The notes beneath the pieces are model-generated. The model searched no databases. It worked only from the letters and a program-made list of their open reading frames with translations, and was not told where the DNA came from. DNA of 64,000 nt from Trueperaceae bacterium (GTDB lineage Bacteria; Deinococcota; Deinococci; Deinococcales; Trueperaceae), in contig JAXHLW010000013.1 of NCBI GenBank assembly GCA_034521815.1, forward strand, positions 288,001 through 352,000, given 5' to 3'. Shown here piece by piece: positions 1 to 64,000 of the stretch (its first letter is position 1; each line of letters opens with the position of its first letter). Made by a program: the position numbers and the translations under genes.

Positions 1-63
1 GGAACGCTCATGGTGCGAGCCTATCCGCTCGGCCGCCCTCGCTCCGTGGTCCGGATCGCCTCC

Positions 64-1218
64 TCACGCCGTCGTCGCTGCGCCCGGCGCGGGCGCCCCG
101 CGCGAGAAGCGATCGACCGCGAACCGCGGCGTCCACCAGGGGCTGCTCCCCTCCAGCGCCAGGTCGGCCATCATGGCGCCCAGCGCGGGGCCGAACTTGA
201 ACCCGTGGCCGCTGAAGCCGCCGGCGACCCACGCCGAGGGCACGCTGGGGTGCGCCCCGATCACGAAATCGCTGTCGGGACTCTTCGTGTACAGGCACAG
301 CGACGCAGAAAGCATCGGTCCTACACCGGGAAGCAGACGCCGAACGCGCTGCACGGTCCGCTCCGCGCGGGTCGCGTCGGAAGCGTCCGCACGCTCGGCC
401 AGGCGGATCCGTGGCGCGCCCGAGTGGTCGCTGACCTTCACCGCCGCAGGGTGCTCCAGACGCCCCATACCGTAGGTGTCCGTGTCGCGATCGATGAACA
501 CGGGCATCGTCTCCGCCCCATGGTCCGGCCCAGCGGGAGCGCCCAGGTAGAGCACCTGCTGCTGTTCGATCCAGAGCGGCACGTCCACGGCCAGCGGGCC
601 CTCGGCCAGCCAAGGCCCGGCCGCGACGATCGCCCCGTCGGCGGCGATCCGCTCGCCGCTCGCCGTCGCCGCGACGATCCCGCCGGCGTCGGGCTCGAGA
701 CCGGCCAGCGGCGTCTCGAACCGCAGCTCGGCCCCAAGGTCGGCTGCGCGGCGAAGCGCGGCGAGCAGCGCCCGGTCCGCTGCCACCACGCCCGCGTCGG
801 GCTGATGAATCGCCTCGACGTCCGACGCCGGAGCGAACGCCGGAAAGCGCTGCCGGACCTCGGCGGCGTCCATGCGTCGGTGCGGGCGGCCGTGGGCGCG
901 CAGCGCCTCCTCGATCCGAGGCAGCTCGCTGCCGCCGCGCGTCTCGAGGTCCAGCCCGCCCGAGCGCCACACCAGCCGCTCGCCGCTGTCGCGCTCCAGC
1001 GCCCGCCAGCCCTCGTCCGCACGGACGGCCAGTCGGACGTAGTCGGTCTCGGGGTAGGCGTGCCGGAAGATGCGCGAGCCCCCGTGCGACGAGCCGCGGT
1101 CGTGGCCGCATGAGCGTGCCTCGAGCAGGGTGACGCGGACGCCGCGCTCCGCCAGCGCCAGAGCGGTGAACGAGCCGGCCAGACCGGCGCCGACGATGAT
1201 CAGATGCGATGTCGACAT
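64..1218 (-). CDS. solA: N-methyl-L-tryptophan oxidase / monomeric sarcosine oxidase family flavoprotein
   Basis: IIVGAGLAG FAD motif, HDRGSSHGGSRIFRHAY, GGFSGHGFKFGP. Start ATG 1218 is preceded by TATGCT (-10-like). Confidence 0.85.
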   Translation of the reverse strand: MSTSHLIIVGAGLAGSFTALALAERGVRVTLLEARSCGHDRGSSHGGSRIFRHAYPETDYVRLAVRADEGWRALERDSGERLVWRSGGLDLETRGGSELPRIEEALRAHGRPHRRMDAAEVRQRFPAFAPASDVEAIHQPDAGVVAADRALLAALRRAADLGAELRFETPLAGLEPDAGGIVAATASGERIAADGAIVAAGPWLAEGPLAVDVPLWIEQQQVLYLGAPAGPDHGAETMPVFIDRDTDTYGMGRLEHPAAVKVSDHSGAPRIRLAERADASDATRAERTVQRVRRLLPGVGPMLSASLCLYTKSPDSDFVIGAHPSVPSAWVAGGFSGHGFKFGPALGAMMADLALEGSSPWWTPRFAVDRFSRGAPAPGAATTA

Positions 1219-1299
1219 GGGGCAGCATAGTCCGCCCGGCACGACGCCTGGCGCGAACCTCGCCGGAGGGTCGCGAGAACCGGTGGTATCCTCCGCGGC

Positions 1300-2607
1300 A
1301 TGCCCGACGTGCCCGATCCCCTCCCCCTGGTGCCCACCGGTCCGGTGGACCTGGAGATTCGCGTGCCCGGCTCGAAGTCGCTCACGAACCGTGCGCTGGC
1401 CGTCGCGGCGCTCGCGGACGGCGTGAGCGAGCTGAGCGGCGCGCTGATCGCGGAGGATCGCGCGGTGATGGCGGACGGCCTGCGTCAGCTGGGCATCGAC
1501 GTCGAGGGGGAGGGCGAGGAGGTCTCGGTGCACGGTGCCGGCGGCCGGATTCCGGCCGAGGAGGCCGAGCTGGACCTGCGCCTCTCGGGCACGGCGATCC
1601 GCTTTCTCGCGGCGATCTGCGCGCTGGGCCACGGCAGCTACCGGCTGGACGGAAACGCGCGCATGCGCGAGAGGCCGATCCGGGATCAGCTCGATGCGCT
1701 GCGTGCGCTGGGCGCAGACGCCGTCGACGAGACGGGGAGCGGCTGTCCACCGATCCGGATCGAGGCGAGCGGCCTTCGGGGCGGCACCGTCCGTGTGGCC
1801 GGCGATCGCTCGTCGCAGTACCTGTCGGCCTTGCTGATGGCGGCGCCGGCCGCGGACGGGCCCGTCCGGCTGGAGGTGCAGGGCGAGCTCCTCTCCAAGC
1901 CGTTCGTCGACATGACGATCGGGGTGATGGAGGCGTTCGGCGTTTCGGTCGTTCGTGACGGCTACGCGGCGTTCGACGTCGCGCCGTCCCGCTACCATGC
2001 CCGTGCATACGAGATCGAGGCCGATGCGATGGCGGCCGGCTACTTCTGGGCCGCCGCGGCCGTCACCGGTGGCCGCGTACGGACCCCGGGCGTAGGCGCT
2101 GCGAGCGTGCAGGGCGACCGAAGACTGGCCGACGTCCTGGACGAGATGGGATGCCGCACCACGTGGGAACGAGACGGCGCCCAAGTCGTCGGCCCTCCGG
2201 TCGGCCGCCTGCGGGGCGGAACGTTCGACCTGAACGACATGCCCGACCAGGCCCAGACGCTCGCGGTGTGTGCGCTGTTCGCCGACGAGCCCGTGCGGAT
2301 CGAGAACGTCTGGAACCTGCGCATCAAGGAGACCGACCGGCTGGCCGCGTTGGCGCGCGAGCTGTCACGCCTCGGCGCGACCGTCGTCGAGGAGGAGGAC
2401 GCGCTGACGGTCCACCCGCTCGAGCCGGGCGATCTCACGGGGCCGGTCACGATCGAGACCTACGGTGATCACCGCATGGCGATGGCGTTCGCCGTGGCGG
2501 GCTTGCGCCTCCCGGGCCTGTCGCTTCGCGATCCGGGCTGCGTCGCGAAGACGTACCCGGGCTTCTTCGAAGACTGGTCGCGACTCGCGCCGACGGCGCT
2601 ATCATGA
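1300..2607 (+). CDS. aroA: 3-phosphoshikimate 1-carboxyvinyltransferase (EPSP synthase)
   Basis: PGSKSLTNRAL, SSQYLSALLM, RIKETDRL, TYGDHRMAMAF, CVAKTYPGFF motifs. Confidence 0.97.
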   Translation: MPDVPDPLPLVPTGPVDLEIRVPGSKSLTNRALAVAALADGVSELSGALIAEDRAVMADGLRQLGIDVEGEGEEVSVHGAGGRIPAEEAELDLRLSGTAIRFLAAICALGHGSYRLDGNARMRERPIRDQLDALRALGADAVDETGSGCPPIRIEASGLRGGTVRVAGDRSSQYLSALLMAAPAADGPVRLEVQGELLSKPFVDMTIGVMEAFGVSVVRDGYAAFDVAPSRYHARAYEIEADAMAAGYFWAAAAVTGGRVRTPGVGAASVQGDRRLADVLDEMGCRTTWERDGAQVVGPPVGRLRGGTFDLNDMPDQAQTLAVCALFADEPVRIENVWNLRIKETDRLAALARELSRLGATVVEEEDALTVHPLEPGDLTGPVTIETYGDHRMAMAFAVAGLRLPGLSLRDPGCVAKTYPGFFEDWSRLAPTALS

Positions 2608-3260
2608 GCGACGTGCGCGACGTGATTACGATCGACGGCCCGGCGGCCAGCGGCAAGTCCACCGTGGCGTACCGGGTCGCCGCTCGTCTGGGCGTCCCGT
2701 TCGTCTCCTCGGGGCTGCTCTACCGAGCGGCGACGCGGCTGGCGCTGGACGCCGGCGCCGATCCGGCAGGCGAGGAGGGTCTCTTGTCGCTGCTGACCGA
2801 CCACGACGTGCGCCTGGTTCCCAGCGCCGACGGCAACCGCGTCCTCGTCGACGGCCGCGACGTGACGGCGGACCTGCACACCGACAGGGTGGACGAGGCC
2901 GTCTCGACCGTCGCCGCGCGGCCCCGGGTCCGGGCCTGGGTGAACGCCCGGCTCCGCGAGATCGACGGATCGTTCGTGATCGACGGTCGGGACATGGGCA
3001 AGGACGTGTTCGACGACGCCGTGGCGAAGGTGTACCTGACGGCCCGGCCCGAGGTGCGCGCCGCTCGCCGGGTCGGGGAGCGTGCCGCGGCGCTGGACGA
3101 AGTCACCGACGCTATCCGACGTCGTGACGCGCTGGATGCGCGCCAGTCGGCGCCGGCCGAGGAGGCGACCCTGATCGACACCAGCGACTTGGATCTCGAC
3201 CAGGTCGTGACGCGGGTACTGACCGTCGTCGCCTCGCGGCGCGGCGCCGTGCGATCGTGA
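2604..3260 (+). CDS. cmk: cytidylate kinase
   Basis: ITIDGPAASGKST P-loop, SGLLYRA, DGRDMG; ATGA overlap with aroA. Confidence 0.95.
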   Translation: MSDVRDVITIDGPAASGKSTVAYRVAARLGVPFVSSGLLYRAATRLALDAGADPAGEEGLLSLLTDHDVRLVPSADGNRVLVDGRDVTADLHTDRVDEAVSTVAARPRVRAWVNARLREIDGSFVIDGRDMGKDVFDDAVAKVYLTARPEVRAARRVGERAAALDEVTDAIRRRDALDARQSAPAEEATLIDTSDLDLDQVVTRVLTVVASRRGAVRS

Positions 3261-4186
3261 GCAGCGTCGTCCGCTCGGCCTCGACGCTTCGGCGCGTGGT
3301 CGTGACCGCGAGCCGGCACAAGCCCGACGCGGTGCCGCTGGCCAGACGGTACGCCGACCGGCTCCGTGAGCTGGGTGCCGACGTGGACCTGGAGGTGGAC
3401 GGGAGCGCTTCGCTGGCCGAGCGGGCCAGGCACGCCGACCTCGTCGTGTCGGTCGGCGGCGACGGGACGCTGCTCGACGTCGCGCGTCGCTTGGTCGGCG
3501 CCGACGTGCCGGTCCTGGGGGTGAACCTGGGCAAGCTGGGGTTCCTGGCCGGCTTCTCGCCCGAGGAGTTCGAGGCCTACCTGGATGGCGCGTCGCCCCA
3601 CGCCTGGCGCGTCGACGAGGAGATGATGCTCCAGGCCCGCGTGAACGGAGGCCAGCCGCACGTCGCGCTCAACGACGTCGCCGTCTCGCAGGGCGTGATG
3701 ACCCGTCTGTTGGAGATCGACATGTGGGTCGCCGGCGAGCACGCCATCGCCTACCGTGCGGACGGTCTGGTCGTGAGCACGCCGGTGGGCTCGACCGCGT
3801 ACTCGCTGTCGCTGGGCGGACCGATCCTGGGCCGGGGATTGCGGGCGTTCGTGATCACCCCGATCGCGCCGCATTCGCTCACCAACCGTCCGATCGTGGT
3901 CGGTGCCGACGTGTCCATCGAGTTCGTGGTGCACGGACGGATCGACGAGCTGGCCCTGCTCGCCGACGGACAGGAGCGCATCGATCTGGGCGAGGGCGAC
4001 CGCGTCGAGATCGATGCGGCATCCGGCACGGTGCTTCTCGTCAGCAGCGGACGACTGGGGCCGTACGGCGTGATGCGCGAGAAGCTGGGCTGGGGGCTCG
4101 GTCCGGCGATGAGCCGAAACGCGGGTGCTCCGGCCGGCGCCAAGAAGGTGTCGGAGACGGAGACCAGCGCCGACGAAACCGTGTGA
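3257..4186 (+). CDS. nadK: NAD(+) kinase
   Basis: GGDGTLL, GVNLGKLGFL, ALND, ADGLVVSTPVGSTAYSLSLGGPI. Confidence 0.95.
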   Translation: MSSVVRSASTLRRVVVTASRHKPDAVPLARRYADRLRELGADVDLEVDGSASLAERARHADLVVSVGGDGTLLDVARRLVGADVPVLGVNLGKLGFLAGFSPEEFEAYLDGASPHAWRVDEEMMLQARVNGGQPHVALNDVAVSQGVMTRLLEIDMWVAGEHAIAYRADGLVVSTPVGSTAYSLSLGGPILGRGLRAFVITPIAPHSLTNRPIVVGADVSIEFVVHGRIDELALLADGQERIDLGEGDRVEIDAASGTVLLVSSGRLGPYGVMREKLGWGLGPAMSRNAGAPAGAKKVSETETSADETV

Positions 4187-4229
4187 TGGCTCCTATCGGG
4201 CGACGGACCGCCCCGGGCATGATCACCGA

Positions 4230-4848
4230 GTGAACGTGCTTCGCCCCGAATTCTTCCGACGTATCGACGAGCGCCCCGACGCCCTGTTCTACCGGCGGCC
4301 CCGTACCGCGTCGCATCTCGATGACGAGGCGATGCGGTTCGTGCGCGACGCGAACGACGAGCTCCTTCCTGGGGGCGGGCGGATTCTGGACCTGATGGCC
4401 GGGTCGTGCTCGCACCTCGGAGATCGTTATGCCGAGGTCGTCGGTCTGGGGTTGAACGCCGACGAGCTCCACGCCAACCCGACGGATCGGCTCGCCGGTC
4501 CTGTTCGACCTCAACCGGAACGCCGAGCTTCCGTTCGAGGCGGCGAGCTTCGACGGCGCCGTCTGCACCGTGAGCGTGCAGTACATGACGCGCCCGCTGG
4601 ACACGTTCGCGTCGCTGGCCCGTGCGCTGCGTCCCGGCGCACCGTTCGTCGTGGCGATCTCGACCCGCATGTTCGAGCAGAAGGCGGTGCTGGCGTGGCG
4701 AGCGTCGGACGACGAAGCGCACCTCCGGCTGGTCCGGACCTACTTCGAGGCGTCCGGCGGCTTCGGAGCGATCCACCAGCGTCATCACCGTCCGAGCGCC
4801 GGCGTCCCGGTGACCCTGCTGTGGGCGGCGGCCCGCGACGTGAACTGA
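4230..4848 (+). CDS. SAM-dependent methyltransferase (type 11), interrupted by a net +1 frameshift near 4482
   Basis: Frame 1 reads FFRRIDERPDALFY...ILDLMAGSCSHL...GLGLNADELHANP. It continues in the next frame as LFDLNRNAELPFEAASFDGAVCTVSVQYMTRP. Total length 619 = 3n+1. Confidence 0.8.
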
Positions 4849-4930
4849 CCGTTCGTCCGTAGCCGAGTCCGAGTCCGTCGCCGCGCCGCGCGGGAGGGGC
4901 CACGGGCCAGCGACGACTATACTGCCGGTC

Positions 4931-6160
4931 GTGACGCGCCGCCCCAGGCTTCTTCTGCTCTCGAACGGACACGGCGAGGACATCGTCGCGGCCCGGCTGG
5001 CCCGCGAGCTGCACGAGATCCGTCCCGACGTCGACCTGAGGGCGTTTCCGACGGTCGGCCCCGGACGCGCCTATCGGGGCGGTCCCGCGAGGCGGGTCGG
5101 TCCGCTGCGGTCGCTGCCGAGCGAAGGGCTCACGTTCGAGCGGCACGACGTGCTCGGCGCCGATCTCCGAGCCGGTCTCGTTGCCATGACGCTGGCGCAA
5201 GCTCGCGACCTCCGTGCGATCCGGACCGAGGTGGTGGTCGCCGTCGGCGACGTGTGGATCGAAGCTCTGGGGACGCTGCCACGTGCGCGGCGGCGTTACG
5301 CCGTGCAGACGCTGCTGTCCGTCCGCATGGCCGGGGAGAGGCGTCGCTGGGGGATCGGCGCGTTCCGGGAGCGGTTCACGCTGGTCGAGCGGCTGCTGCT
5401 GCGTGCGTCGTATCGCCGCGTGTACCTTCGGGACGACGCCAGCGCGGATGCGCTCCGGGGCCGGGGCGTGCGACAGGCGCGAAGCGTCGGGAACCCGATG
5501 ATGGACGGCCTCGACGTCGCGCCGCTGCCGCTGCGGCGGGGAGACCACCCCTGCGTGGTGCTGCTGCCCGGCAGCCGTCGCTACGCGAACGACGCGCTGA
5601 CCGTCATGCTGGACGCGCTGACGCGGCTGCGGTCGGTGGTCGCCGTTCTGCCATGGGCCGGCGACGCCACGCCGACGGCGCCGGCCGGCTGGAGCACGTC
5701 CGACGGTCCCCTCGGCGGCCCCGTCTGGCACCGGGACGGCGCCGTGGTCCACGTCGCGGGTCGGTTCGAGGAAGCGCTCGCCTGGGCCGAGCTCGCGATC
5801 GGGACGAGCGGCACCGCGCACGAGCAGGCCGCGGGGCGAGGGGTCCCCGTGATCGCGTTTCCGTGCGGTCCGAGCTACCGGCCTTCGTTCCTCGCCCGGC
5901 AGCGGCGCCTGCTGGGGGACGCCGTCGAGATCGTCGCCGCCGACGGTGGCGTCGTCGCCGACGCCGTTCGTTCGCTGGCGGCGCAGCCGGACGAGCTGCG
6001 AAGACGCGCACAGGTCGGTCGCGACCGCATGGGCCCCGCGGGCGGAGCCAGGCGGATCGCGGCCGAGGTGCTGGCCGACGCGGCCGGCGCCCTGGACCGT
6101 GCAGCCGACGCTCGAGACGGCCCGACGAAGGTAGCCTCGGCCATTGGAGACGTCACGTGA
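4931..6160 (+). CDS. lipid-A-disaccharide synthase-related GT-B protein (cyanobacteria/Deinococcota family)
   Basis: N-terminal LLLSNGHGEDI, VGNPMMDGL, LLPGSR, GTAHEQAAGRGVPVI. Confidence 0.8.
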   Translation: MTRRPRLLLLSNGHGEDIVAARLARELHEIRPDVDLRAFPTVGPGRAYRGGPARRVGPLRSLPSEGLTFERHDVLGADLRAGLVAMTLAQARDLRAIRTEVVVAVGDVWIEALGTLPRARRRYAVQTLLSVRMAGERRRWGIGAFRERFTLVERLLLRASYRRVYLRDDASADALRGRGVRQARSVGNPMMDGLDVAPLPLRRGDHPCVVLLPGSRRYANDALTVMLDALTRLRSVVAVLPWAGDATPTAPAGWSTSDGPLGGPVWHRDGAVVHVAGRFEEALAWAELAIGTSGTAHEQAAGRGVPVIAFPCGPSYRPSFLARQRRLLGDAVEIVAADGGVVADAVRSLAAQPDELRRRAQVGRDRMGPAGGARRIAAEVLADAAGALDRAADARDGPTKVASAIGDVT

Positions 6161-7410
6161 CCCGACCACCGAACCCCGACCGTTCCGAGCTCGACCGTTC
6201 CGAGCCCGACCGTTCCCCGCACGAAGCGTCGCCCGTCCAGGGCGCTCGCTCCGCCGACCCGGCCACCGCAGCCCGTGCGAGCCGCGGTGCGAGCCGCGGT
6301 GCGAGCGAGGTGGTGGTGGAGCTCGACACGGTGACGAAGAGCTACCAAGACCCGGCCCACCCGGCCGTGGACCGTCTGTCGCTACGCGTCGCGCGCGGCG
6401 AGACGGTCGCGCTGCTCGGACCGTCGGGATGCGGCAAGACGACGCTGCTACGTCTCATCGCGGGCTTCGAGGCCCCCGATTCCGGCTCGGTCGTCGTGGC
6501 GGGCCGAACCGTGTCCAGTCCGACCGTGTTCGTGCCGCCCGAGGACCGCCGGATCGGGTTCGTGTTCCAGGACTACGCGCTGTTCCCCCATCTCGACGTG
6601 CTCGGAAACGTCGCGTTCGGGCTGCGTCAGCGCTCGGCCGCGGCCAGGCGACAGCGCGCCCGCGAGGTGCTGGACCTGGTGGGGCTCACCGTGTTCGCTC
6701 GGCGCTACCCGGGCCAGCTGTCGGGGGGGCAGCAGCAGCGGGTCGCCCTGGCGCGGGCGCTGGCGCCCGGTCCCGATCTGATCCTGCTCGACGAGCCGTT
6801 CAGCAACCTCGACGCCGCCCTGCGCGCGGGAACGCGCGACGAGGTCCGCCGCATCCTGGAGCGCAGCGGAGCGACGACCCTGCTCGTGACGCACGATCAG
6901 GAGGAGGCGATGACGTTCTCCGATCGGCTGGCGGTGATGCGAGCGGGCCGGCTGGAGCAGGAGGGAGCGCCGGAGGAGACGTACCTGACGCCGCGTACGG
7001 CGTTCGTCGCCGGCTTTTTGGGCAGGACGAACCTGGTCCGTGGCGATGCGAACGGAGACACGGTCAGGACCAGTCTCGGCGAGGTGCCCCTGACACGCGC
7101 CTCGTTCGGTCAGGTGCTCGTCTCGTTGCGGCCCGAGGACCTGGTGCTCGTGCCCGGTCGCGAGCACGACGACGACGAGGCCGCGCTCCAGGGGCCGCCG
7201 GGCAGCGCCGGCGGCCTTCCGGTCGTCGTGACCGAGCGCAGCTTCCACGGGCACGATCTCGTGTTCCGCTGCCGCGCGGTGGCGCCGGGCGTGGGGGCCG
7301 ACGAAGGGTGGATCGTGCGGACCGGACCGGCGGCGACCTTGCAGCCCGGCCAGCGCGCCTGTCTGCACGCGCGCGGCGCGGCGGTCCCGCTCGAGAGCAG
7401 CCGCCGCTGA
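6157..7410 (+). CDS. ABC transporter ATP-binding protein (FbpC/PotA-like)
   Basis: [45 protein letters not shown]. Start is uncertain (GTG 6157 or about 6310). Confidence 0.88.
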
Positions 7411-7416
7411 GCGGCG

Positions 7417-8553
7417 TCAGGGACGCTGTGGGGCGAGCGGTTCCTGGAGCAGCTCGGAGAGTCGGGACAGGCAGCGGTGGTGCTTCTTGGCGTACGCGCC
7501 TTCGCGGTACGACCGGTCGAAGATCGCTCCTGGCGGGACGGTGCCGCTGGCGCGCAGGCGCACGCCCATGTCGTAGAGCTTGTCGATGAAGTGCACGAAC
7601 CGTAGCGCGTCGTTCTGGTCGGCGATCGGCTCGATCCCGTCGATCACCAGCACGTCGGCGTCACGGAGCAGCCCGCCGTAGCGGATCGGGTGCAGCTGCG
7701 CCAAGGCCCGGGTCAGCTCCGCACCGGTCGTGGCGACCACGGTTCCCGTCGCCTCGCGCACGGTCGACGCCAGCTCCGCCGCGGACGTCCACTGCCCGCG
7801 CCGCGCTCCGGCACGATGATCGGGGCCGTCGATCGGAACCACGGTGAACCGGTCGGCGATTCCCTGGATCTCGCGACGGAAGTCGCTCGCCGCGAACCGG
7901 CCGGCGCCTTGCGAGGCCGGCTCGGTGTTCGACGTCGTCAGCACCGAGGTGCCCCGCGCGAACGCCTCGCGCAGGAACGTCGCGATCATCAGCGTGTTGC
8001 CGGGATCGTCGAGCTCGAACTCGTCCAGGCACACCAGCGCGACGTCGGCGAACGCGTCGCGCGCACCGTCCCGCCCCAACGCGCCCAGCAGATAGACGAG
8101 CTCCTGGAACGACAGGTAGCTCTTCGCTCGGACCGGGAGCCGTGCCGCGTGCCAGGCCGCGGCGAGAAGGTGCGTCTTGCCGACCCCGAACCCGCCGTCG
8201 AGGTACAGGCCGGTTCCTTCCCGCCGTCGGCGCCAAGGCAGGATGCGCCGCCTTGGCGCCGCCGTTTCGGCAGCGGCCCGGGCGAAGTCGGCCACCGCGT
8301 CGCGAGCCTCCGCCTGCGAGGGGTGGGCGGGCCGGTACGCCGCGAACGACGTGGTTCCGAACCGGGGCGGTGGAACGAAGCCGTCCAGACTCGTGGCCGC
8401 CGGCGTGTCGCTGGCCGCCGGCAGCCCTCGGACGACGTCGCGACCTGGCCCACGTCGCATGGGTCCGGGATCCGTTTCGCGATCGCCCTCTTGATTGGCC
8501 TCGTGATCGGGGCGAAACGCGCGAGGGCCCGTCGAGGGGGGAATCGTCGGCAC
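7417..8553 (-). CDS. zapE: AFG1/ZapE family ATPase
   Basis: GLYLDGGFGVGKTHLL, CLDEFELDDPGNT, TTSN, ALRFVHFIDKLYD, RCLSRLSE. GTG 8553 is preceded by TAGCGT-N6. Confidence 0.88.
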   Translation of the reverse strand: MPTIPPSTGPRAFRPDHEANQEGDRETDPGPMRRGPGRDVVRGLPAASDTPAATSLDGFVPPPRFGTTSFAAYRPAHPSQAEARDAVADFARAAAETAAPRRRILPWRRRREGTGLYLDGGFGVGKTHLLAAAWHAARLPVRAKSYLSFQELVYLLGALGRDGARDAFADVALVCLDEFELDDPGNTLMIATFLREAFARGTSVLTTSNTEPASQGAGRFAASDFRREIQGIADRFTVVPIDGPDHRAGARRGQWTSAAELASTVREATGTVVATTGAELTRALAQLHPIRYGGLLRDADVLVIDGIEPIADQNDALRFVHFIDKLYDMGVRLRASGTVPPGAIFDRSYREGAYAKKHHRCLSRLSELLQEPLAPQRP

Positions 8554-8669
8554 GGGCGGACGCTACCACGCCTCTCGGCGGGCCCATCGGGCCGGCCCGC
8601 TCGTCGGGCCCGCTCCTCGCGGGACTCCCGCGCGTTGACGCCGTGTCGCGGTTCGCGTAGCATCGGGCG

Positions 8670-8797
8670 AGTCCGCGACTCGGGGAAGTCCGGTGCGAAT
8701 CCGGCGCTGTCCCGCAACGGTGTCCGCCCACGAGGCGGAAGCCCGATCACCGAGTCCAGGACCGAACGGCACCCCCTTGCGAGGACGAGGATGGGGC
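8670..8797 (+). promoter_or_regulatory. cobalamin riboswitch (compact, class II-like)
   Basis: Core GGGAAGTCCGGTGCGAATCCGGCGCTGTCCCGCAACGGT. GACTCGG/CCGAGTC closing helix. L5 GTCCCGCA is complementary to TGCGAGGAC at 8778-8786 (kissing loop). Lies upstream of btuFCD; -10 TAGCAT at 8658. Confidence 0.92.
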
Positions 8798-8918
8798 GCC
8801 CCGGTCGCTACGACACGCGCGCTTCGACAGGGTTACGGCACGCACGCGTCGCTTCGCCTCCCCGGCATCCCACGGCACATCGGCCGCTCGTTCTTCGCAG
8901 GAGCCCGAGGAGGCTCAT

Positions 8919-9839
8919 GTGAAGCATGCCCGTGACCACCGGAACCCCGCCGCCATTCTCGTTTCCCGCGCCGTCGCGCCGGTCGCCATCGTCTTGGCGA
9001 TCCTCGCCTTCGGCGTCGCCTTCGCGCAGGGGCGCGTCGTCGACGATCTGGGACGCGAGATCGTCCTGGACGCCTCGCCGCTGCGGATCGTGACGATGGT
9101 CCCCACCCACACCGAGACCGTCTGCGCGCTGGGCGCGTGCGACCGTCTGGTCGGCGTGGACTCGTTCAGCAACGTCCCCGCCGAGGTGAGCCGTCTCCCC
9201 GACCTGGGCAGCGCCTTCGACGCCGACCTCGAGGCGTTGATCGCCTTGGAGCCCGACCTGGTGCTGACCGACGAGTACAGCGGTCTCGCCGAGGCGCTCG
9301 TGCCGCTCGGGATCCCCGTGTACGCCGGCACGCCGCAGACGGTGGCCGAGGTGTGGAGCACGACCGAGGCGCTGGCCACCCTGCTGGGCCTCGAGAGCGA
9401 AGCGGCTCTCCTGATCGGTAGGGCGCAGGGCCGGGTGGAGGCGCTGAGCGCATCGGTCGCCGGGCTGCCGGCGCCACGGGTCTTCGTCGAGCTCGACGCG
9501 ACGCCGTACAGCGTCGGGCCGGGGTCGTACCTGGGCGAGCTGCTGACCCTCGCCAGGGCCGACAACATCGTGCCCGGCCGCCTGGGCGACTTCCCGCAGG
9601 TGGATCCCGAGCTCGTCGTCGCCGAGGATCCGCAGGTGATGATCCTGCTCGACGCGCCGTTCGGCGAGAGCGCCGAGACCGTGGCCGCCAGGCCGGGCTG
9701 GGGCTCGCTGTCCGCGGTGCGGGACGGCGCGGTGATCGAGCTGGACCAGGCCAGCGTGGACCTTCTCACGCGTGCCGGACCCAGGCTCCCAGACGCGCTC
9801 GAGCTTCTGATCGAGCTTCTGCGGGAGGTCAGACCCTAG
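8919..9839 (+). CDS. btuF: cobalamin ABC transporter substrate-binding protein
   Basis: Signal peptide, DDLGREI, RIVTMVPTHTETVCALGA, TRAGPRL; downstream of the B12 riboswitch. Confidence 0.88.
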   Translation: MKHARDHRNPAAILVSRAVAPVAIVLAILAFGVAFAQGRVVDDLGREIVLDASPLRIVTMVPTHTETVCALGACDRLVGVDSFSNVPAEVSRLPDLGSAFDADLEALIALEPDLVLTDEYSGLAEALVPLGIPVYAGTPQTVAEVWSTTEALATLLGLESEAALLIGRAQGRVEALSASVAGLPAPRVFVELDATPYSVGPGSYLGELLTLARADNIVPGRLGDFPQVDPELVVAEDPQVMILLDAPFGESAETVAARPGWGSLSAVRDGAVIELDQASVDLLTRAGPRLPDALELLIELLREVRP

Positions 9840-10880
9840 GTGCAGCGGACCGCCGTTCGGGCCGTACCGGCCCCGTCGCCACGCTGGACGGTTCGCACCG
9901 CGTCCGCCGTGGGGCTGGCCGCGGTGGTCGTGGCGGCGCTCGCCGTCGGGTCCGTCGCCATCACGCCCGGCGAGGTGGTCGGCGCCATCGCGCGCGGTCT
10001 GCAGGGACGTCTGGACGGAGCGATGGACGTGATCGTCTGGCAGGTGCGGGTTCCGCGGGTGCTGCTGGCCGCGGCGACGGGCGCGGCGCTGGCGCTTGCC
10101 GGAACCGCCTACCAGGCGGTGTTCCGCAACCCGCTCGCCGATCCGTACCTGCTGGGGGCGGCCTCCGGTGCGGGCTTCGGCGCCGCGCTCGCCCTGGTCC
10201 ACGGCGCGACCTGGGCGTGGCTGGGGCTCCTCGGCGTCGGGGGGGCCGCGTTCCTCGTCGCCGTGACCACCGTGGTCGTGGTGGTGCTTCTCGCTCGGCG
10301 CCGGGGCCGGCTTCCCATCGTGTCGCTGATCCTCGCCGGCGTGGTGCTGGGCTCCAGCCTGTCGGCCGCGACGAGCTTCGTGATGCTCGCCGACCGGGAG
10401 CGAACGGCCGGTGTGCTGGCCTGGCTGCTGGGCAGCTTCGCGTTCGCGGGCTGGCGTGACGTCGCGATCCTGGCGGCATGCCTGGTCCCCGCCGTGCCCG
10501 CCGCGCTGGCCGCACGCCGGGCGTTCGATCTGCTTCTGGTGGGCGAGACGTCGGCGCGGCAGCTGGGCCTGCCGGTCGAGCGCTTCAAGTGGACGGTCGT
10601 GCTCGGCGCGACGCTGCTGACGGCCGCCGCCGTGTCGGTCGCGGGCGTGATCGGCTTCGTGGGCCTGATCGTGCCGCATGCGGTGCGCCTCGCCGTCGGT
10701 CCGGAGCACCGCGAGCTGGTCCCGCTGTCGGTGCTCTGGGGTGCGGCCTTTCTGGTCGGGGCCGATCTGGTCGCCCGTACGGTCCTGTCACCCGCCGAGC
10801 TGCCGGTCGGGATCGTGACCGCGCTGGTCGGCGGACCGTTCTTCTTGGTGCTGCTCCGTCGCGGACGGGAGGCGTGGTGA
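9840..10880 (+). CDS. btuC: cobalamin ABC transporter permease (FecCD family)
   Basis: RVPRVLLA, FRNPLADPYLLGAASGA, GVIGFVGLIVPH, ELPVGIVTALVGGPFF. Confidence 0.9.
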   Translation: MQRTAVRAVPAPSPRWTVRTASAVGLAAVVVAALAVGSVAITPGEVVGAIARGLQGRLDGAMDVIVWQVRVPRVLLAAATGAALALAGTAYQAVFRNPLADPYLLGAASGAGFGAALALVHGATWAWLGLLGVGGAAFLVAVTTVVVVVLLARRRGRLPIVSLILAGVVLGSSLSAATSFVMLADRERTAGVLAWLLGSFAFAGWRDVAILAACLVPAVPAALAARRAFDLLLVGETSARQLGLPVERFKWTVVLGATLLTAAAVSVAGVIGFVGLIVPHAVRLAVGPEHRELVPLSVLWGAAFLVGADLVARTVLSPAELPVGIVTALVGGPFFLVLLRRGREAW

Positions 10881-11635
10881 GCCTCGTCGTTCAGGGCGTC
10901 GGCTTCTCGTACGAGGCCGGACCGGAGGTGATCCGCGGCCTGGACGTCGCGTTCCAGCCCGGCGAGCTGGTCGGGCTGATCGGGCCGAACGGAGCGGGGA
11001 AGTCGACGCTGGTGGGGCTGGCGTCCGGCGTGCTCAGGCCCCGCCATGGAACCGTCGAGCTGGACGGACGGCCGCTGCGCCGCTTCGGAAGGCGCGAGCT
11101 GGCCCGCCGGCTTGGCGTCGTGCCGCAAGTGCCGGAGCTGCCCTCCGGCTTCTCGGCCCGCTCCGTCGTGGCGATGGGTCGCGCGCCGCACGTGGGGTTC
11201 TTCGCCAGCGAGGGACCGCAGGATCGCGCGGTGATCGAGGCCTCGATGCGCCGGGTCGACGCCTGGCGCTTCCGTGACCAGCCGGTGGGGTCGCTGTCGG
11301 GCGGCGAGCGACAGCGCGTGGTGTTGGCGCGCGCGTTGGCGCAGCAGCCGGACTGGCTCCTCCTCGACGAGCCCACCGCGCACCTGGATCTTCGCTACCA
11401 AGCGGAGCTGATGCGCCACGCGGCCCGTCTGGCGGGCGAGGGCCTCGGGGTCGTCGCCGTGCTCCACGACTTGAATCAGGCGGCCCGCTGCGACCGGGTG
11501 CTGCTCTTGGACCGTGGTCGGATCGTCGCCGACGGCACGCCGGAAGAGGTGTTGCGCGCGCCGTTGCTCGAACGGTCGTTCGGAACGCGGGTCCGCGTGC
11601 AGCCGGGCGATCGGCCGGTCGTCACCGCCGAGTGA
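10877..11635 (+). CDS. btuD: cobalamin ABC transporter ATP-binding protein
   Basis: GPNGAGKST, LSGGERQRV, LLDEPTAHLD, VLHDLNQA; GTGA overlap with the permease. Confidence 0.88.
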   Translation: MSLVVQGVGFSYEAGPEVIRGLDVAFQPGELVGLIGPNGAGKSTLVGLASGVLRPRHGTVELDGRPLRRFGRRELARRLGVVPQVPELPSGFSARSVVAMGRAPHVGFFASEGPQDRAVIEASMRRVDAWRFRDQPVGSLSGGERQRVVLARALAQQPDWLLLDEPTAHLDLRYQAELMRHAARLAGEGLGVVAVLHDLNQAARCDRVLLLDRGRIVADGTPEEVLRAPLLERSFGTRVRVQPGDRPVVTAE

Positions 11636-11674
11636 CGACCCCCGAGTGACGACGCCCGAGCGGCCCTTCGCACG

Positions 11675-12832
11675 TCAGCTCAGACCGCGATCGTCGCTCT
11701 CGGGGTCGAACCGGTCCTGAACGTGGATCGCCCTCCTGTAGAACTCGACCAGCGCCTCGGTCGCCGCCAGCCAGCCGTGCTGCTCCATGTCTTCGCGCGC
11801 CTGGCGCCCCAGCCTTCTGCGCAGCACGTCGTCGGTCAGCAGGCGCCTGAGCTGCTCGGTCAGGTCGCCCAGATCGCCTGGCGTGAACATCAGTCCGTTC
11901 TCGCCGTGTCGGATGACGTCGGGGATCCCGCCGGCCCGCGCGCCGACGGCGGGGACGCCCGAGGCCATCGCCTCCATCGCCACGAACCCCAGCGTCTCGG
12001 TGTCGGAGGGGAATGCGAACACGTCCGCGCTGGCGTAGGCCGAGGCGAGCTCCTCGCCGGACAGGTACCCCGTGAACACCGTCGGCGTCCCTGCGAACCG
12101 CTTCTCGAGCTCCTTTCGAGCCGGTCCCGAGCCCACGAACGCCAACCGCACGTCCCCTAGCTGCGTGATCGGGGCGTACAGCCAGTCCAGCCGCTTCTCG
12201 AACGACAGGCGACCGACGTACAGCATCAGCGGCTTGTCGGGCTCGCCGTCCGAGAGCCGGCTGCGCATCGCCTGGCTCCTGAGAGCCGGCCGGTACAGCT
12301 CGGTGTCCACCGCCTTCGGCCACAGCCGTACCCGCTCGATGCCCAGGCCTTTGGCCGAGTTCACCATCGGCATGCTGGTGCACAGGTTCACGTGCGCCTG
12401 GTTGTGGACGTCACGCAGGAACCGGTCCGAGATCGGGGACAGGAACGGGAGCTTGAGGTGCTTGGCGTACTGCGTGATGTCGGTGTGGTAGCTGGCCAGG
12501 AGAGGAAGCCCGCGCTGACGAGCGACCATCGTGCCCCACAACCCCAAGATCACCGGATTCACGACGTGCACGACGTCGGGACCGAAGCGGTCGAGCTCGC
12601 GCCCGATCCGGGGCCGGGGCAGGCCGAGGAACAGCTCGGGGTACCACGGCCAGAACGGCACGCTGGGCACGCGCACCACCCGGTGCCCGGCAGCCTCGGC
12701 CGGCGGCCGGCCGGGGGCGAAGATCAGCGCCTCGTGGCCGAGCTCGGTCAGCTTCTCGAGGCTTCGAACGACGCGGGTGACCACGCCGTCGATCTTCGGC
12801 AGGAACGTCTCGGTGAAGAGCGCGATACGCAC
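11675..12832 (-). CDS. sqdX: GT4 glycosyltransferase, sulfoquinovosyldiacylglycerol synthase SqdX/SQD2-like
   Basis: RIALFTETFLPKIDGVVTR, ASYHT, FPSDTETLGFVAMEAMASG; SD AGGAGGG; directly downstream of sqdB. Confidence 0.85.
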   Translation of the reverse strand: MRIALFTETFLPKIDGVVTRVVRSLEKLTELGHEALIFAPGRPPAEAAGHRVVRVPSVPFWPWYPELFLGLPRPRIGRELDRFGPDVVHVVNPVILGLWGTMVARQRGLPLLASYHTDITQYAKHLKLPFLSPISDRFLRDVHNQAHVNLCTSMPMVNSAKGLGIERVRLWPKAVDTELYRPALRSQAMRSRLSDGEPDKPLMLYVGRLSFEKRLDWLYAPITQLGDVRLAFVGSGPARKELEKRFAGTPTVFTGYLSGEELASAYASADVFAFPSDTETLGFVAMEAMASGVPAVGARAGGIPDVIRHGENGLMFTPGDLGDLTEQLRRLLTDDVLRRRLGRQAREDMEQHGWLAATEALVEFYRRAIHVQDRFDPESDDRGLS

Positions 12833-12855
12833 GCGGTCGTCCCTCCTGGAGCGCC

Positions 12856-14052
12856 TCAGTCGTCGCTTGACGGCACGCCGGGCTTCTGGCGGCGCGTCCA
12901 GGTGGCGGTGGCGGGGATCTTGGCGCGGTCGGCGCGGTGGGCGTACTTGCGGGCGACGCTGGTGACCTCTTCGAGCAGGCCGGCTTCGAGGGTGGTGGGC
13001 TCCAGGCCGAGGTCGAGGAACAGGTCGTTCTTGACGTGGAGGTCGTTCTCGCTGTCTTCGTTGCGGGGGTTGTCGACGTGGGCGACGTCGGCGCCGGCGA
13101 TGTCGGCGACGATCTTGGCGAGGTCGCGGACGCGGTGGGTTTCGGTCATCTGGTTGAGGATCTTGACGCGTTCGCCGCGCTCGGGTGGGTTTTCGAGGGC
13201 GAGCTGGATGCAGCGGACGGTGTCTTGGATGTGGATGAAGGCGCGGGTCTGTCCGCCGGTGCCGTGGACGGTGAGGGGGTAGCCGACGGCGGCTTGCATG
13301 AGGAAGCGGTTGAGGACGGTGCCGTAGTCGCCGTCGTAGTCGAAGCGGTTGACGAGGCGTTCGTCCTGGTCGGTCTCGCTCGTGTGGGTGCCCCAGACGA
13401 TGCCTTGGTGGAGGTCGGTGATGCGGAGGTGGTCGTTCTTGGCGTAGTACGCGAAGAACAGCTGGTCTTGGGTCTTGGTCATGTGGTAGATCGACCCGGG
13501 GTTGGCGGGGTAGAGGATCTCTTGGCGGACGGTGGTGCCGTCGTCGGTGGTGACGTCGACGGGGAGGTAGCCTTCGGGGATCTTCATGCCGGCGGTGCCG
13601 TAGCCGTAGACGCCCATGGTGCCGAGGTGGGCGAGGTGGACGTCGAGGCCGGATTCGACGATCGCGGCGAGCACGTTGTGGGTGGCGTTCAAGTTGTTGT
13701 CGACGGTGTAGCGCTTGTGGGCGCTGCTTTTCATGCTGTAGGGCGCGGCGCGTTGTTCGGCGAAGTGGACGATGGCGTCGGGCTTCTCGTCTTGGATGAG
13801 GGTGAGCAGGCGGTGGTAGTTCTTGGCGACGTCGAGGCGTTCGTAGCGGATGTCGCGTCCGGAGACTTCTTTCCACGCCTTCTGGCGGGTGCCCATGTGT
13901 TGGATGGGGGTGAGGCTGCCGGCTTCGAGCTCGTTGTCGATGTTGCGGCGGCTCAGGTTGTCGACGATGGTGACGTCGTGGCCGAGGGCGCTGAGGTGCA
14001 GGCTGGTGGGCCAGCCGCAGAAACCGTCGCCGCCGAGGATGAAGACCTTCAT
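12856..14052 (-). CDS. sqdB: UDP-sulfoquinovose synthase
   Basis: LGGDGFCGWPTSLHLS, HFAEQRAAPYSMKS, HLGTMGVYGY, RITDLHQGIVWG, NRFDYDGDYGTVLNRF. Confidence 0.95.
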   Translation of the reverse strand: MKVFILGGDGFCGWPTSLHLSALGHDVTIVDNLSRRNIDNELEAGSLTPIQHMGTRQKAWKEVSGRDIRYERLDVAKNYHRLLTLIQDEKPDAIVHFAEQRAAPYSMKSSAHKRYTVDNNLNATHNVLAAIVESGLDVHLAHLGTMGVYGYGTAGMKIPEGYLPVDVTTDDGTTVRQEILYPANPGSIYHMTKTQDQLFFAYYAKNDHLRITDLHQGIVWGTHTSETDQDERLVNRFDYDGDYGTVLNRFLMQAAVGYPLTVHGTGGQTRAFIHIQDTVRCIQLALENPPERGERVKILNQMTETHRVRDLAKIVADIAGADVAHVDNPRNEDSENDLHVKNDLFLDLGLEPTTLEAGLLEEVTSVARKYAHRADRAKIPATATWTRRQKPGVPSSDD

Positions 14053-14137
14053 TCGGACCTCCGAGGGAAGTGGAGATGCCGCGAGGACGCGCGCTGCGCC
14101 CGCGGAAACGACCGACTGTACCACCGCTCGACCCGGC

Positions 14138-15370
14138 TCAGGACTCGCCTTTGGGCCCAAGCCGGAACCGTCGCCGCCACGCTCGCAAGCGGCGCTGGAG
14201 CCACCGGCGCCGGTACGGATCGGCCCCCGCCCTCCACTCGCCGCTCTTCACGAACGAGCCGATCACGATCGACGCGATGAAGAACGGATGGAGCACCGCC
14301 CAGGCAGCCAGACCCGGACCCACCAGGTCGTCCCGGTCCAGCTGCCGCGCGCCGATCGCGACGCCGACCACCTCGATCCCGATCTCCGCCAGCCACAGCG
14401 CAGCCACCCACGGCGCCAGCTCCGGCACCGCCGGCGTGACGACGACGGCGGCCGAAAGCGCGACGGACTGGAACCCCAGCAAGGCGATCGAGGCGAGAAA
14501 CCCCGGGTGGTAGTGCATCGGATGGTGGTACCTCGACACCCAGCGCCGACGCTGCAGGTAGAACGCCCGCCAGCTGGACACCGGTTGCGTCAGCACCCGC
14601 GTCTCCGGGCGGCTCGCGAACACGATGCGGCTTCCGGGCAGCCGGCCGAGACGCTGCGTGAGCAGGTCCTCGTCGCCGCTCGGCGCACGACCGGTCGCGC
14701 CGAAGCCGCCGGCGGCCTCGAACGCGTCGCGACGGTACGCCTGGTTGTTGGCGCTCGACGCGAACTTCCAGCCGAACCTCGTGAGCGAGCGCGAGACCAA
14801 CATCAGCGACAGCCAGTCGATCGTCTCGAACCGATGCAGGAACCGATCCACCCCGCCCCGCCGGGTCGTCTCGACATAGCCGACGACCATCGTCACCCCC
14901 GGCGCGAAGTGCGCCACCATCCCCTCGAGCCAGCCGCTCGGGTAGCGACAGTCGGCGTCGCTGGTCACGATGATCTCGCCGCTCGAGGCGTCGATGCCGT
15001 GCCTCACGGCGTTCACTTTGGGGGCCAGCCGGCGGTCCGGCACCTCGACACGCACGCTTCGGATCCGGGGATCGCGAGCGGCCGCGGCCGCGATCACGTC
15101 GGGGGTGCCGTCGCTGGATCGATCGTCGACCACCACGAACTCGGCGTCACCGGGGTAGCTCTGCGCGGACAAGGACGCCAGGGTCGGCGCCAGATCGTGC
15201 TCCTCGTCGTGGGCGGGCACGATCACGCTCACCGAGGGTCGCCGGCTCACCAGGCGCTCCTCGCCGCGGCGGAACAGCCCGACGAACGCGAGGCCCATCA
15301 GTCCCACGTAGGGAAGGGCGAGAGCGTAAAGAACGACGACGAACGCAGCGAGCAAAGCGACGACCTCCAA
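14138..15370 (-). CDS. GT2 membrane glycosyltransferase
   Basis: SVIVPAHDEE, VVDDRSSDGT, TSDADC, SGDEDLL, QRRRW motif, flanking TM helices. Start (TTG 15370) is uncertain. Confidence 0.85.
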   Translation of the reverse strand: MEVVALLAAFVVVLYALALPYVGLMGLAFVGLFRRGEERLVSRRPSVSVIVPAHDEEHDLAPTLASLSAQSYPGDAEFVVVDDRSSDGTPDVIAAAAARDPRIRSVRVEVPDRRLAPKVNAVRHGIDASSGEIIVTSDADCRYPSGWLEGMVAHFAPGVTMVVGYVETTRRGGVDRFLHRFETIDWLSLMLVSRSLTRFGWKFASSANNQAYRRDAFEAAGGFGATGRAPSGDEDLLTQRLGRLPGSRIVFASRPETRVLTQPVSSWRAFYLQRRRWVSRYHHPMHYHPGFLASIALLGFQSVALSAAVVVTPAVPELAPWVAALWLAEIGIEVVGVAIGARQLDRDDLVGPGLAAWAVLHPFFIASIVIGSFVKSGEWRAGADPYRRRWLQRRLRAWRRRFRLGPKGES

Positions 15371-15426
15371 CGACGCGGCGAACCTACCACGACCCCCTAT
15401 CCGAGGCCGCCGAGGTAGCCTTCGGC

Positions 15427-17757
15427 ATGCCGGCATCCACCCCCCTCCGCGAGGCCGGGCCGCCGGACGGGTACGACAGCTTCCACGGCTGGCTGCGCGA
15501 GCTCGACGAAGGGCAGGGGCGCATCGCCGTCCACGCGTTCGTGCCGCCGCGCGGTGGCGACCCGGCGAGCGAGGTGGCCGGACCGTGGGCCCCGCTGGCC
15601 GCGCGGCTGGGGCTGCGTCCGTGGCGGCACCAGGCCAGCGCCTGGCGTCACCTCGCGGACGGACGGGACGTGGTTCTCGCCACGCCCACCGCGTCGGGCA
15701 AGTCGCTCGTGTATCAGCTGCCGGTGCTGCAGGCGGCCGGCGACGGCCGTACGGCGCTGATGCTGTTCCCGACCAAGGCGCTGGCGGGCGATCAGCTTCG
15801 GTCGCTCCGCTCGCTCGCCGGCGCGCTAGGTCAGGACGCCGTCTCCGACCGGTACACCACGTACGACGGCGACACGCCGCGCGCTGCGCGTCGCGGACGC
15901 CGCGAGCAGGCCGCCGTCGTCGTGACGAACCCGGACATGCTGCACCTCGGCATCCTGCCGTTCCATTCGGGCTGGGCGTCGTTCCTGGCTCGCCTCGACG
16001 TGATCGTGGTCGACGAGCTTCACGCCTACCGCGGGGTGCTCGGCAGCCACGTCGCGAACGTGCTTCGCCGGCTTCTCCGGATCGCGGAGAGCTACGGGGC
16101 CGCGCCCAGGATCGTGGCCGCCAGCGCCACGATCGCGAATCCGGCCCGGCTGTTCGAGGCGTTGACCGGGCGGACCGCTGTCGCGATCGACGTCGATGCG
16201 GCGCCGCACGGCGCGCGGGAGGTGGTGTTCTGGGAGCCACCGGCCCGGAACGGCGACGGGGACAGGCGTCGGAATCCTGTCGCCGAGGCGGCGGATCTCG
16301 CGGTCGCGTTCGCCCGGGCGGAGCTCAAGAGTCTGTTCTTCTGCAACTCGCGACGGGCGGCCGAGCTCCTGGCCCGCTACGCCTCCGCACGGCTGGGCGA
16401 CGCCGAGTCGTGGCGCGTCGACGCGTACCGCGCGGGGTACGACGCCGCCGAGCGACGCCGGATCGAGCACGACTTCGCCGCAGGGAGGATCACGGTGCTC
16501 GCGGCGACGAGCGCGCTGGAGCTCGGCGTCGACGTGGGCGGGGTGGACGCGGTGGTCATGGTCGGCTATCCGGGCTCGTCGATGTCGTTCTGGCAGCGCG
16601 CGGGCCGCGCGGGCCGCAGCGGGGCGCGGGCGCTGACGCTGCTCGTCCCCGGCGACGATCCGCTGGACGACCACTACCTGCGGCATCCAGGGCACATCCT
16701 GGAGGGCGCGGTCGAGGCGGCGGTCGCCGACGGCCACAACGACGTGATCCACGCGGCGCACTTGCCGTGCGCCGCGGCCGAGATCCCGCTGGCCGCTCAC
16801 GAGGCGTGGCTCGCGCCCGGGATCGACCTGGACGGGGTGCCGGGGTTGCATCGCGTTGGCGAGCGTTGGCTCGCCAGCGGCCGTTTCCCGCACCGGCGGG
16901 TGTCGTTGCGGGGCGGCGGCGTGGGGCGCGTTCGTCTGGTCGAGGCCGCCGAAGGCCGCTCGCTGGGAAGCGTGGACGTCGCTCGGGCCGTTCGGGAGCT
17001 GCACGTCGGCGCGGTGCACCTGCACCGGGGCGATCCGTACCTGGTCGTGGAGCTGGACCTGGAGGCGCGGCGCGCGACGCTGCTGCCGCACATCGAGGAT
17101 TGGTACACGCAGGTTCGCGGCGAGACCCGGGTGGAGGTGCTCGAGAACGGCGTCGACGGCGACGTCCGCCTGGCGGCCGAGCTGGGCCTGGAGGCCGGCG
17201 TGTCGGTGGGCCGCGTCCGCGTCGTGCACGAGGTGTCCAGCTACGTGCGCAAGCGCTACCGCACGGGCGCGATCCTGGAGGAGCGCCTCCTGGACCTGCC
17301 GCCCGAGTCGTACGAGACGCAGGCGGCCTGGCTGGCGATGGCGGACGAGGCCCGCTCGGGATCGGTCGCGCCGGAGACGTTCGCCGCGGGGATGCACGCG
17401 CTGGAGCACACCCTGATCGGTCTGCTCCCAGCGTTCGTGCTGTGCGAGCGAGCCGACGTGGGCGGCGTGTCCTACCCGTGGCATCCCGAGCTTGGGCAGC
17501 CCACGCTGTTCGTGTACGACGGCGCCCCGGGCGGCGTGGGCTACGCCGCGGCCGGGGCGAGCGTCGCGCTGCGCTGGCTGGACGCCGCGCGCGAACGGCT
17601 CGAGGCCTGCCCGTGCCGGGCGGGCTGTCCTCGCTGCGTGTTGTCGCCGAAGTGCGGCAACGGCAACCAGTTCCTCGACAAGGCGTCGGCGCAGCGGCTC
17701 GCGGAGGCGTTGCTCGCGCGGCTGGGGCGGAGGCGATCGCTGGTCGCGTCCGCCTGA
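15427..17757 (+). CDS. DEAD/DEAH box helicase with C-terminal DUF1998 Zn domain (Hrq1/YprA/MrfA/SftH family)
   Basis: TPTASGKS, VTNPDMLH, DELHAYRG, SATIAN, ATSALELGVDVG, QRAGRAGR, YDGAPGGVG, CPCRAGCPRC..PKC. Confidence 0.92.
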   Translation: MPASTPLREAGPPDGYDSFHGWLRELDEGQGRIAVHAFVPPRGGDPASEVAGPWAPLAARLGLRPWRHQASAWRHLADGRDVVLATPTASGKSLVYQLPVLQAAGDGRTALMLFPTKALAGDQLRSLRSLAGALGQDAVSDRYTTYDGDTPRAARRGRREQAAVVVTNPDMLHLGILPFHSGWASFLARLDVIVVDELHAYRGVLGSHVANVLRRLLRIAESYGAAPRIVAASATIANPARLFEALTGRTAVAIDVDAAPHGAREVVFWEPPARNGDGDRRRNPVAEAADLAVAFARAELKSLFFCNSRRAAELLARYASARLGDAESWRVDAYRAGYDAAERRRIEHDFAAGRITVLAATSALELGVDVGGVDAVVMVGYPGSSMSFWQRAGRAGRSGARALTLLVPGDDPLDDHYLRHPGHILEGAVEAAVADGHNDVIHAAHLPCAAAEIPLAAHEAWLAPGIDLDGVPGLHRVGERWLASGRFPHRRVSLRGGGVGRVRLVEAAEGRSLGSVDVARAVRELHVGAVHLHRGDPYLVVELDLEARRATLLPHIEDWYTQVRGETRVEVLENGVDGDVRLAAELGLEAGVSVGRVRVVHEVSSYVRKRYRTGAILEERLLDLPPESYETQAAWLAMADEARSGSVAPETFAAGMHALEHTLIGLLPAFVLCERADVGGVSYPWHPELGQPTLFVYDGAPGGVGYAAAGASVALRWLDAARERLEACPCRAGCPRCVLSPKCGNGNQFLDKASAQRLAEALLARLGRRRSLVASA

Positions 17758-17803
17758 GTCGCAGGGGGCGGCGTGAACGATCCGCGTGCTAGACTGCCGC
17801 GCC

Positions 17804-18688
17804 ATGCGCATCGGTTTCGTCACCCGACTTCTCTGGGATCGCTGGGGTCCGTTCTGGAGCCGCCTGCTCCACGCGGCCGGCGCCGAGGTGGTCACGCCCG
17901 ACGCGGAGCGCCTGGAGCGCGCCTCGCACGACCCGCGCCTGGGGGCGGTGTCGGGGCGGGCGTTCCGCGCGGCCGCCGCCGAGGCGATCGCGCTGTCGGG
18001 ATGCGAGCGACTGATCGTGCCCGACCCGAACGTCGGCTACGACGGTGCGAGGGGCAGCGCGCAAGATCCGTTCGTCGCGGACTTCCCGGGAGCCTTGGCG
18101 CAGGCGGTGCCGGGCCTTCCGCCTCTTCTGTCGGTGCCCGCGGACCTGTCGTCGCCCGCGATCGAGAGCTTGGCGATCTCGATCCTGTCGACCGTGTCGC
18201 CGTCGGGCGGGACGGTGCGGCGTGTCTGGCAGACGCATCGCGCCGACCTCAAGACGCCGCGCGCACCGGGCTTGGCGACGGCCAAGCTACCGTCCACGAC
18301 GGTCACGGTCGCTCTCGTGGGGCAGCCGTGGCACCTGGGCGAGCCGCTGCGTGAGCGGCTCGAGAGCCGCGGCGAGCATCTCGTGTCCGCGCACCAGCTG
18401 GATCCGGCAGCGCTTCGCACCGAGGGCTGGCGCGTGGACGAGAGGCTGGCGCCCACCGACGCCGAGGCGCTGGGCGCGGTTCGCCTCTTGGCGCGCCGCC
18501 CCGGCATCGCGCGGCTTCGCATGGTGGTCGATCCCGAGTCCGGCGCCGACGCCTGGCTGGAGCGTCGTGCGCGGAGCCTGGTCCGGCGACCGTTCGAGAC
18601 CGTGGAGCTTCCTGCCGCCGTTCCGTCGAACGACGCCGCGTCCGAGACGGACCGTCCGTCCCCGGACGACGAGGAGCGGACGGCCTGA
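17804..18688 (+). CDS. hypothetical protein (weak resemblance to acyl-CoA dehydratase activase-associated domains)
   Basis: MRIGFVTRLLWDRWGPFW N-terminus; coding-like codon use; -10 TAGACT upstream. Confidence 0.6.
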   Translation: MRIGFVTRLLWDRWGPFWSRLLHAAGAEVVTPDAERLERASHDPRLGAVSGRAFRAAAAEAIALSGCERLIVPDPNVGYDGARGSAQDPFVADFPGALAQAVPGLPPLLSVPADLSSPAIESLAISILSTVSPSGGTVRRVWQTHRADLKTPRAPGLATAKLPSTTVTVALVGQPWHLGEPLRERLESRGEHLVSAHQLDPAALRTEGWRVDERLAPTDAEALGAVRLLARRPGIARLRMVVDPESGADAWLERRARSLVRRPFETVELPAAVPSNDAASETDRPSPDDEERTA

Positions 18689-18691
18689 GCG

Positions 18692-19009
18692 ATGGGCTGG
18701 CTGCTGCTGATCACGTCGCTGGCGTACGCCGTCGTCTCGACGTTCGGCGCCTGGACGGTGGCGCGCAGGCGGCGGGCGCTGGCGTTCACGTTCATGGCGT
18801 CGGCCGCCCTCCTGACGGTCGGCGGCGTGGCCGCCGCCTATCGCGTGCACGAGAGCTGGGTCCTGCTGGCGGCCGGCTCGGTCATCGCGTCGGCCGCGTC
18901 GTTGTGGACCGCACGCCGGGTGCTGGGCCGCGTCGTCGCCCGCAACCACCTGGCGAGGGCCGTTCTGGGCGTCGCGCTCACGGGGATCGCGGCGGTGTTC
19001 CTGCGCTGA
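18692..19009 (+). CDS. small membrane protein (about 4 TM helices)
   Basis: Hydrophobic 105-aa ORF starting 3 nt after the upstream stop. Confidence 0.7.
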   Translation: MGWLLLITSLAYAVVSTFGAWTVARRRRALAFTFMASAALLTVGGVAAAYRVHESWVLLAAGSVIASAASLWTARRVLGRVVARNHLARAVLGVALTGIAAVFLR

Positions 19010-19123
19010 GCGCCGCACCGTGTGCATCGACCCGCGGGCGGCTCGCGACGGGGCGCGCCCGACACCGCGCCCGGCACCGCGCCCGGCACCGCGCCCGACA
19101 CCGCGCGACATCGCGCGCAACAC

Positions 19124-20317
19124 TCAGAACGCGGCGCGGCCCGTGATCTCGCGACCCAGGATCAGGGTGTGGATCGTGTCGGTCCCTTCGTAGGTCGAGA
19201 CGGTCTCGAGGTTCAGCATGTGCCGGATCGCGGCGTACTCGGTGGTGATCCCGTTGCCGCCCAGCAGGTCGCGTGCCGCGCGCGCGACGCCCAGGGCGGC
19301 TCGCACGTTGTCGCGCTTGGCCAGGCTCACGCGTGCGGGCGTATCCTTGCCCGCCTCCTTCAAGCGGCCCAGCTGGTAGGCGAGCAGGCTGCCCTTGGTG
19401 AGCTCGCCGAGCATGTCGGCGAGCTTGGACTGCACGATCTGCTTGCCTGTGAGGGGCACGCCGAACGACGGCCGCTCCTCCAGGTAGCGGACCGCCTCCT
19501 CGAAGGTCGCGAAGCCCGCGCCCAGGGCGCCGAAGGCGATGCCGAAGCGCGCCTGGTTCAGGCACGACAGCGCTCCCCCCAGGCCGACGACGTCCAGGCG
19601 GTTCGCGTCGGGAACGGCGACCTCGTCGAGGTGCAGCTCGCTGGTGACCGAGGCGCGCATGGACGCCTTCGTCTTGATGTCCTCGGCCGAGAACCCCTCG
19701 CGGTCGGTCTCGACCAGGAAGCCGAGCACCCGGCCCGAGTCCTCGTCGCGAGCCCAGACGATCGCGACGTCGGCGCGCGTGCCGCTGGTGATCCAGCGCT
19801 TCACGCCGCGGACGATCCAGTCGTCTCCGACCTTGCGGCAGCGCGTCGTCATCGCGCCGGGGTCGCTACCGGCGTCCGGCTCGGTGAGGCCGAAGCAGCC
19901 GACCGCCTCGCCCGAGGCCAGTCGCGGAAGCCACGTTTCCTTCATCGCGTCCGAGCCGTACTCGTGGATGGGCCACATCACCAGGCTGGACTGAACGCTG
20001 ACGAAGCTCCGCAGGCCGCTGTCGGCGTACTCGATCTCGCGGTTCAGCAGGCCGTAGGCGGTGTACGACGCCCCGGCGCCGCCGTACCGTTCGGGAAGCG
20101 CCACGCCCAGCATGCCCATCTCGCCGAACGCTTTCGGCAGATGGGCGGGGAACAGGCCCTCCCGCCACCACTCGCCCACGTGGGGGAGAAGCTCGGAACG
20201 CACGAACTCTCGCACGCTGTCGCGGATCATGCGCTCCTCGGGCGTGTGCAGTGCGTCGATCTCGTAGAAGTCCTGAAGCTCGCGGGAGGTCTTGCTCTCG
20301 GGTGCGGTCGCGTTCAT
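19124..20317 (-). CDS. acyl-CoA dehydrogenase (glutaryl-CoA dehydrogenase-like)
   Basis: DSGLRSFVSVQSSLVMWPI, CFGLTEPDAGSDP, LGGNGI..EY..IRHMLNLE...TYEGT. Confidence 0.9.
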   Translation of the reverse strand: MNATAPESKTSRELQDFYEIDALHTPEERMIRDSVREFVRSELLPHVGEWWREGLFPAHLPKAFGEMGMLGVALPERYGGAGASYTAYGLLNREIEYADSGLRSFVSVQSSLVMWPIHEYGSDAMKETWLPRLASGEAVGCFGLTEPDAGSDPGAMTTRCRKVGDDWIVRGVKRWITSGTRADVAIVWARDEDSGRVLGFLVETDREGFSAEDIKTKASMRASVTSELHLDEVAVPDANRLDVVGLGGALSCLNQARFGIAFGALGAGFATFEEAVRYLEERPSFGVPLTGKQIVQSKLADMLGELTKGSLLAYQLGRLKEAGKDTPARVSLAKRDNVRAALGVARAARDLLGGNGITTEYAAIRHMLNLETVSTYEGTDTIHTLILGREITGRAAF

Positions 20318-20354
20318 GCGTCGTGAATCCTCTCAGGGCGCGCTTCGAGCGTCG

Positions 20355-20600
20355 TCACTCGCCGAACAGGTGCCGCAGCGCGTCGGCCTTGCCGGTCTTG
20401 GGGCGGAGCGCCCAACGGTTTTCGCCGACCGACTCGATGCGCTCCTGTCGTACCAGGGTGGATAGGGCCGCCTCGATCGTGTCGACGGCGAGCTCGTCGC
20501 CTCTCGCCTCGTCGACCCAGCGCTGCACGTCCCGCACGGTGGCTCCGCGGGGACCGGCTGCCTCCACGGCTTCATGAACCCAATCGTCGACGGTCGTCAT
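20355..20600 (-). CDS. small hypothetical protein, winged-helix-like
   Basis: 81 aa, GATVRDVQRWVDE...ELAVDTIEAALSTL...RWAL; TACACT-N6-ATG start. Confidence 0.6.
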   Translation of the reverse strand: MTTVDDWVHEAVEAAGPRGATVRDVQRWVDEARGDELAVDTIEAALSTLVRQERIESVGENRWALRPKTGKADALRHLFGE

Positions 20601-20668
20601 GCCCCGAGTGTATCGGCGCTCGCAGCTGGGGATCGCAAGGTAGGCGCCGGACCTCGGCGGGCCCACGG

Positions 20669-21649
20669 TCAGCGCGCCACCGCGTCGTCGTCCGCCGGGC
20701 GTCCGGGACGGCGGTAGACCTCGCGCGAGCCGGACGAGGCGTCGGCCCAGCTGGGCGTGCGCTCCATGGTGATCGCGTTCACCGGGCAGGCGGACACGCA
20801 CGCGTCGCATCCGATGCACTGAGACGGCTCGAGAACCAGAGCTCCGCTACCGTCGTCGTCGTACGCGCGCGAGAAGGCGTCGGTCGGACACACCCGCGTG
20901 CAGATGGGGCAGAGGATGCAGGCGTCGCTCACGAGCGGCAGCGGCCACGGCACCGCCTGGTCCGCTGGGGGGTCGGCCAGCGTGAGCGCCCGCCAGGTCC
21001 GAGCCGCCTCGGTCGGCATCTCGCCGTCGTCGTCGCCCGGGTCCAGAGGCGCCAGCGCGTCGGAAGCGCTCGTCGCCAAGCTCCGCCAGCCTCCGCGAAG
21101 CAGCGCCCGGCGATCGATCGTCTCTGCGGTGTCCTCGTCGTCCAGCTCGTCCCGTCGCTCGACGCGGATCTCGCGCTCGCTTCCGCGCATCTCCAGCAGC
21201 ACGCGCGCCCGCTCGGCCACGCCGTGAATCGCGTCCAGGACAGCCGGGCCACCGACCTCGCAGTCGGCGCAGTCGCCGTGGGCCAGCACCACGGAGGTCC
21301 GCCCCCGCAACAGCTTGTGCAGGTCGGTGGGCCGAAGCCGGGCGAGGCAGTGCACCGTCTGCGCGTCACCGCTCACGCGGGAGCACTTCACGGGGCGGCC
21401 CGCGGACAGGCGCAGCTTGGGCTCGAGCGCTTGCGACGGGCACGCCTGGACGCACAGCCCGCAGCCGCTGCAGTCGACGTCGTCGATCTCGACCCCGCGT
21501 CCACGCACGGTGACGGCGTCGTGGGGACAGACGTCGGCGCAGCGTGTGCAGGCGGCCGGGGATTGCCGCACCGCCAGACAGCGGGCCTTCGTGAACTCGG
21601 GCCGAACGTCGGCGGCGCGGAAGACGAAGCTCAGGAGATCGTCGAACAT
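20669..21649 (-). CDS. polyferredoxin, 4Fe-4S dicluster-domain protein
   Basis: CTRCADVCP, CSGCGLCVQACP, CILCPICTRVCP, CIGCDACVSACP. Confidence 0.88.
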   Translation of the reverse strand: MFDDLLSFVFRAADVRPEFTKARCLAVRQSPAACTRCADVCPHDAVTVRGRGVEIDDVDCSGCGLCVQACPSQALEPKLRLSAGRPVKCSRVSGDAQTVHCLARLRPTDLHKLLRGRTSVVLAHGDCADCEVGGPAVLDAIHGVAERARVLLEMRGSEREIRVERRDELDDEDTAETIDRRALLRGGWRSLATSASDALAPLDPGDDDGEMPTEAARTWRALTLADPPADQAVPWPLPLVSDACILCPICTRVCPTDAFSRAYDDDGSGALVLEPSQCIGCDACVSACPVNAITMERTPSWADASSGSREVYRRPGRPADDDAVAR

Positions 21650-21698
21650 GAACTCTCCAGGGTGCGGTGGACGCCGTCCCATCCGCACGGATCGTGAC

Positions 21699-22800
21699 TC
21701 AGAAGCCGTACACCTCGTGGCGCTGGGGGCTCAGCTTCTTGGCGTAGCCGGTCGCTTCGAGGTAGGCGTCGAAGTCGTCGAAGTCCAGCTGCTGCTTCTG
21801 ATCCGAAAGGGCCACGGCGGGGTTGGGGTGCACCTCGACCATGATGCCGTCGGCGCCGACGGCCAGACCGGCCTTGGTGAGCGGGACCAGCAGGTCGCGG
21901 CGACCGCCGGAGTGCGTGACGTCGACGACGACGGGAAGGTGCGTCTCGAGCTTGGCGAGGGCGACCGCGGAGACGTCCAGCGTGTTCCGGGTGGTCGGCT
22001 CGTAGGTACGGATGCCGCGCTCGCACAGGATCACGTTCGGGTTCCCCTCGTGCAGAAGGTACTCCGCCGCCATCACCCACTCCTGGATCGTGGCGGACAG
22101 GCCCCTCTTGAGCAGGACCGGCTTGCGGCTCCGCCCGATCGCCCGAAGCAACGTGAAGTTGTGCATGTTGCGGGCGCCGATCTGGAGCACGTCGGCATGC
22201 TCCTCGAACGCCGGCAGGTCGCGCGCGTCCATGATCTCGGCGACGAACTTCAGGCCGTTCGCGTCCGCGGCCTCTCGGCCGAGGCGAAGACCGTCGACGC
22301 CGAGGCCCTGGAACGAGTACGGGTCGGTGCGTGGCTTGAACGCCCCACCGCGGAACAGGGTCACGCCGCGCGAGGCGAGGCGCTCGGCGGTGATGTTGAT
22401 CTGCTCGCGCGACTCGATCGCGCACGGTCCGGCGATCAGCACCGGTGGTTCACCCGAGCCGACGCGAAGGTCGCCGATCTCGACGATCGTGTCGCGGTCC
22501 CGGGACGCGCCGCGAGGTGAGGTAGCTCTTCTTGTCCTGTTCCTGTTCGAGGTGCATCGACGCCTGGAAGATCTGCTTGAACAGGCTCTTGACGGTGGCG
22601 TCGTCGAACGGGCCGCGGTTCGCGGCGGTCAGGGCGTCGAGCATGGCCTGTTCGCGGACCGGATCGTAGTGCGACGACCCGGTCTGCGTCTGAAGCTCGC
22701 CGATGGCCTCGGCCAGCTCGGCGCGCTTCGAGAGCTTGTCGAGGATCTCGAGGTTCAGGGTGTCGATGTCGTCACGAAGGCTCCGGATCTTCGCTTCCAT
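21699..22800 (-). CDS. bifunctional chorismate mutase / DAHP synthase (type I-beta, Bacillus AroA/G-like), net +1 frameshift near 22504
   Basis: N-terminal CM domain (IDTLNLEIL..LSKRAELA, YDPVREQAML) and C-terminal IAGPCAIES, RGGAFKPRT, QIGARNMHNF, LCERGIR. The two parts join by removing one C. Confidence 0.88.
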
Positions 22801-23503
22801 GGCGTTCCTTCCGCTGCGATAGGCGTACGACGAGGATGGTGAGCTCGTAAAGTACCACGAGCGGTCCTGCGACGAGGGCGAAGTTGAACGGGTCCGCGGT
22901 CGGGGTGATCACCGCTGCGAGCACCATCCCGCCGACGATCGCCCAGCGGCGGTACTGCGTCATCAGCCGGGCGCGCAGGATGCCGATGCGGGCCAGCAGG
23001 TAGCCCAGGACGGGCATCTCGAACATCAGGCCGAACACGCCCATCAGCAGCAGCAGCGCCGAGATGTAGCGGCCGATCGACAGCAGGCCTTGCGCCTCGC
23101 CGCCCAGGAAGCTGAGCAGGATCGGAATCGTGAACGGAAGGACCACCCAGTAGGCGAACGCCACGCCTCCCGCGAAGGCGAGGGCGGTGAAGAGGATGAA
23201 CGGTATGGCGTAGCGGCGCTCTTCCGGGTAGAGGCCGGGCGCGAGGAACGCCCAGATCTGCGACACGATCACCGGCGCGGCCAGCACCAGGCCGAAGAAC
23301 GAGGCGATCTGCATGCTGGCGACGAACGGCTCGAGGATCGAGAAGTAGTTCAGCGTCATCGAGTCCGGCAGCGGGGCCTTGAGCCAGTCCAGCAGCTGGA
23401 ACCGCACGGTGAAGGCGATCGCGGCCGCGACGACCCACGCGCCCAGCGACACGAACAGCCGGGTGCGGAGCTCCGCGAAGTGGTCGATCAGGGTCATGGC
23501 CAT
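22772..23503 (-). CDS. tatC: twin-arginine translocase subunit TatC
   Basis: MTLIDHFAELRTRL, QIWAFLAPGLYPEE, FEMP, AAVITPTADPF, LYE. Confidence 0.95.
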   Translation of the reverse strand: MAMTLIDHFAELRTRLFVSLGAWVVAAAIAFTVRFQLLDWLKAPLPDSMTLNYFSILEPFVASMQIASFFGLVLAAPVIVSQIWAFLAPGLYPEERRYAIPFILFTALAFAGGVAFAYWVVLPFTIPILLSFLGGEAQGLLSIGRYISALLLLMGVFGLMFEMPVLGYLLARIGILRARLMTQYRRWAIVGGMVLAAVITPTADPFNFALVAGPLVVLYELTILVVRLSQRKERHGSEDPEPS

Positions 23504-23585
23504 GGCGAAGGGGAGGGCCCGACGGAGCTCGGCGGCGCGCTACGCGAGCGCGCCGCCGAGCGGAGGCGCAGGCCGACGCGGCACC

Positions 23586-23924
23586 TCAAGCGTCCGGGGC
23601 GACCTTCTTGTCGGGGTCGTCGGAGCGGGGCTCGCTGGCGGCCTCGGGATCGCTGCTGGTCACCGGCTCGCTGGCGGTCACGGGGGGCTGGCGCGTCTCG
23701 CTCGCGGGCTTGGGCTCGCTGGACGCCTTCGACGGCGTGGCTGCCGGCTCGCCCTTCTCGCCTTCCTCGAAATCGTTCTTGATGTCGCGGATGCCCTTGC
23801 GGAACTCACGGACCGACTGACCGAGACCCTTGGCCATCTCGGGAAGGCGGCGCGGACCGAAGATGAGCAGCACCACGACCAGGATGATGAGCAGTTCCCA
23901 GATTCCCAGTGGACCGATACGCAT
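23586..23924 (-). CDS. tatA: twin-arginine translocase subunit TatA/E
   Basis: LGIWELLIILVVVLLIFGPRRLPEMAKGLGQSVREFRKG; SD AGGAGG. Confidence 0.93.
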   Translation of the reverse strand: MRIGPLGIWELLIILVVVLLIFGPRRLPEMAKGLGQSVREFRKGIRDIKNDFEEGEKGEPAATPSKASSEPKPASETRQPPVTASEPVTSSDPEAASEPRSDDPDKKVAPDA

Positions 23925-24083
23925 TCGGGGACCTCCTGGCTGGAATGGTACCACCTGTTTTCGGGACGTTTGGGAACGGGCCGACAGGCTCGGAGATGAG
24001 CTCGGCGGCGCCGCTCCGGAAGGGCCTTCGGGGCTCTGGCCACCCGCTCTCCGGCGGGCCGCGGAAGCGGTCTCGCGGAGTCG

Positions 24084-24112
24084 TTGACACCCCCTGGGGC
24101 CCGTGCTAGTCT
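24084..24112 (+). promoter_or_regulatory. sigma70-type promoter of the tRNA-tuf operon
   Basis: TTGACA-17 nt-TAGTCT with an extended -10 TG. Confidence 0.8.
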
Positions 24113-24162
24113 CCTAGACCGGACGCGGAAAGAGGCGTCGTGACGTCACCGACGAGGAGGAT

Positions 24163-24238
24163 GCCACCCTAGCTCAACTGGTAGAGCATCCGACTTGTAA
24201 TCGGAAGGTTGTCGGTTCGATTCCGATGGGTGGCTCCA
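24163..24238 (+). tRNA. tRNA-Thr(TGT)
   Basis: Cloverleaf, loop CT-TGT-AA, GTTCGA T-loop, CCA end. Confidence 0.96.
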
Positions 24239-24277
24239 CGTTTGCGCCGCGCGCGTCCGATCGGCTTTGGGCCGCAT

Positions 24278-24363
24278 GGGTAGGTGCCCGAGTGGTTAAA
24301 GGGGACGGACTGTAAATCCGTTGGCTTATGCCTACGCTGGTTCGAATCCAGCCCTACCCACCA
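24278..24363 (+). tRNA. tRNA-Tyr(GTA)
   Basis: Loop CT-GTA-AA, long variable arm, CCA end. Confidence 0.96.
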
Positions 24364-24447
24364 CGCTGGAAGCCGGTCACGCCTCGAGCCGGTCCGCGGC
24401 CGTTCCGCGGGTTTTCGATCCGGGTCAGGGGCCCTCGCTCCGACCTC

Positions 24448-24523
<76 letters not shown>

Positions 24524-24571
24524 GGCGTCCGTGGCCCCATCGGCTCAGGACGCGATCCCGGGTCCAGGTAG

Positions 24572-24646
<75 letters not shown>

Positions 24647-24766
24647 AATCCCAGGCCCCGTAGAACGACGCGATCCGTCGGAGCACGTCCCGCGGATCGT
24701 GACTCGTCTGTCGCCGCGGCGGGCCCTACACCCTCCCGCACGGCGCGAAGGAAAGGACCAGACACC

Positions 24767-25984
24767 ATGGCGAAAGCTACGTTCAACCGTACGAAGCCGC
24801 ATGTGAATGTTGGGACGATTGGGCATGTGGATCATGGGAAGACGACGTTGACGGCGGCGATTACGTTTGCTGCTGCGGCGATGGATCCGTCGGCGACGAC
24901 GATGTCGTATGACCAGATCGATAAGGCGCCGGAGGAGAAGGCGCGTGGGATTACGATTAATACGTCGCATGTGGAGTATCAGACGGAGTCGCGTCATTAC
25001 AGTCATGTGGATTGTCCGGGGCATGCGGATTATGTGAAGAACATGATTACGGGTGCTGCGCAGATGGATGGTGCGGTGTTGGTGGTGTCGGCGGCGGATG
25101 GTCCGATGCCGCAGACGCGTGAGCACATTTTGTTGGCTCGGCAGGTGGGGGTTCCTTACATTTCCGTGTTTTTGAACAAGGTGGACATGGTGGATGATGA
25201 GGAGCTTTTGGAGCTTGTGGAGATGGAGGTTCGTGAGCTTTTGTCGTCTTACGAGTTTCCTGGGGATGATGTGCCTGTGGTGTCTGGGTCTGCGTTGAAG
25301 GCGTTGGAGGCGTTGTCGGCGAATCCGAATGTGCAGCGTGGTGAGGATGCGTGGGTGGATAAGGTTTGGGAGCTTTTGGATGCGGTGGATGCGTATATTC
25401 CGACGCCTGAGCGGGATGTGGATAAGCCGTTTTTGATGCCTGTCGAGGATGTGTTCACGATTACGGGTCGTGGGACGGTGGCGACGGGTCGTGTTGAGCG
25501 GGGTGTTGTGAAGACGGGGGATGAGGTGGAGGTTGTTGGTCTTTCGAATACGCGGAAGACGGTTGTGACGGGTGTGGAGATGCATCGGAAGACGTTGGAT
25601 AGTGGGATGGCTGGGGATAATGTCGGGGTTTTGCTTCGTGGTGTGGCGCGGGATGATATCGAGCGTGGGCAGGTGCTTGCGAAGCCGGGTTCGATTACGC
25701 CGCATACGAGGTTTTCTGGGAGTGTGTACATTTTGAGGAAGGAGGAGGGGGGGCGTCATTCGGCGTTTTTTGCGGGGTATCGTCCTCAGTTTTACTTTCG
25801 GACGACGGATGTGACGGGGGTTTGTACGTTGCCGTCGGATGTGGAGATGGTGATGCCGGGGGATAATGTGGAGTTGTCGGTGGAGTTGATCAAGCCGATT
25901 GCGATGGAGGAGGGTCTTCGCTTCGCGATTCGTGAGGGTGGTCGTACGGTGGGTGCGGGCGTCGTGACGGGAATCCAGGAGTAG
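24767..25984 (+). CDS. tuf: elongation factor Tu
   Basis: [44 protein letters not shown]. Confidence 0.99.
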
Positions 25985-26359
25985 GCGCTTCACAGGTCCG
26001 CGGGCTCACGCCGCCGGCGGCCTGCGAACGGACGGTTTCCGGACGTGACACGTCCGGTCCGTCCGTCTGCTATCCTGCTCAGGTTGCACCGCCGCGATGC
26101 GGACCGGCGCACTGCCGCGGAGCCTGCGCGGGGCTGTTCGATCACAGGACCGTTCCGCTCGAAGACCCGGCCGCTCGAAGGCCGTCCGCTCCAAACCACC
26201 GCGCTCGCGGGCGCGATCGCACCCCTGACGGCGTCTCGTCCGAACGACCCTCGTGGAATCGCACGACCGAACGAGCACGACCGCACGAACCACGACGAGC
26301 CACGGAACGTACGATGCAAGGCGCTACGGAGGAAGGCACCACGGAAACGGGAGACCATC

Positions 26360-26524
26360 ATGGCGAGTGACGTCCGCATCAAGCTTCTGCTCGAGTGCAC
26401 CGAGTGCAAGCGTCGAAACTACGCGACGAACAAGAATCGGCGCAACACCACGACCAAGCTCGAGCTGAGCAAGTACTGCCCCTGGGACCGCAAGCACACC
26501 AAGCACCGTGAAGTGAAGGTGTGA
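26360..26524 (+). CDS. rpmG: 50S ribosomal protein L33
   Basis: [20 protein letters not shown]...[17 protein letters not shown]. Confidence 0.96.
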
Positions 26525-26527
26525 GGC

Positions 26528-26707
26528 GTGAAGACGATCATGCAGTACCTCCGCAACTCCCGCGCCGAGCTCGGACGGGTCACCTGGCCCACCCGCAGCG
26601 AGGTGATTCAGTCCACCCAGGCGACGCTCCTGTTCGTGCTGATCACGGTCGCCTTCTTGCTGGTCGCCGACACGACGCTCGGCAACCTCATCGGCCTGCT
26701 CACCTGA
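26528..26707 (+). CDS. secE: preprotein translocase subunit SecE
   Basis: Translated by hand: [30 protein letters not shown]+TM; lies between rpmG and nusG; not in the ORF track (59 aa). Confidence 0.93.
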
Positions 26708-26762
26708 CCGTTTCTTCGTCGACCCCACCGTGGGGCGTTCGGCCCCAGGAGGACCGAGGCGC

Positions 26763-27320
26763 ATGAGCATCGAATGGTACGCCGTCCACACGTACGTGGG
26801 ACACGAGGACAAGGTCAAGGAGAACATCACGGGACGGGCGCGCACGCTCGGGATCTCGGATATGATCTACCAGGTCGTCGTTCCCAGCGAGGAGACGGTG
26901 GAGCACGCCCCGGGCGGCAAGCGCGAGGTCGTCAAGCGCAAGCTGTTTCCCGGGTACATCTTCGTGCAGATGGACCTCGGCGACAATCCCGACGAGCCCA
27001 ACGAAGCGTGGGAGGTCGTGCGCTACACGCCGGGCGTCACCGGCTTCGTCGGCACGTCCACGCACGCGGTGCCCCTCTCGCCCGACGAGGAGCTGCGCAT
27101 GCTGGGCACGCTGGGCATCACCGGCTCGAAGGAGGCCCCGAAGATCAAGGTCACCTTCCATGTCGGCGACATGGTGCAGGTCACCTCGGGCCCGTTCGCC
27201 GACTTCACCGGCGTCGTCTCGGAAGTCAACCCCGATCGCGGCACCCTCAAGGTGCTCGTCTCGATCTTCGGGCGGGAGACCCCCGTCGAACTCGACTTCG
27301 CGCAGGTCGTCAAGAGCTGA
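26763..27320 (+). CDS. nusG: transcription termination/antitermination factor NusG
   Basis: [48 protein letters not shown]. Confidence 0.97.
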
Positions 27321-27388
27321 CGACGCTGACGCGTCGCGCGCACGAACCCCGGCGCTGGCCAGCGCACGGGGGAGCGTAAGGAGGAATC

Positions 27389-27821
27389 ATGGCCAAGAAA
27401 GTCGTAGGGATCGTCAAGCTGCAGCTGCCGGCCGGGGGCGCCACACCGGCTCCGCCCGTGGGGCCGGCGCTGGGCCAGTACGGTGCCAACATCATGCAGT
27501 TCGTCAAGGAGTACAACGCCGCGACCGCCAGCCAGGCGGGCGCCGTCGTGCCGGTCGAGATCACCATCTTCGCCGACCGCTCCTTCACCTTCGTCATGCG
27601 CACGCCGCCCGCGAGCTACCTGATCAAGCAGGCCGCTGGCGTGCAGAAGGGCTCGGGCGTGCCGGACGCCGAGAAGGTCGGCTCGATCAGCTGGGACCAG
27701 TGCCTGGAGATCGGCCGGACGAAGATGGAAGACCTGAACGCCGGCGACGAGGTCGCCGCCGCGCGCATCATCGCCGGCAGCGCCCGCTCGATGGGCGTGA
27801 CCGTGGAAGGGGCGCCCGATC

Positions 27822-27829
<8 letters not shown>
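27389..27829 (+). CDS. rplK: 50S ribosomal protein L11
   Basis: [22 protein letters not shown]. Confidence 0.98.
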
Positions 27830-28505
<676 letters not shown>

Positions 28506-28569
28506 TTCTGCATCCCGGTGCGTAGCGGGGGCTAGCACGCCCTCCTCGGGCGTCGCCCGAACCACCTGA

Positions 28570-28625
28570 TGGCGTTGGAGACAGCAGGGGCCGGCCAGGC
28601 TTAAAGATCCTGCCGAGGCGTCCGG
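28570..28625 (+). promoter_or_regulatory. L10 leader (rplJ autoregulatory RNA)
   Basis: GAGACAGCAGG...TTAA...CCTGCCGAGG pattern upstream of rplJ. Confidence 0.8.
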
Positions 28626-28713
28626 GAGCGGCGAGAAGCCGCAGCCCGCGCTACGCTTCGCGGCACGTTCGCACCGCCGGTGCGGACGACACGAGAACGA
28701 ACGGGAGCATTCC

Positions 28714-29244
28714 ATGGCGAATCCAAAGAACGAAGCGACGGTCGCCGCGCTCCGCGAGTCACTCGCGGACGTGAAGACCTTTTTCGTCGTGGACTATCAG
28801 GGTCTCTCCGCGGGGGACCTCGGCAGGTTGCGCGCTTCGGTGCGCACCGCCGGTGGTCGCTTGCTCGTCGCCAAGAACACGTTGATCAACGTGGTCCTCA
28901 GGGAACAGGGGATCGACGGGTTCGACGAGACGTTGCAAGGTCCCAGCGCTCTGGTGCTGATCGGGGACGACCCGGTCGCGCCGGCGAAGGCGCTGACGGA
29001 CTTCGCGAAAGACCATCCGAAGGAGCTGCCCGCCGCCAAGGGCGGTCTGCTCCAAGGCGGTCAGGTCGGGCCCGAAGCGCTCGCCCGGATCGCCAAGCTG
29101 CCTACCCGCGACGAACTCCTCAGCCAGGTCATCGGTGTGCTTCAAGCCCCGATGCAGCAGCTGGTCGGCGTTCTCGAGGGACCGCAGCGGGACCTGGTGT
29201 CCGTGATGAACAACTACGCAGAGAAGATGAAGGAAGGGAACTGA
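28714..29244 (+). CDS. rplJ: 50S ribosomal protein L10
   Basis: [25 protein letters not shown]. Confidence 0.96.
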
Positions 29245-29245
29245 C

Positions 29246-29630
29246 ATGGCATTCGATAAACAAGCGATGGTGGATCAGCTCAGCGGCCTCACGGTCCTGG
29301 AGCTGGTGGATCTGGTGGACTCCCTCAAGGAGACGTGGGGCGTCGAAGCGGCTGCCGCCATGCCGGCCGGCATGATGATGGCCGCGGGCCGCTGCGCCCG
29401 AAGCGGCCGCCGCGGAAGAACAGACGGAGTTCACGGTCTCGATCACGAGCGCCGGGGACAAGAAGCTGCAGGTGATCAAGGAAGTTCGCGCGATCACGCA
29501 GCTCGGCCTCAAGGAGGCCAAGGAGCTCGTCGAGTCCGGCGGCGTCGTCCGGGAGGACATCTCCAAGGACGAGGCCGACGAGATCAAGCAGAAGCTCGAA
29601 GCCGCGGGCGCGTCCGTCGAGGTCAAGTAA
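29246..29630 (+). CDS. rplL: 50S ribosomal protein L7/L12, net +1 frameshift near 29390 (probably a sequence error)
   Basis: N-terminal [19 protein letters not shown]; the C-terminal EEQTEFTV...[24 protein letters not shown]...[11 protein letters not shown] is in the next frame. Length 385 = 3n+1. Confidence 0.93.
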
Positions 29631-30040
29631 GGCGTCTTGCGCGCACCGGATGCACACGGAGTCGCCCGGTCGACGTTTCGTCGGCCGGGGCGACCCCGCC
29701 TACCCGGACGCGAGCGGCGCGACCGTTCGCCGATCCGGCACGACGTAGCCAGCGACTATCTTCCGCTATTCTGGATATTTGAACCGTTCGCCCGCCTGCT
29801 CCCCGTGGAGGTGGACTTGCGCAGCGCTCCGATCGAGACGGTTGGGACCGTCCCTAGCGATCGATTCGGGACCGAGCCGTCGAAGGGCGCAACGGGCGCC
29901 CGAACGTACGATACCGACCGCCGCACGCCGAACGCCTGCCCGCTCCGGGTGGACGAGGGCGTGACGGCGCAGCGTCACGACATCGGCAAGACCGTCTGCG
30001 CCACAGTCGGCGTGGACGCAGCGCATGCAGTGAAGGGGTG

Positions 30041-38040
<8,000 letters not shown>

Positions 38041-38053
38041 CCCCGACCATCGA

Positions 38054-38074
38054 CTCCCGCGTCGTTCGCGGGAG
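38054..38074 (+). terminator. GC-rich hairpin after rpoC
   Basis: CTCCCGCG-tcgtt-CGCGGGAG; no U-tract. Confidence 0.45.
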
Positions 38075-38147
38075 GCGACAGCCACGAAGCAGCGGCCCGC
38101 CGGCGTTGTCCGGCGGGCCGCTCGCGTGCACGCGGTACGCTCCAGAG

Positions 38148-38576
38148 GTGTGCGCGGCGTTCCCAGGCGAGGTCAGCGAGACGGAGCCGACCCGTCGGCG
38201 CGTCGCCGCGTTCGATCCCGGGCGCAACGTCGGCTTCGCTCTCGTGGACGGGGGCGGACGTGCGCTGCGGCGGGCCGTGCTGACGCTGGCGGACGTGCCG
38301 ACCTGGCCACTCCCGGACGACTGCGAGGTGGTGATCGGGTCGGGCACCGGACGCGCCGATCTGCGTGCGGCGCTGATGGCACGAGGCCTGACGGTCCACG
38401 AAGTGGACGAGCGCGAGACGACGCTACGCGCGCGCGAGCTGTGGCGGAGGACGATCGCTCCGCGCGGCGGCCAGCGGCTGTTGCCGCCCGGCTTGAGGTC
38501 GCCGCCGCGTCCGATCGACGACTACGCGGCGTGGGCGATCGCGCTTCGCTACCTGGGAATCGTCTCCGAGGCGTGA
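38148..38576 (+). CDS. YqgF/RuvX-like RNase H-fold protein
   Basis: AAFDPGRNVGFALVD, VIGSGTG, VDERETTLRARE, RPIDDYAAWAIA; TACGCT-N6-GTG start. Confidence 0.75.
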   Translation: MCAAFPGEVSETEPTRRRVAAFDPGRNVGFALVDGGGRALRRAVLTLADVPTWPLPDDCEVVIGSGTGRADLRAALMARGLTVHEVDERETTLRARELWRRTIAPRGGQRLLPPGLRSPPRPIDDYAAWAIALRYLGIVSEA

Positions 38577-38590
38577 CCGCGAAGGTCGCG

Positions 38591-39097
38591 TCAGTTCAGG
38601 ACTTCGTCCTCGCTGACGTCCATCATCGCGCGTGCTTCGTCGGTGCTGATGTCCAGGACGGCGCTGATCTCGCCGGCCAGAAGACGGAGCGCACGCCGAT
38701 ACGCCTGGCGGTCCAAGTCGGGAAGGCCTCGCTCCAGATCCCAGCGACGAAGCTCGCTGGCGAGCGTCGCGATCTGGTACGGGTCGCCCGAGGTGAGGAT
38801 GTCCGTCACGCGGCGGTGACGTGCCGCCCACTGCTTGGGAAGGTTGATGCGACCGTTCGAGAGGCGCTCGAGGACGCTGTGGACCTCGTCTTCGGTCAGC
38901 GCCGCGCGAAGGCCGGCCTGCTGCGGCGCGCTCACCGGCACGTACGCCCGGGAGGTGCCGTTCGGGAAGTCGACCTGGTAGTACTGGTGATCGGCGCCCG
39001 CGACCGTCTTGGTCGTCGTGCCTGCGACGATGCCGACGCCGTAGGGCGGTAGCACCACTTGATCACCGTTCTTGAACGCCTTGCCGGAATTCTCCAC
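38591..39097 (-). CDS. carD: CarD family transcription factor
   Basis: FKNGDQVVLPPYGVG, AYVPV...GLR, KQWAARHR (conserved Trp). Confidence 0.92.
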   Translation of the reverse strand: MENSGKAFKNGDQVVLPPYGVGIVAGTTTKTVAGADHQYYQVDFPNGTSRAYVPVSAPQQAGLRAALTEDEVHSVLERLSNGRINLPKQWAARHRRVTDILTSGDPYQIATLASELRRWDLERGLPDLDRQAYRRALRLLAGEISAVLDISTDEARAMMDVSEDEVLN

Positions 39098-39261
39098 GCG
39101 GGCTCCTTGTCAGGCTCGGACACGGTTCGTCCCGCCGGGCGGTCGGCGGGTCGGGTCCATCACCGAGGGATCTACCGAGAGTAGGGGGATCGAGCGTCGG
39201 GGGATGTGGCGCGCCGTGCCGGCTTTGAAGCTTGGTTGGCACGTCACCATGATCACGCGCA

Positions 39262-40203
39262 TCATTCTAGCAGATCGCGGCGCACGTCGGGCCGCCTGGG
39301 GGCACCCGAACGGGCAGCCACCGGCTCTCCGCGTCGACGATAGCGGACCACCAGCGCGACGCCGATCAGCAGGACGGGCGCACCGGCCAGCACGCCCGGT
39401 CCGGGAACCTCGGCGAACAGCAGCAACGCCAGCAGGCCCGCGCCGATCGGCTCCAGCAGCGTCACCGTCGCGACCAGGGTGGGATCGAGATGGCGGTTCG
39501 CCCAGTTCAGGCCGCCGTGCCCGATCAGCTGCGGCGCCAGCGCCATCGCGGCGATCCAGAGCCAGGTCTCGGCGGGCCACGCGACGTACGGGACGCCCAG
39601 GAGCGCGGGCAGCGGGAGCAGCACGACGGCGGCGGTGGCGTAGGCGACGCCGGCGTAGGCGGAGGTCGAGAGGCCGGCGCGCTGCGCACGGCGGCCCAGC
39701 AGGAAGTAGCCGGAGACCGACCAAGCGCCCAGGAGCGCCAGCGCATCGCCTAGCAGGGGAGCGCTCCCGCCGTGCAGATCGCCGAAGCCGATCGCGGCGC
39801 CCCCGGTCAGCGCCAGCGCCAGCCCGATCAGGACCCCACGGGTAGGCCGCGTTCCGCCGATCCACGCCAGCAACGCGACCCAGATCGGCACGGTCGTGAC
39901 CAGGGTGACGCTGGCGGCGACGGTCGTGTACGCCAGGGAGCTGAGCCAGGTCGCGAAGTGCACCCCTAGCAGCACCCCCGCGAACAGGGCGGGCCGAAGC
40001 GCCGCTGCGCTCGGCGGTGCGCGGCGAAGGCCGCGAAGGCCTGCCGGAGCGATCAGGAGCGTGGCGATCACCATGCGCCACAGCGCGACGACGCCGCCGG
40101 GCGCGTCCGCGAGCCGGGTGAAGATCGCCGCCATGCTGATCGCGAGCACGGCGGCGGAGAGGACCAGCGCGAGACGGCCCGCCGAAGGCGCGGAGGAAGG
40201 CAT
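39262..40203 (-). CDS. DMT/EamA family transporter
   Basis: About 10 TM helices, HFATWLSSLAYTTVAAS, QLIGH, LLEPIGA. Confidence 0.88.
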   Translation of the reverse strand: MPSSAPSAGRLALVLSAAVLAISMAAIFTRLADAPGGVVALWRMVIATLLIAPAGLRGLRRAPPSAAALRPALFAGVLLGVHFATWLSSLAYTTVAASVTLVTTVPIWVALLAWIGGTRPTRGVLIGLALALTGGAAIGFGDLHGGSAPLLGDALALLGAWSVSGYFLLGRRAQRAGLSTSAYAGVAYATAAVVLLPLPALLGVPYVAWPAETWLWIAAMALAPQLIGHGGLNWANRHLDPTLVATVTLLEPIGAGLLALLLFAEVPGPGVLAGAPVLLIGVALVVRYRRRGEPVAARSGAPRRPDVRRDLLE

Positions 40204-40246
40204 GCCGGCAACTGTATCCTGCCGCCTCAGGGGTGCAGTGGGGTCG

Positions 40247-40333
40247 CTCAGCCGCGCAGCATCAGCCGCGCAGCATCAGCCGCGCAGCATCAGCGCCGCG
40301 CTCCGTCAGCCGCGCTCCATCAGCCGCGCAGCA
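40247..40333. repeat. 14-bp tandem repeat (TCAGCCGCGCAGCA) copying the 3' end of the DUF423 gene
   Basis: Three near-perfect copies, degenerate copies and the gene's own terminal copy; no spacers. Confidence 0.85.
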
Positions 40334-40766
40334 GTCGCCAGGCGGCGATGGCCCAGCCCGTGATCAGCAGCACGCCGCCCAGCGGCGCCACCGCGCCGAA
40401 CGCGGACACGTCCAGCGCGACGATCAGGTACAAGCTGCCCGAGAACAGCACCGTTCCGGCCAGGAGCCAGGGGGCGGCCGCCCGCACGGGCCGAGGCAGC
40501 ACGGAGACGAGCAGCAGCGCCAGGGCGTGATGGGCCTGGTATCGGACCGCGGTGTCGAACGTCGCGAGGCGCGCTTCGCTCAGGAGCGGTTCCAGGGCGT
40601 GCGCTCCGAACGCGCCGAGCGCCACGGCCAGGCCCGCGAGCACGGCTCCTGTGGCTGCCCAGCGGCGGTCGTACGCGGCGCCGTCATACGCGGTGCCATC
40701 GTGCGCGGCGCCGTCGTGCGCGGCGCCGTCGGCACGAACGTCGCTGGAGCGCTCGCCACCGGTCAC
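40320..40766 (-). CDS. DUF423 (YgdD/TMEM256) membrane protein
   Basis: AVALGAFGAHAL, FDTAVRYQAHHAL, GTVLFSGSLY, APLGG. Confidence 0.9.
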   Translation of the reverse strand: MTGGERSSDVRADGAAHDGAAHDGTAYDGAAYDRRWAATGAVLAGLAVALGAFGAHALEPLLSEARLATFDTAVRYQAHHALALLLVSVLPRPVRAAAPWLLAGTVLFSGSLYLIVALDVSAFGAVAPLGGVLLITGWAIAAWRLLRG

Positions 40767-41518
40767 GACGACCGTCCTGCCGCTGTCGCCAGGTCGGTGG
40801 CCGGGCCGGTGGTCGGGCCGGCGCTCGTGGATGCGGGGCGCGGGTCCGTCGAGGGCTCGTCGGCCAGGCGGCCGTCCACGAGCCGAAGCCGAACGTGCGC
40901 GGCGGCGGCGACCTCCGGATCGTGCGTGACCACCACGACCGTACGCCCCTCGGCAGCGACCTCCTGCAGCGCGGCGACGACCTGCGCGCCCGACGACCGG
41001 TCCAGATTGCCGGTCGGCTCGTCGGCGAACACGACGTCCGGATCGTTCGCCAGCGCTCGCGCCAGCGCGACGCGCTGGCGCTCTCCGCCGGACAGGCGGC
41101 TCGGGAGCGCCGCCGCCCGGTGCGCGACGCCGAAGCGGTCTAGCAGCGCGATCGCCCGCGCCTCGCGGCGAGCACGGTCGACGCCGGCCAGTCCCATCGG
41201 AAACGCCACGTTGCTTCGGGCGGGCAGGACCGAGATCAGGTTCGATGCCTGGAACACGAACCCGAAGCGGTGCAGCCGGAGCTTCGCGAGCTCGCGTTCG
41301 GGGAGGGCGCCCAGAGGCTCGTCACCCAGCGTGACCTGGCCCGAGGTCGGTCGGTCGAATCCGGCGAGGAGGTTCAGGAGCGTCGACTTGCCCGATCCGG
41401 AGGGCCCCATCACGGCGGTGACGAGGCCCGACTCGAACAGGTGCGAGACGCCGCGCAGGGCCTCGACGTCTCCGGCGGGCGTGGCATAGGTCCTCACGAG
41501 GTCGACGGCGGCCAGCAT
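40763..41518 (-). CDS. ABC transporter ATP-binding protein (LolD/MacB-like)
   Basis: GPSGSGKST, FGFVFQASNL, LSGGERQRV, ADEPTGNLD, VTHD; TACGAT-N7-ATG start. Confidence 0.9.
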   Translation of the reverse strand: MLAAVDLVRTYATPAGDVEALRGVSHLFESGLVTAVMGPSGSGKSTLLNLLAGFDRPTSGQVTLGDEPLGALPERELAKLRLHRFGFVFQASNLISVLPARSNVAFPMGLAGVDRARREARAIALLDRFGVAHRAAALPSRLSGGERQRVALARALANDPDVVFADEPTGNLDRSSGAQVVAALQEVAAEGRTVVVVTHDPEVAAAAHVRLRLVDGRLADEPSTDPRPASTSAGPTTGPATDLATAAGRSS

Positions 41519-41598
41519 GACCGCCATCGTACCCGTCTCGCGGGTCGCGTCCGCGTCCCGGCCCACGGACCGACGGCAGGACCGGTGGCGCGCCTGGC

Positions 41599-43665
41599 TC
41601 AGCGTCCGCCGCCGCCGCCGCCACCGCCGCCGCCCCCGCCACCGCTGGACGAGCCGCCGGACGATGCCGATGCGGAGGCCGAGGAGAGCGCGCTGGACAG
41701 CGAGGACGCCGACTTGGCGAACGACGCCAGGTCGGAGGCGTTCGCGGCCGAGGCGCCCATCCAGGCGGCCTGCCGCGTCATCGTCCGGCTGTCGAGCCCG
41801 TGCTCGGGCGCGGCGCGCTCCAGGGTCTTGAGGAACTTCGCGGCGACGCCGAGCGCGACCGCGTACGAGAAGTACTGGTCCCACAGGCCGAAGAAGTCGT
41901 TCGGCGCGTCCTTCATGATGGTGTAGTCGGTCAGGGTGCGCTTGAACCCTTTCCACCCGGCGACCTCGCGCGCGATCTCGGGACGCCAGGAGGGGAGGGC
42001 GGCGGCGGCGGTCATCAACGTCACGAAGCTCGCGACGGTGACGCCGACCGATGCCACGGTCGCCGGCCCGTCGGTGAGCCAGATCCACAGGAAGCCGGCC
42101 ACCGCCACGGCGAGCGACCTCACGATCCAGCGCTGCGAGACCTTGCGGCTCTCCTCGCTCACCAGCTGGCCGCCGCGGGCCTCCTCGACGGTCTTCCGCA
42201 CCTTCCTCGCCCAGCGCTTCACGAAATCCTGCTTGCGTTTTCCGTAGCGCTTGAGCTCGCCGAGCTCCATGCGTAGATCGTCGCCCCGGCGGTGCATCTT
42301 CGCCGCCGCGCGGAGGTGGCCCAGCGCTTCGGTCTCGTAGTCGCGCAGCGGATCGTCCGCGGCGATCCGATCCGCCTCGTCCTGAGGCGGCAGGATCACC
42401 TCGAAGCGCCGTCCCTCGCCCTCGAAGCGGATGTGACCGCGGCGTGCGAGCTCCATCAGCACCGCCGAGAACGCCGGACCCGCGCCCTGGGCGTTGTTGT
42501 GGGTCTGGTAGGGGAACACGGCCACCTGGGGCGGCGCCATGTCCGAGGGCGGCTCGAACGGGTACTGCATCGACTGGACGTCCGGCTCGCGGCCCACGCG
42601 GAGGTACGCCTGGAGCACGCTCCAGGCGAGCCAAAGCCAGGCGAGGACCAGCGGCAAGGCCGCCAGCGGGTGCCGGAGGATCCGTTCGATCAGACCGCGC
42701 CGCGTGACCGAGGCGGTCGCGGTTCCGATGGTGCCGTCCTCGGCGTAGGCGAGCACGTCGAACGTCGTGGTGCCGGTGCCGACCGATCCGAGCGGACAGC
42801 GGAAGGTGGTCGTCCCTTCGCATTCGACCGCCTGCCCGCCACGGGTGGTGAGCGTGACGCGCTCCACGGGTGCGTCGCCGGCCCGCGCCGAGCCACGTAC
42901 CTCGACGTCGCCACCCCCGACCTCGCCGGGACCAATGATGATGACCTTCGGCGCGCCGGGCACGCCGATGTTCGCGATCCTCGCCTCGTCCTGCAGGTAC
43001 GTCTCGAGACGTTGGCCGCTGCCCCTGAGCTCGAACAGGGAGGGCGGCATGAGGTAGCGGATCTCGACGCCCTCGCCGGCAGGAATCCGGTCGAACGCGA
43101 CCTCGAGCCGGTCGCGCTCCTCGCTCAGCTCGACGGTGGGCAGCTCGGCGTTGCCGAACCGATGGACGTACGCGTCGTAGGGCGCCTCCATCGGGCCGGG
43201 GGTGGTGACGGTGAGCTGGTAGCCCAACGCCGGCGGGTTCCCCTGGCCGTAGATCTGCCAGTACCACTGGACGACGTCGGCGTGCGCCTGAAGGGCGCCG
43301 TCCAGCCGGTACCGGAAGCGCACGCGCCGCTCCTCGACCCGGCTGTCCTGGGCGACGACGAGCTCCGTGCCGGCGGCTCCCGATTCGCAGCCCTGCTGGT
43401 AGGCGCGCGCGTCCGGTCCGGACGACACCGCGCCGCTGCCGTCGAGCAGCGTGATTCCGATCTCGGGACCGTGCTCGATGCACACGAACGCTTCGCCGAA
43501 GTCCTCGTCGGTCCATAGGGTACGTACGTCGTCGACGACGATCGAGCCGTCTGCGCGGATCTGGACGGTCTGCTCGACGTCGCGCCACTCGAAGCGCGCG
43601 TGCGCGGTCGCGACGACCAGCGCGACGCTCAACAGGACCAGGATTCGGGTGAGACGATGAGGCAC
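41599..43665 (-). CDS. DUF2207-family membrane protein with an extra Ig-like segment
   Basis: Signal peptide, V.IRADGSIVV, WKGFKRTL.DY, LWDQYFSYAVALGVA, C-terminal SSGG...GGGGGG tail. Confidence 0.82.
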   Translation of the reverse strand: MPHRLTRILVLLSVALVVATAHARFEWRDVEQTVQIRADGSIVVDDVRTLWTDEDFGEAFVCIEHGPEIGITLLDGSGAVSSGPDARAYQQGCESGAAGTELVVAQDSRVEERRVRFRYRLDGALQAHADVVQWYWQIYGQGNPPALGYQLTVTTPGPMEAPYDAYVHRFGNAELPTVELSEERDRLEVAFDRIPAGEGVEIRYLMPPSLFELRGSGQRLETYLQDEARIANIGVPGAPKVIIIGPGEVGGGDVEVRGSARAGDAPVERVTLTTRGGQAVECEGTTTFRCPLGSVGTGTTTFDVLAYAEDGTIGTATASVTRRGLIERILRHPLAALPLVLAWLWLAWSVLQAYLRVGREPDVQSMQYPFEPPSDMAPPQVAVFPYQTHNNAQGAGPAFSAVLMELARRGHIRFEGEGRRFEVILPPQDEADRIAADDPLRDYETEALGHLRAAAKMHRRGDDLRMELGELKRYGKRKQDFVKRWARKVRKTVEEARGGQLVSEESRKVSQRWIVRSLAVAVAGFLWIWLTDGPATVASVGVTVASFVTLMTAAAALPSWRPEIAREVAGWKGFKRTLTDYTIMKDAPNDFFGLWDQYFSYAVALGVAAKFLKTLERAAPEHGLDSRTMTRQAAWMGASAANASDLASFAKSASSLSSALSSASASASSGGSSSGGGGGGGGGGGGGR

Positions 43666-43730
43666 GGGTTCCTCCTAGCGGGACACGGTACTTGTCACGG
43701 CTGGGCGGGCGGCGGGACCTGAACGGATTC

Positions 43731-44888
43731 TCAGGTTCCCCACGATACGGCGTCGGCGATCTGGATGCGTGCTGCGCGCGCGGACGGAGCGAGTCCGGAG
43801 AGGACGCCCATCCCCAGCGCGACCAGCAGCGAGAACAGCACCAGGCGGGGGGTCACGGCGGCGACGTCCAAGCCGATCAGGTCGGTCGCGACGAGGTTCA
43901 CTCCCTGAGCGCCCAGCCAGCCCAGCGCCACGCCGACGGCGCCGCCGACGATCGACAGGAGCACGCTCTCGGTGAGGACCACCGCGAACAGGAAGCGGGG
44001 GCGCGCGCCCACCGCCCTCACCAGGCCGAACTCGCGGGTGCGCTCGAACACGCTCATCAGCACCGTGTTCGCGACGGCGATCGCTCCGACGATCAGGGCG
44101 ATGGCGCTGATGCCGAGCCGCACCACGTCGGTGATCCGGATGCCACGCTCGATCACCTCCAGCACGTCGCCGGCGGTCTGGACGCCCAGGTCGGGGAACC
44201 GCTCGCTCAGGGCTTCGGCCGCCTCCTGGGCTCGTCCGGGCTCGGCCAGGTCGACGACCAGGAAGCTGACGCGGTCGGTGGCGCCGATCGCCCGCTGGAG
44301 CGACGTGAGCGGCACGAGGATGCCGTTGGACAGCAGGCCACCGCCGGCATCGGCCAGGCCGACGATCTCGAACGACGACTCTGGATTCAGCCGAAGGGTG
44401 TCGCCGATCTCGAGCCGGTTCCGCTCGGCCGCCTGCCGTCCCACCACGGCGACCTGCCTCCCTGCGTCGCCAGGCCCAAGCCCGCGACCGGCGGCGACCT
44501 CGTAGCCGGGGTAGATCGTCTCGACCTCGACGTCGACCGGAATCCCCTGGAACGCGAACGAGGAGCTGGGCGTGAAGCCGCCGCGCAGGTAGAGGACCAG
44601 CGGGACGACGGAGACGACGCCGTACGGCTCGGCGGCTTCGCGGACCTCGGCGACGAGCTCGATCGGCAGCTCGGGCACCGATCCGAAGGCGGACGTCTCG
44701 AACGGTCCGTAGCTGATCTGCAGCTCAGCGCCGATCCCGCCGAGCTCCTCGGCGAACGCGCGGCGGAGCCCTTCGCCCAACGACAGGAACACCACCATCG
44801 AGCCCACGGCGATCGCGATGCCGGCCGCGGTGAGCACGGTGCGGAGCGGCCTATGCCGCAGCGCGTTCAGCGCGAGATCCCAGACCAT
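43731..44888 (-). CDS. ABC transporter permease (FtsX/MacB family)
   Basis: RPLRTVLTAAGIAIAV, VANTVLMSVFERTREFGLVRAVGA, PSARAARI. Confidence 0.9.
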   Translation of the reverse strand: MVWDLALNALRHRPLRTVLTAAGIAIAVGSMVVFLSLGEGLRRAFAEELGGIGAELQISYGPFETSAFGSVPELPIELVAEVREAAEPYGVVSVVPLVLYLRGGFTPSSSFAFQGIPVDVEVETIYPGYEVAAGRGLGPGDAGRQVAVVGRQAAERNRLEIGDTLRLNPESSFEIVGLADAGGGLLSNGILVPLTSLQRAIGATDRVSFLVVDLAEPGRAQEAAEALSERFPDLGVQTAGDVLEVIERGIRITDVVRLGISAIALIVGAIAVANTVLMSVFERTREFGLVRAVGARPRFLFAVVLTESVLLSIVGGAVGVALGWLGAQGVNLVATDLIGLDVAAVTPRLVLFSLLVALGMGVLSGLAPSARAARIQIADAVSWGT

Positions 44889-44894
44889 CCCGGG

Positions 44895-46116
44895 TCAGGG
44901 AGCGGGGAACGCGCGTCCGGTGACGGCGCCGCCCGATCCCAGCGGATCGACCGGCTGGCCGTCCACGGTGATGTCCACGCCGCCGGCGTTCCCGAGGTGA
45001 ACGTAGACGGGCCGCTGGAACACGAAACGCTCGCCCGGCTGGGCCGTGGTGTAGACGAGCCGTTCACCCTCGCCGCGGCTGGTGCTCTGGTACGCCTCGA
45101 GCCAGCTGGCCTCGCGCACTTCGACCACGACGCCCTCGGCAGACGGCGGCGGGTCGTCGACCGACGCCGAGGTCGCTACGGGCTCCAGCGCCACGACGAT
45201 CGAGCGGTCCCGGGTCATGTCGACGGTCGCCTCGTAGGGAAGGTAGCCGTCGCGGACCACGCGGAGCGTGCGCTCGGCGCGAGCCGTGACGGGAACGTCG
45301 CTGATCGGCGTCGTCCCCGGCAACGGGAACGCGTCGACCGATACCTCCGCGCCGGGCGGATCGCTTTCGATGGTGAGCCGGATCTCGTCCGGCAGCGCAG
45401 CGCCGCCCGGCAGGGCGGGAGCCGCGAGGCCCGGCAGCTCCGCATCGGCCGAGGGGTCGCTCGTCGTCGGCGCGCCTTCGACGTCGGGCGTTCGCTCGGC
45501 GGCAGGGCGGTCGGGGCGGAACAGCAGCTGGTTGAAGCCCCACACCGCGGTGCCGACCAGCGCTCCGGCCAAGATCAGGGTCATGATCAGCGGCGCGACC
45601 TGTCGCGCCACCACCGCGCCCCGACCCGTCAGGCGCCATCGGTCGCGACGCGGCCCTTGGCGGACGCTCGGTTCGCGCTCCGCTGCGCTGGCCGGCGGCG
45701 GACGAACCGGAGGGCTCGGCTCCGGCCGTCGCTGCGTCCCTCGCAGCGCTGCTGTCGCCATTCGGCGCAGAAGCAGGGGCGGAGGCCGTCGCGGAGGCAT
45801 GCGCGGAGGCTCGCTGGCCCGCCTCGGTGCGGAACACGCCGGTGGACTTGGCGCGCGGTGCACGCAGGGCGCCGAAGCGTGCCAGCGCGTCGTCCGCGTC
45901 GACGCCGACGGTGCGCGCGTACAGGCGCAGGAAGTTCCGGGCGTACACGTCCTCGGGGAGCGCGTCGAGATCCTCGTCCTCGAGCGCTTGGAGGTAGGTC
46001 TTGCGCACGTGCGTGCGCTCGGAGATGGTGGCGAGGTCCAGGCCTGCCCGCTCGCGCGCGTCGCGCAGCAGGGCGCCCAGACCGTCGGGCGACGGGGCGT
46101 GGGGCTCGTGGGTCAT
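44895..46116 (-). CDS. rodZ: RodZ-like protein (HTH-TM-PEGA-DUF4115), net +1 frameshift at about 45640-45780
   Basis: N-terminal LGALLRDARE...YLQALE...LPEDVYARNFLRLYARTVG. Other frame: TM helix, IESDPPGAEV...TTP (PEGA), ASWLE...LGNAGGV.ITVDG. Length 1222 = 3n+1. Confidence 0.8.
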
Positions 46117-47018
46117 GCGGGGACTCCGGTTTCCCGCGGGGCGAGCGCGAGGGCGATTCGTGCGGCCAGGACGGCGTTCTCGTGCAGGAGCCTAACGTTG
46201 ACCTCGACCGTCGCACCGTCCGACCGGCGCGCCAGGGCGTCCAGCAGGAACGGCGTCGCGTCCTTGCCGTGCACCCCTTCGGCCTCCGCGTCGCGGCGGG
46301 CCGCGTCGAGCCACGACCGTAGCCGGTCTGGATCCAGACCGCTGGAGACGGGGTTGCTGATCAGGATCGCGCGGTCCAGAGCGAGCGCGTCTTGGGCCCG
46401 CTTCACCGCAGCGACCTCGGACGGCTCGTTCACCCGGGCGGCGACGGGAAGGTCGGTCGTCGGGACGTGGAAGCCCGCCAGTCGGTCCGAGCGGTACCCC
46501 AGCACCGGGACGCCGGCGGACTCGAGCCGTTCCAGCGTCGCGGCGGCGTCGAGGATGCTCTTCGGACCGGCGCAGACGGTCACCAGCGGGGTGCGGGCGA
46601 GCGCGGCGAGGTCCGCGGACTCGTCGAACGGGGCGTCGTGGACGCCGCCGATGCCGCCGGTCGCGAACACCTCGATGCCGGCCCGGTGGGCGGCGTGAAG
46701 CGTGGTGGCGACGGTGGTGCCGGCGTCGCGACCGCTGGCGCAGAGCGCAGCGAGGTTCCAGAGCGACGCCTTGTCGGCGCCCCCTGCCGCCAGGCGCGTC
46801 AGCTCGTCCTCGTCCAGGCCGATCACCAGCTCGCCGGCGATCACGCCGATGGTGGCGGGCACGGCGCCGGCCGAGCGCACGGCGCGCTCCAGTCCGAGGG
46901 CGAGCTCCAGGTTGGCGGGACGCGGGAGACCGTGGGTCACGACGGTGGACTCGAGCGCGACCACGGCCGCGCCGGTCTCGAGCGCCCTGCGTACGTGCGG
47001 TGCGATGCGCGGCGTCAC
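46113..47018 (-). CDS. psuG: pseudouridine-5'-phosphate glycosidase
   Basis: VVALESTVVTHGLPRP, GTTVATT, FATGGIGGVH, DESADL, GKDATPFLL. Confidence 0.93.
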   Translation of the reverse strand: MTPRIAPHVRRALETGAAVVALESTVVTHGLPRPANLELALGLERAVRSAGAVPATIGVIAGELVIGLDEDELTRLAAGGADKASLWNLAALCASGRDAGTTVATTLHAAHRAGIEVFATGGIGGVHDAPFDESADLAALARTPLVTVCAGPKSILDAAATLERLESAGVPVLGYRSDRLAGFHVPTTDLPVAARVNEPSEVAAVKRAQDALALDRAILISNPVSSGLDPDRLRSWLDAARRDAEAEGVHGKDATPFLLDALARRSDGATVEVNVRLLHENAVLAARIALALAPRETGVPA

Positions 47019-47090
47019 GGCGGCATGATAGCCCAGCCCGGCGCCGCCCTGGGCACGTGTCCGTGTTGCGGCGTGCTAGACTCGCCGGCC

Positions 47091-47420
47091 GTGAACGTGC
47101 CCGATCTCGGCACCCTGGTGCCGGTTCTCGAACAGCTCGGGTTCGGCCTCGTCGCCGGCTTCGTGGCGGGCTACGCCCTGAAGAAGCTCGGCAAGCTGGT
47201 GTCGCTGGCCGTGGGGCTTCTGTTCATCGCCTTGCAGCTGCTCGCCTGGTCGGGGTACGTGACGATCGAATGGGGACGCATGCAGCAGGACGTGGAGCCG
47301 ATGCTTCAGGCCTCGTCGTTGGACGAGGCGTGGAGGTCGCTCGTGGCGATCATGACGTACAACCTGCCGTTCGCCGCGGCGTTCGTACCGGGCTTCCTGA
47401 TGGGGCTTCGGCGCGGCTGA
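47091..47420 (+). CDS. FUN14 family membrane protein
   Basis: [25 protein letters not shown]...GYVTIEW, PFAAAF..GF..G. Confidence 0.82.
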
Positions 47421-47425
47421 TAAGA

Positions 47426-47446
47426 TCTGAGCGACAGTCGCTCAAG
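47426..47446. promoter_or_regulatory. HAIR-like (HspR) operator
   Basis: TCTGAGC-N7-GCTCAAG versus consensus CTTGAGT-N7-ACTCAAG, immediately upstream of the -35. Confidence 0.55.
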
Positions 47447-47450
47447 CGAC

Positions 47451-47480
47451 TTGACAGGTAGCCTCCGACACGCATAGCAT
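47451..47480 (+). promoter_or_regulatory. groESL promoter
   Basis: TTGACA-18 nt-TAGCAT. Confidence 0.75.
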
Positions 47481-47488
47481 GAGCGCAA

Positions 47489-47515
47489 TTGGCACTCCCG
47501 GACAGCGAGTGCCAA
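47489..47515. promoter_or_regulatory. CIRCE element (HrcA operator)
   Basis: TTGGCACTC-N9-GAGTGCCAA perfect inverted repeat upstream of groES. Confidence 0.92.
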
Positions 47516-47586
47516 GTCACGTGGGCCCGGCCCCGTCTCCGACCAGGCCGGTCCACGAAATCCCACACGTCCCGATGGAGGACCCT

Positions 47587-49558
<1,972 letters not shown>

Positions 49559-49607
49559 TCGGTCCTGCCCCCCGCCGGCCCACCGGCCGGTAGCACGATG
49601 CACCGCC

Positions 49608-49641
49608 ACGCGCGCCCCGGACCGAGGTCCGGGGCGCGCGT
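49608..49641. terminator. long perfect hairpin between convergent groEL and gpmI (probably a bidirectional terminator)
   Basis: ACGCGCGCCCCGGAC-cgag-GTCCGGGGCGCGCGT. Confidence 0.65.
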
Positions 49642-49657
49642 CGTGGTGCTTCCGGGC

Positions 49658-51217
49658 TCAGGGCCGAACGATCAACGATCGGCCCGTCATCTCCTCGGGC
49701 TGGTCGACCCCCAGCAGCTCCAGCACCGTCGGCGCCACGTCGCCCAGCACGCCGCCGTCGCGCAGACGCAGCGAGCCCGCGCCGACGACCACGAACGGCA
49801 CGGGGTTCGTCGTGTGCGCCGTGTGCGGACCGCCTCCCTCGGCGATCATCTGCTCGGCGTTGCCGTGGTCGGCCAGCACCAGCACGACGCCCCCTTTCGC
49901 GCTCGTCGCCTCGACCACCGCGCCGAGCCCCTCGTCCGCCGCCTCGCACGCGCGGATCGCGGCCTGCAGGTCGCCGGTATGGCCGACCATGTCGGGGTTC
50001 GCGTAGTTGATCAGGACGAAGTCGTCGTCGTGCTCCCGCAGCCGCTTCAGCGTGGCCGCGGTGAGCTCGGGGGCGCTCATCTCGGGCTGCAGGTCGTACG
50101 TGGCGATCTTCGGTGAGGGCTCGATGTGGCGTTCCTCGCCGGGGAACGGCGTCTCGGCCTTGGCGTTGAAGAAGTAGGTCACGTGCGGGTACTTCTCCGT
50201 CTCCGCGGTGTGGTACTGCGCGAGCCCGGCGTCCGCGAGGACCTCGGCCAGACACCGCTCGACCGTCGGCATCGCGAGCGCGTACGGCACGTCCAGCGTC
50301 TCCTCGTACGGCATCAGCGTCGCGAACGCGAGGTCCGGCCGGGCGCAGCGCTCGAACGCGTCGAACCCGTCGTCGGCCAGGGCGTGACTCAGCTGCCGGG
50401 CGCGGTCGGCCCGGAAGTTGAAGAACAGCGCGGCGTCTCCGTCGGAGACCGTACCGACCGGCCCGTCCTCGTCCTCGATCACGGTGGCGCGGACGAACTC
50501 GTCGGTCTCGCCGCGGTCGTACGCGGCGGCGATCGCCTCCTCGGCGGAGCGTGCCGTACGGACGCCCTCGCCGCACACCACCGCCCGGTACGCCTCGGCG
50601 GTCCGGTCCCAGCGCCGATCCCGATCCATCGCGTAGTAGCGGCCGATCACCGTCGCGACCCGCGCGTCGATCGGCAACGACGCCATCCGCTCCGTCAGCT
50701 CGCGAAGGTAGCCGCGGCCGCTGTCCGGCGCGGTGTCGCGGCCGTCGGTGAACGCGTGGACGCGCACCCGTCGTACCCCACGCAGCCGGGCCAGCTCCAG
50801 CAGGCCGAACAGGTGCTCCAGATCGCTGTGCACGCCGCCTCGGCTGACGAGCCCCATCAGGTGCAGCGTGCCGTCTTCGGCCTCGCGGCACAGGTTCACC
50901 AGAACGTCGTTCTCGAACAGCGACGCGTCGTCGATGCGGTTCTGGACGTACGCCAGGCTCTGTTCCACGATGCGCCCGGCGCCCAGGTTCATGTGGCCGA
51001 CCTCGCTGTTGCCCATCTGGCCCTCGGGAAGCCCGACGGCCCTGCCCGAGGCTTGCAGCGTGCTGTGGGGCTGGTCGCTCCAGATCGCGTCGAACGTGGG
51101 GGTGTCGGCTTGCGTCACGGCGTTGCCGGGGCCGTCTGGGGCGATGCCGAAGCCGTCGAGCACCACCAGCACCACGGGGCGGGGCTTGCCTTGATCGTCG
51201 GTCCTATCGTGGGTCAT
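49658..51217 (-). CDS. gpmI: 2,3-bisphosphoglycerate-independent phosphoglycerate mutase
   Basis: LVVLDGFG, GQMGNSEVGH, TDGRD, GRYYAMDRD, AETEKYPHVT, NYANPDMVGHTG, ADHGNAE. Confidence 0.97.
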   Translation of the reverse strand: MTHDRTDDQGKPRPVVLVVLDGFGIAPDGPGNAVTQADTPTFDAIWSDQPHSTLQASGRAVGLPEGQMGNSEVGHMNLGAGRIVEQSLAYVQNRIDDASLFENDVLVNLCREAEDGTLHLMGLVSRGGVHSDLEHLFGLLELARLRGVRRVRVHAFTDGRDTAPDSGRGYLRELTERMASLPIDARVATVIGRYYAMDRDRRWDRTAEAYRAVVCGEGVRTARSAEEAIAAAYDRGETDEFVRATVIEDEDGPVGTVSDGDAALFFNFRADRARQLSHALADDGFDAFERCARPDLAFATLMPYEETLDVPYALAMPTVERCLAEVLADAGLAQYHTAETEKYPHVTYFFNAKAETPFPGEERHIEPSPKIATYDLQPEMSAPELTAATLKRLREHDDDFVLINYANPDMVGHTGDLQAAIRACEAADEGLGAVVEATSAKGGVVLVLADHGNAEQMIAEGGGPHTAHTTNPVPFVVVGAGSLRLRDGGVLGDVAPTVLELLGVDQPEEMTGRSLIVRP

Positions 51218-52080
51218 GCGGTCGTACCTCCAGGGGGGTCGTCGGATCGCCAGCGTCCGAGCACCCGGGCGATCCGTGGGTCGAGACGATCCAGATCGGA
51301 TTCGTCGATGTCGCGAATCGGTCGGCCCTCGTCGAGGGCGACGCGGTGACGTGCCGCCTGGGCCAGCTGCGGCTTCAGCTCCGGCGACGCCAGCACCTGC
51401 GGCAGCAGCTCCAGCAGCCGGCCGTCCAGCGCCTCGACGGCCAGGGCACGTGCCACCACGAGCTCGTCGTCGGACAGCTCGAGCGTGGCGGCGGCCGGGT
51501 CGGTCACCAGCCGCTCGGCAGCGGCGCGGACGCCGTGGTCGGCGCGGTAGCGCCTGCAGGCGTCGCACGGCCCCGGATCGGGCGAGAGGGCGCCGCAGTA
51601 CGGACAGGGCGTCCAGCCAGCCTCCTGAGCCCAGCGACGATGCGTCAGCATCGCACGCGCCGCCGCCAGCGCCGGTCCCGCGAGCTCGCTGGGCAGGTCC
51701 AGCGCGCCGAGCTCGGCCGCCAGCGCCGACCACGCCTCGGGGTCGGGGTCGCGACGGGGGGGAGCGGTCGAGACGGCGGGCGGCTCGGTCCTGCGGCCTG
51801 CCGCGAAACGGATGTCGCGCACCTCCCGGCGGCCGAGATGCCGCTCGTACGCCTCGAGGAAGCGGGCGCGCTGCAGCGACAGGTGCATCGCGGTCTCGCT
51901 GTCCGAGACGTCGACGAGCAGGACGCCGGACCGCAGCGCGCGTGCCTGCGCGAAGCGTGCCAGCTCCGGCCCGACGATCCGTGGCCAGGCGACCACGGCC
52001 TCGGCACGACGAACCGCGCGCAGCATGCCGCCCCGCCGGAAGAACTCGCCGATCACGTCGCGAACGTGTCTCTCAGGCAT
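51214..52080 (-). CDS. DUF721/DciA family protein with C-terminal Zn-finger extension
   Basis: AWPRIVGPELA...GVLLV..SDS..AMHL, DIRF; CPYC..CDAC; overlaps the recF 3' end. Confidence 0.8.
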   Translation of the reverse strand: MPERHVRDVIGEFFRRGGMLRAVRRAEAVVAWPRIVGPELARFAQARALRSGVLLVDVSDSETAMHLSLQRARFLEAYERHLGRREVRDIRFAAGRRTEPPAVSTAPPRRDPDPEAWSALAAELGALDLPSELAGPALAAARAMLTHRRWAQEAGWTPCPYCGALSPDPGPCDACRRYRADHGVRAAAERLVTDPAAATLELSDDELVVARALAVEALDGRLLELLPQVLASPELKPQLAQAARHRVALDEGRPIRDIDESDLDRLDPRIARVLGRWRSDDPPGGTTA

Positions 52081-53122
52081 CGTCGCGCAGCTCTCCGGCT
52101 TCGATCAGAAGCCGCCGGTCGGCGTGCGGAGGTGGCTCGGTTCCCGACACCAGCGCCTGCGGCCGGCGGGTCGACAGCGCCAGCAGGTAGGCGCGACGAT
52201 CCGCGTCGAGCTCGGCCGAGAAGTCGTCGAGCAGGAGGATCGGCGGCTCGCGATGCTTCTCTTCGAGAAGGTGCATCTCGGCCACCCGGAGCGCCAGCGC
52301 CGTGGTTCGGGCCTCGCCCCGCGACCCGAACGTCTGGACGCTCCGCTCGTCGAGCTCCAGCGACAGATCGTCGCGGTGGGGTCCGACCACGGTCGCGCCG
52401 CGAGCCCGCTCCTCGGACGCCGTCGCGGCGAGCGCCTCGCGCAGCGGACGATCGCCTTGGGCGCGCTGCAAGCGGACCGACAGCGTCTTGGGGCCCCCCG
52501 CCACGTCGGCGTACACCGAGCGCGCGAGCTCGTCGGCACGATGCACGGCTCGGACGCGAAGATCGCCGATCTCGTCGCCGAGGTCGGCCAGCCGATCGCC
52601 GAACACGGCGAGGAGCGTCGCGTCGACGTGGCCCCGCAGCACGGCGTTGCGCTGCTCGAGCACCTTGGCGTACTCGCGCGAGAGCGCGGCGTGGCGGGGC
52701 GACAGCCGATTCAGGAGGTCGTCCAGCCAGCCGCGACGACCCGAGGGCCCCCCGTGCACGAGCTCCGCGTCTTCGGGCGTGATCCGGACCGCCGCCGAGA
52801 CGCGGGCCAGATCGGCCTGCCGGACCGTCTGCCCGTCGAGACGCAGCAGCTTCCTGCCCGCGGCGAGCCCCACGTGCACCTCCGCGATCCCGTCCGCGTG
52901 CTCGACGCGGGCCGCCACGAACCCCTCGTCGATTCCCCAGCGCAGGGCGTCGCGAATGCGGCCGCCCGGCAGGTCGCCGCTCGCGGCGAGGTAGCACGCG
53001 TCGAGCAGGTTCGACTTGCCCGCGGCGTTGGGACCCACCACGGCCGTCACCCCGGGGCCCAGCGAGAGCTCCGGGGTGACCAGGTTGCGAAACGCGTACT
53101 GCCGCAGCGCCCGAAGGATCAC
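52073..53122 (-). CDS. recF: DNA replication/repair protein RecF
   Basis: FRNL, GPNAAGKSNLL, GPHRDDL, FGSRGEAR, LLLDDFSAELD; TATGCT-N6-GTG start. Confidence 0.95.
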   Translation of the reverse strand: MILRALRQYAFRNLVTPELSLGPGVTAVVGPNAAGKSNLLDACYLAASGDLPGGRIRDALRWGIDEGFVAARVEHADGIAEVHVGLAAGRKLLRLDGQTVRQADLARVSAAVRITPEDAELVHGGPSGRRGWLDDLLNRLSPRHAALSREYAKVLEQRNAVLRGHVDATLLAVFGDRLADLGDEIGDLRVRAVHRADELARSVYADVAGGPKTLSVRLQRAQGDRPLREALAATASEERARGATVVGPHRDDLSLELDERSVQTFGSRGEARTTALALRVAEMHLLEEKHREPPILLLDDFSAELDADRRAYLLALSTRRPQALVSGTEPPPHADRRLLIEAGELRDDA

Positions 53123-53184
53123 GCCGCCAGCATACCGCCGTGCCCGTCGGGCTCCGTACCGGCGCGTGGTAGCGTCGCGGCGAC

Positions 53185-54075
53185 GTGAGCGACGCCTCCG
53201 ACAGCGGTGCGAGGGACGGGCCGAGCGGCCGCGACGGCGATCGCGGCGGCCGTCGCGGCGGCTCCGGGAACCGCGACCGCATGCGCGACCACGCGCTGGG
53301 GCCGTGGCGGGAGGTCTCGCTACGGACCGTGACCGACCCGCGAGCGGCGAGGCTCCTGTCCGATCCCGACTGGGTGCCTTGGATCGAGCCGTTTCTGGGG
53401 CGGACGCGCAGCATCGCCGAGGCCGCGAAGGCGCTGGGTCGTCCCCTCGACGCCGTCCGCTACCGCGTGCGCAAGCTTCACGAGGTCGGCGTGCTCGAGG
53501 TCGTAGCGCAGCGAAAGCGTGCGGGCAGGCCGATTCGGCTGTACCGCACCGTCGCCGACGGCTTCGTGGTTCCGTTCGAGTCGACGCCGTTCGTCGACCT
53601 CGAGGAGCGCATCCTGGCGACGATGACCGCGCAAGCCCGCAGCTTCGCGCGCAGCGCGGCGCAGCTGTTGCGCGAGGGCGGAGCCGAGGCGCGCAGGATC
53701 TACCGCGCACCCGACGGCACGGTGCATCAGGAGTCCGCGGCCGACGACGCCATGCTCGCTGCCGCCGCAGAACGCGACCCGATCGAGAGCCTCGCTCTCG
53801 AGGTGTCGCTGCCGCGCAGCGTGGCGCGCCAGCTGCTGCGCGACATGATCGCCCTGGCGCAGCGCGCCGAGCGGCTCGACGTCGAGCGGGCCGACGGCGA
53901 GGCGTCCGACGGCGAACGGTCCGCCGGCGTGGGGCGCGACGATGATGTGCGCGACGCAGGTGCGCGCGACGCAGGTGCGCTCGATGCCGAGCGCGAGGTC
54001 CAGGCGTCCTCGGGCCCGGTTCGGCGCTACCTTCTGGCGTTGCAGATCGGGCCGGTGCCCGATGCCGACGACTGA
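53185..54075 (+). CDS. winged-helix (ArsR-like) protein of a Deinococcota-expanded family
   Basis: AARLLSDP, EPFLGRTRSIAEAAKALG...VRYRVRKL...GVL, RAGRPIRLYR. Confidence 0.7.
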   Translation: MSDASDSGARDGPSGRDGDRGGRRGGSGNRDRMRDHALGPWREVSLRTVTDPRAARLLSDPDWVPWIEPFLGRTRSIAEAAKALGRPLDAVRYRVRKLHEVGVLEVVAQRKRAGRPIRLYRTVADGFVVPFESTPFVDLEERILATMTAQARSFARSAAQLLREGGAEARRIYRAPDGTVHQESAADDAMLAAAAERDPIESLALEVSLPRSVARQLLRDMIALAQRAERLDVERADGEASDGERSAGVGRDDDVRDAGARDAGALDAEREVQASSGPVRRYLLALQIGPVPDADD

Positions 54076-54137
54076 GGCGGCGCGCGATCGTCGGGGGCGG
54101 AGCGCTCGACGCTCGTACGGACTGCTACGCTGAACGC

Positions 54138-55373
54138 ATGACGGTCCTGGATGCCTCGCGACTGCGAGGCGATTTTCCGATCCTTACGCGCGAGGTGCAC
54201 GGCAAGCCGCTGATCTACCTGGATCACGCCGCCTCGTCTCAGCGTCCGCGCGCCGTGATCACCGCGGTGGCGAATCACTACGAGCGCCACCACGCCAACG
54301 TTCACCGCGGAGCGCACCAGCTCTCGGCCGAGGCGACCGAGCGCTACGAGGACGCCCGCGCGGTCGTGGCCCGGTTCCTGGGCGCGCCCTCGGAGCGGTC
54401 GCTGGTCTTCGTGCGGAACGCGACCGAAGGGATCAACCTGCTGGCACGAGCCTGGGGCGACGCGAACCTCGAGGCGGGCGACGAGATCGTCGTGACGGTC
54501 GCCGAGCACCACGCGAACCTCGTCCCCTGGCAGCAGGCCGCTCAGCGCACCGGGGCCCGGATCGTCGCCGTCCCGCTGGGCGAGGATCAGCGACTGGACC
54601 TGGACGCGTACCGTGGCCTGCTGGGGCCGCGAACGAAGGTGGTGGCGGTCGCGCACATGTCCAACGTCCTCGGCGTGGTGCATCCCGTCGCCGAGATCGC
54701 GGAGATGGCTCACCGGGTCGGGGCCCAGGTGTTCGTCGACGGCGCGCAGGCCGCTGCGCACCTGCCGGTCGACGTCACCGCCCTGGGCGCGGACGCGTAC
54801 GTCGTCTCGGGGCACAAGATGCTGGGACCGACGGGGATCGGCGCGCTCTGGGCGCGCGAGGACCTGCTCGCGTCCATGCCTCCCTTCCTGGGAGGGGGCG
54901 AGATGATCCGCACCGTCGAGATCGAGCGCTCGACGTACGCCGACATCCCGATGCGATTCGAGGCGGGCACGCCCGCCGTGGCCGAGGCGGTCGGGCTGGC
55001 CGAAGCGGTGCGCTACCTGGAGCGGGTGGGGATGGCGAACGTCTGGGACCACGACCGCGCGCTCGCGGAACGCATGCTCCAGCGCTTCGACGCGCTGGAC
55101 GACGTCCGCGTGTTCGGGCCGCGCGGGCCGGACCGCGGAGGGATCCTGCCGTTCGTGATCGAGGGGATCCACCCGCACGACGTCGCGAGCGCGCTCGACG
55201 CCGAAGGCATCGCGGTCCGTGCGGGCCACCACTGCGCCCAGCCGCTCATGCGAGCGTTGGGCGTGCCGTCCACGGTGCGCGCCAGCACCCATCTCACCAC
55301 GCTGGACGACGAGATCGACGCGCTCGCCGCCGGCGTGGCCTCGGCCCGCGACTTCTTCGCGGCGTTCGCATGA
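54138..55373 (+). CDS. sufS: cysteine desulfurase (SufS type)
   Basis: YLDHAASSQRP, ANVHRG, SGHKMLGPTGIG, FEAGTP, RAGHHCAQP. Confidence 0.95.
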   Translation: MTVLDASRLRGDFPILTREVHGKPLIYLDHAASSQRPRAVITAVANHYERHHANVHRGAHQLSAEATERYEDARAVVARFLGAPSERSLVFVRNATEGINLLARAWGDANLEAGDEIVVTVAEHHANLVPWQQAAQRTGARIVAVPLGEDQRLDLDAYRGLLGPRTKVVAVAHMSNVLGVVHPVAEIAEMAHRVGAQVFVDGAQAAAHLPVDVTALGADAYVVSGHKMLGPTGIGALWAREDLLASMPPFLGGGEMIRTVEIERSTYADIPMRFEAGTPAVAEAVGLAEAVRYLERVGMANVWDHDRALAERMLQRFDALDDVRVFGPRGPDRGGILPFVIEGIHPHDVASALDAEGIAVRAGHHCAQPLMRALGVPSTVRASTHLTTLDDEIDALAAGVASARDFFAAFA

Positions 55374-55380
55374 GGTCCGC

Positions 55381-55827
55381 ATGTCGCTGATGGAGCAGAT
55401 CTACAAACAGGTGATCATCGACCGGAGTCGCCGGCCCAAGCACCGGGGCACGCTGGCTGCACCCGATATCGAGCAGGAGGGCGTGAACCCGTCGTGCGGC
55501 GACGAGCTGCGTCTGTCGCTGCGGGTCGAGGACGGGCGGATCGCCGAAGCGGCGTTCGACGGGCACGGCTGCGCCATCAGCCAGGCGGCGGCCGACCTGA
55601 TGGCGGAGGCGCTCGAGGGACGCACCCTGGACGAGGCGAGCCGACTGGCCGCAGGGTTCAAGCGCATGATTCGCGGCGAGGAGGTCGGCGACGACCTCGA
55701 GCTGGGCGACCTGCGCGCGCTCGAAGGGATCCGCAAGCTGCACGCCCGCGTGAAGTGCGCGACGTTGCCGTTCACGACGCTCGAGCAGGCGCTGCACGGC
55801 GACGGTGGCGTCGCGACGGAGGAGTAG
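55381..55827 (+). CDS. sufU: Fe-S cluster assembly sulfur-transfer protein SufU
   Basis: NPSCGDE, GCAISQA, RVKCATL. Confidence 0.93.
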   Translation: MSLMEQIYKQVIIDRSRRPKHRGTLAAPDIEQEGVNPSCGDELRLSLRVEDGRIAEAAFDGHGCAISQAAADLMAEALEGRTLDEASRLAAGFKRMIRGEEVGDDLELGDLRALEGIRKLHARVKCATLPFTTLEQALHGDGGVATEE

Positions 55828-55898
55828 CAGCCAGCCTCCTCACGCGTCGGTCGGCCGCGCCACGCCTCTACGTCACGCCTCTACGTCACGCCTCCGCG

Positions 55899-56363
55899 TC
55901 ACTCCTCGTCCGTGGGGTGGAGGTCCTGTTCGCTCAGTCGACGCGCGCTCTCGGTATCGACACGTTCCAGGCTGTGCCCGTACGCCTGGAGCATGCCGCG
56001 GAACTGGTCGCGGAAGTCGTCCCGCAAGGTTCGCAGCCGCGCGATGTCCGCCTCGATCGAGCGACGGTCCACGTCGGCCTGCTCGACGATCAGGCGCGCC
56101 TCGTGGCGAGCGTTCTCCCGCATCTGGTTGCCGATCCGCTCGGCGGCGACGACGGCCTGACGCAGGTCCGCCTCGGCCGATTCCAGCGCCTCGATCCTGC
56201 GCTGCTGCTCCGCGAGCTGATCACGTGCGCTCTGCAGCTCCTTGAGCAGCTCCTCGCGCTCGGCGGCGACGCGCTCCAGGAACCCGCGCACCTGAGCGCG
56301 CCGGTAGCCCGACACGCCCCTCTCGAACTCCATGTGCTGGATGTCCAGCGGGCTCAGCCTCAC
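55899..56363 (-). CDS. divIVA: DivIVA domain protein
   Basis: LSPLDIQHMEF...SGY...QVRGFLERVA plus coiled coil; SD GGAGGAGG. Confidence 0.88.
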   Translation of the reverse strand: MRLSPLDIQHMEFERGVSGYRRAQVRGFLERVAAEREELLKELQSARDQLAEQQRRIEALESAEADLRQAVVAAERIGNQMRENARHEARLIVEQADVDRRSIEADIARLRTLRDDFRDQFRGMLQAYGHSLERVDTESARRLSEQDLHPTDEE

Positions 56364-57061
56364 GTCGCTCCCTCCTCCGGGTCCGCCTCGACCGGGTCCG
56401 CCTCGACCGCGTCCGACTCGAACAGCGCGGTGCCGATCCGAACCATCGTGGCGCCCTCCTCGATCGCGACCTCGAAGTCGCCGCTCATCCCCATCGACCG
56501 CTCCGCCAGACCCAGCTCGTCCGCCAGCCGGCCGAGCTCGCGGAAGTACGGTCGCGCCTGCTCGGGGTCGTCTGCGAACGGGGCGATCGCCATCAGTCCT
56601 ATCACCTCGACGTGGGACAGGTCTCGGCAGTGGCGCAAGAGCGAAGCGACCTCGGCGCTCGCGACGCCCTGCTTGGCGTCCTCGCCAGCGACGTCCACCT
56701 CGATCAGCGCCTCGAAACGGTGGTCCCGACGCTGGCCCTGGTCCTGCATCGCGTCCGCCAGCCGGCGGGAGTTGAGCGAATGGACCGTGCTCACGCCGCC
56801 ATCGGCGAGGTACTTCACCTTGTTGCGCTGCAGCGAGCCGACGAAATGCCAGCGGATCTCGGACGGCAGGTCGGCAGCCTTGTCGCGCCACTCTTGGGCT
56901 CGATTCTCGCCGAGGTCGAGAAGGCCGCGGTCCACCAGGCGGTGCCGGATCTCGTCCGCGTCGTGCCCTTTCGTGACGCCGATCAGGCGGACGCCGGACG
57001 GGTCCCTGCCCACGCGCTCGCAGGCCGCCACGATCCGACCTCGCACGCTCGCCAGGCTCAC
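56360..57061 (-). CDS. yggS: PLP homeostasis protein (YggS/PROSC)
   Basis: LIGVTK, LGENRAQE, WHFVGSLQRNK, GLMAI, SMGMSGDFEVAIEEGATMVRIGTALF. Confidence 0.94.
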   Translation of the reverse strand: MSLASVRGRIVAACERVGRDPSGVRLIGVTKGHDADEIRHRLVDRGLLDLGENRAQEWRDKAADLPSEIRWHFVGSLQRNKVKYLADGGVSTVHSLNSRRLADAMQDQGQRRDHRFEALIEVDVAGEDAKQGVASAEVASLLRHCRDLSHVEVIGLMAIAPFADDPEQARPYFRELGRLADELGLAERSMGMSGDFEVAIEEGATMVRIGTALFESDAVEADPVEADPEEGAT

Positions 57062-57897
57062 AGCTCGGGCAGCACCGAGCGGACCAGACGTCGGAACGTC
57101 GCTCCCGAGGCGGCCGCCACCTCGAGCACCTCGTCCTCGTCGGCGTGATGATCGCGGTCGGGGATGGCGAGGTCGGTGACCGTCGAGATGCCCACCACGC
57201 GCATCCCCTCGTGCCTGGCGGCCATCACCTCGAACACCGTCGACATGCCGATCGCGTCGGCACCCCACGACCTGAACGCGCGCAGCTCGGCACGCGTCGC
57301 GTAGCTCGGACCGCTGACCGCGAGGTACACGCCCTCGCGAAGCGGAACGTCCAGTCTCCGGGCCGCGTTCCGAACGACGTCCTGGTAGGCCTCGTCGTAC
57401 GCCCCGAACAGGACGGGGAAGCGAGGCCCGAGCTCCGCGTCGTTCGGACCGATCAGCGGGTTCTGAAAGGTGTGGTTGATGAAGTCCAGCTGCAGCATCA
57501 GGTCGCCGGCGCGCCAGTTCGGATTCAGCCCGCCGCACGCGTTGGACACCAGCAGCCGCTCCGCGCCCAGGGCGTGCATGACCCGCACCGGAAAGGCGAC
57601 CTGCGCCGCCGGCACGCCGTCGTACGGATGGAGCCGGCCCCGCATCGCCACGACCGGGCGCCCGTCCAGGGTGCCGAGCACCAGCCGGCCGGCGTGCCCG
57701 GGGGCGCTGCTGGCCACGAAGCCGGGGATCTCGCCGTAGGGGATCTCGGCCGAGATCTCGATCTCGTCGGCCAGCGGGCCGAGGCCGGAGCCGAGCACCA
57801 GCGCGACCTCGGGTACGAGCGTCGTGGCGTCGCGGACGGCGGCGACCGCCTCGTCCCGAAGCGGGCTGCGGGTCACGAACCTCTGCACATCGTCCAT
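57058..57897 (-). CDS. punA: purine-nucleoside phosphorylase (trimeric type)
   Basis: VLGSGLG, GHAGRL, GRLHPYDG, SNACGGLN, GPSYAT.AE, GMSTVFE. Confidence 0.9.
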   Translation of the reverse strand: MDDVQRFVTRSPLRDEAVAAVRDATTLVPEVALVLGSGLGPLADEIEISAEIPYGEIPGFVASSAPGHAGRLVLGTLDGRPVVAMRGRLHPYDGVPAAQVAFPVRVMHALGAERLLVSNACGGLNPNWRAGDLMLQLDFINHTFQNPLIGPNDAELGPRFPVLFGAYDEAYQDVVRNAARRLDVPLREGVYLAVSGPSYATRAELRAFRSWGADAIGMSTVFEVMAARHEGMRVVGISTVTDLAIPDRDHHADEDEVLEVAAASGATFRRLVRSVLPEL

Positions 57898-57984
57898 GTC
57901 GTCATGCTACCCGGTCGCTGGACGGGCGCCTGCGGGCGATGCAGGCGCCCACGCCGTTCTCATCGCGGGCGGTACACTGGCCGC

Positions 57985-60675
57985 ATGCTCAGACGGCGCC
58001 GCCCATCTTTCCTTTCTCGCCCCCTCGCGGCCCTGCTCGCCTGCCTCCTGCTCGTCTCGTCGGTCGCCTACGCCCAGGCCCCCGACCAGGTTCCCGACGT
58101 CAGCGGACCGTTGGTCGAGGTCCGGGTCGAAGGCACCGACGTGTACACCGATATCGTGCGGACCCTGATCACCGCCCGGGTCGGCACGCCGGCCGAACGC
58201 ATCGATCTCGAGGCCGAGCGCAACCGGGTGTACGGACTCGGGACGTTCGCCAGCGTGAGCGTGTCGATGCTCGACGAGCCTGCAGGCCCGGTGCTGCTCG
58301 TGCGGGTGGAGGAGAATCCGGAGATCGGCGAGGTGGTGTTCGACGGGGTCGAGAGCCTCGAGCCGGCGACCTTGCGCGAGCTCCTGTCCAGGGAGCATCT
58401 TCTCGCGGCCGGACGGGTGTTCAACATCGGCCGAGCGGAGGAGGCCACCCGCACCATCGCGGATCGCTACCGTGCCGAGGGCTTCCCGTTCCGTCCGACC
58501 GTCACCCTCGAGACCGAGCGTGCGCCCGAGCTGGCCGATCGCGGCGAAGCGTCGCCGCTTCGGGTGCGTTTCGTCGTGGACGAGGCCGCCCGACTCGACG
58601 AGGTGGTGTTCGCCGAGTCGGCCGTGTTCGACGAAGAGGAGCTTCGCGCCGAGTTCGCCCGGGTCCGTGATCAGGATACGTTCGACCTGGCCACCTACCG
58701 CGCCGCCGTGCGCCGGGTCGGCGAGCGGTACGGCGAGCTCGGCTACCGCCAAAGCGGCGTCGATCTGGACGCGACGCAGCTACGGGGCGGCGTGCTCGAG
58801 GTCGAGCTGCGCGAGCTCCGCATCGCCTCGATCGACACGACGCCGCTGGGCATCGAGGCCGGACGCCTCAGTCTCGACGTCGGCGATCTGTTCGACTACG
58901 ACGCGTTGCTGGCCGACGTCCGTCGCCTGGCCGAAGGCCGAAGCGGCGACGTGAGGCTGGTGCCGCTCGTGAGCCCGGCCGGGGGCGTTCGGGTGACGTT
59001 CGAGCTGGGGCCGCCCGATACGGCGGGCGAGATCGAGACGATCCGCATCGAGGGCAACACCGTGCTGAGCGACGAGCGGCTGGCCGAGACGCTGGCCCTG
59101 CAGCCGGGCGACACCTTCACCTCCACGCTGGCCGAGGAGGACTTCCGCCGGATCGCCGAGGCGTACGCAGGCGCCGGCTACGTCGTCGCGTCCAGGCCCG
59201 ACTACAACTGGCTGGACGGCGTGTACGTCCAGCGCGTGACCGAGTACCGCATCGGCGAGTACGCGATCGTCTGGCGTTCGGGAACCCCGGGCGCCGAGCC
59301 GTTCATCGTGCTTCGCAGACTTCCCGAGCCCGGCAGCGTGCTGTCGCTGGATGCGCTCGACGCCGGCCTCCGGCAGCTGCTCCGCGAGGGTGCGGTCCGT
59401 CCCGTGGACCGTCAGATCCTGCCGCTCGAGGACGGCGAGAGCGACGAGGTGCTGGTCCAGATCGTGCTCGAGTCGTCGCAGACCGGTCTGTTCCAGCCAG
59501 CCGCGACGTACAGCACGCTCGACGGGTTCTCCGCGTCGCTCAGCGTGAGCGAGCGCAACCTGTGGGGCCGTGCGCACACCGTCGAGGCCGAGATCGATGC
59601 GCGCACCTCCGACATCGGCTTCCTACTCGGTGGCGACCTGCGGTACTCGGTCCCCTGGCTGTACCTCGACGTCGGCGACTTCCGCGAGGTGCCCACCTCG
59701 GTGTCGGTGTCGTTGTTCTCGAACGTTCGCACGAACGAGCCGCTCTCGGACGAAGGCTCGACCCGGATCGTCGCGCCCGGCTCCTCGGGCGGGGAGGCCA
59801 ACACCGTTCGTATCGGCGAGTACACGCGCCGGGATACCGGGTTCAGCGTCGGCGCGGGCCGTCGACTGATCGACGATCTGACGCTGCGGCTCTCCGCCCG
59901 GGCGTCGTTGTCCGACATCACCGTCGAGCCCCCGGGGACCGTGTGCACGTTCGACGACGACGGCGACGTCGAGAACCCGAACGCCTGCTCGCTCCCCTAC
60001 GTCCAGGCTCTCGAGTACGCGCCCCTCGAGGGCGCCTCGGGGTTCTTGGGCGGCGATCTGGCGTACGACGCCCGTGACGACGCCGACTTCCCGCGCAGCG
60101 GCGTGGCCTCGAACGCCTCGCTGGGCGTCGGCCTGGGGAACGACTTCTTGTCGGGCGGGGAGCGCGCCTCGTACGTGTACGTTCCGGTGGAGCTCGGCGT
60201 GAAGAGCTACCTGACGCTCGCGGAGCTGTCGCAGGGCGAGATCACCGACGACAACCACGTGTTCGCGGCGCGCCTGAACGTCGGGCACCAGTTCGGCTCG
60301 GCGTATCCCGCCTCGAAGCGGTTCACCGTCGGTCAGACGCCCAACGAAGCCACCCAGGTCCGCGGCTACCGTGACGACGACTTCGGTCTCTCGCGAACGT
60401 ACGCGACCGCCTCGTTCGAGTATCGGTACGACTTCGAGCTGAGCACCGTCGCGACCCAGACGATCATCGCGGTGGCGTTCGCCGACGTCGCCTGGGCCAG
60501 CGAGGTCCCTGGCTGGAACGAGAACGAAGCGCCTCTGTTCGCCGGCGCCGGCGTCGGCCTGCAGGTGAACCTCGGCTTCTCCGGCGTGGCCCTGCCGGCG
60601 CTCAGATTCGACTACGGCTTCAGCGAACGCAACCCGACCGGCGTGTTCTCGTTCCGTATCGGAACGGTGTTCTGA
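57985..60675 (+). CDS. Omp85/BamA family outer-membrane protein with POTRA domains
   Basis: Signal peptide, POTRA repeats (VEENPEIGEVVFDG, IRIEGNTVLS), SERNLWGRA, QVRGY, EYRY, C-terminal FRIGTVF. Confidence 0.88.
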   Translation: MLRRRRPSFLSRPLAALLACLLLVSSVAYAQAPDQVPDVSGPLVEVRVEGTDVYTDIVRTLITARVGTPAERIDLEAERNRVYGLGTFASVSVSMLDEPAGPVLLVRVEENPEIGEVVFDGVESLEPATLRELLSREHLLAAGRVFNIGRAEEATRTIADRYRAEGFPFRPTVTLETERAPELADRGEASPLRVRFVVDEAARLDEVVFAESAVFDEEELRAEFARVRDQDTFDLATYRAAVRRVGERYGELGYRQSGVDLDATQLRGGVLEVELRELRIASIDTTPLGIEAGRLSLDVGDLFDYDALLADVRRLAEGRSGDVRLVPLVSPAGGVRVTFELGPPDTAGEIETIRIEGNTVLSDERLAETLALQPGDTFTSTLAEEDFRRIAEAYAGAGYVVASRPDYNWLDGVYVQRVTEYRIGEYAIVWRSGTPGAEPFIVLRRLPEPGSVLSLDALDAGLRQLLREGAVRPVDRQILPLEDGESDEVLVQIVLESSQTGLFQPAATYSTLDGFSASLSVSERNLWGRAHTVEAEIDARTSDIGFLLGGDLRYSVPWLYLDVGDFREVPTSVSVSLFSNVRTNEPLSDEGSTRIVAPGSSGGEANTVRIGEYTRRDTGFSVGAGRRLIDDLTLRLSARASLSDITVEPPGTVCTFDDDGDVENPNACSLPYVQALEYAPLEGASGFLGGDLAYDARDDADFPRSGVASNASLGVGLGNDFLSGGERASYVYVPVELGVKSYLTLAELSQGEITDDNHVFAARLNVGHQFGSAYPASKRFTVGQTPNEATQVRGYRDDDFGLSRTYATASFEYRYDFELSTVATQTIIAVAFADVAWASEVPGWNENEAPLFAGAGVGLQVNLGFSGVALPALRFDYGFSERNPTGVFSFRIGTVF

Positions 60676-60758
60676 GCCGGGACCTCTTCCCGGCTCCCAG
60701 GGGGCGACGACGGTCGGCTCGTGGGCGTGCGCTCGGCCACGCCCGAGCCGACGACGGC

Positions 60759-61367
60759 TCAGCCGTCAGCGGCTCGGCGCAGCATCGCCTCGTCGCGCAG
60801 CCGGATCCGACCGTAGCCCGCATCGATCGCGCCGAGGCGGACCAGCTCGCCGACGACCTTCGTGACCGTCTCGCGTACCGACCCGACCGACGTCGCCAGG
60901 GCGTCGTGCGTCATCAGGACGGTGCGCACCCCGCCTTCGTCGCTGGCCAGCGCGCTGTCCCGAAGCTCGAGGAGCTCGGCAGCGACGCGCGCCGTCAGTC
61001 TCCGCGTCGCGCGCCGGTGCATGCCCCGGTAGAGGCCGTCGAGCGCGACGGCCATGCGCACCACGATGGCGTCGCGCTGCTCGGCCGTGAGCTCGTCCAC
61101 CTCGAATCGCTCGACGCGGACATCGGTGACCGCGTCGGCGAACACCGACCTGGGAAGACCCGCCAGCACCTCTTCGCCGAACCAGTCGCCGGGCTTGACG
61201 TAACGGAGCGTGACGCCCTCGCCCTCGCCGTCGACGGCGTGCAGGCGGACCAGGCCGCTCAGGAGCCGGTAGACCACGGCCGACGCGCCCGGCACGTAGA
61301 GGACGGCGCCCGCCTCGTACGCTTCGGCCGAGCCGTTCACCATAGGATCTGGATCGTTCTCCATCAT
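60759..61367 (-). CDS. CRP/FNR family regulator (DdrI/SdrP-like)
   Basis: SGLVRLH..DGEG..TLRYVKPGDWFGEE, HTH THDALATSVGSVRETVTKVVGEL, GYGRI. Confidence 0.85.
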   Translation of the reverse strand: MMENDPDPMVNGSAEAYEAGAVLYVPGASAVVYRLLSGLVRLHAVDGEGEGVTLRYVKPGDWFGEEVLAGLPRSVFADAVTDVRVERFEVDELTAEQRDAIVVRMAVALDGLYRGMHRRATRRLTARVAAELLELRDSALASDEGGVRTVLMTHDALATSVGSVRETVTKVVGELVRLGAIDAGYGRIRLRDEAMLRRAADG

Positions 61368-61465
61368 GCCGCCTTTCCGGTAGCGCCCACCGTTCACGGG
61401 ACGGTACCGGCGAGGGGGCAGCCCGACCACGGTCTTGGCTACGATCCGCGCCGAGCCGTGCGGCC

Positions 61466-62551
61466 TCAGACCGAGAACAGGATGTGCATCACGTCGCCGT
61501 CACGCACGCGATACGCCTTCCCTTCGGTGCGTAGCTGGCCCTTCGCCTTCGCCGCCGTCAGGCTCTTCGCCGCCACCAGGACGTCCCAACCGATCGTCTC
61601 GGCACGAATGAAGCCGCGCTGCAGGTCGCTATGGATCTCTCCCGCCGCCTCGGGCGCGGTGGCGCCCTCACGGACGGTCCAGGCGCGGACCTCCTTCTCG
61701 CTGGCGGTGAAGTACGTGAGCAGGCCGAGGGTCTTGTAGCCCGTCTCGATCAGGCGCTCCAGCCCCGAGCGCTCGACGCCGAGGTCCCGCAGGAACTCCG
61801 CGGCCTCGTCCTCGGGGAGCTCGGCGAGCTCCTGCTCGATCCGGGCGCTCACCACCACGACGTCGGCACCTTCCGAGGCGGCGCGCTCCCGGACGGTCTC
61901 GACGTATGCGTTCCCCTCGACCAGGTCGGTCTCGGCGACGTTGCAGACGTAGATCACCGGCTTGGCGGTCAGGAGCTGCACGTCGGCGGGCAGGTCCACG
62001 TCGACCGCACGGGCGGGCGTGCCCTGCTCCAGCGCGGCCAGCACCCGGTCCATCGCCGCGACCGTCTCGGCGACGGAACGGTCGCCCTTCGCGCTCTTTC
62101 GGAGCTTGTCGCGGCGCCTCTCCAGCGTGGCGATGTCGGCCAGCGCCAGCTCGGTGTCGATGGTGTCGATGTCGGCCACCGGATCGATGCGGCCCTCGAC
62201 GTGGACGACGTCGTCGTCGTCGAAACAGCGCACCACGTGGGCGACCGCCGCGACCTCGCGGATGTTGGCGAGGAACTGGTTGCCGAGACCCTCGCCTCGC
62301 GACGCGCCCCGGACCAGCCCGGCGATGTCGACGAACTCCACCGTGGTCGGCACGATCGGCGGCAGCTTGCCGTCCTTGCGATAGAGCTCGCCCAACGCCC
62401 CCAGGCGCTCGTCGGGGACGGGGACCACGCCGATGTTCTTGTCGATCGTCGCGAACGGATAGTTCGCGGCTTCGACCGCGGCCTTGGTGATGGCGTTGAA
62501 CAGCGTGCTCTTGCCGACGTTCGGCAAGCCCACGATCCCGATTCCGAGCAT
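61466..62551 (-). CDS. ychF: redox-regulated ATPase YchF
   Basis: GIVGLPNVGKSTLFNA, ANYPFATID, VDIAGLV.GAS.GEGLGNQFL, GFIRAE, DGDV. Confidence 0.97.
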   Translation of the reverse strand: MLGIGIVGLPNVGKSTLFNAITKAAVEAANYPFATIDKNIGVVPVPDERLGALGELYRKDGKLPPIVPTTVEFVDIAGLVRGASRGEGLGNQFLANIREVAAVAHVVRCFDDDDVVHVEGRIDPVADIDTIDTELALADIATLERRRDKLRKSAKGDRSVAETVAAMDRVLAALEQGTPARAVDVDLPADVQLLTAKPVIYVCNVAETDLVEGNAYVETVRERAASEGADVVVVSARIEQELAELPEDEAAEFLRDLGVERSGLERLIETGYKTLGLLTYFTASEKEVRAWTVREGATAPEAAGEIHSDLQRGFIRAETIGWDVLVAAKSLTAAKAKGQLRTEGKAYRVRDGDVMHILFSV

Positions 62552-62698
62552 GGTGGTCCTCCGCAGCGGGTCATCCGAGCTGGCGTGAAAGATGGCGTCC
62601 GGGCGACGGCCCGGCGACGCAGCGCCCGCCACGATACCCAGACGAGGACGGCCGAACGGCTCCTCGGCCGACGCGACCCCCGTGCTATCCTCGCGCGC

Positions 62699-63721
62699 AT
62701 GGAAACCGGTCGACACGCCCCGCTCCGGATCGGCCTGCTCGGTGTCGGGACGGTCGGCACGGCCTTCGCCGAGCTGATCCGCTCCCGCGCCGACCTGGTC
62801 CTCGCCAAGGCGCTGGTGCGCGACCCGGCCAAGCCGCGGCGCATCGCTCATCCCGACGACGTGCTCACGACCGACGTCGAGCAGGTACTGAGCGCGTCCG
62901 ATCTGATCGTCGAGCTCATGGGTGGCACCGACTTCGCGGTGACCGCGGTTCAGGAGGCGCTCGACCGGGAGCTTCCGGTCGTGACGGCGAACAAGGCCGC
63001 CCTCGCCGAGCGCTGGGAGGTGTACGAGCCGGCCATGCGGTCGGGGCGACTGTACTTCGAGGCGTCGGTGATGGCCGGCGTCCCGGTGGTGGGCCCCATC
63101 GCGGGAGCGTTGCGCGGCTCGTCGCCCCACGAGATCCACGCGGTGCTGAACGGAACGTGCAGCTACGTCCTGTCGCGACTCGAGCAGGGCGCCGGCTACG
63201 CGGCCGCCCTGAGCGAGGCGCAGCGGCTGGGGTACGCGGAGTCCGATCCGAGCCTGGACGTGTCCGGAATCGACGCGGCTCACAAGCTGTCGATCCTGGC
63301 GCGACTCGCGGTCGACCCCGAGCTGACGTGGGAGCACGTCCGCGAGCGCACGCACGGAATCGAGCTCCTGACGCCCGGCATCGTCCACGAGGCGATGGAG
63401 GACGGCGGACGGCTTCAGCTGGTGGGCAGCATCGTGCCCGCCGGAGCTGGCTGGACGGCACGGGTCCGTCCCGTGTACCTGCCCGCCGGTCATCCGCTCG
63501 CGGGCGGCGACGAGGTGCAGGCGTCGCTGGTCTATCGCGGCGTCGGCGGCGAGGTGCTCCTGTCGGGGCCCGGAGCGGGCGGCGTGCAGACCGCCAGCGC
63601 CGTGTTGGGCGACGTCCTGGCGGCGGCCTCCGGTCGCCCGGGACCCGTTCCGCTGCGTCGCGCAGCACCGCACCCCGTCGGCGTGTCGCTCGAGGACCTC
63701 GGGGAGCTCGAACCGGCGTGA
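62699..63721 (+). CDS. hom: homoserine dehydrogenase (no ACT domain)
   Basis: GLLGVGTVG, VVTANKA, FEASVMAGVP, NGTCSY, GYAESDP..DVSG.DAAHK, GPGAGG..TASAV. Confidence 0.93.
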   Translation: METGRHAPLRIGLLGVGTVGTAFAELIRSRADLVLAKALVRDPAKPRRIAHPDDVLTTDVEQVLSASDLIVELMGGTDFAVTAVQEALDRELPVVTANKAALAERWEVYEPAMRSGRLYFEASVMAGVPVVGPIAGALRGSSPHEIHAVLNGTCSYVLSRLEQGAGYAAALSEAQRLGYAESDPSLDVSGIDAAHKLSILARLAVDPELTWEHVRERTHGIELLTPGIVHEAMEDGGRLQLVGSIVPAGAGWTARVRPVYLPAGHPLAGGDEVQASLVYRGVGGEVLLSGPGAGGVQTASAVLGDVLAAASGRPGPVPLRRAAPHPVGVSLEDLGELEPA

Positions 63722-64000
63722 GGGTGGTGCAAGGCGGACCGACCGAGGCCGTCCGGGTGCGGAGCACGCGCGCACCGGACGGCCCAGGCCTGTCGTTGGA
63801 CGACGCGATCCTGGCGGGGCTCGCGCCCGACGGCGGGCTGTACCTTCCCGTCGAGGTGCCCGCGCTGCCGCCCGACTGGCGCGCGTCGACGAGCCTCGCG
63901 GAGCTTGCGCGTCGCGTGCTGGCCCCCTGGTGGGGCGAGGCCGAGGCCGAGATCGCCCCCCTTCTGGACGACGCGCTGGACTTCGACACGCCTCTGCGTC
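63718..64000 (+). CDS. thrC: threonine synthase (5' part, runs off the window)
   Basis: Translated by hand: STR...SLDDAILAGLAPDGGLYLP; GTGA overlap with hom. Confidence 0.85.
   Translation, partial: MRVVQGGPTEAVRVRSTRAPDGPGLSLDDAILAGLAPDGGLYLPVEVPALPPDWRASTSLAELARRVLAPWWGEAEAEIAPLLDDALDFDTPLR

Follow-up and report, generated by a model that had tools for sequence, protein, structure and literature searches.

One-strand depletion of C and A in the homogenised tuf and recA gene pairs of Trueperaceae, with a possible link to NucS-only mismatch repair

Why should a gene for an ordinary elongation factor Tu, surrounded by genes rich in C-ending codons, largely do without C where the protein leaves the base free? 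The question is raised by tuf in a window of 64,000 nucleotides from a Trueperaceae bacterium (assembly GCA_034521815.1, here G000; contig JAXHLW010000013.1, positions 288,001 to 352,000 of the forward strand), the window being the whole stretch of DNA analysed. The gene (copy 1, 24767-25984, + strand) has 405 codons and a stop, is intact and stop-free over a 405-aa match, and its product matches Pfam GTP_EFTU (E = 2.7e-66), domain 2 (9.7e-21) and domain 3 (1.4e-38), and thus is EF-Tu. Directly 5' of it lies a cluster of tRNA genes found by ARAGORN, tRNA-Thr(TGT), tRNA-Tyr(GTA), tRNA-Gly(CCC) and tRNA-Thr(GGT) (24163-24646, + strand), which is normal in the composition profile and gives this copy a tufB-type context.

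The interior of the gene, codons 12-382 (24800-25915, + strand), contains 193 A, 174 C, 450 G and 299 T, for a GC content of.559, a GC skew of +.442 and a G+T fraction of.671, and its third positions hold no A, 17 C, 225 G and 129 T. The flanks are without skew (GC skew.000 at 24000-24766 and -.074 at 25985-26800). Over all 405 codons the third-position fractions are A.00, C.06, G.59 and T.34 (G3+T3.93); relative to 1410 reference ORFs of the genome (C3.482 ±.050, G3.405 ±.052, T3.064 ±.025), C3 is about 8 SD below and T3 about 11 SD above the norm. Among 26,219 genome windows of 600 nt (GC skew mean.002, SD.059), the two tuf copies are the maxima, at.487 and.494. The extreme skew that the original prediction described is thus real, down to its example of exactly 5 C in the 60 nt at 25561-25620. 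Its statement that the ends of the gene return to normal usage holds in part: the 5' margin (24767-24799, + strand) has 2 C-ending codons in the first 11 and the 3' margin (25916-25984, + strand) has 5 in the last 23, compared to 17 among the 371 codons in between (Fisher p =.002), so that both ends are less skewed but neither is fully normal. Pooled over four genomes, C3 is.10 across the first 10 codons of tuf and.28-.40 across the last 10.

The process had been framed as a loss of C, and C is indeed depleted, but this accounts for just half of what is seen. The depletion of A is equally strong (2 of 405 third positions, where the.03 found in other highly expressed genes would give about 12; Poisson p = 5e-4), and at four-fold sites it is mainly G that takes the place of C. 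In the two-fold pyrimidine codons T outnumbers C by 75 to 18. TTT, ATT, GAT and CAT stand in place of the C-ending codons, whose share in the reference set is 86-98%, and among 26 leucine codons there is no CTG and there are 18 TTG. Choice among the remaining codons is uneven as well (32 ACG and no ACT; 14 CGT and 7 CGG). The penalty on C is uniform against G and T, at 28-100 fold in tuf and about 7-9 fold in recA, the second gene concerned. Other genes of the window, for which high expression is presumed, are C-ending, as had been stated for rpoB, groEL and the ribosomal protein genes (C3.38-.59): C3 is.52 for NusG,.52 for L11,.51 for L1,.38 for L10,.54 for RpoB,.53 for GroES and.59 for GroEL.

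A second tuf copy is located outside the window (G000:C13:518418-519635). By BLASTN it is identical to the first at 1203 of 1219 positions (98.7%), in a block that runs exactly from base -1 to the stop codon, and in this assembly it carries two frameshifts. fusA ends 32 nt 5' of this copy and the S10 gene begins just 3' of it, with C3 of.52 and.49. The genome also has two recA genes with the same skew, confined to a homogenised core; within a genome the recA cores are 98.7-100% identical over 965-991 nt. Pooled C-terminal tails (8 tails from four genomes, 198 codons) have C3 of.41 and G3 of.43, while the cores have C3 of.165 (215/1303) and G3 of.675 (cores against tails, Fisher p = 1e-13). At the edges of the recA block C3 is.42-.50 in the first 10 codons and.45-.60 in the last 15. 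The skew therefore follows the segment shared by the copies, as predicted, in both genes, and its boundaries fall inside that segment; they do not coincide with its ends, however, as the skew begins about 10-20 codons in.

tufA/tufB and recA I/II are two ancient paralog pairs of the clade, and within each genome gene conversion maintains the identity of the copies at about 99%. The tuf paralogs are 98.7-100% identical within each of seven genomes, versus 86-96% at the DNA level within the genus. The flanks of recA loci I and II are orthologous in G000, G005, G019 and G020 (flank tblastx), so that two loci conserved across genera have their cores homogenised genome by genome; the locus I flanks are also common to G003, G013 and G030, the last with a single recA. 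Taking both genes together, all 12 pairs examined in seven genomes show within-genome identity blocks of 98.7-100%, while between genera the DNA identity is 74-89%.

The single-copy orthologs give a further comparison. In 11 measured high-GC genomes of other families, recA is single-copy and without skew (C3.41-.62), and these include G030, G027 and G031, in which recA is unskewed although the duplicated tuf is skewed. Two members of the family, G023 and G024, have one unskewed recA and no fragments of a second copy. The recA of G003 is strongly skewed (C3.11) and assembled mid-contig, and of a second copy we found only a 60-nt fragment elsewhere. This contrast in recA rests on few evolutionary events, and the related genomes are not independent; since the order has no single-copy tuf, tuf itself has no copy-number control.

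The original prediction asked for a genome-wide survey of skew, and this survey yielded only the two tuf and the two recA genes, both of them duplicated. Among 3318 ORFs of at least 100 aa in G000, the tuf pieces have the highest G3+T3 (.80-.88), followed by the two recA genes (.73-.74), with the next real gene at about.64. In G020, from a second genus, the top four ORFs are two tuf (.92-.97) and two recA (.85), followed by.71 and.69; that scan covered the 2,519,400 of 2,919,400 bases that lie outside 2,400,001-2,800,000, with 9,029 N among them. At the free sites of the sense strand G and T have thus taken the place of C and A, a change confined genome-wide to the homogenised tracts. Repetition by itself is insufficient, contrary to a general repeat-associated process: strong skew is absent from 97% identical tandem duplications of 8 kb and haplotig-like small contigs in G000, from the IS copies of G020, and from tuf or recA pairs of three relatives described below. 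We considered as a third converted pair a PPK2-like gene (C13:1514038-1514946 in G000), which follows tuf and recA in the G3+T3 ranking and is partly duplicated over 447 nt at 94.6% identity. We rejected it, as its skew is no stronger in the duplicated half than elsewhere in the gene (C3.39 versus.30).

Nor is the state a recent, local hypermutation: it is old and conserved, and the tuf skew is present in at least 10 related genomes of several genera. Its distribution follows the mismatch-repair genes, imperfectly. G000 has a predicted NucS (G000:C1:205974-206870) with both NucS_N and NucS_C; its own lack of MutS and MutL is weak evidence in a genome 83.5% complete, and the stronger result is that of the genus, which is NucS-only, with MutL_C and MutS_I in 0 of 11 genomes and NucS in 11 of 11. 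In all 11 genomes with a NucS match, no MutL match and a measured tuf, C3 is at most.18, and G3+T3 is at least.82 in 10 of them; four family members with MutL and without NucS have tuf G3+T3 of.43-.51. The extreme form of the skew is restricted to genomes that have NucS and lack MutS/MutL. Moderate skew occurs outside this group: G027 and G031 have MutS and MutL, yet tuf C3 is.16-.19 and G3+T3.80-.83 (a weak "NucS" match in these two is a UPF0102 protein), and G030, with both NucS and MutS/MutL systems, has G3+T3 of.79. We dropped the idea that MutS missing C-C mismatches accounts for G027 and G031, given that G013, G017 and Deinococcus-like genomes have MutS/MutL and no skew. Conversely, some pairs are homogenised but unskewed: the tuf and recA pairs of G013 are 100% identical with C3 of.46 and.41, tuf of G026 has C3 of.71, and tuf of G033 has C3 of.57 in the presence of both NucS and MutL. 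In a Thermaceae-like genus (g17), tuf C3 is.71.

These observations incline us, by a modest margin over doubt, to see the origin of the skew in a strand-asymmetric bias linked with gene conversion, which would act in the recombination intermediate between the copies and be sustained until it reached equilibrium against the genome's usual pressure for C-ending codons. Equilibrium composition cannot separate a mutation bias, by deamination of C and A in single-stranded DNA, from a fixation bias, by repair-filtered conversion; we favour the fixation bias because the extreme form is associated with NucS-only genomes that lack MutS/MutL. The mechanism we favour, speculatively and as less likely than not on its own, is that NucS filters the heteroduplex mismatches that arise during conversion. 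According to a review, the substrates of NucS are G-T, G-G and T-T, with no activity on A-C (PMC8228993), and in M. smegmatis the incoming oligonucleotide is kept at C-C, A-A, A-C, C-A, G-A and A-G mispairs and rejected at G-G and G-T, over a patch of 5-6 bp (PMC11551744). In Haloferax, deletion of nucS causes a severe gene-conversion defect (PMC11276520). If the predicted Trueperaceae enzyme shares this specificity, which is taken from archaeal and actinobacterial enzymes, it would reject G-T, G-G and T-T mismatches and let A-C, C-C and A-A pass. The donor-derived strand would usually have to be the antisense strand, for instance through gap filling opposite the recipient's sense strand, which would make transfer one-way: a donor allele would pass only if the recipient's sense strand has A or C and the donor's has G or T, the reverse being rejected, and the sense strand would ratchet towards G and T. 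The strand polarity in this scheme is assumed, with recA locus I opposed to the three other genes in its orientation to replication, and the direction of the bias is not derivable from sequence. The loss of both C and A fits the keto-versus-amino axis of NucS. Set against it are the counter-examples, namely the homogenised, unskewed pairs of G013, G026 and G033 and the skewed tuf of G027, G031 and G030, which are not NucS-only.

The main rival is the mechanism of the original prediction in extended form: the shared segment is exposed as single-stranded DNA during recombination, as when a strand is displaced in a D-loop, and the sense strand suffers deamination of C to U (read as T) and of A to hypoxanthine (read as G). 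We consider this mutation bias rather unlikely, though it is the best of the alternatives. Deamination turns exactly the amino bases C and A into keto-reading ones, which matches the loss of both, and it agrees with the leucine codons (0 CTG of 26, 18 TTG), with the 75 T to 18 C of the two-fold pyrimidine codons and with a skew limited to the shared tract and starting inside its edges. A raised C>T rate at equilibrium also predicts an unchanged ratio of G to T at four-fold sites, and in recA this ratio is 135:17, versus about 8:1 in the reference set. The cost is a rate of C loss that would have to exceed that of the flanking and the co-transcribed DNA 28-100 fold. Such a factor is near the whole difference in deamination rate between single- and double-stranded DNA, so the strand would need to be single-stranded most of the time. 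The differences between copies are not mainly transitions either (28 of 65); in four skewed genomes we counted 19 C/G, 17 C/T, 11 A/G, 9 A/C, 7 G/T and 2 A/T differences and 2 indels, some of which may reflect strain mixing in MAGs, with C/G the commonest, and this spectrum is explained cleanly by no model. Deamination likewise does not account for the link of the extreme form with loss of MutS/MutL, nor for the unskewed pairs of G013, G026 and G033, and it shares with the NucS model the need for a strand polarity that has no explanation. Of the proposed strand-specific process acting on the shared segment, then, the tie to the tract stands, while deamination of single-stranded DNA is less favoured than a fixation bias rather than refuted.

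A little less probable still is that selection acts on tuf and recA in particular, favouring a coding strand poor in C and rich in G and T. Several benefits may be imagined: the mRNA may fold less, or evade Rho or an RNase that depends on C; a template strand with little G may remain readable when DNA is oxidised; or RecA may pair GT-rich DNA well and so keep the copies identical. RecA is said to prefer GT-rich single-stranded DNA, a preference reportedly described by Tracy and Kowalczykowski in 1996; our literature search found no bacterial gene-conversion paper on this preference. Conservation of the state across genera, in spite of diverged synonymous sites, speaks for selection, and the uniform penalty on C against both G and T (about 7-9 fold in recA, 28-100 fold in tuf) is selection-like, as is a choice among the non-C codons that looks tuned, with ACG but no ACT and CGT twice as frequent as CGG. 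The tails and outer block codons of the same recA mRNA are normal, however, even where the protein is conserved, as are fusA and the S10 gene beside the second tuf; relatives with one recA show no skew in that gene, even those with a skewed tuf; and other presumably highly expressed genes are C-ending. Selection at each silent site would also need to be stronger than the translational selection that favours C-ending codons, and this in the cell's most abundant protein.

Ordinary translational selection, with G- and T-ending codons optimal in this host, is very improbable, in agreement with the original prediction. As a rule no gene is expressed more highly than tuf, and CGT and GGT are among the favourable codons of many bacteria. 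The preferred codons of tuf are nevertheless not those of L11, L1, RpoB, GroEL and NusG (C3.51-.59) or of fusA, all of which are C-ending; for Phe, Ile, Asp, His and Asn, T-ending codons can be decoded only through wobble; and the skew ends within the recA ORF. Two further candidates were rejected, transcription-associated deamination of the non-template strand, as fusA (C3.52), the S10 gene (.49) and the recA tails (.41), all probably co-transcribed with skewed tracts, are normal, and a replication-strand cause, as skew across the genome is very small and recA locus I lies head-on to replication, unlike recA locus II and the tuf genes, which are co-directional with it.

The least credible explanation is that tuf is foreign DNA or an assembly chimera, suggested by its GC content (.56, below the.66 of its flanks) and by the two frameshifts of the second copy: the EF-Tu tree agrees with taxonomy, placing all 19 sequences of the order in one clade (support 100/99) and G000 within its own genus beside G004; the best of 600 EF-Tu matches listed in other bacteria is 75% identical (listed matches of 70-75% identity served as the outgroup panel); none of 80 tuf genes of other bacteria exceeds a G3+T3 of.75, versus.93 here, so no composition-matched donor appears among them; the pattern recurs in independent assemblies, single-contig genomes included; and public contigs, some from runs that may be the source sample, span both tuf borders (X15 record 17, 24492-24859; X2 record 28, 25922-26095; X1 record 7, 25954-26345). 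Pieces of tuf also occur in the RNA libraries X12 and X15, whose contigs do not inform on the level of expression.

The closest known parallel to conversion-tied bias is the tufA/tufB pair of enteric bacteria (Salmonella, E. coli), whose concerted evolution was reportedly treated by Abdulkarim and Hughes in 1996 and by Lathe and Bork in 2001. RecA-dependent gene conversion is given as its basis by Paulsson et al. 2017 (PMC5485169). The Trueperaceae pair is alike in that one copy follows fusA and the other a tRNA cluster, that the copies of one genome nearly agree while those of different genomes have diverged, and that the CDS bounds the identity block. It differs in that one strand of the tract has lost C and A, and in the second pair, recA, which behaves in the same way. 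Our literature search found no strand-specific compositional effect described for the enteric pair and, with subscription-only papers and supplements outside its scope, no description of the present skew.

GC-biased gene conversion, reportedly treated by Duret and Galtier in 2009 and, for bacteria, by Lassalle et al. in 2015, is also a fixation bias tied to heteroduplex, selection-like at silent sites and able to override codon optimisation. Unlike the present bias, it favours G and C on both strands and raises GC content; the tuf tract has lower GC (.56 versus.66-.71) with C3.06, G3.59 and T3.34, on one strand. The oligonucleotide rejection by NucS/EndoMS in M. smegmatis shares the keto-versus-amino axis, a genome in which NucS is present and MutS/MutL was not found, and the survival of information from the incoming strand only in mismatches built from A and C; that work dealt with replication errors and synthetic oligonucleotides, however, and no lasting footprint in the composition of paralogs is known to have been reported. 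A 2026 preprint on M. tuberculosis finds T>C enrichment in paralogous regions and only speculates that repair asymmetries reshape composition (PMC13061034). The GC or keto skew of replication strands resembles the tuf skew in enriching one strand in G and T, with deamination of exposed single-stranded DNA as the classical cause; that skew is genome-wide, at +/-.01-.04 per 20-50 kb, versus.44-.58 in these genes, and recA locus I has its skew on the lagging strand. RIP in fungi is likewise aimed at duplicated DNA, but it changes C to T on both strands and destroys genes, whereas here the genes are intact and conserved and one strand is affected.

Biased gene conversion is a major and debated force in genome composition, known in bacteria only as a symmetric GC bias. 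The link of the present skew to conversion tracts points to a one-strand bias of bacterial conversion that has not been described before, stranded along the keto/amino axis, 8-11 SD in size, seen in two essential genes and provided with internal controls in the tails, the margins and the single-copy orthologs. We would tentatively extend the NucS model to NucS-only bacteria generally, in which conversion between paralogs may pass only those donor alleles that make A/C-type mismatches, so that long-lived pairs would ratchet to a coding strand of G and T only. If the NucS link is true, these genes would be a natural read-out of non-canonical repair on recombination intermediates, a question that also concerns mycobacteria, Streptomyces and archaea; the blind spots of mismatch repair would be written into the genome, with strand-specific, keto-biased conversion overruling codon optimisation in the most expressed gene, and paralogs that undergo conversion in Actinobacteria and Archaea would be predicted to carry similar footprints. 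Phylogeny and codon usage are often referred to tuf and recA, and in this clade their silent sites and, slightly, their proteins would have been shaped non-adaptively, with the consequence that codon-adaptation indices, dS estimates and detectors of horizontal transfer would be misled.

The first and second codon positions also vary among these genes. C content at these positions as a sign of pressure at the DNA level is only suggestive, being confounded with genome GC and shared ancestry. With increasing skew, C1 drops and T1 climbs, mostly through change of leucine CTN codons to TTG, and in the most skewed genes G1 and G2 are up and A1 and A2 are down.

The tuf gene of the window (24767-25984, forward strand; tuf1 below) encodes a protein with three EF-Tu Pfam domains and lies downstream of genes for tRNA-Thr, -Tyr, -Gly and -Thr. 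Positions 24800-25915 hold 193 A, 174 C, 450 G and 299 T (GC.559, GC skew +.442, G+T.671), with only 5 C in the 60 nt at 25561-25620; the flanks have a GC content of.66 and skews of.00 and -.07. The base fractions at third codon positions (A3, C3, G3 and T3) are.00,.06,.59 and.34. In the 1410 ORFs of the source genome (G000; 2.63 Mb, 71% GC) that we used as a codon reference, C3 is.482 +/-.050, G3.405 +/-.052 and T3.064 +/-.025, which places tuf1 about 8.5 SD low in C3 and about 11 SD high in T3. Among 26,219 genomic windows of 600 nt (mean GC skew.002, SD.059), the two highest values,.487 and.494, belong to tuf copies. Individual codons tell the same story: Phe is TTT 9 times and TTC 3 times (reference, 98% TTC), Ile is ATT 13 and ATC 4, Asp is GAT 26 and GAC 2, Leu is TTG 18 and CTT 8 with no CTG or CTC (reference, 59% CTG), and Thr is ACG 32 with no ACC or ACT. 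The G/T-rich island of the original prediction is thus confirmed, as is the C-ending usage of its comparison genes, since C3 is.38-.59 in the window's genes for NusG, L11, L1, L10, RpoB, GroES and GroEL. The change of usage at the ends of tuf was also found, as a weaker skew (codons ending in C number 2 of 11 at the 5' end and 5 of 23 at the 3' end, versus 17 of 371 in the middle, p =.002). A 482-aa open frame lies antisense to all of tuf (24545-25993, reverse strand); such a frame follows from the scarcity of A on the sense strand, which gives few stop codons opposite, and does not count as evidence for a gene.

When all 3318 candidate ORFs of the source genome are ranked by G3+T3, tuf pieces come first (.80-.88), two genes for recA follow (.73-.74), and the next real gene has about.64. 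The second tuf copy that the original prediction called for lies behind fusA (tuf2, G000:C13:518418-519635) and matches tuf1 at 1203 of 1219 positions, in an identity block that runs exactly from base -1 through the stop codon. Two indels disrupt the frame of this copy, a +1 and then, some 200 nt on, a -1 within a G run; a loose public-contig end at window position 25550 has an in-frame allele at the first indel site, so the frameshifts are probably consensus errors from mixed alleles rather than marks of a pseudogene. The two recA genes (contigs C1 and C13) are 98.7% identical across a core of about 985 nt, with unrelated N- and C-terminal tails, and the same architecture of recA and tuf copies is seen in four related genomes of the same order (G005, G019, G020 and G013). 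The flanks of one recA locus (locus I) are orthologous across genera, as are those of the other (locus II), and locus I is syntenic also with the single recA of G030; the recA duplication is accordingly old, and its cores evolve in concert.

The unrelated tails provide a control within the recA genes themselves. Eight C-terminal tails from four skewed genomes (198 codons; N-terminal tails were left out for uncertain start codons, and the tails of G013, the unskewed control, were not counted) have C3.41 and G3.43, versus C3.165 (215/1303) and G3.675 in the cores (Fisher p = 1e-13). We also pooled a margin profile over G000, G005, G019 and G020, the four skewed genomes among the five for which every tuf and recA copy was analyzed. 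The skew is nested within the identity blocks: at the recA block's 5' margin (10 codons) C3 is.42-.50, at its 3' margin (15 codons).45-.60, and over the final 10 codons of tuf.28-.40. The skew is thus confined within the shared blocks and set in from their ends. Neighboring genes are normal: fusA, which stops 32 nt ahead of tuf2, has C3.52, and the S10 gene directly 3' of tuf2 has.49.

Copy number provides a further control. In the other four families recA is single-copy in all 16 genomes, and the 11 high-GC genomes in which it was measured show no recA skew (C3.41-.62); G030, G027 and G031 have a single, unskewed recA although their duplicated tuf is skewed. Family members G023 and G024 likewise have a lone recA (C3.49-.51), with no fragments of a second one found, whereas the two-copy high-GC genomes G000, G005, G019, G020 and G016 have recA C3 of.09-.23. 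There are two exceptions: G013 has two identical recA copies that are unskewed, and G003 has a skewed recA assembled mid-contig, the only second recA sequence found being a 60-nt fragment elsewhere. No single-copy control is available for tuf because all genomes of the order apparently have two copies, a second fragment being present even in G001.

The pattern recurs in a second genus. In G020, where 2,519,400 of 2,919,400 bases were covered (9,029 of them N), the four most skewed ORFs are two tuf (G3+T3.92-.97) and two recA (.85), followed by ORFs at.71 and.69. The strongest GC-skew peaks fall at the same four loci (absolute value.53-.58), and the only other window in that range (.56, 472601-477701) sits in a masked N stretch. 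The recA pairs, tails, margins, neighbors, single-copy orthologs and this second genome provide strong, independent support for a process linked to the stretch that the copies have in common. The suggestion that other repeated DNA might be skewed likewise was not borne out, as neither the G020 IS copies at 98-100% identity nor the other repeats of G000 show strong skew; the skew is carried by old converted pairs and is absent from recent repeats.

Several repeats deserve mention in their own right. G000 has several tandem or dispersed duplications of 2-8 kb, 96-98% identical and unskewed (C13:1667675-1683560, C12:16766-31987 and C13:961753-986044), and its small contigs C6, C7 and C10, also unskewed, duplicate parts of C12 and C13; these have the appearance of strain haplotypes or of redundancy in the MAG assembly. 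Multi-copy transposase genes of G020, one IS21-like (C1:2398564-2400000) and one of 406 aa in two identical copies (132248-133465 and 153862-155079), are shifted mildly in the same direction (C3.27-.33 and G3.51-.56, against genome norms of.50 and.38), which could reflect either the same process at its beginning or just a foreign pattern of codon usage. A PPK2-like gene (G000:C13:1514038-1514946) with a truncated copy of its N-terminal half (1545267-1545713; 447 nt, 94.6% identity) was rejected as a further skewed pair, its skew being independent of the duplicated part.

Relative to the reference, the odds of C against G are about 7-fold lower in the recA cores and those of C against T 7-9-fold lower, while G:T at four-fold sites is unchanged (135:17 versus about 8:1). 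In tuf the corresponding reductions are about 28-fold and 50-100-fold, and A3 is 2/405, where the.03 seen in other highly expressed genes would give about 12 (p = 5e-4). As C and A are both depleted, the bias on the sense strand sets keto bases (G, T) against amino bases (A, C). The composition is at equilibrium, which does not separate mutation bias from fixation bias. Orthologs with the strongest skew also have higher G1, G2 and T1 and lower A1, A2 and C1 (first and second codon positions), a shift confounded by ancestry. Cumulative GC skew in G000 and G020 places both tuf copies and recA locus II in the direction of replication and the ancestral recA locus I (G000 C13:1275596-1276714; G020 C1:835393-836478) head-on to it, an unusual orientation for a conserved gene. 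Replication skew is merely +/-.01-.04. Thus the skew either follows the sense strand of the gene or arises in one copy and reaches the other through conversion.

We considered the mismatch-repair genes of these organisms. All 11 genomes of the genus have a full NucS (NucS_N and NucS_C), with MutL_C and MutS_I not found, and the same genotype occurs in G012, G015, G016, G018, G019, G020 and G022-G024. The MutL-bearing members of the family (G011, G013, G014, G017 and G021) are without NucS. Among NucS-only genomes, tuf was measured in 11, and its C3 is at most.18 in every one; tuf G3+T3 is.43-.51 in all four MutL-bearing family members compared. Counter to this association, G027 and G031 have MutS and MutL yet a tuf G3+T3 of.80-.83 (their weak "NucS" match is a UPF0102 protein), G030 has both systems and.79, and the Deinococcus-like G033 and G025 have both systems and an unskewed tuf. 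In G026 and G034 (genus g17; 99-100% complete) we found no match to MutS_I, MutL_C or NucS_C, so that every known mismatch-repair system may be missing from them; the two tuf copies there are 99.9% identical with C3.71, and the combination of neither system and no skew is compatible with a role for NucS. On trees that are poorly resolved, the family-level association of repair and skew may represent one or a few evolutionary events.

NucS is reported to prefer G-T, G-G and T-T mismatches and to be inactive on A-C, and its loss to raise homeologous recombination (PMC8228993). Mycobacterium smegmatis is described as keeping incoming oligonucleotides that form C-C, A-A, A-C, C-A, G-A and A-G mispairs and rejecting G-G and G-T, with a patch of 5-6 bp (PMC11551744), and a Haloferax nucS deletion as having a severe gene-conversion defect (PMC11276520). 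These preferences and the repair genotype together led us to a model in which NucS filters conversion. If the donor strand in the paralog heteroduplex were usually antisense in polarity, the sense strand could receive amino-to-keto changes only. Such repair-filtered, strand-asymmetric gene conversion, although unproven and with exceptions, agrees better with both the keto/amino axis and a MutS/MutL-less background than does the mechanism originally proposed, C loss on single-stranded DNA exposed in recombination between copies. Of that proposal, the restriction to the shared segment stands; deamination is possible if it is extended to adenine, but is not favored. In a 2026 M. tuberculosis preprint, asymmetries of repair linked to recombination are proposed, as speculation, to alter the composition of paralogs (PMC13061034). 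Subscription-only papers and supplements aside, our literature searches did not turn up a footprint of this kind.

Other origins can be dismissed. A recent origin of the skew is ruled out by its presence across several genera: tuf C3 is.06,.03,.01 and.01 in G004, G005, G001 and G003 of the same genus (G003 on 355 codons) and.02,.02,.02,.17 and.18 in G019, G020, G016 (a 94-codon fragment), G015 and G018 of other genera of the family. The skew is milder in other families (G030.21, G031.16, G027.19, G039.31), and tuf is unskewed in G013 (.46), G017 (.34), G033 (.57), G025 (.59), G037 (.59), G026 and G034 (both.71), and in the low-GC genomes; two rows, L029 and L030, were left out as other GTPases of about 30% identity. 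An assembly artefact is ruled out by these relatives and by public contigs that bridge both tuf1 borders (X15 record 17, X2 record 28 and X1 record 7, from sequencing runs that possibly include the source sample). Foreign origin is ruled out by the EF-Tu tree, concordant with taxonomy, in which all 19 sequences of the order form a single clade (support 100/99), families are recovered and G000 falls beside its congener G004. The top match elsewhere in bacteria is 75% identical (best of 600 matches listed), and none of 80 outgroup tuf genes exceeds a G3+T3 of.75, compared with.93 in G000.

Strain differences within tuf (window 24800-25950; public contigs of runs X1, X2, X12 and X15) fall mainly into three classes, namely T>G with 5-14 per run, G>T with 4 and T>C with 3-9, so population variation too moves mainly between G and T. 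Elsewhere in the window, an NAD-dependent epimerase gene (12856-14160, reverse strand; Pfam Epimerase / GDP_Man_Dehyd), which by eye looks SQD1-like, has the opposite bias (C3.72, G3.17), which makes it show up as G/T-rich when the forward strand is read (GC skew +.33). Similar C3-rich genes (.58-.69) are found in G020, within apparent defence or foreign islands.
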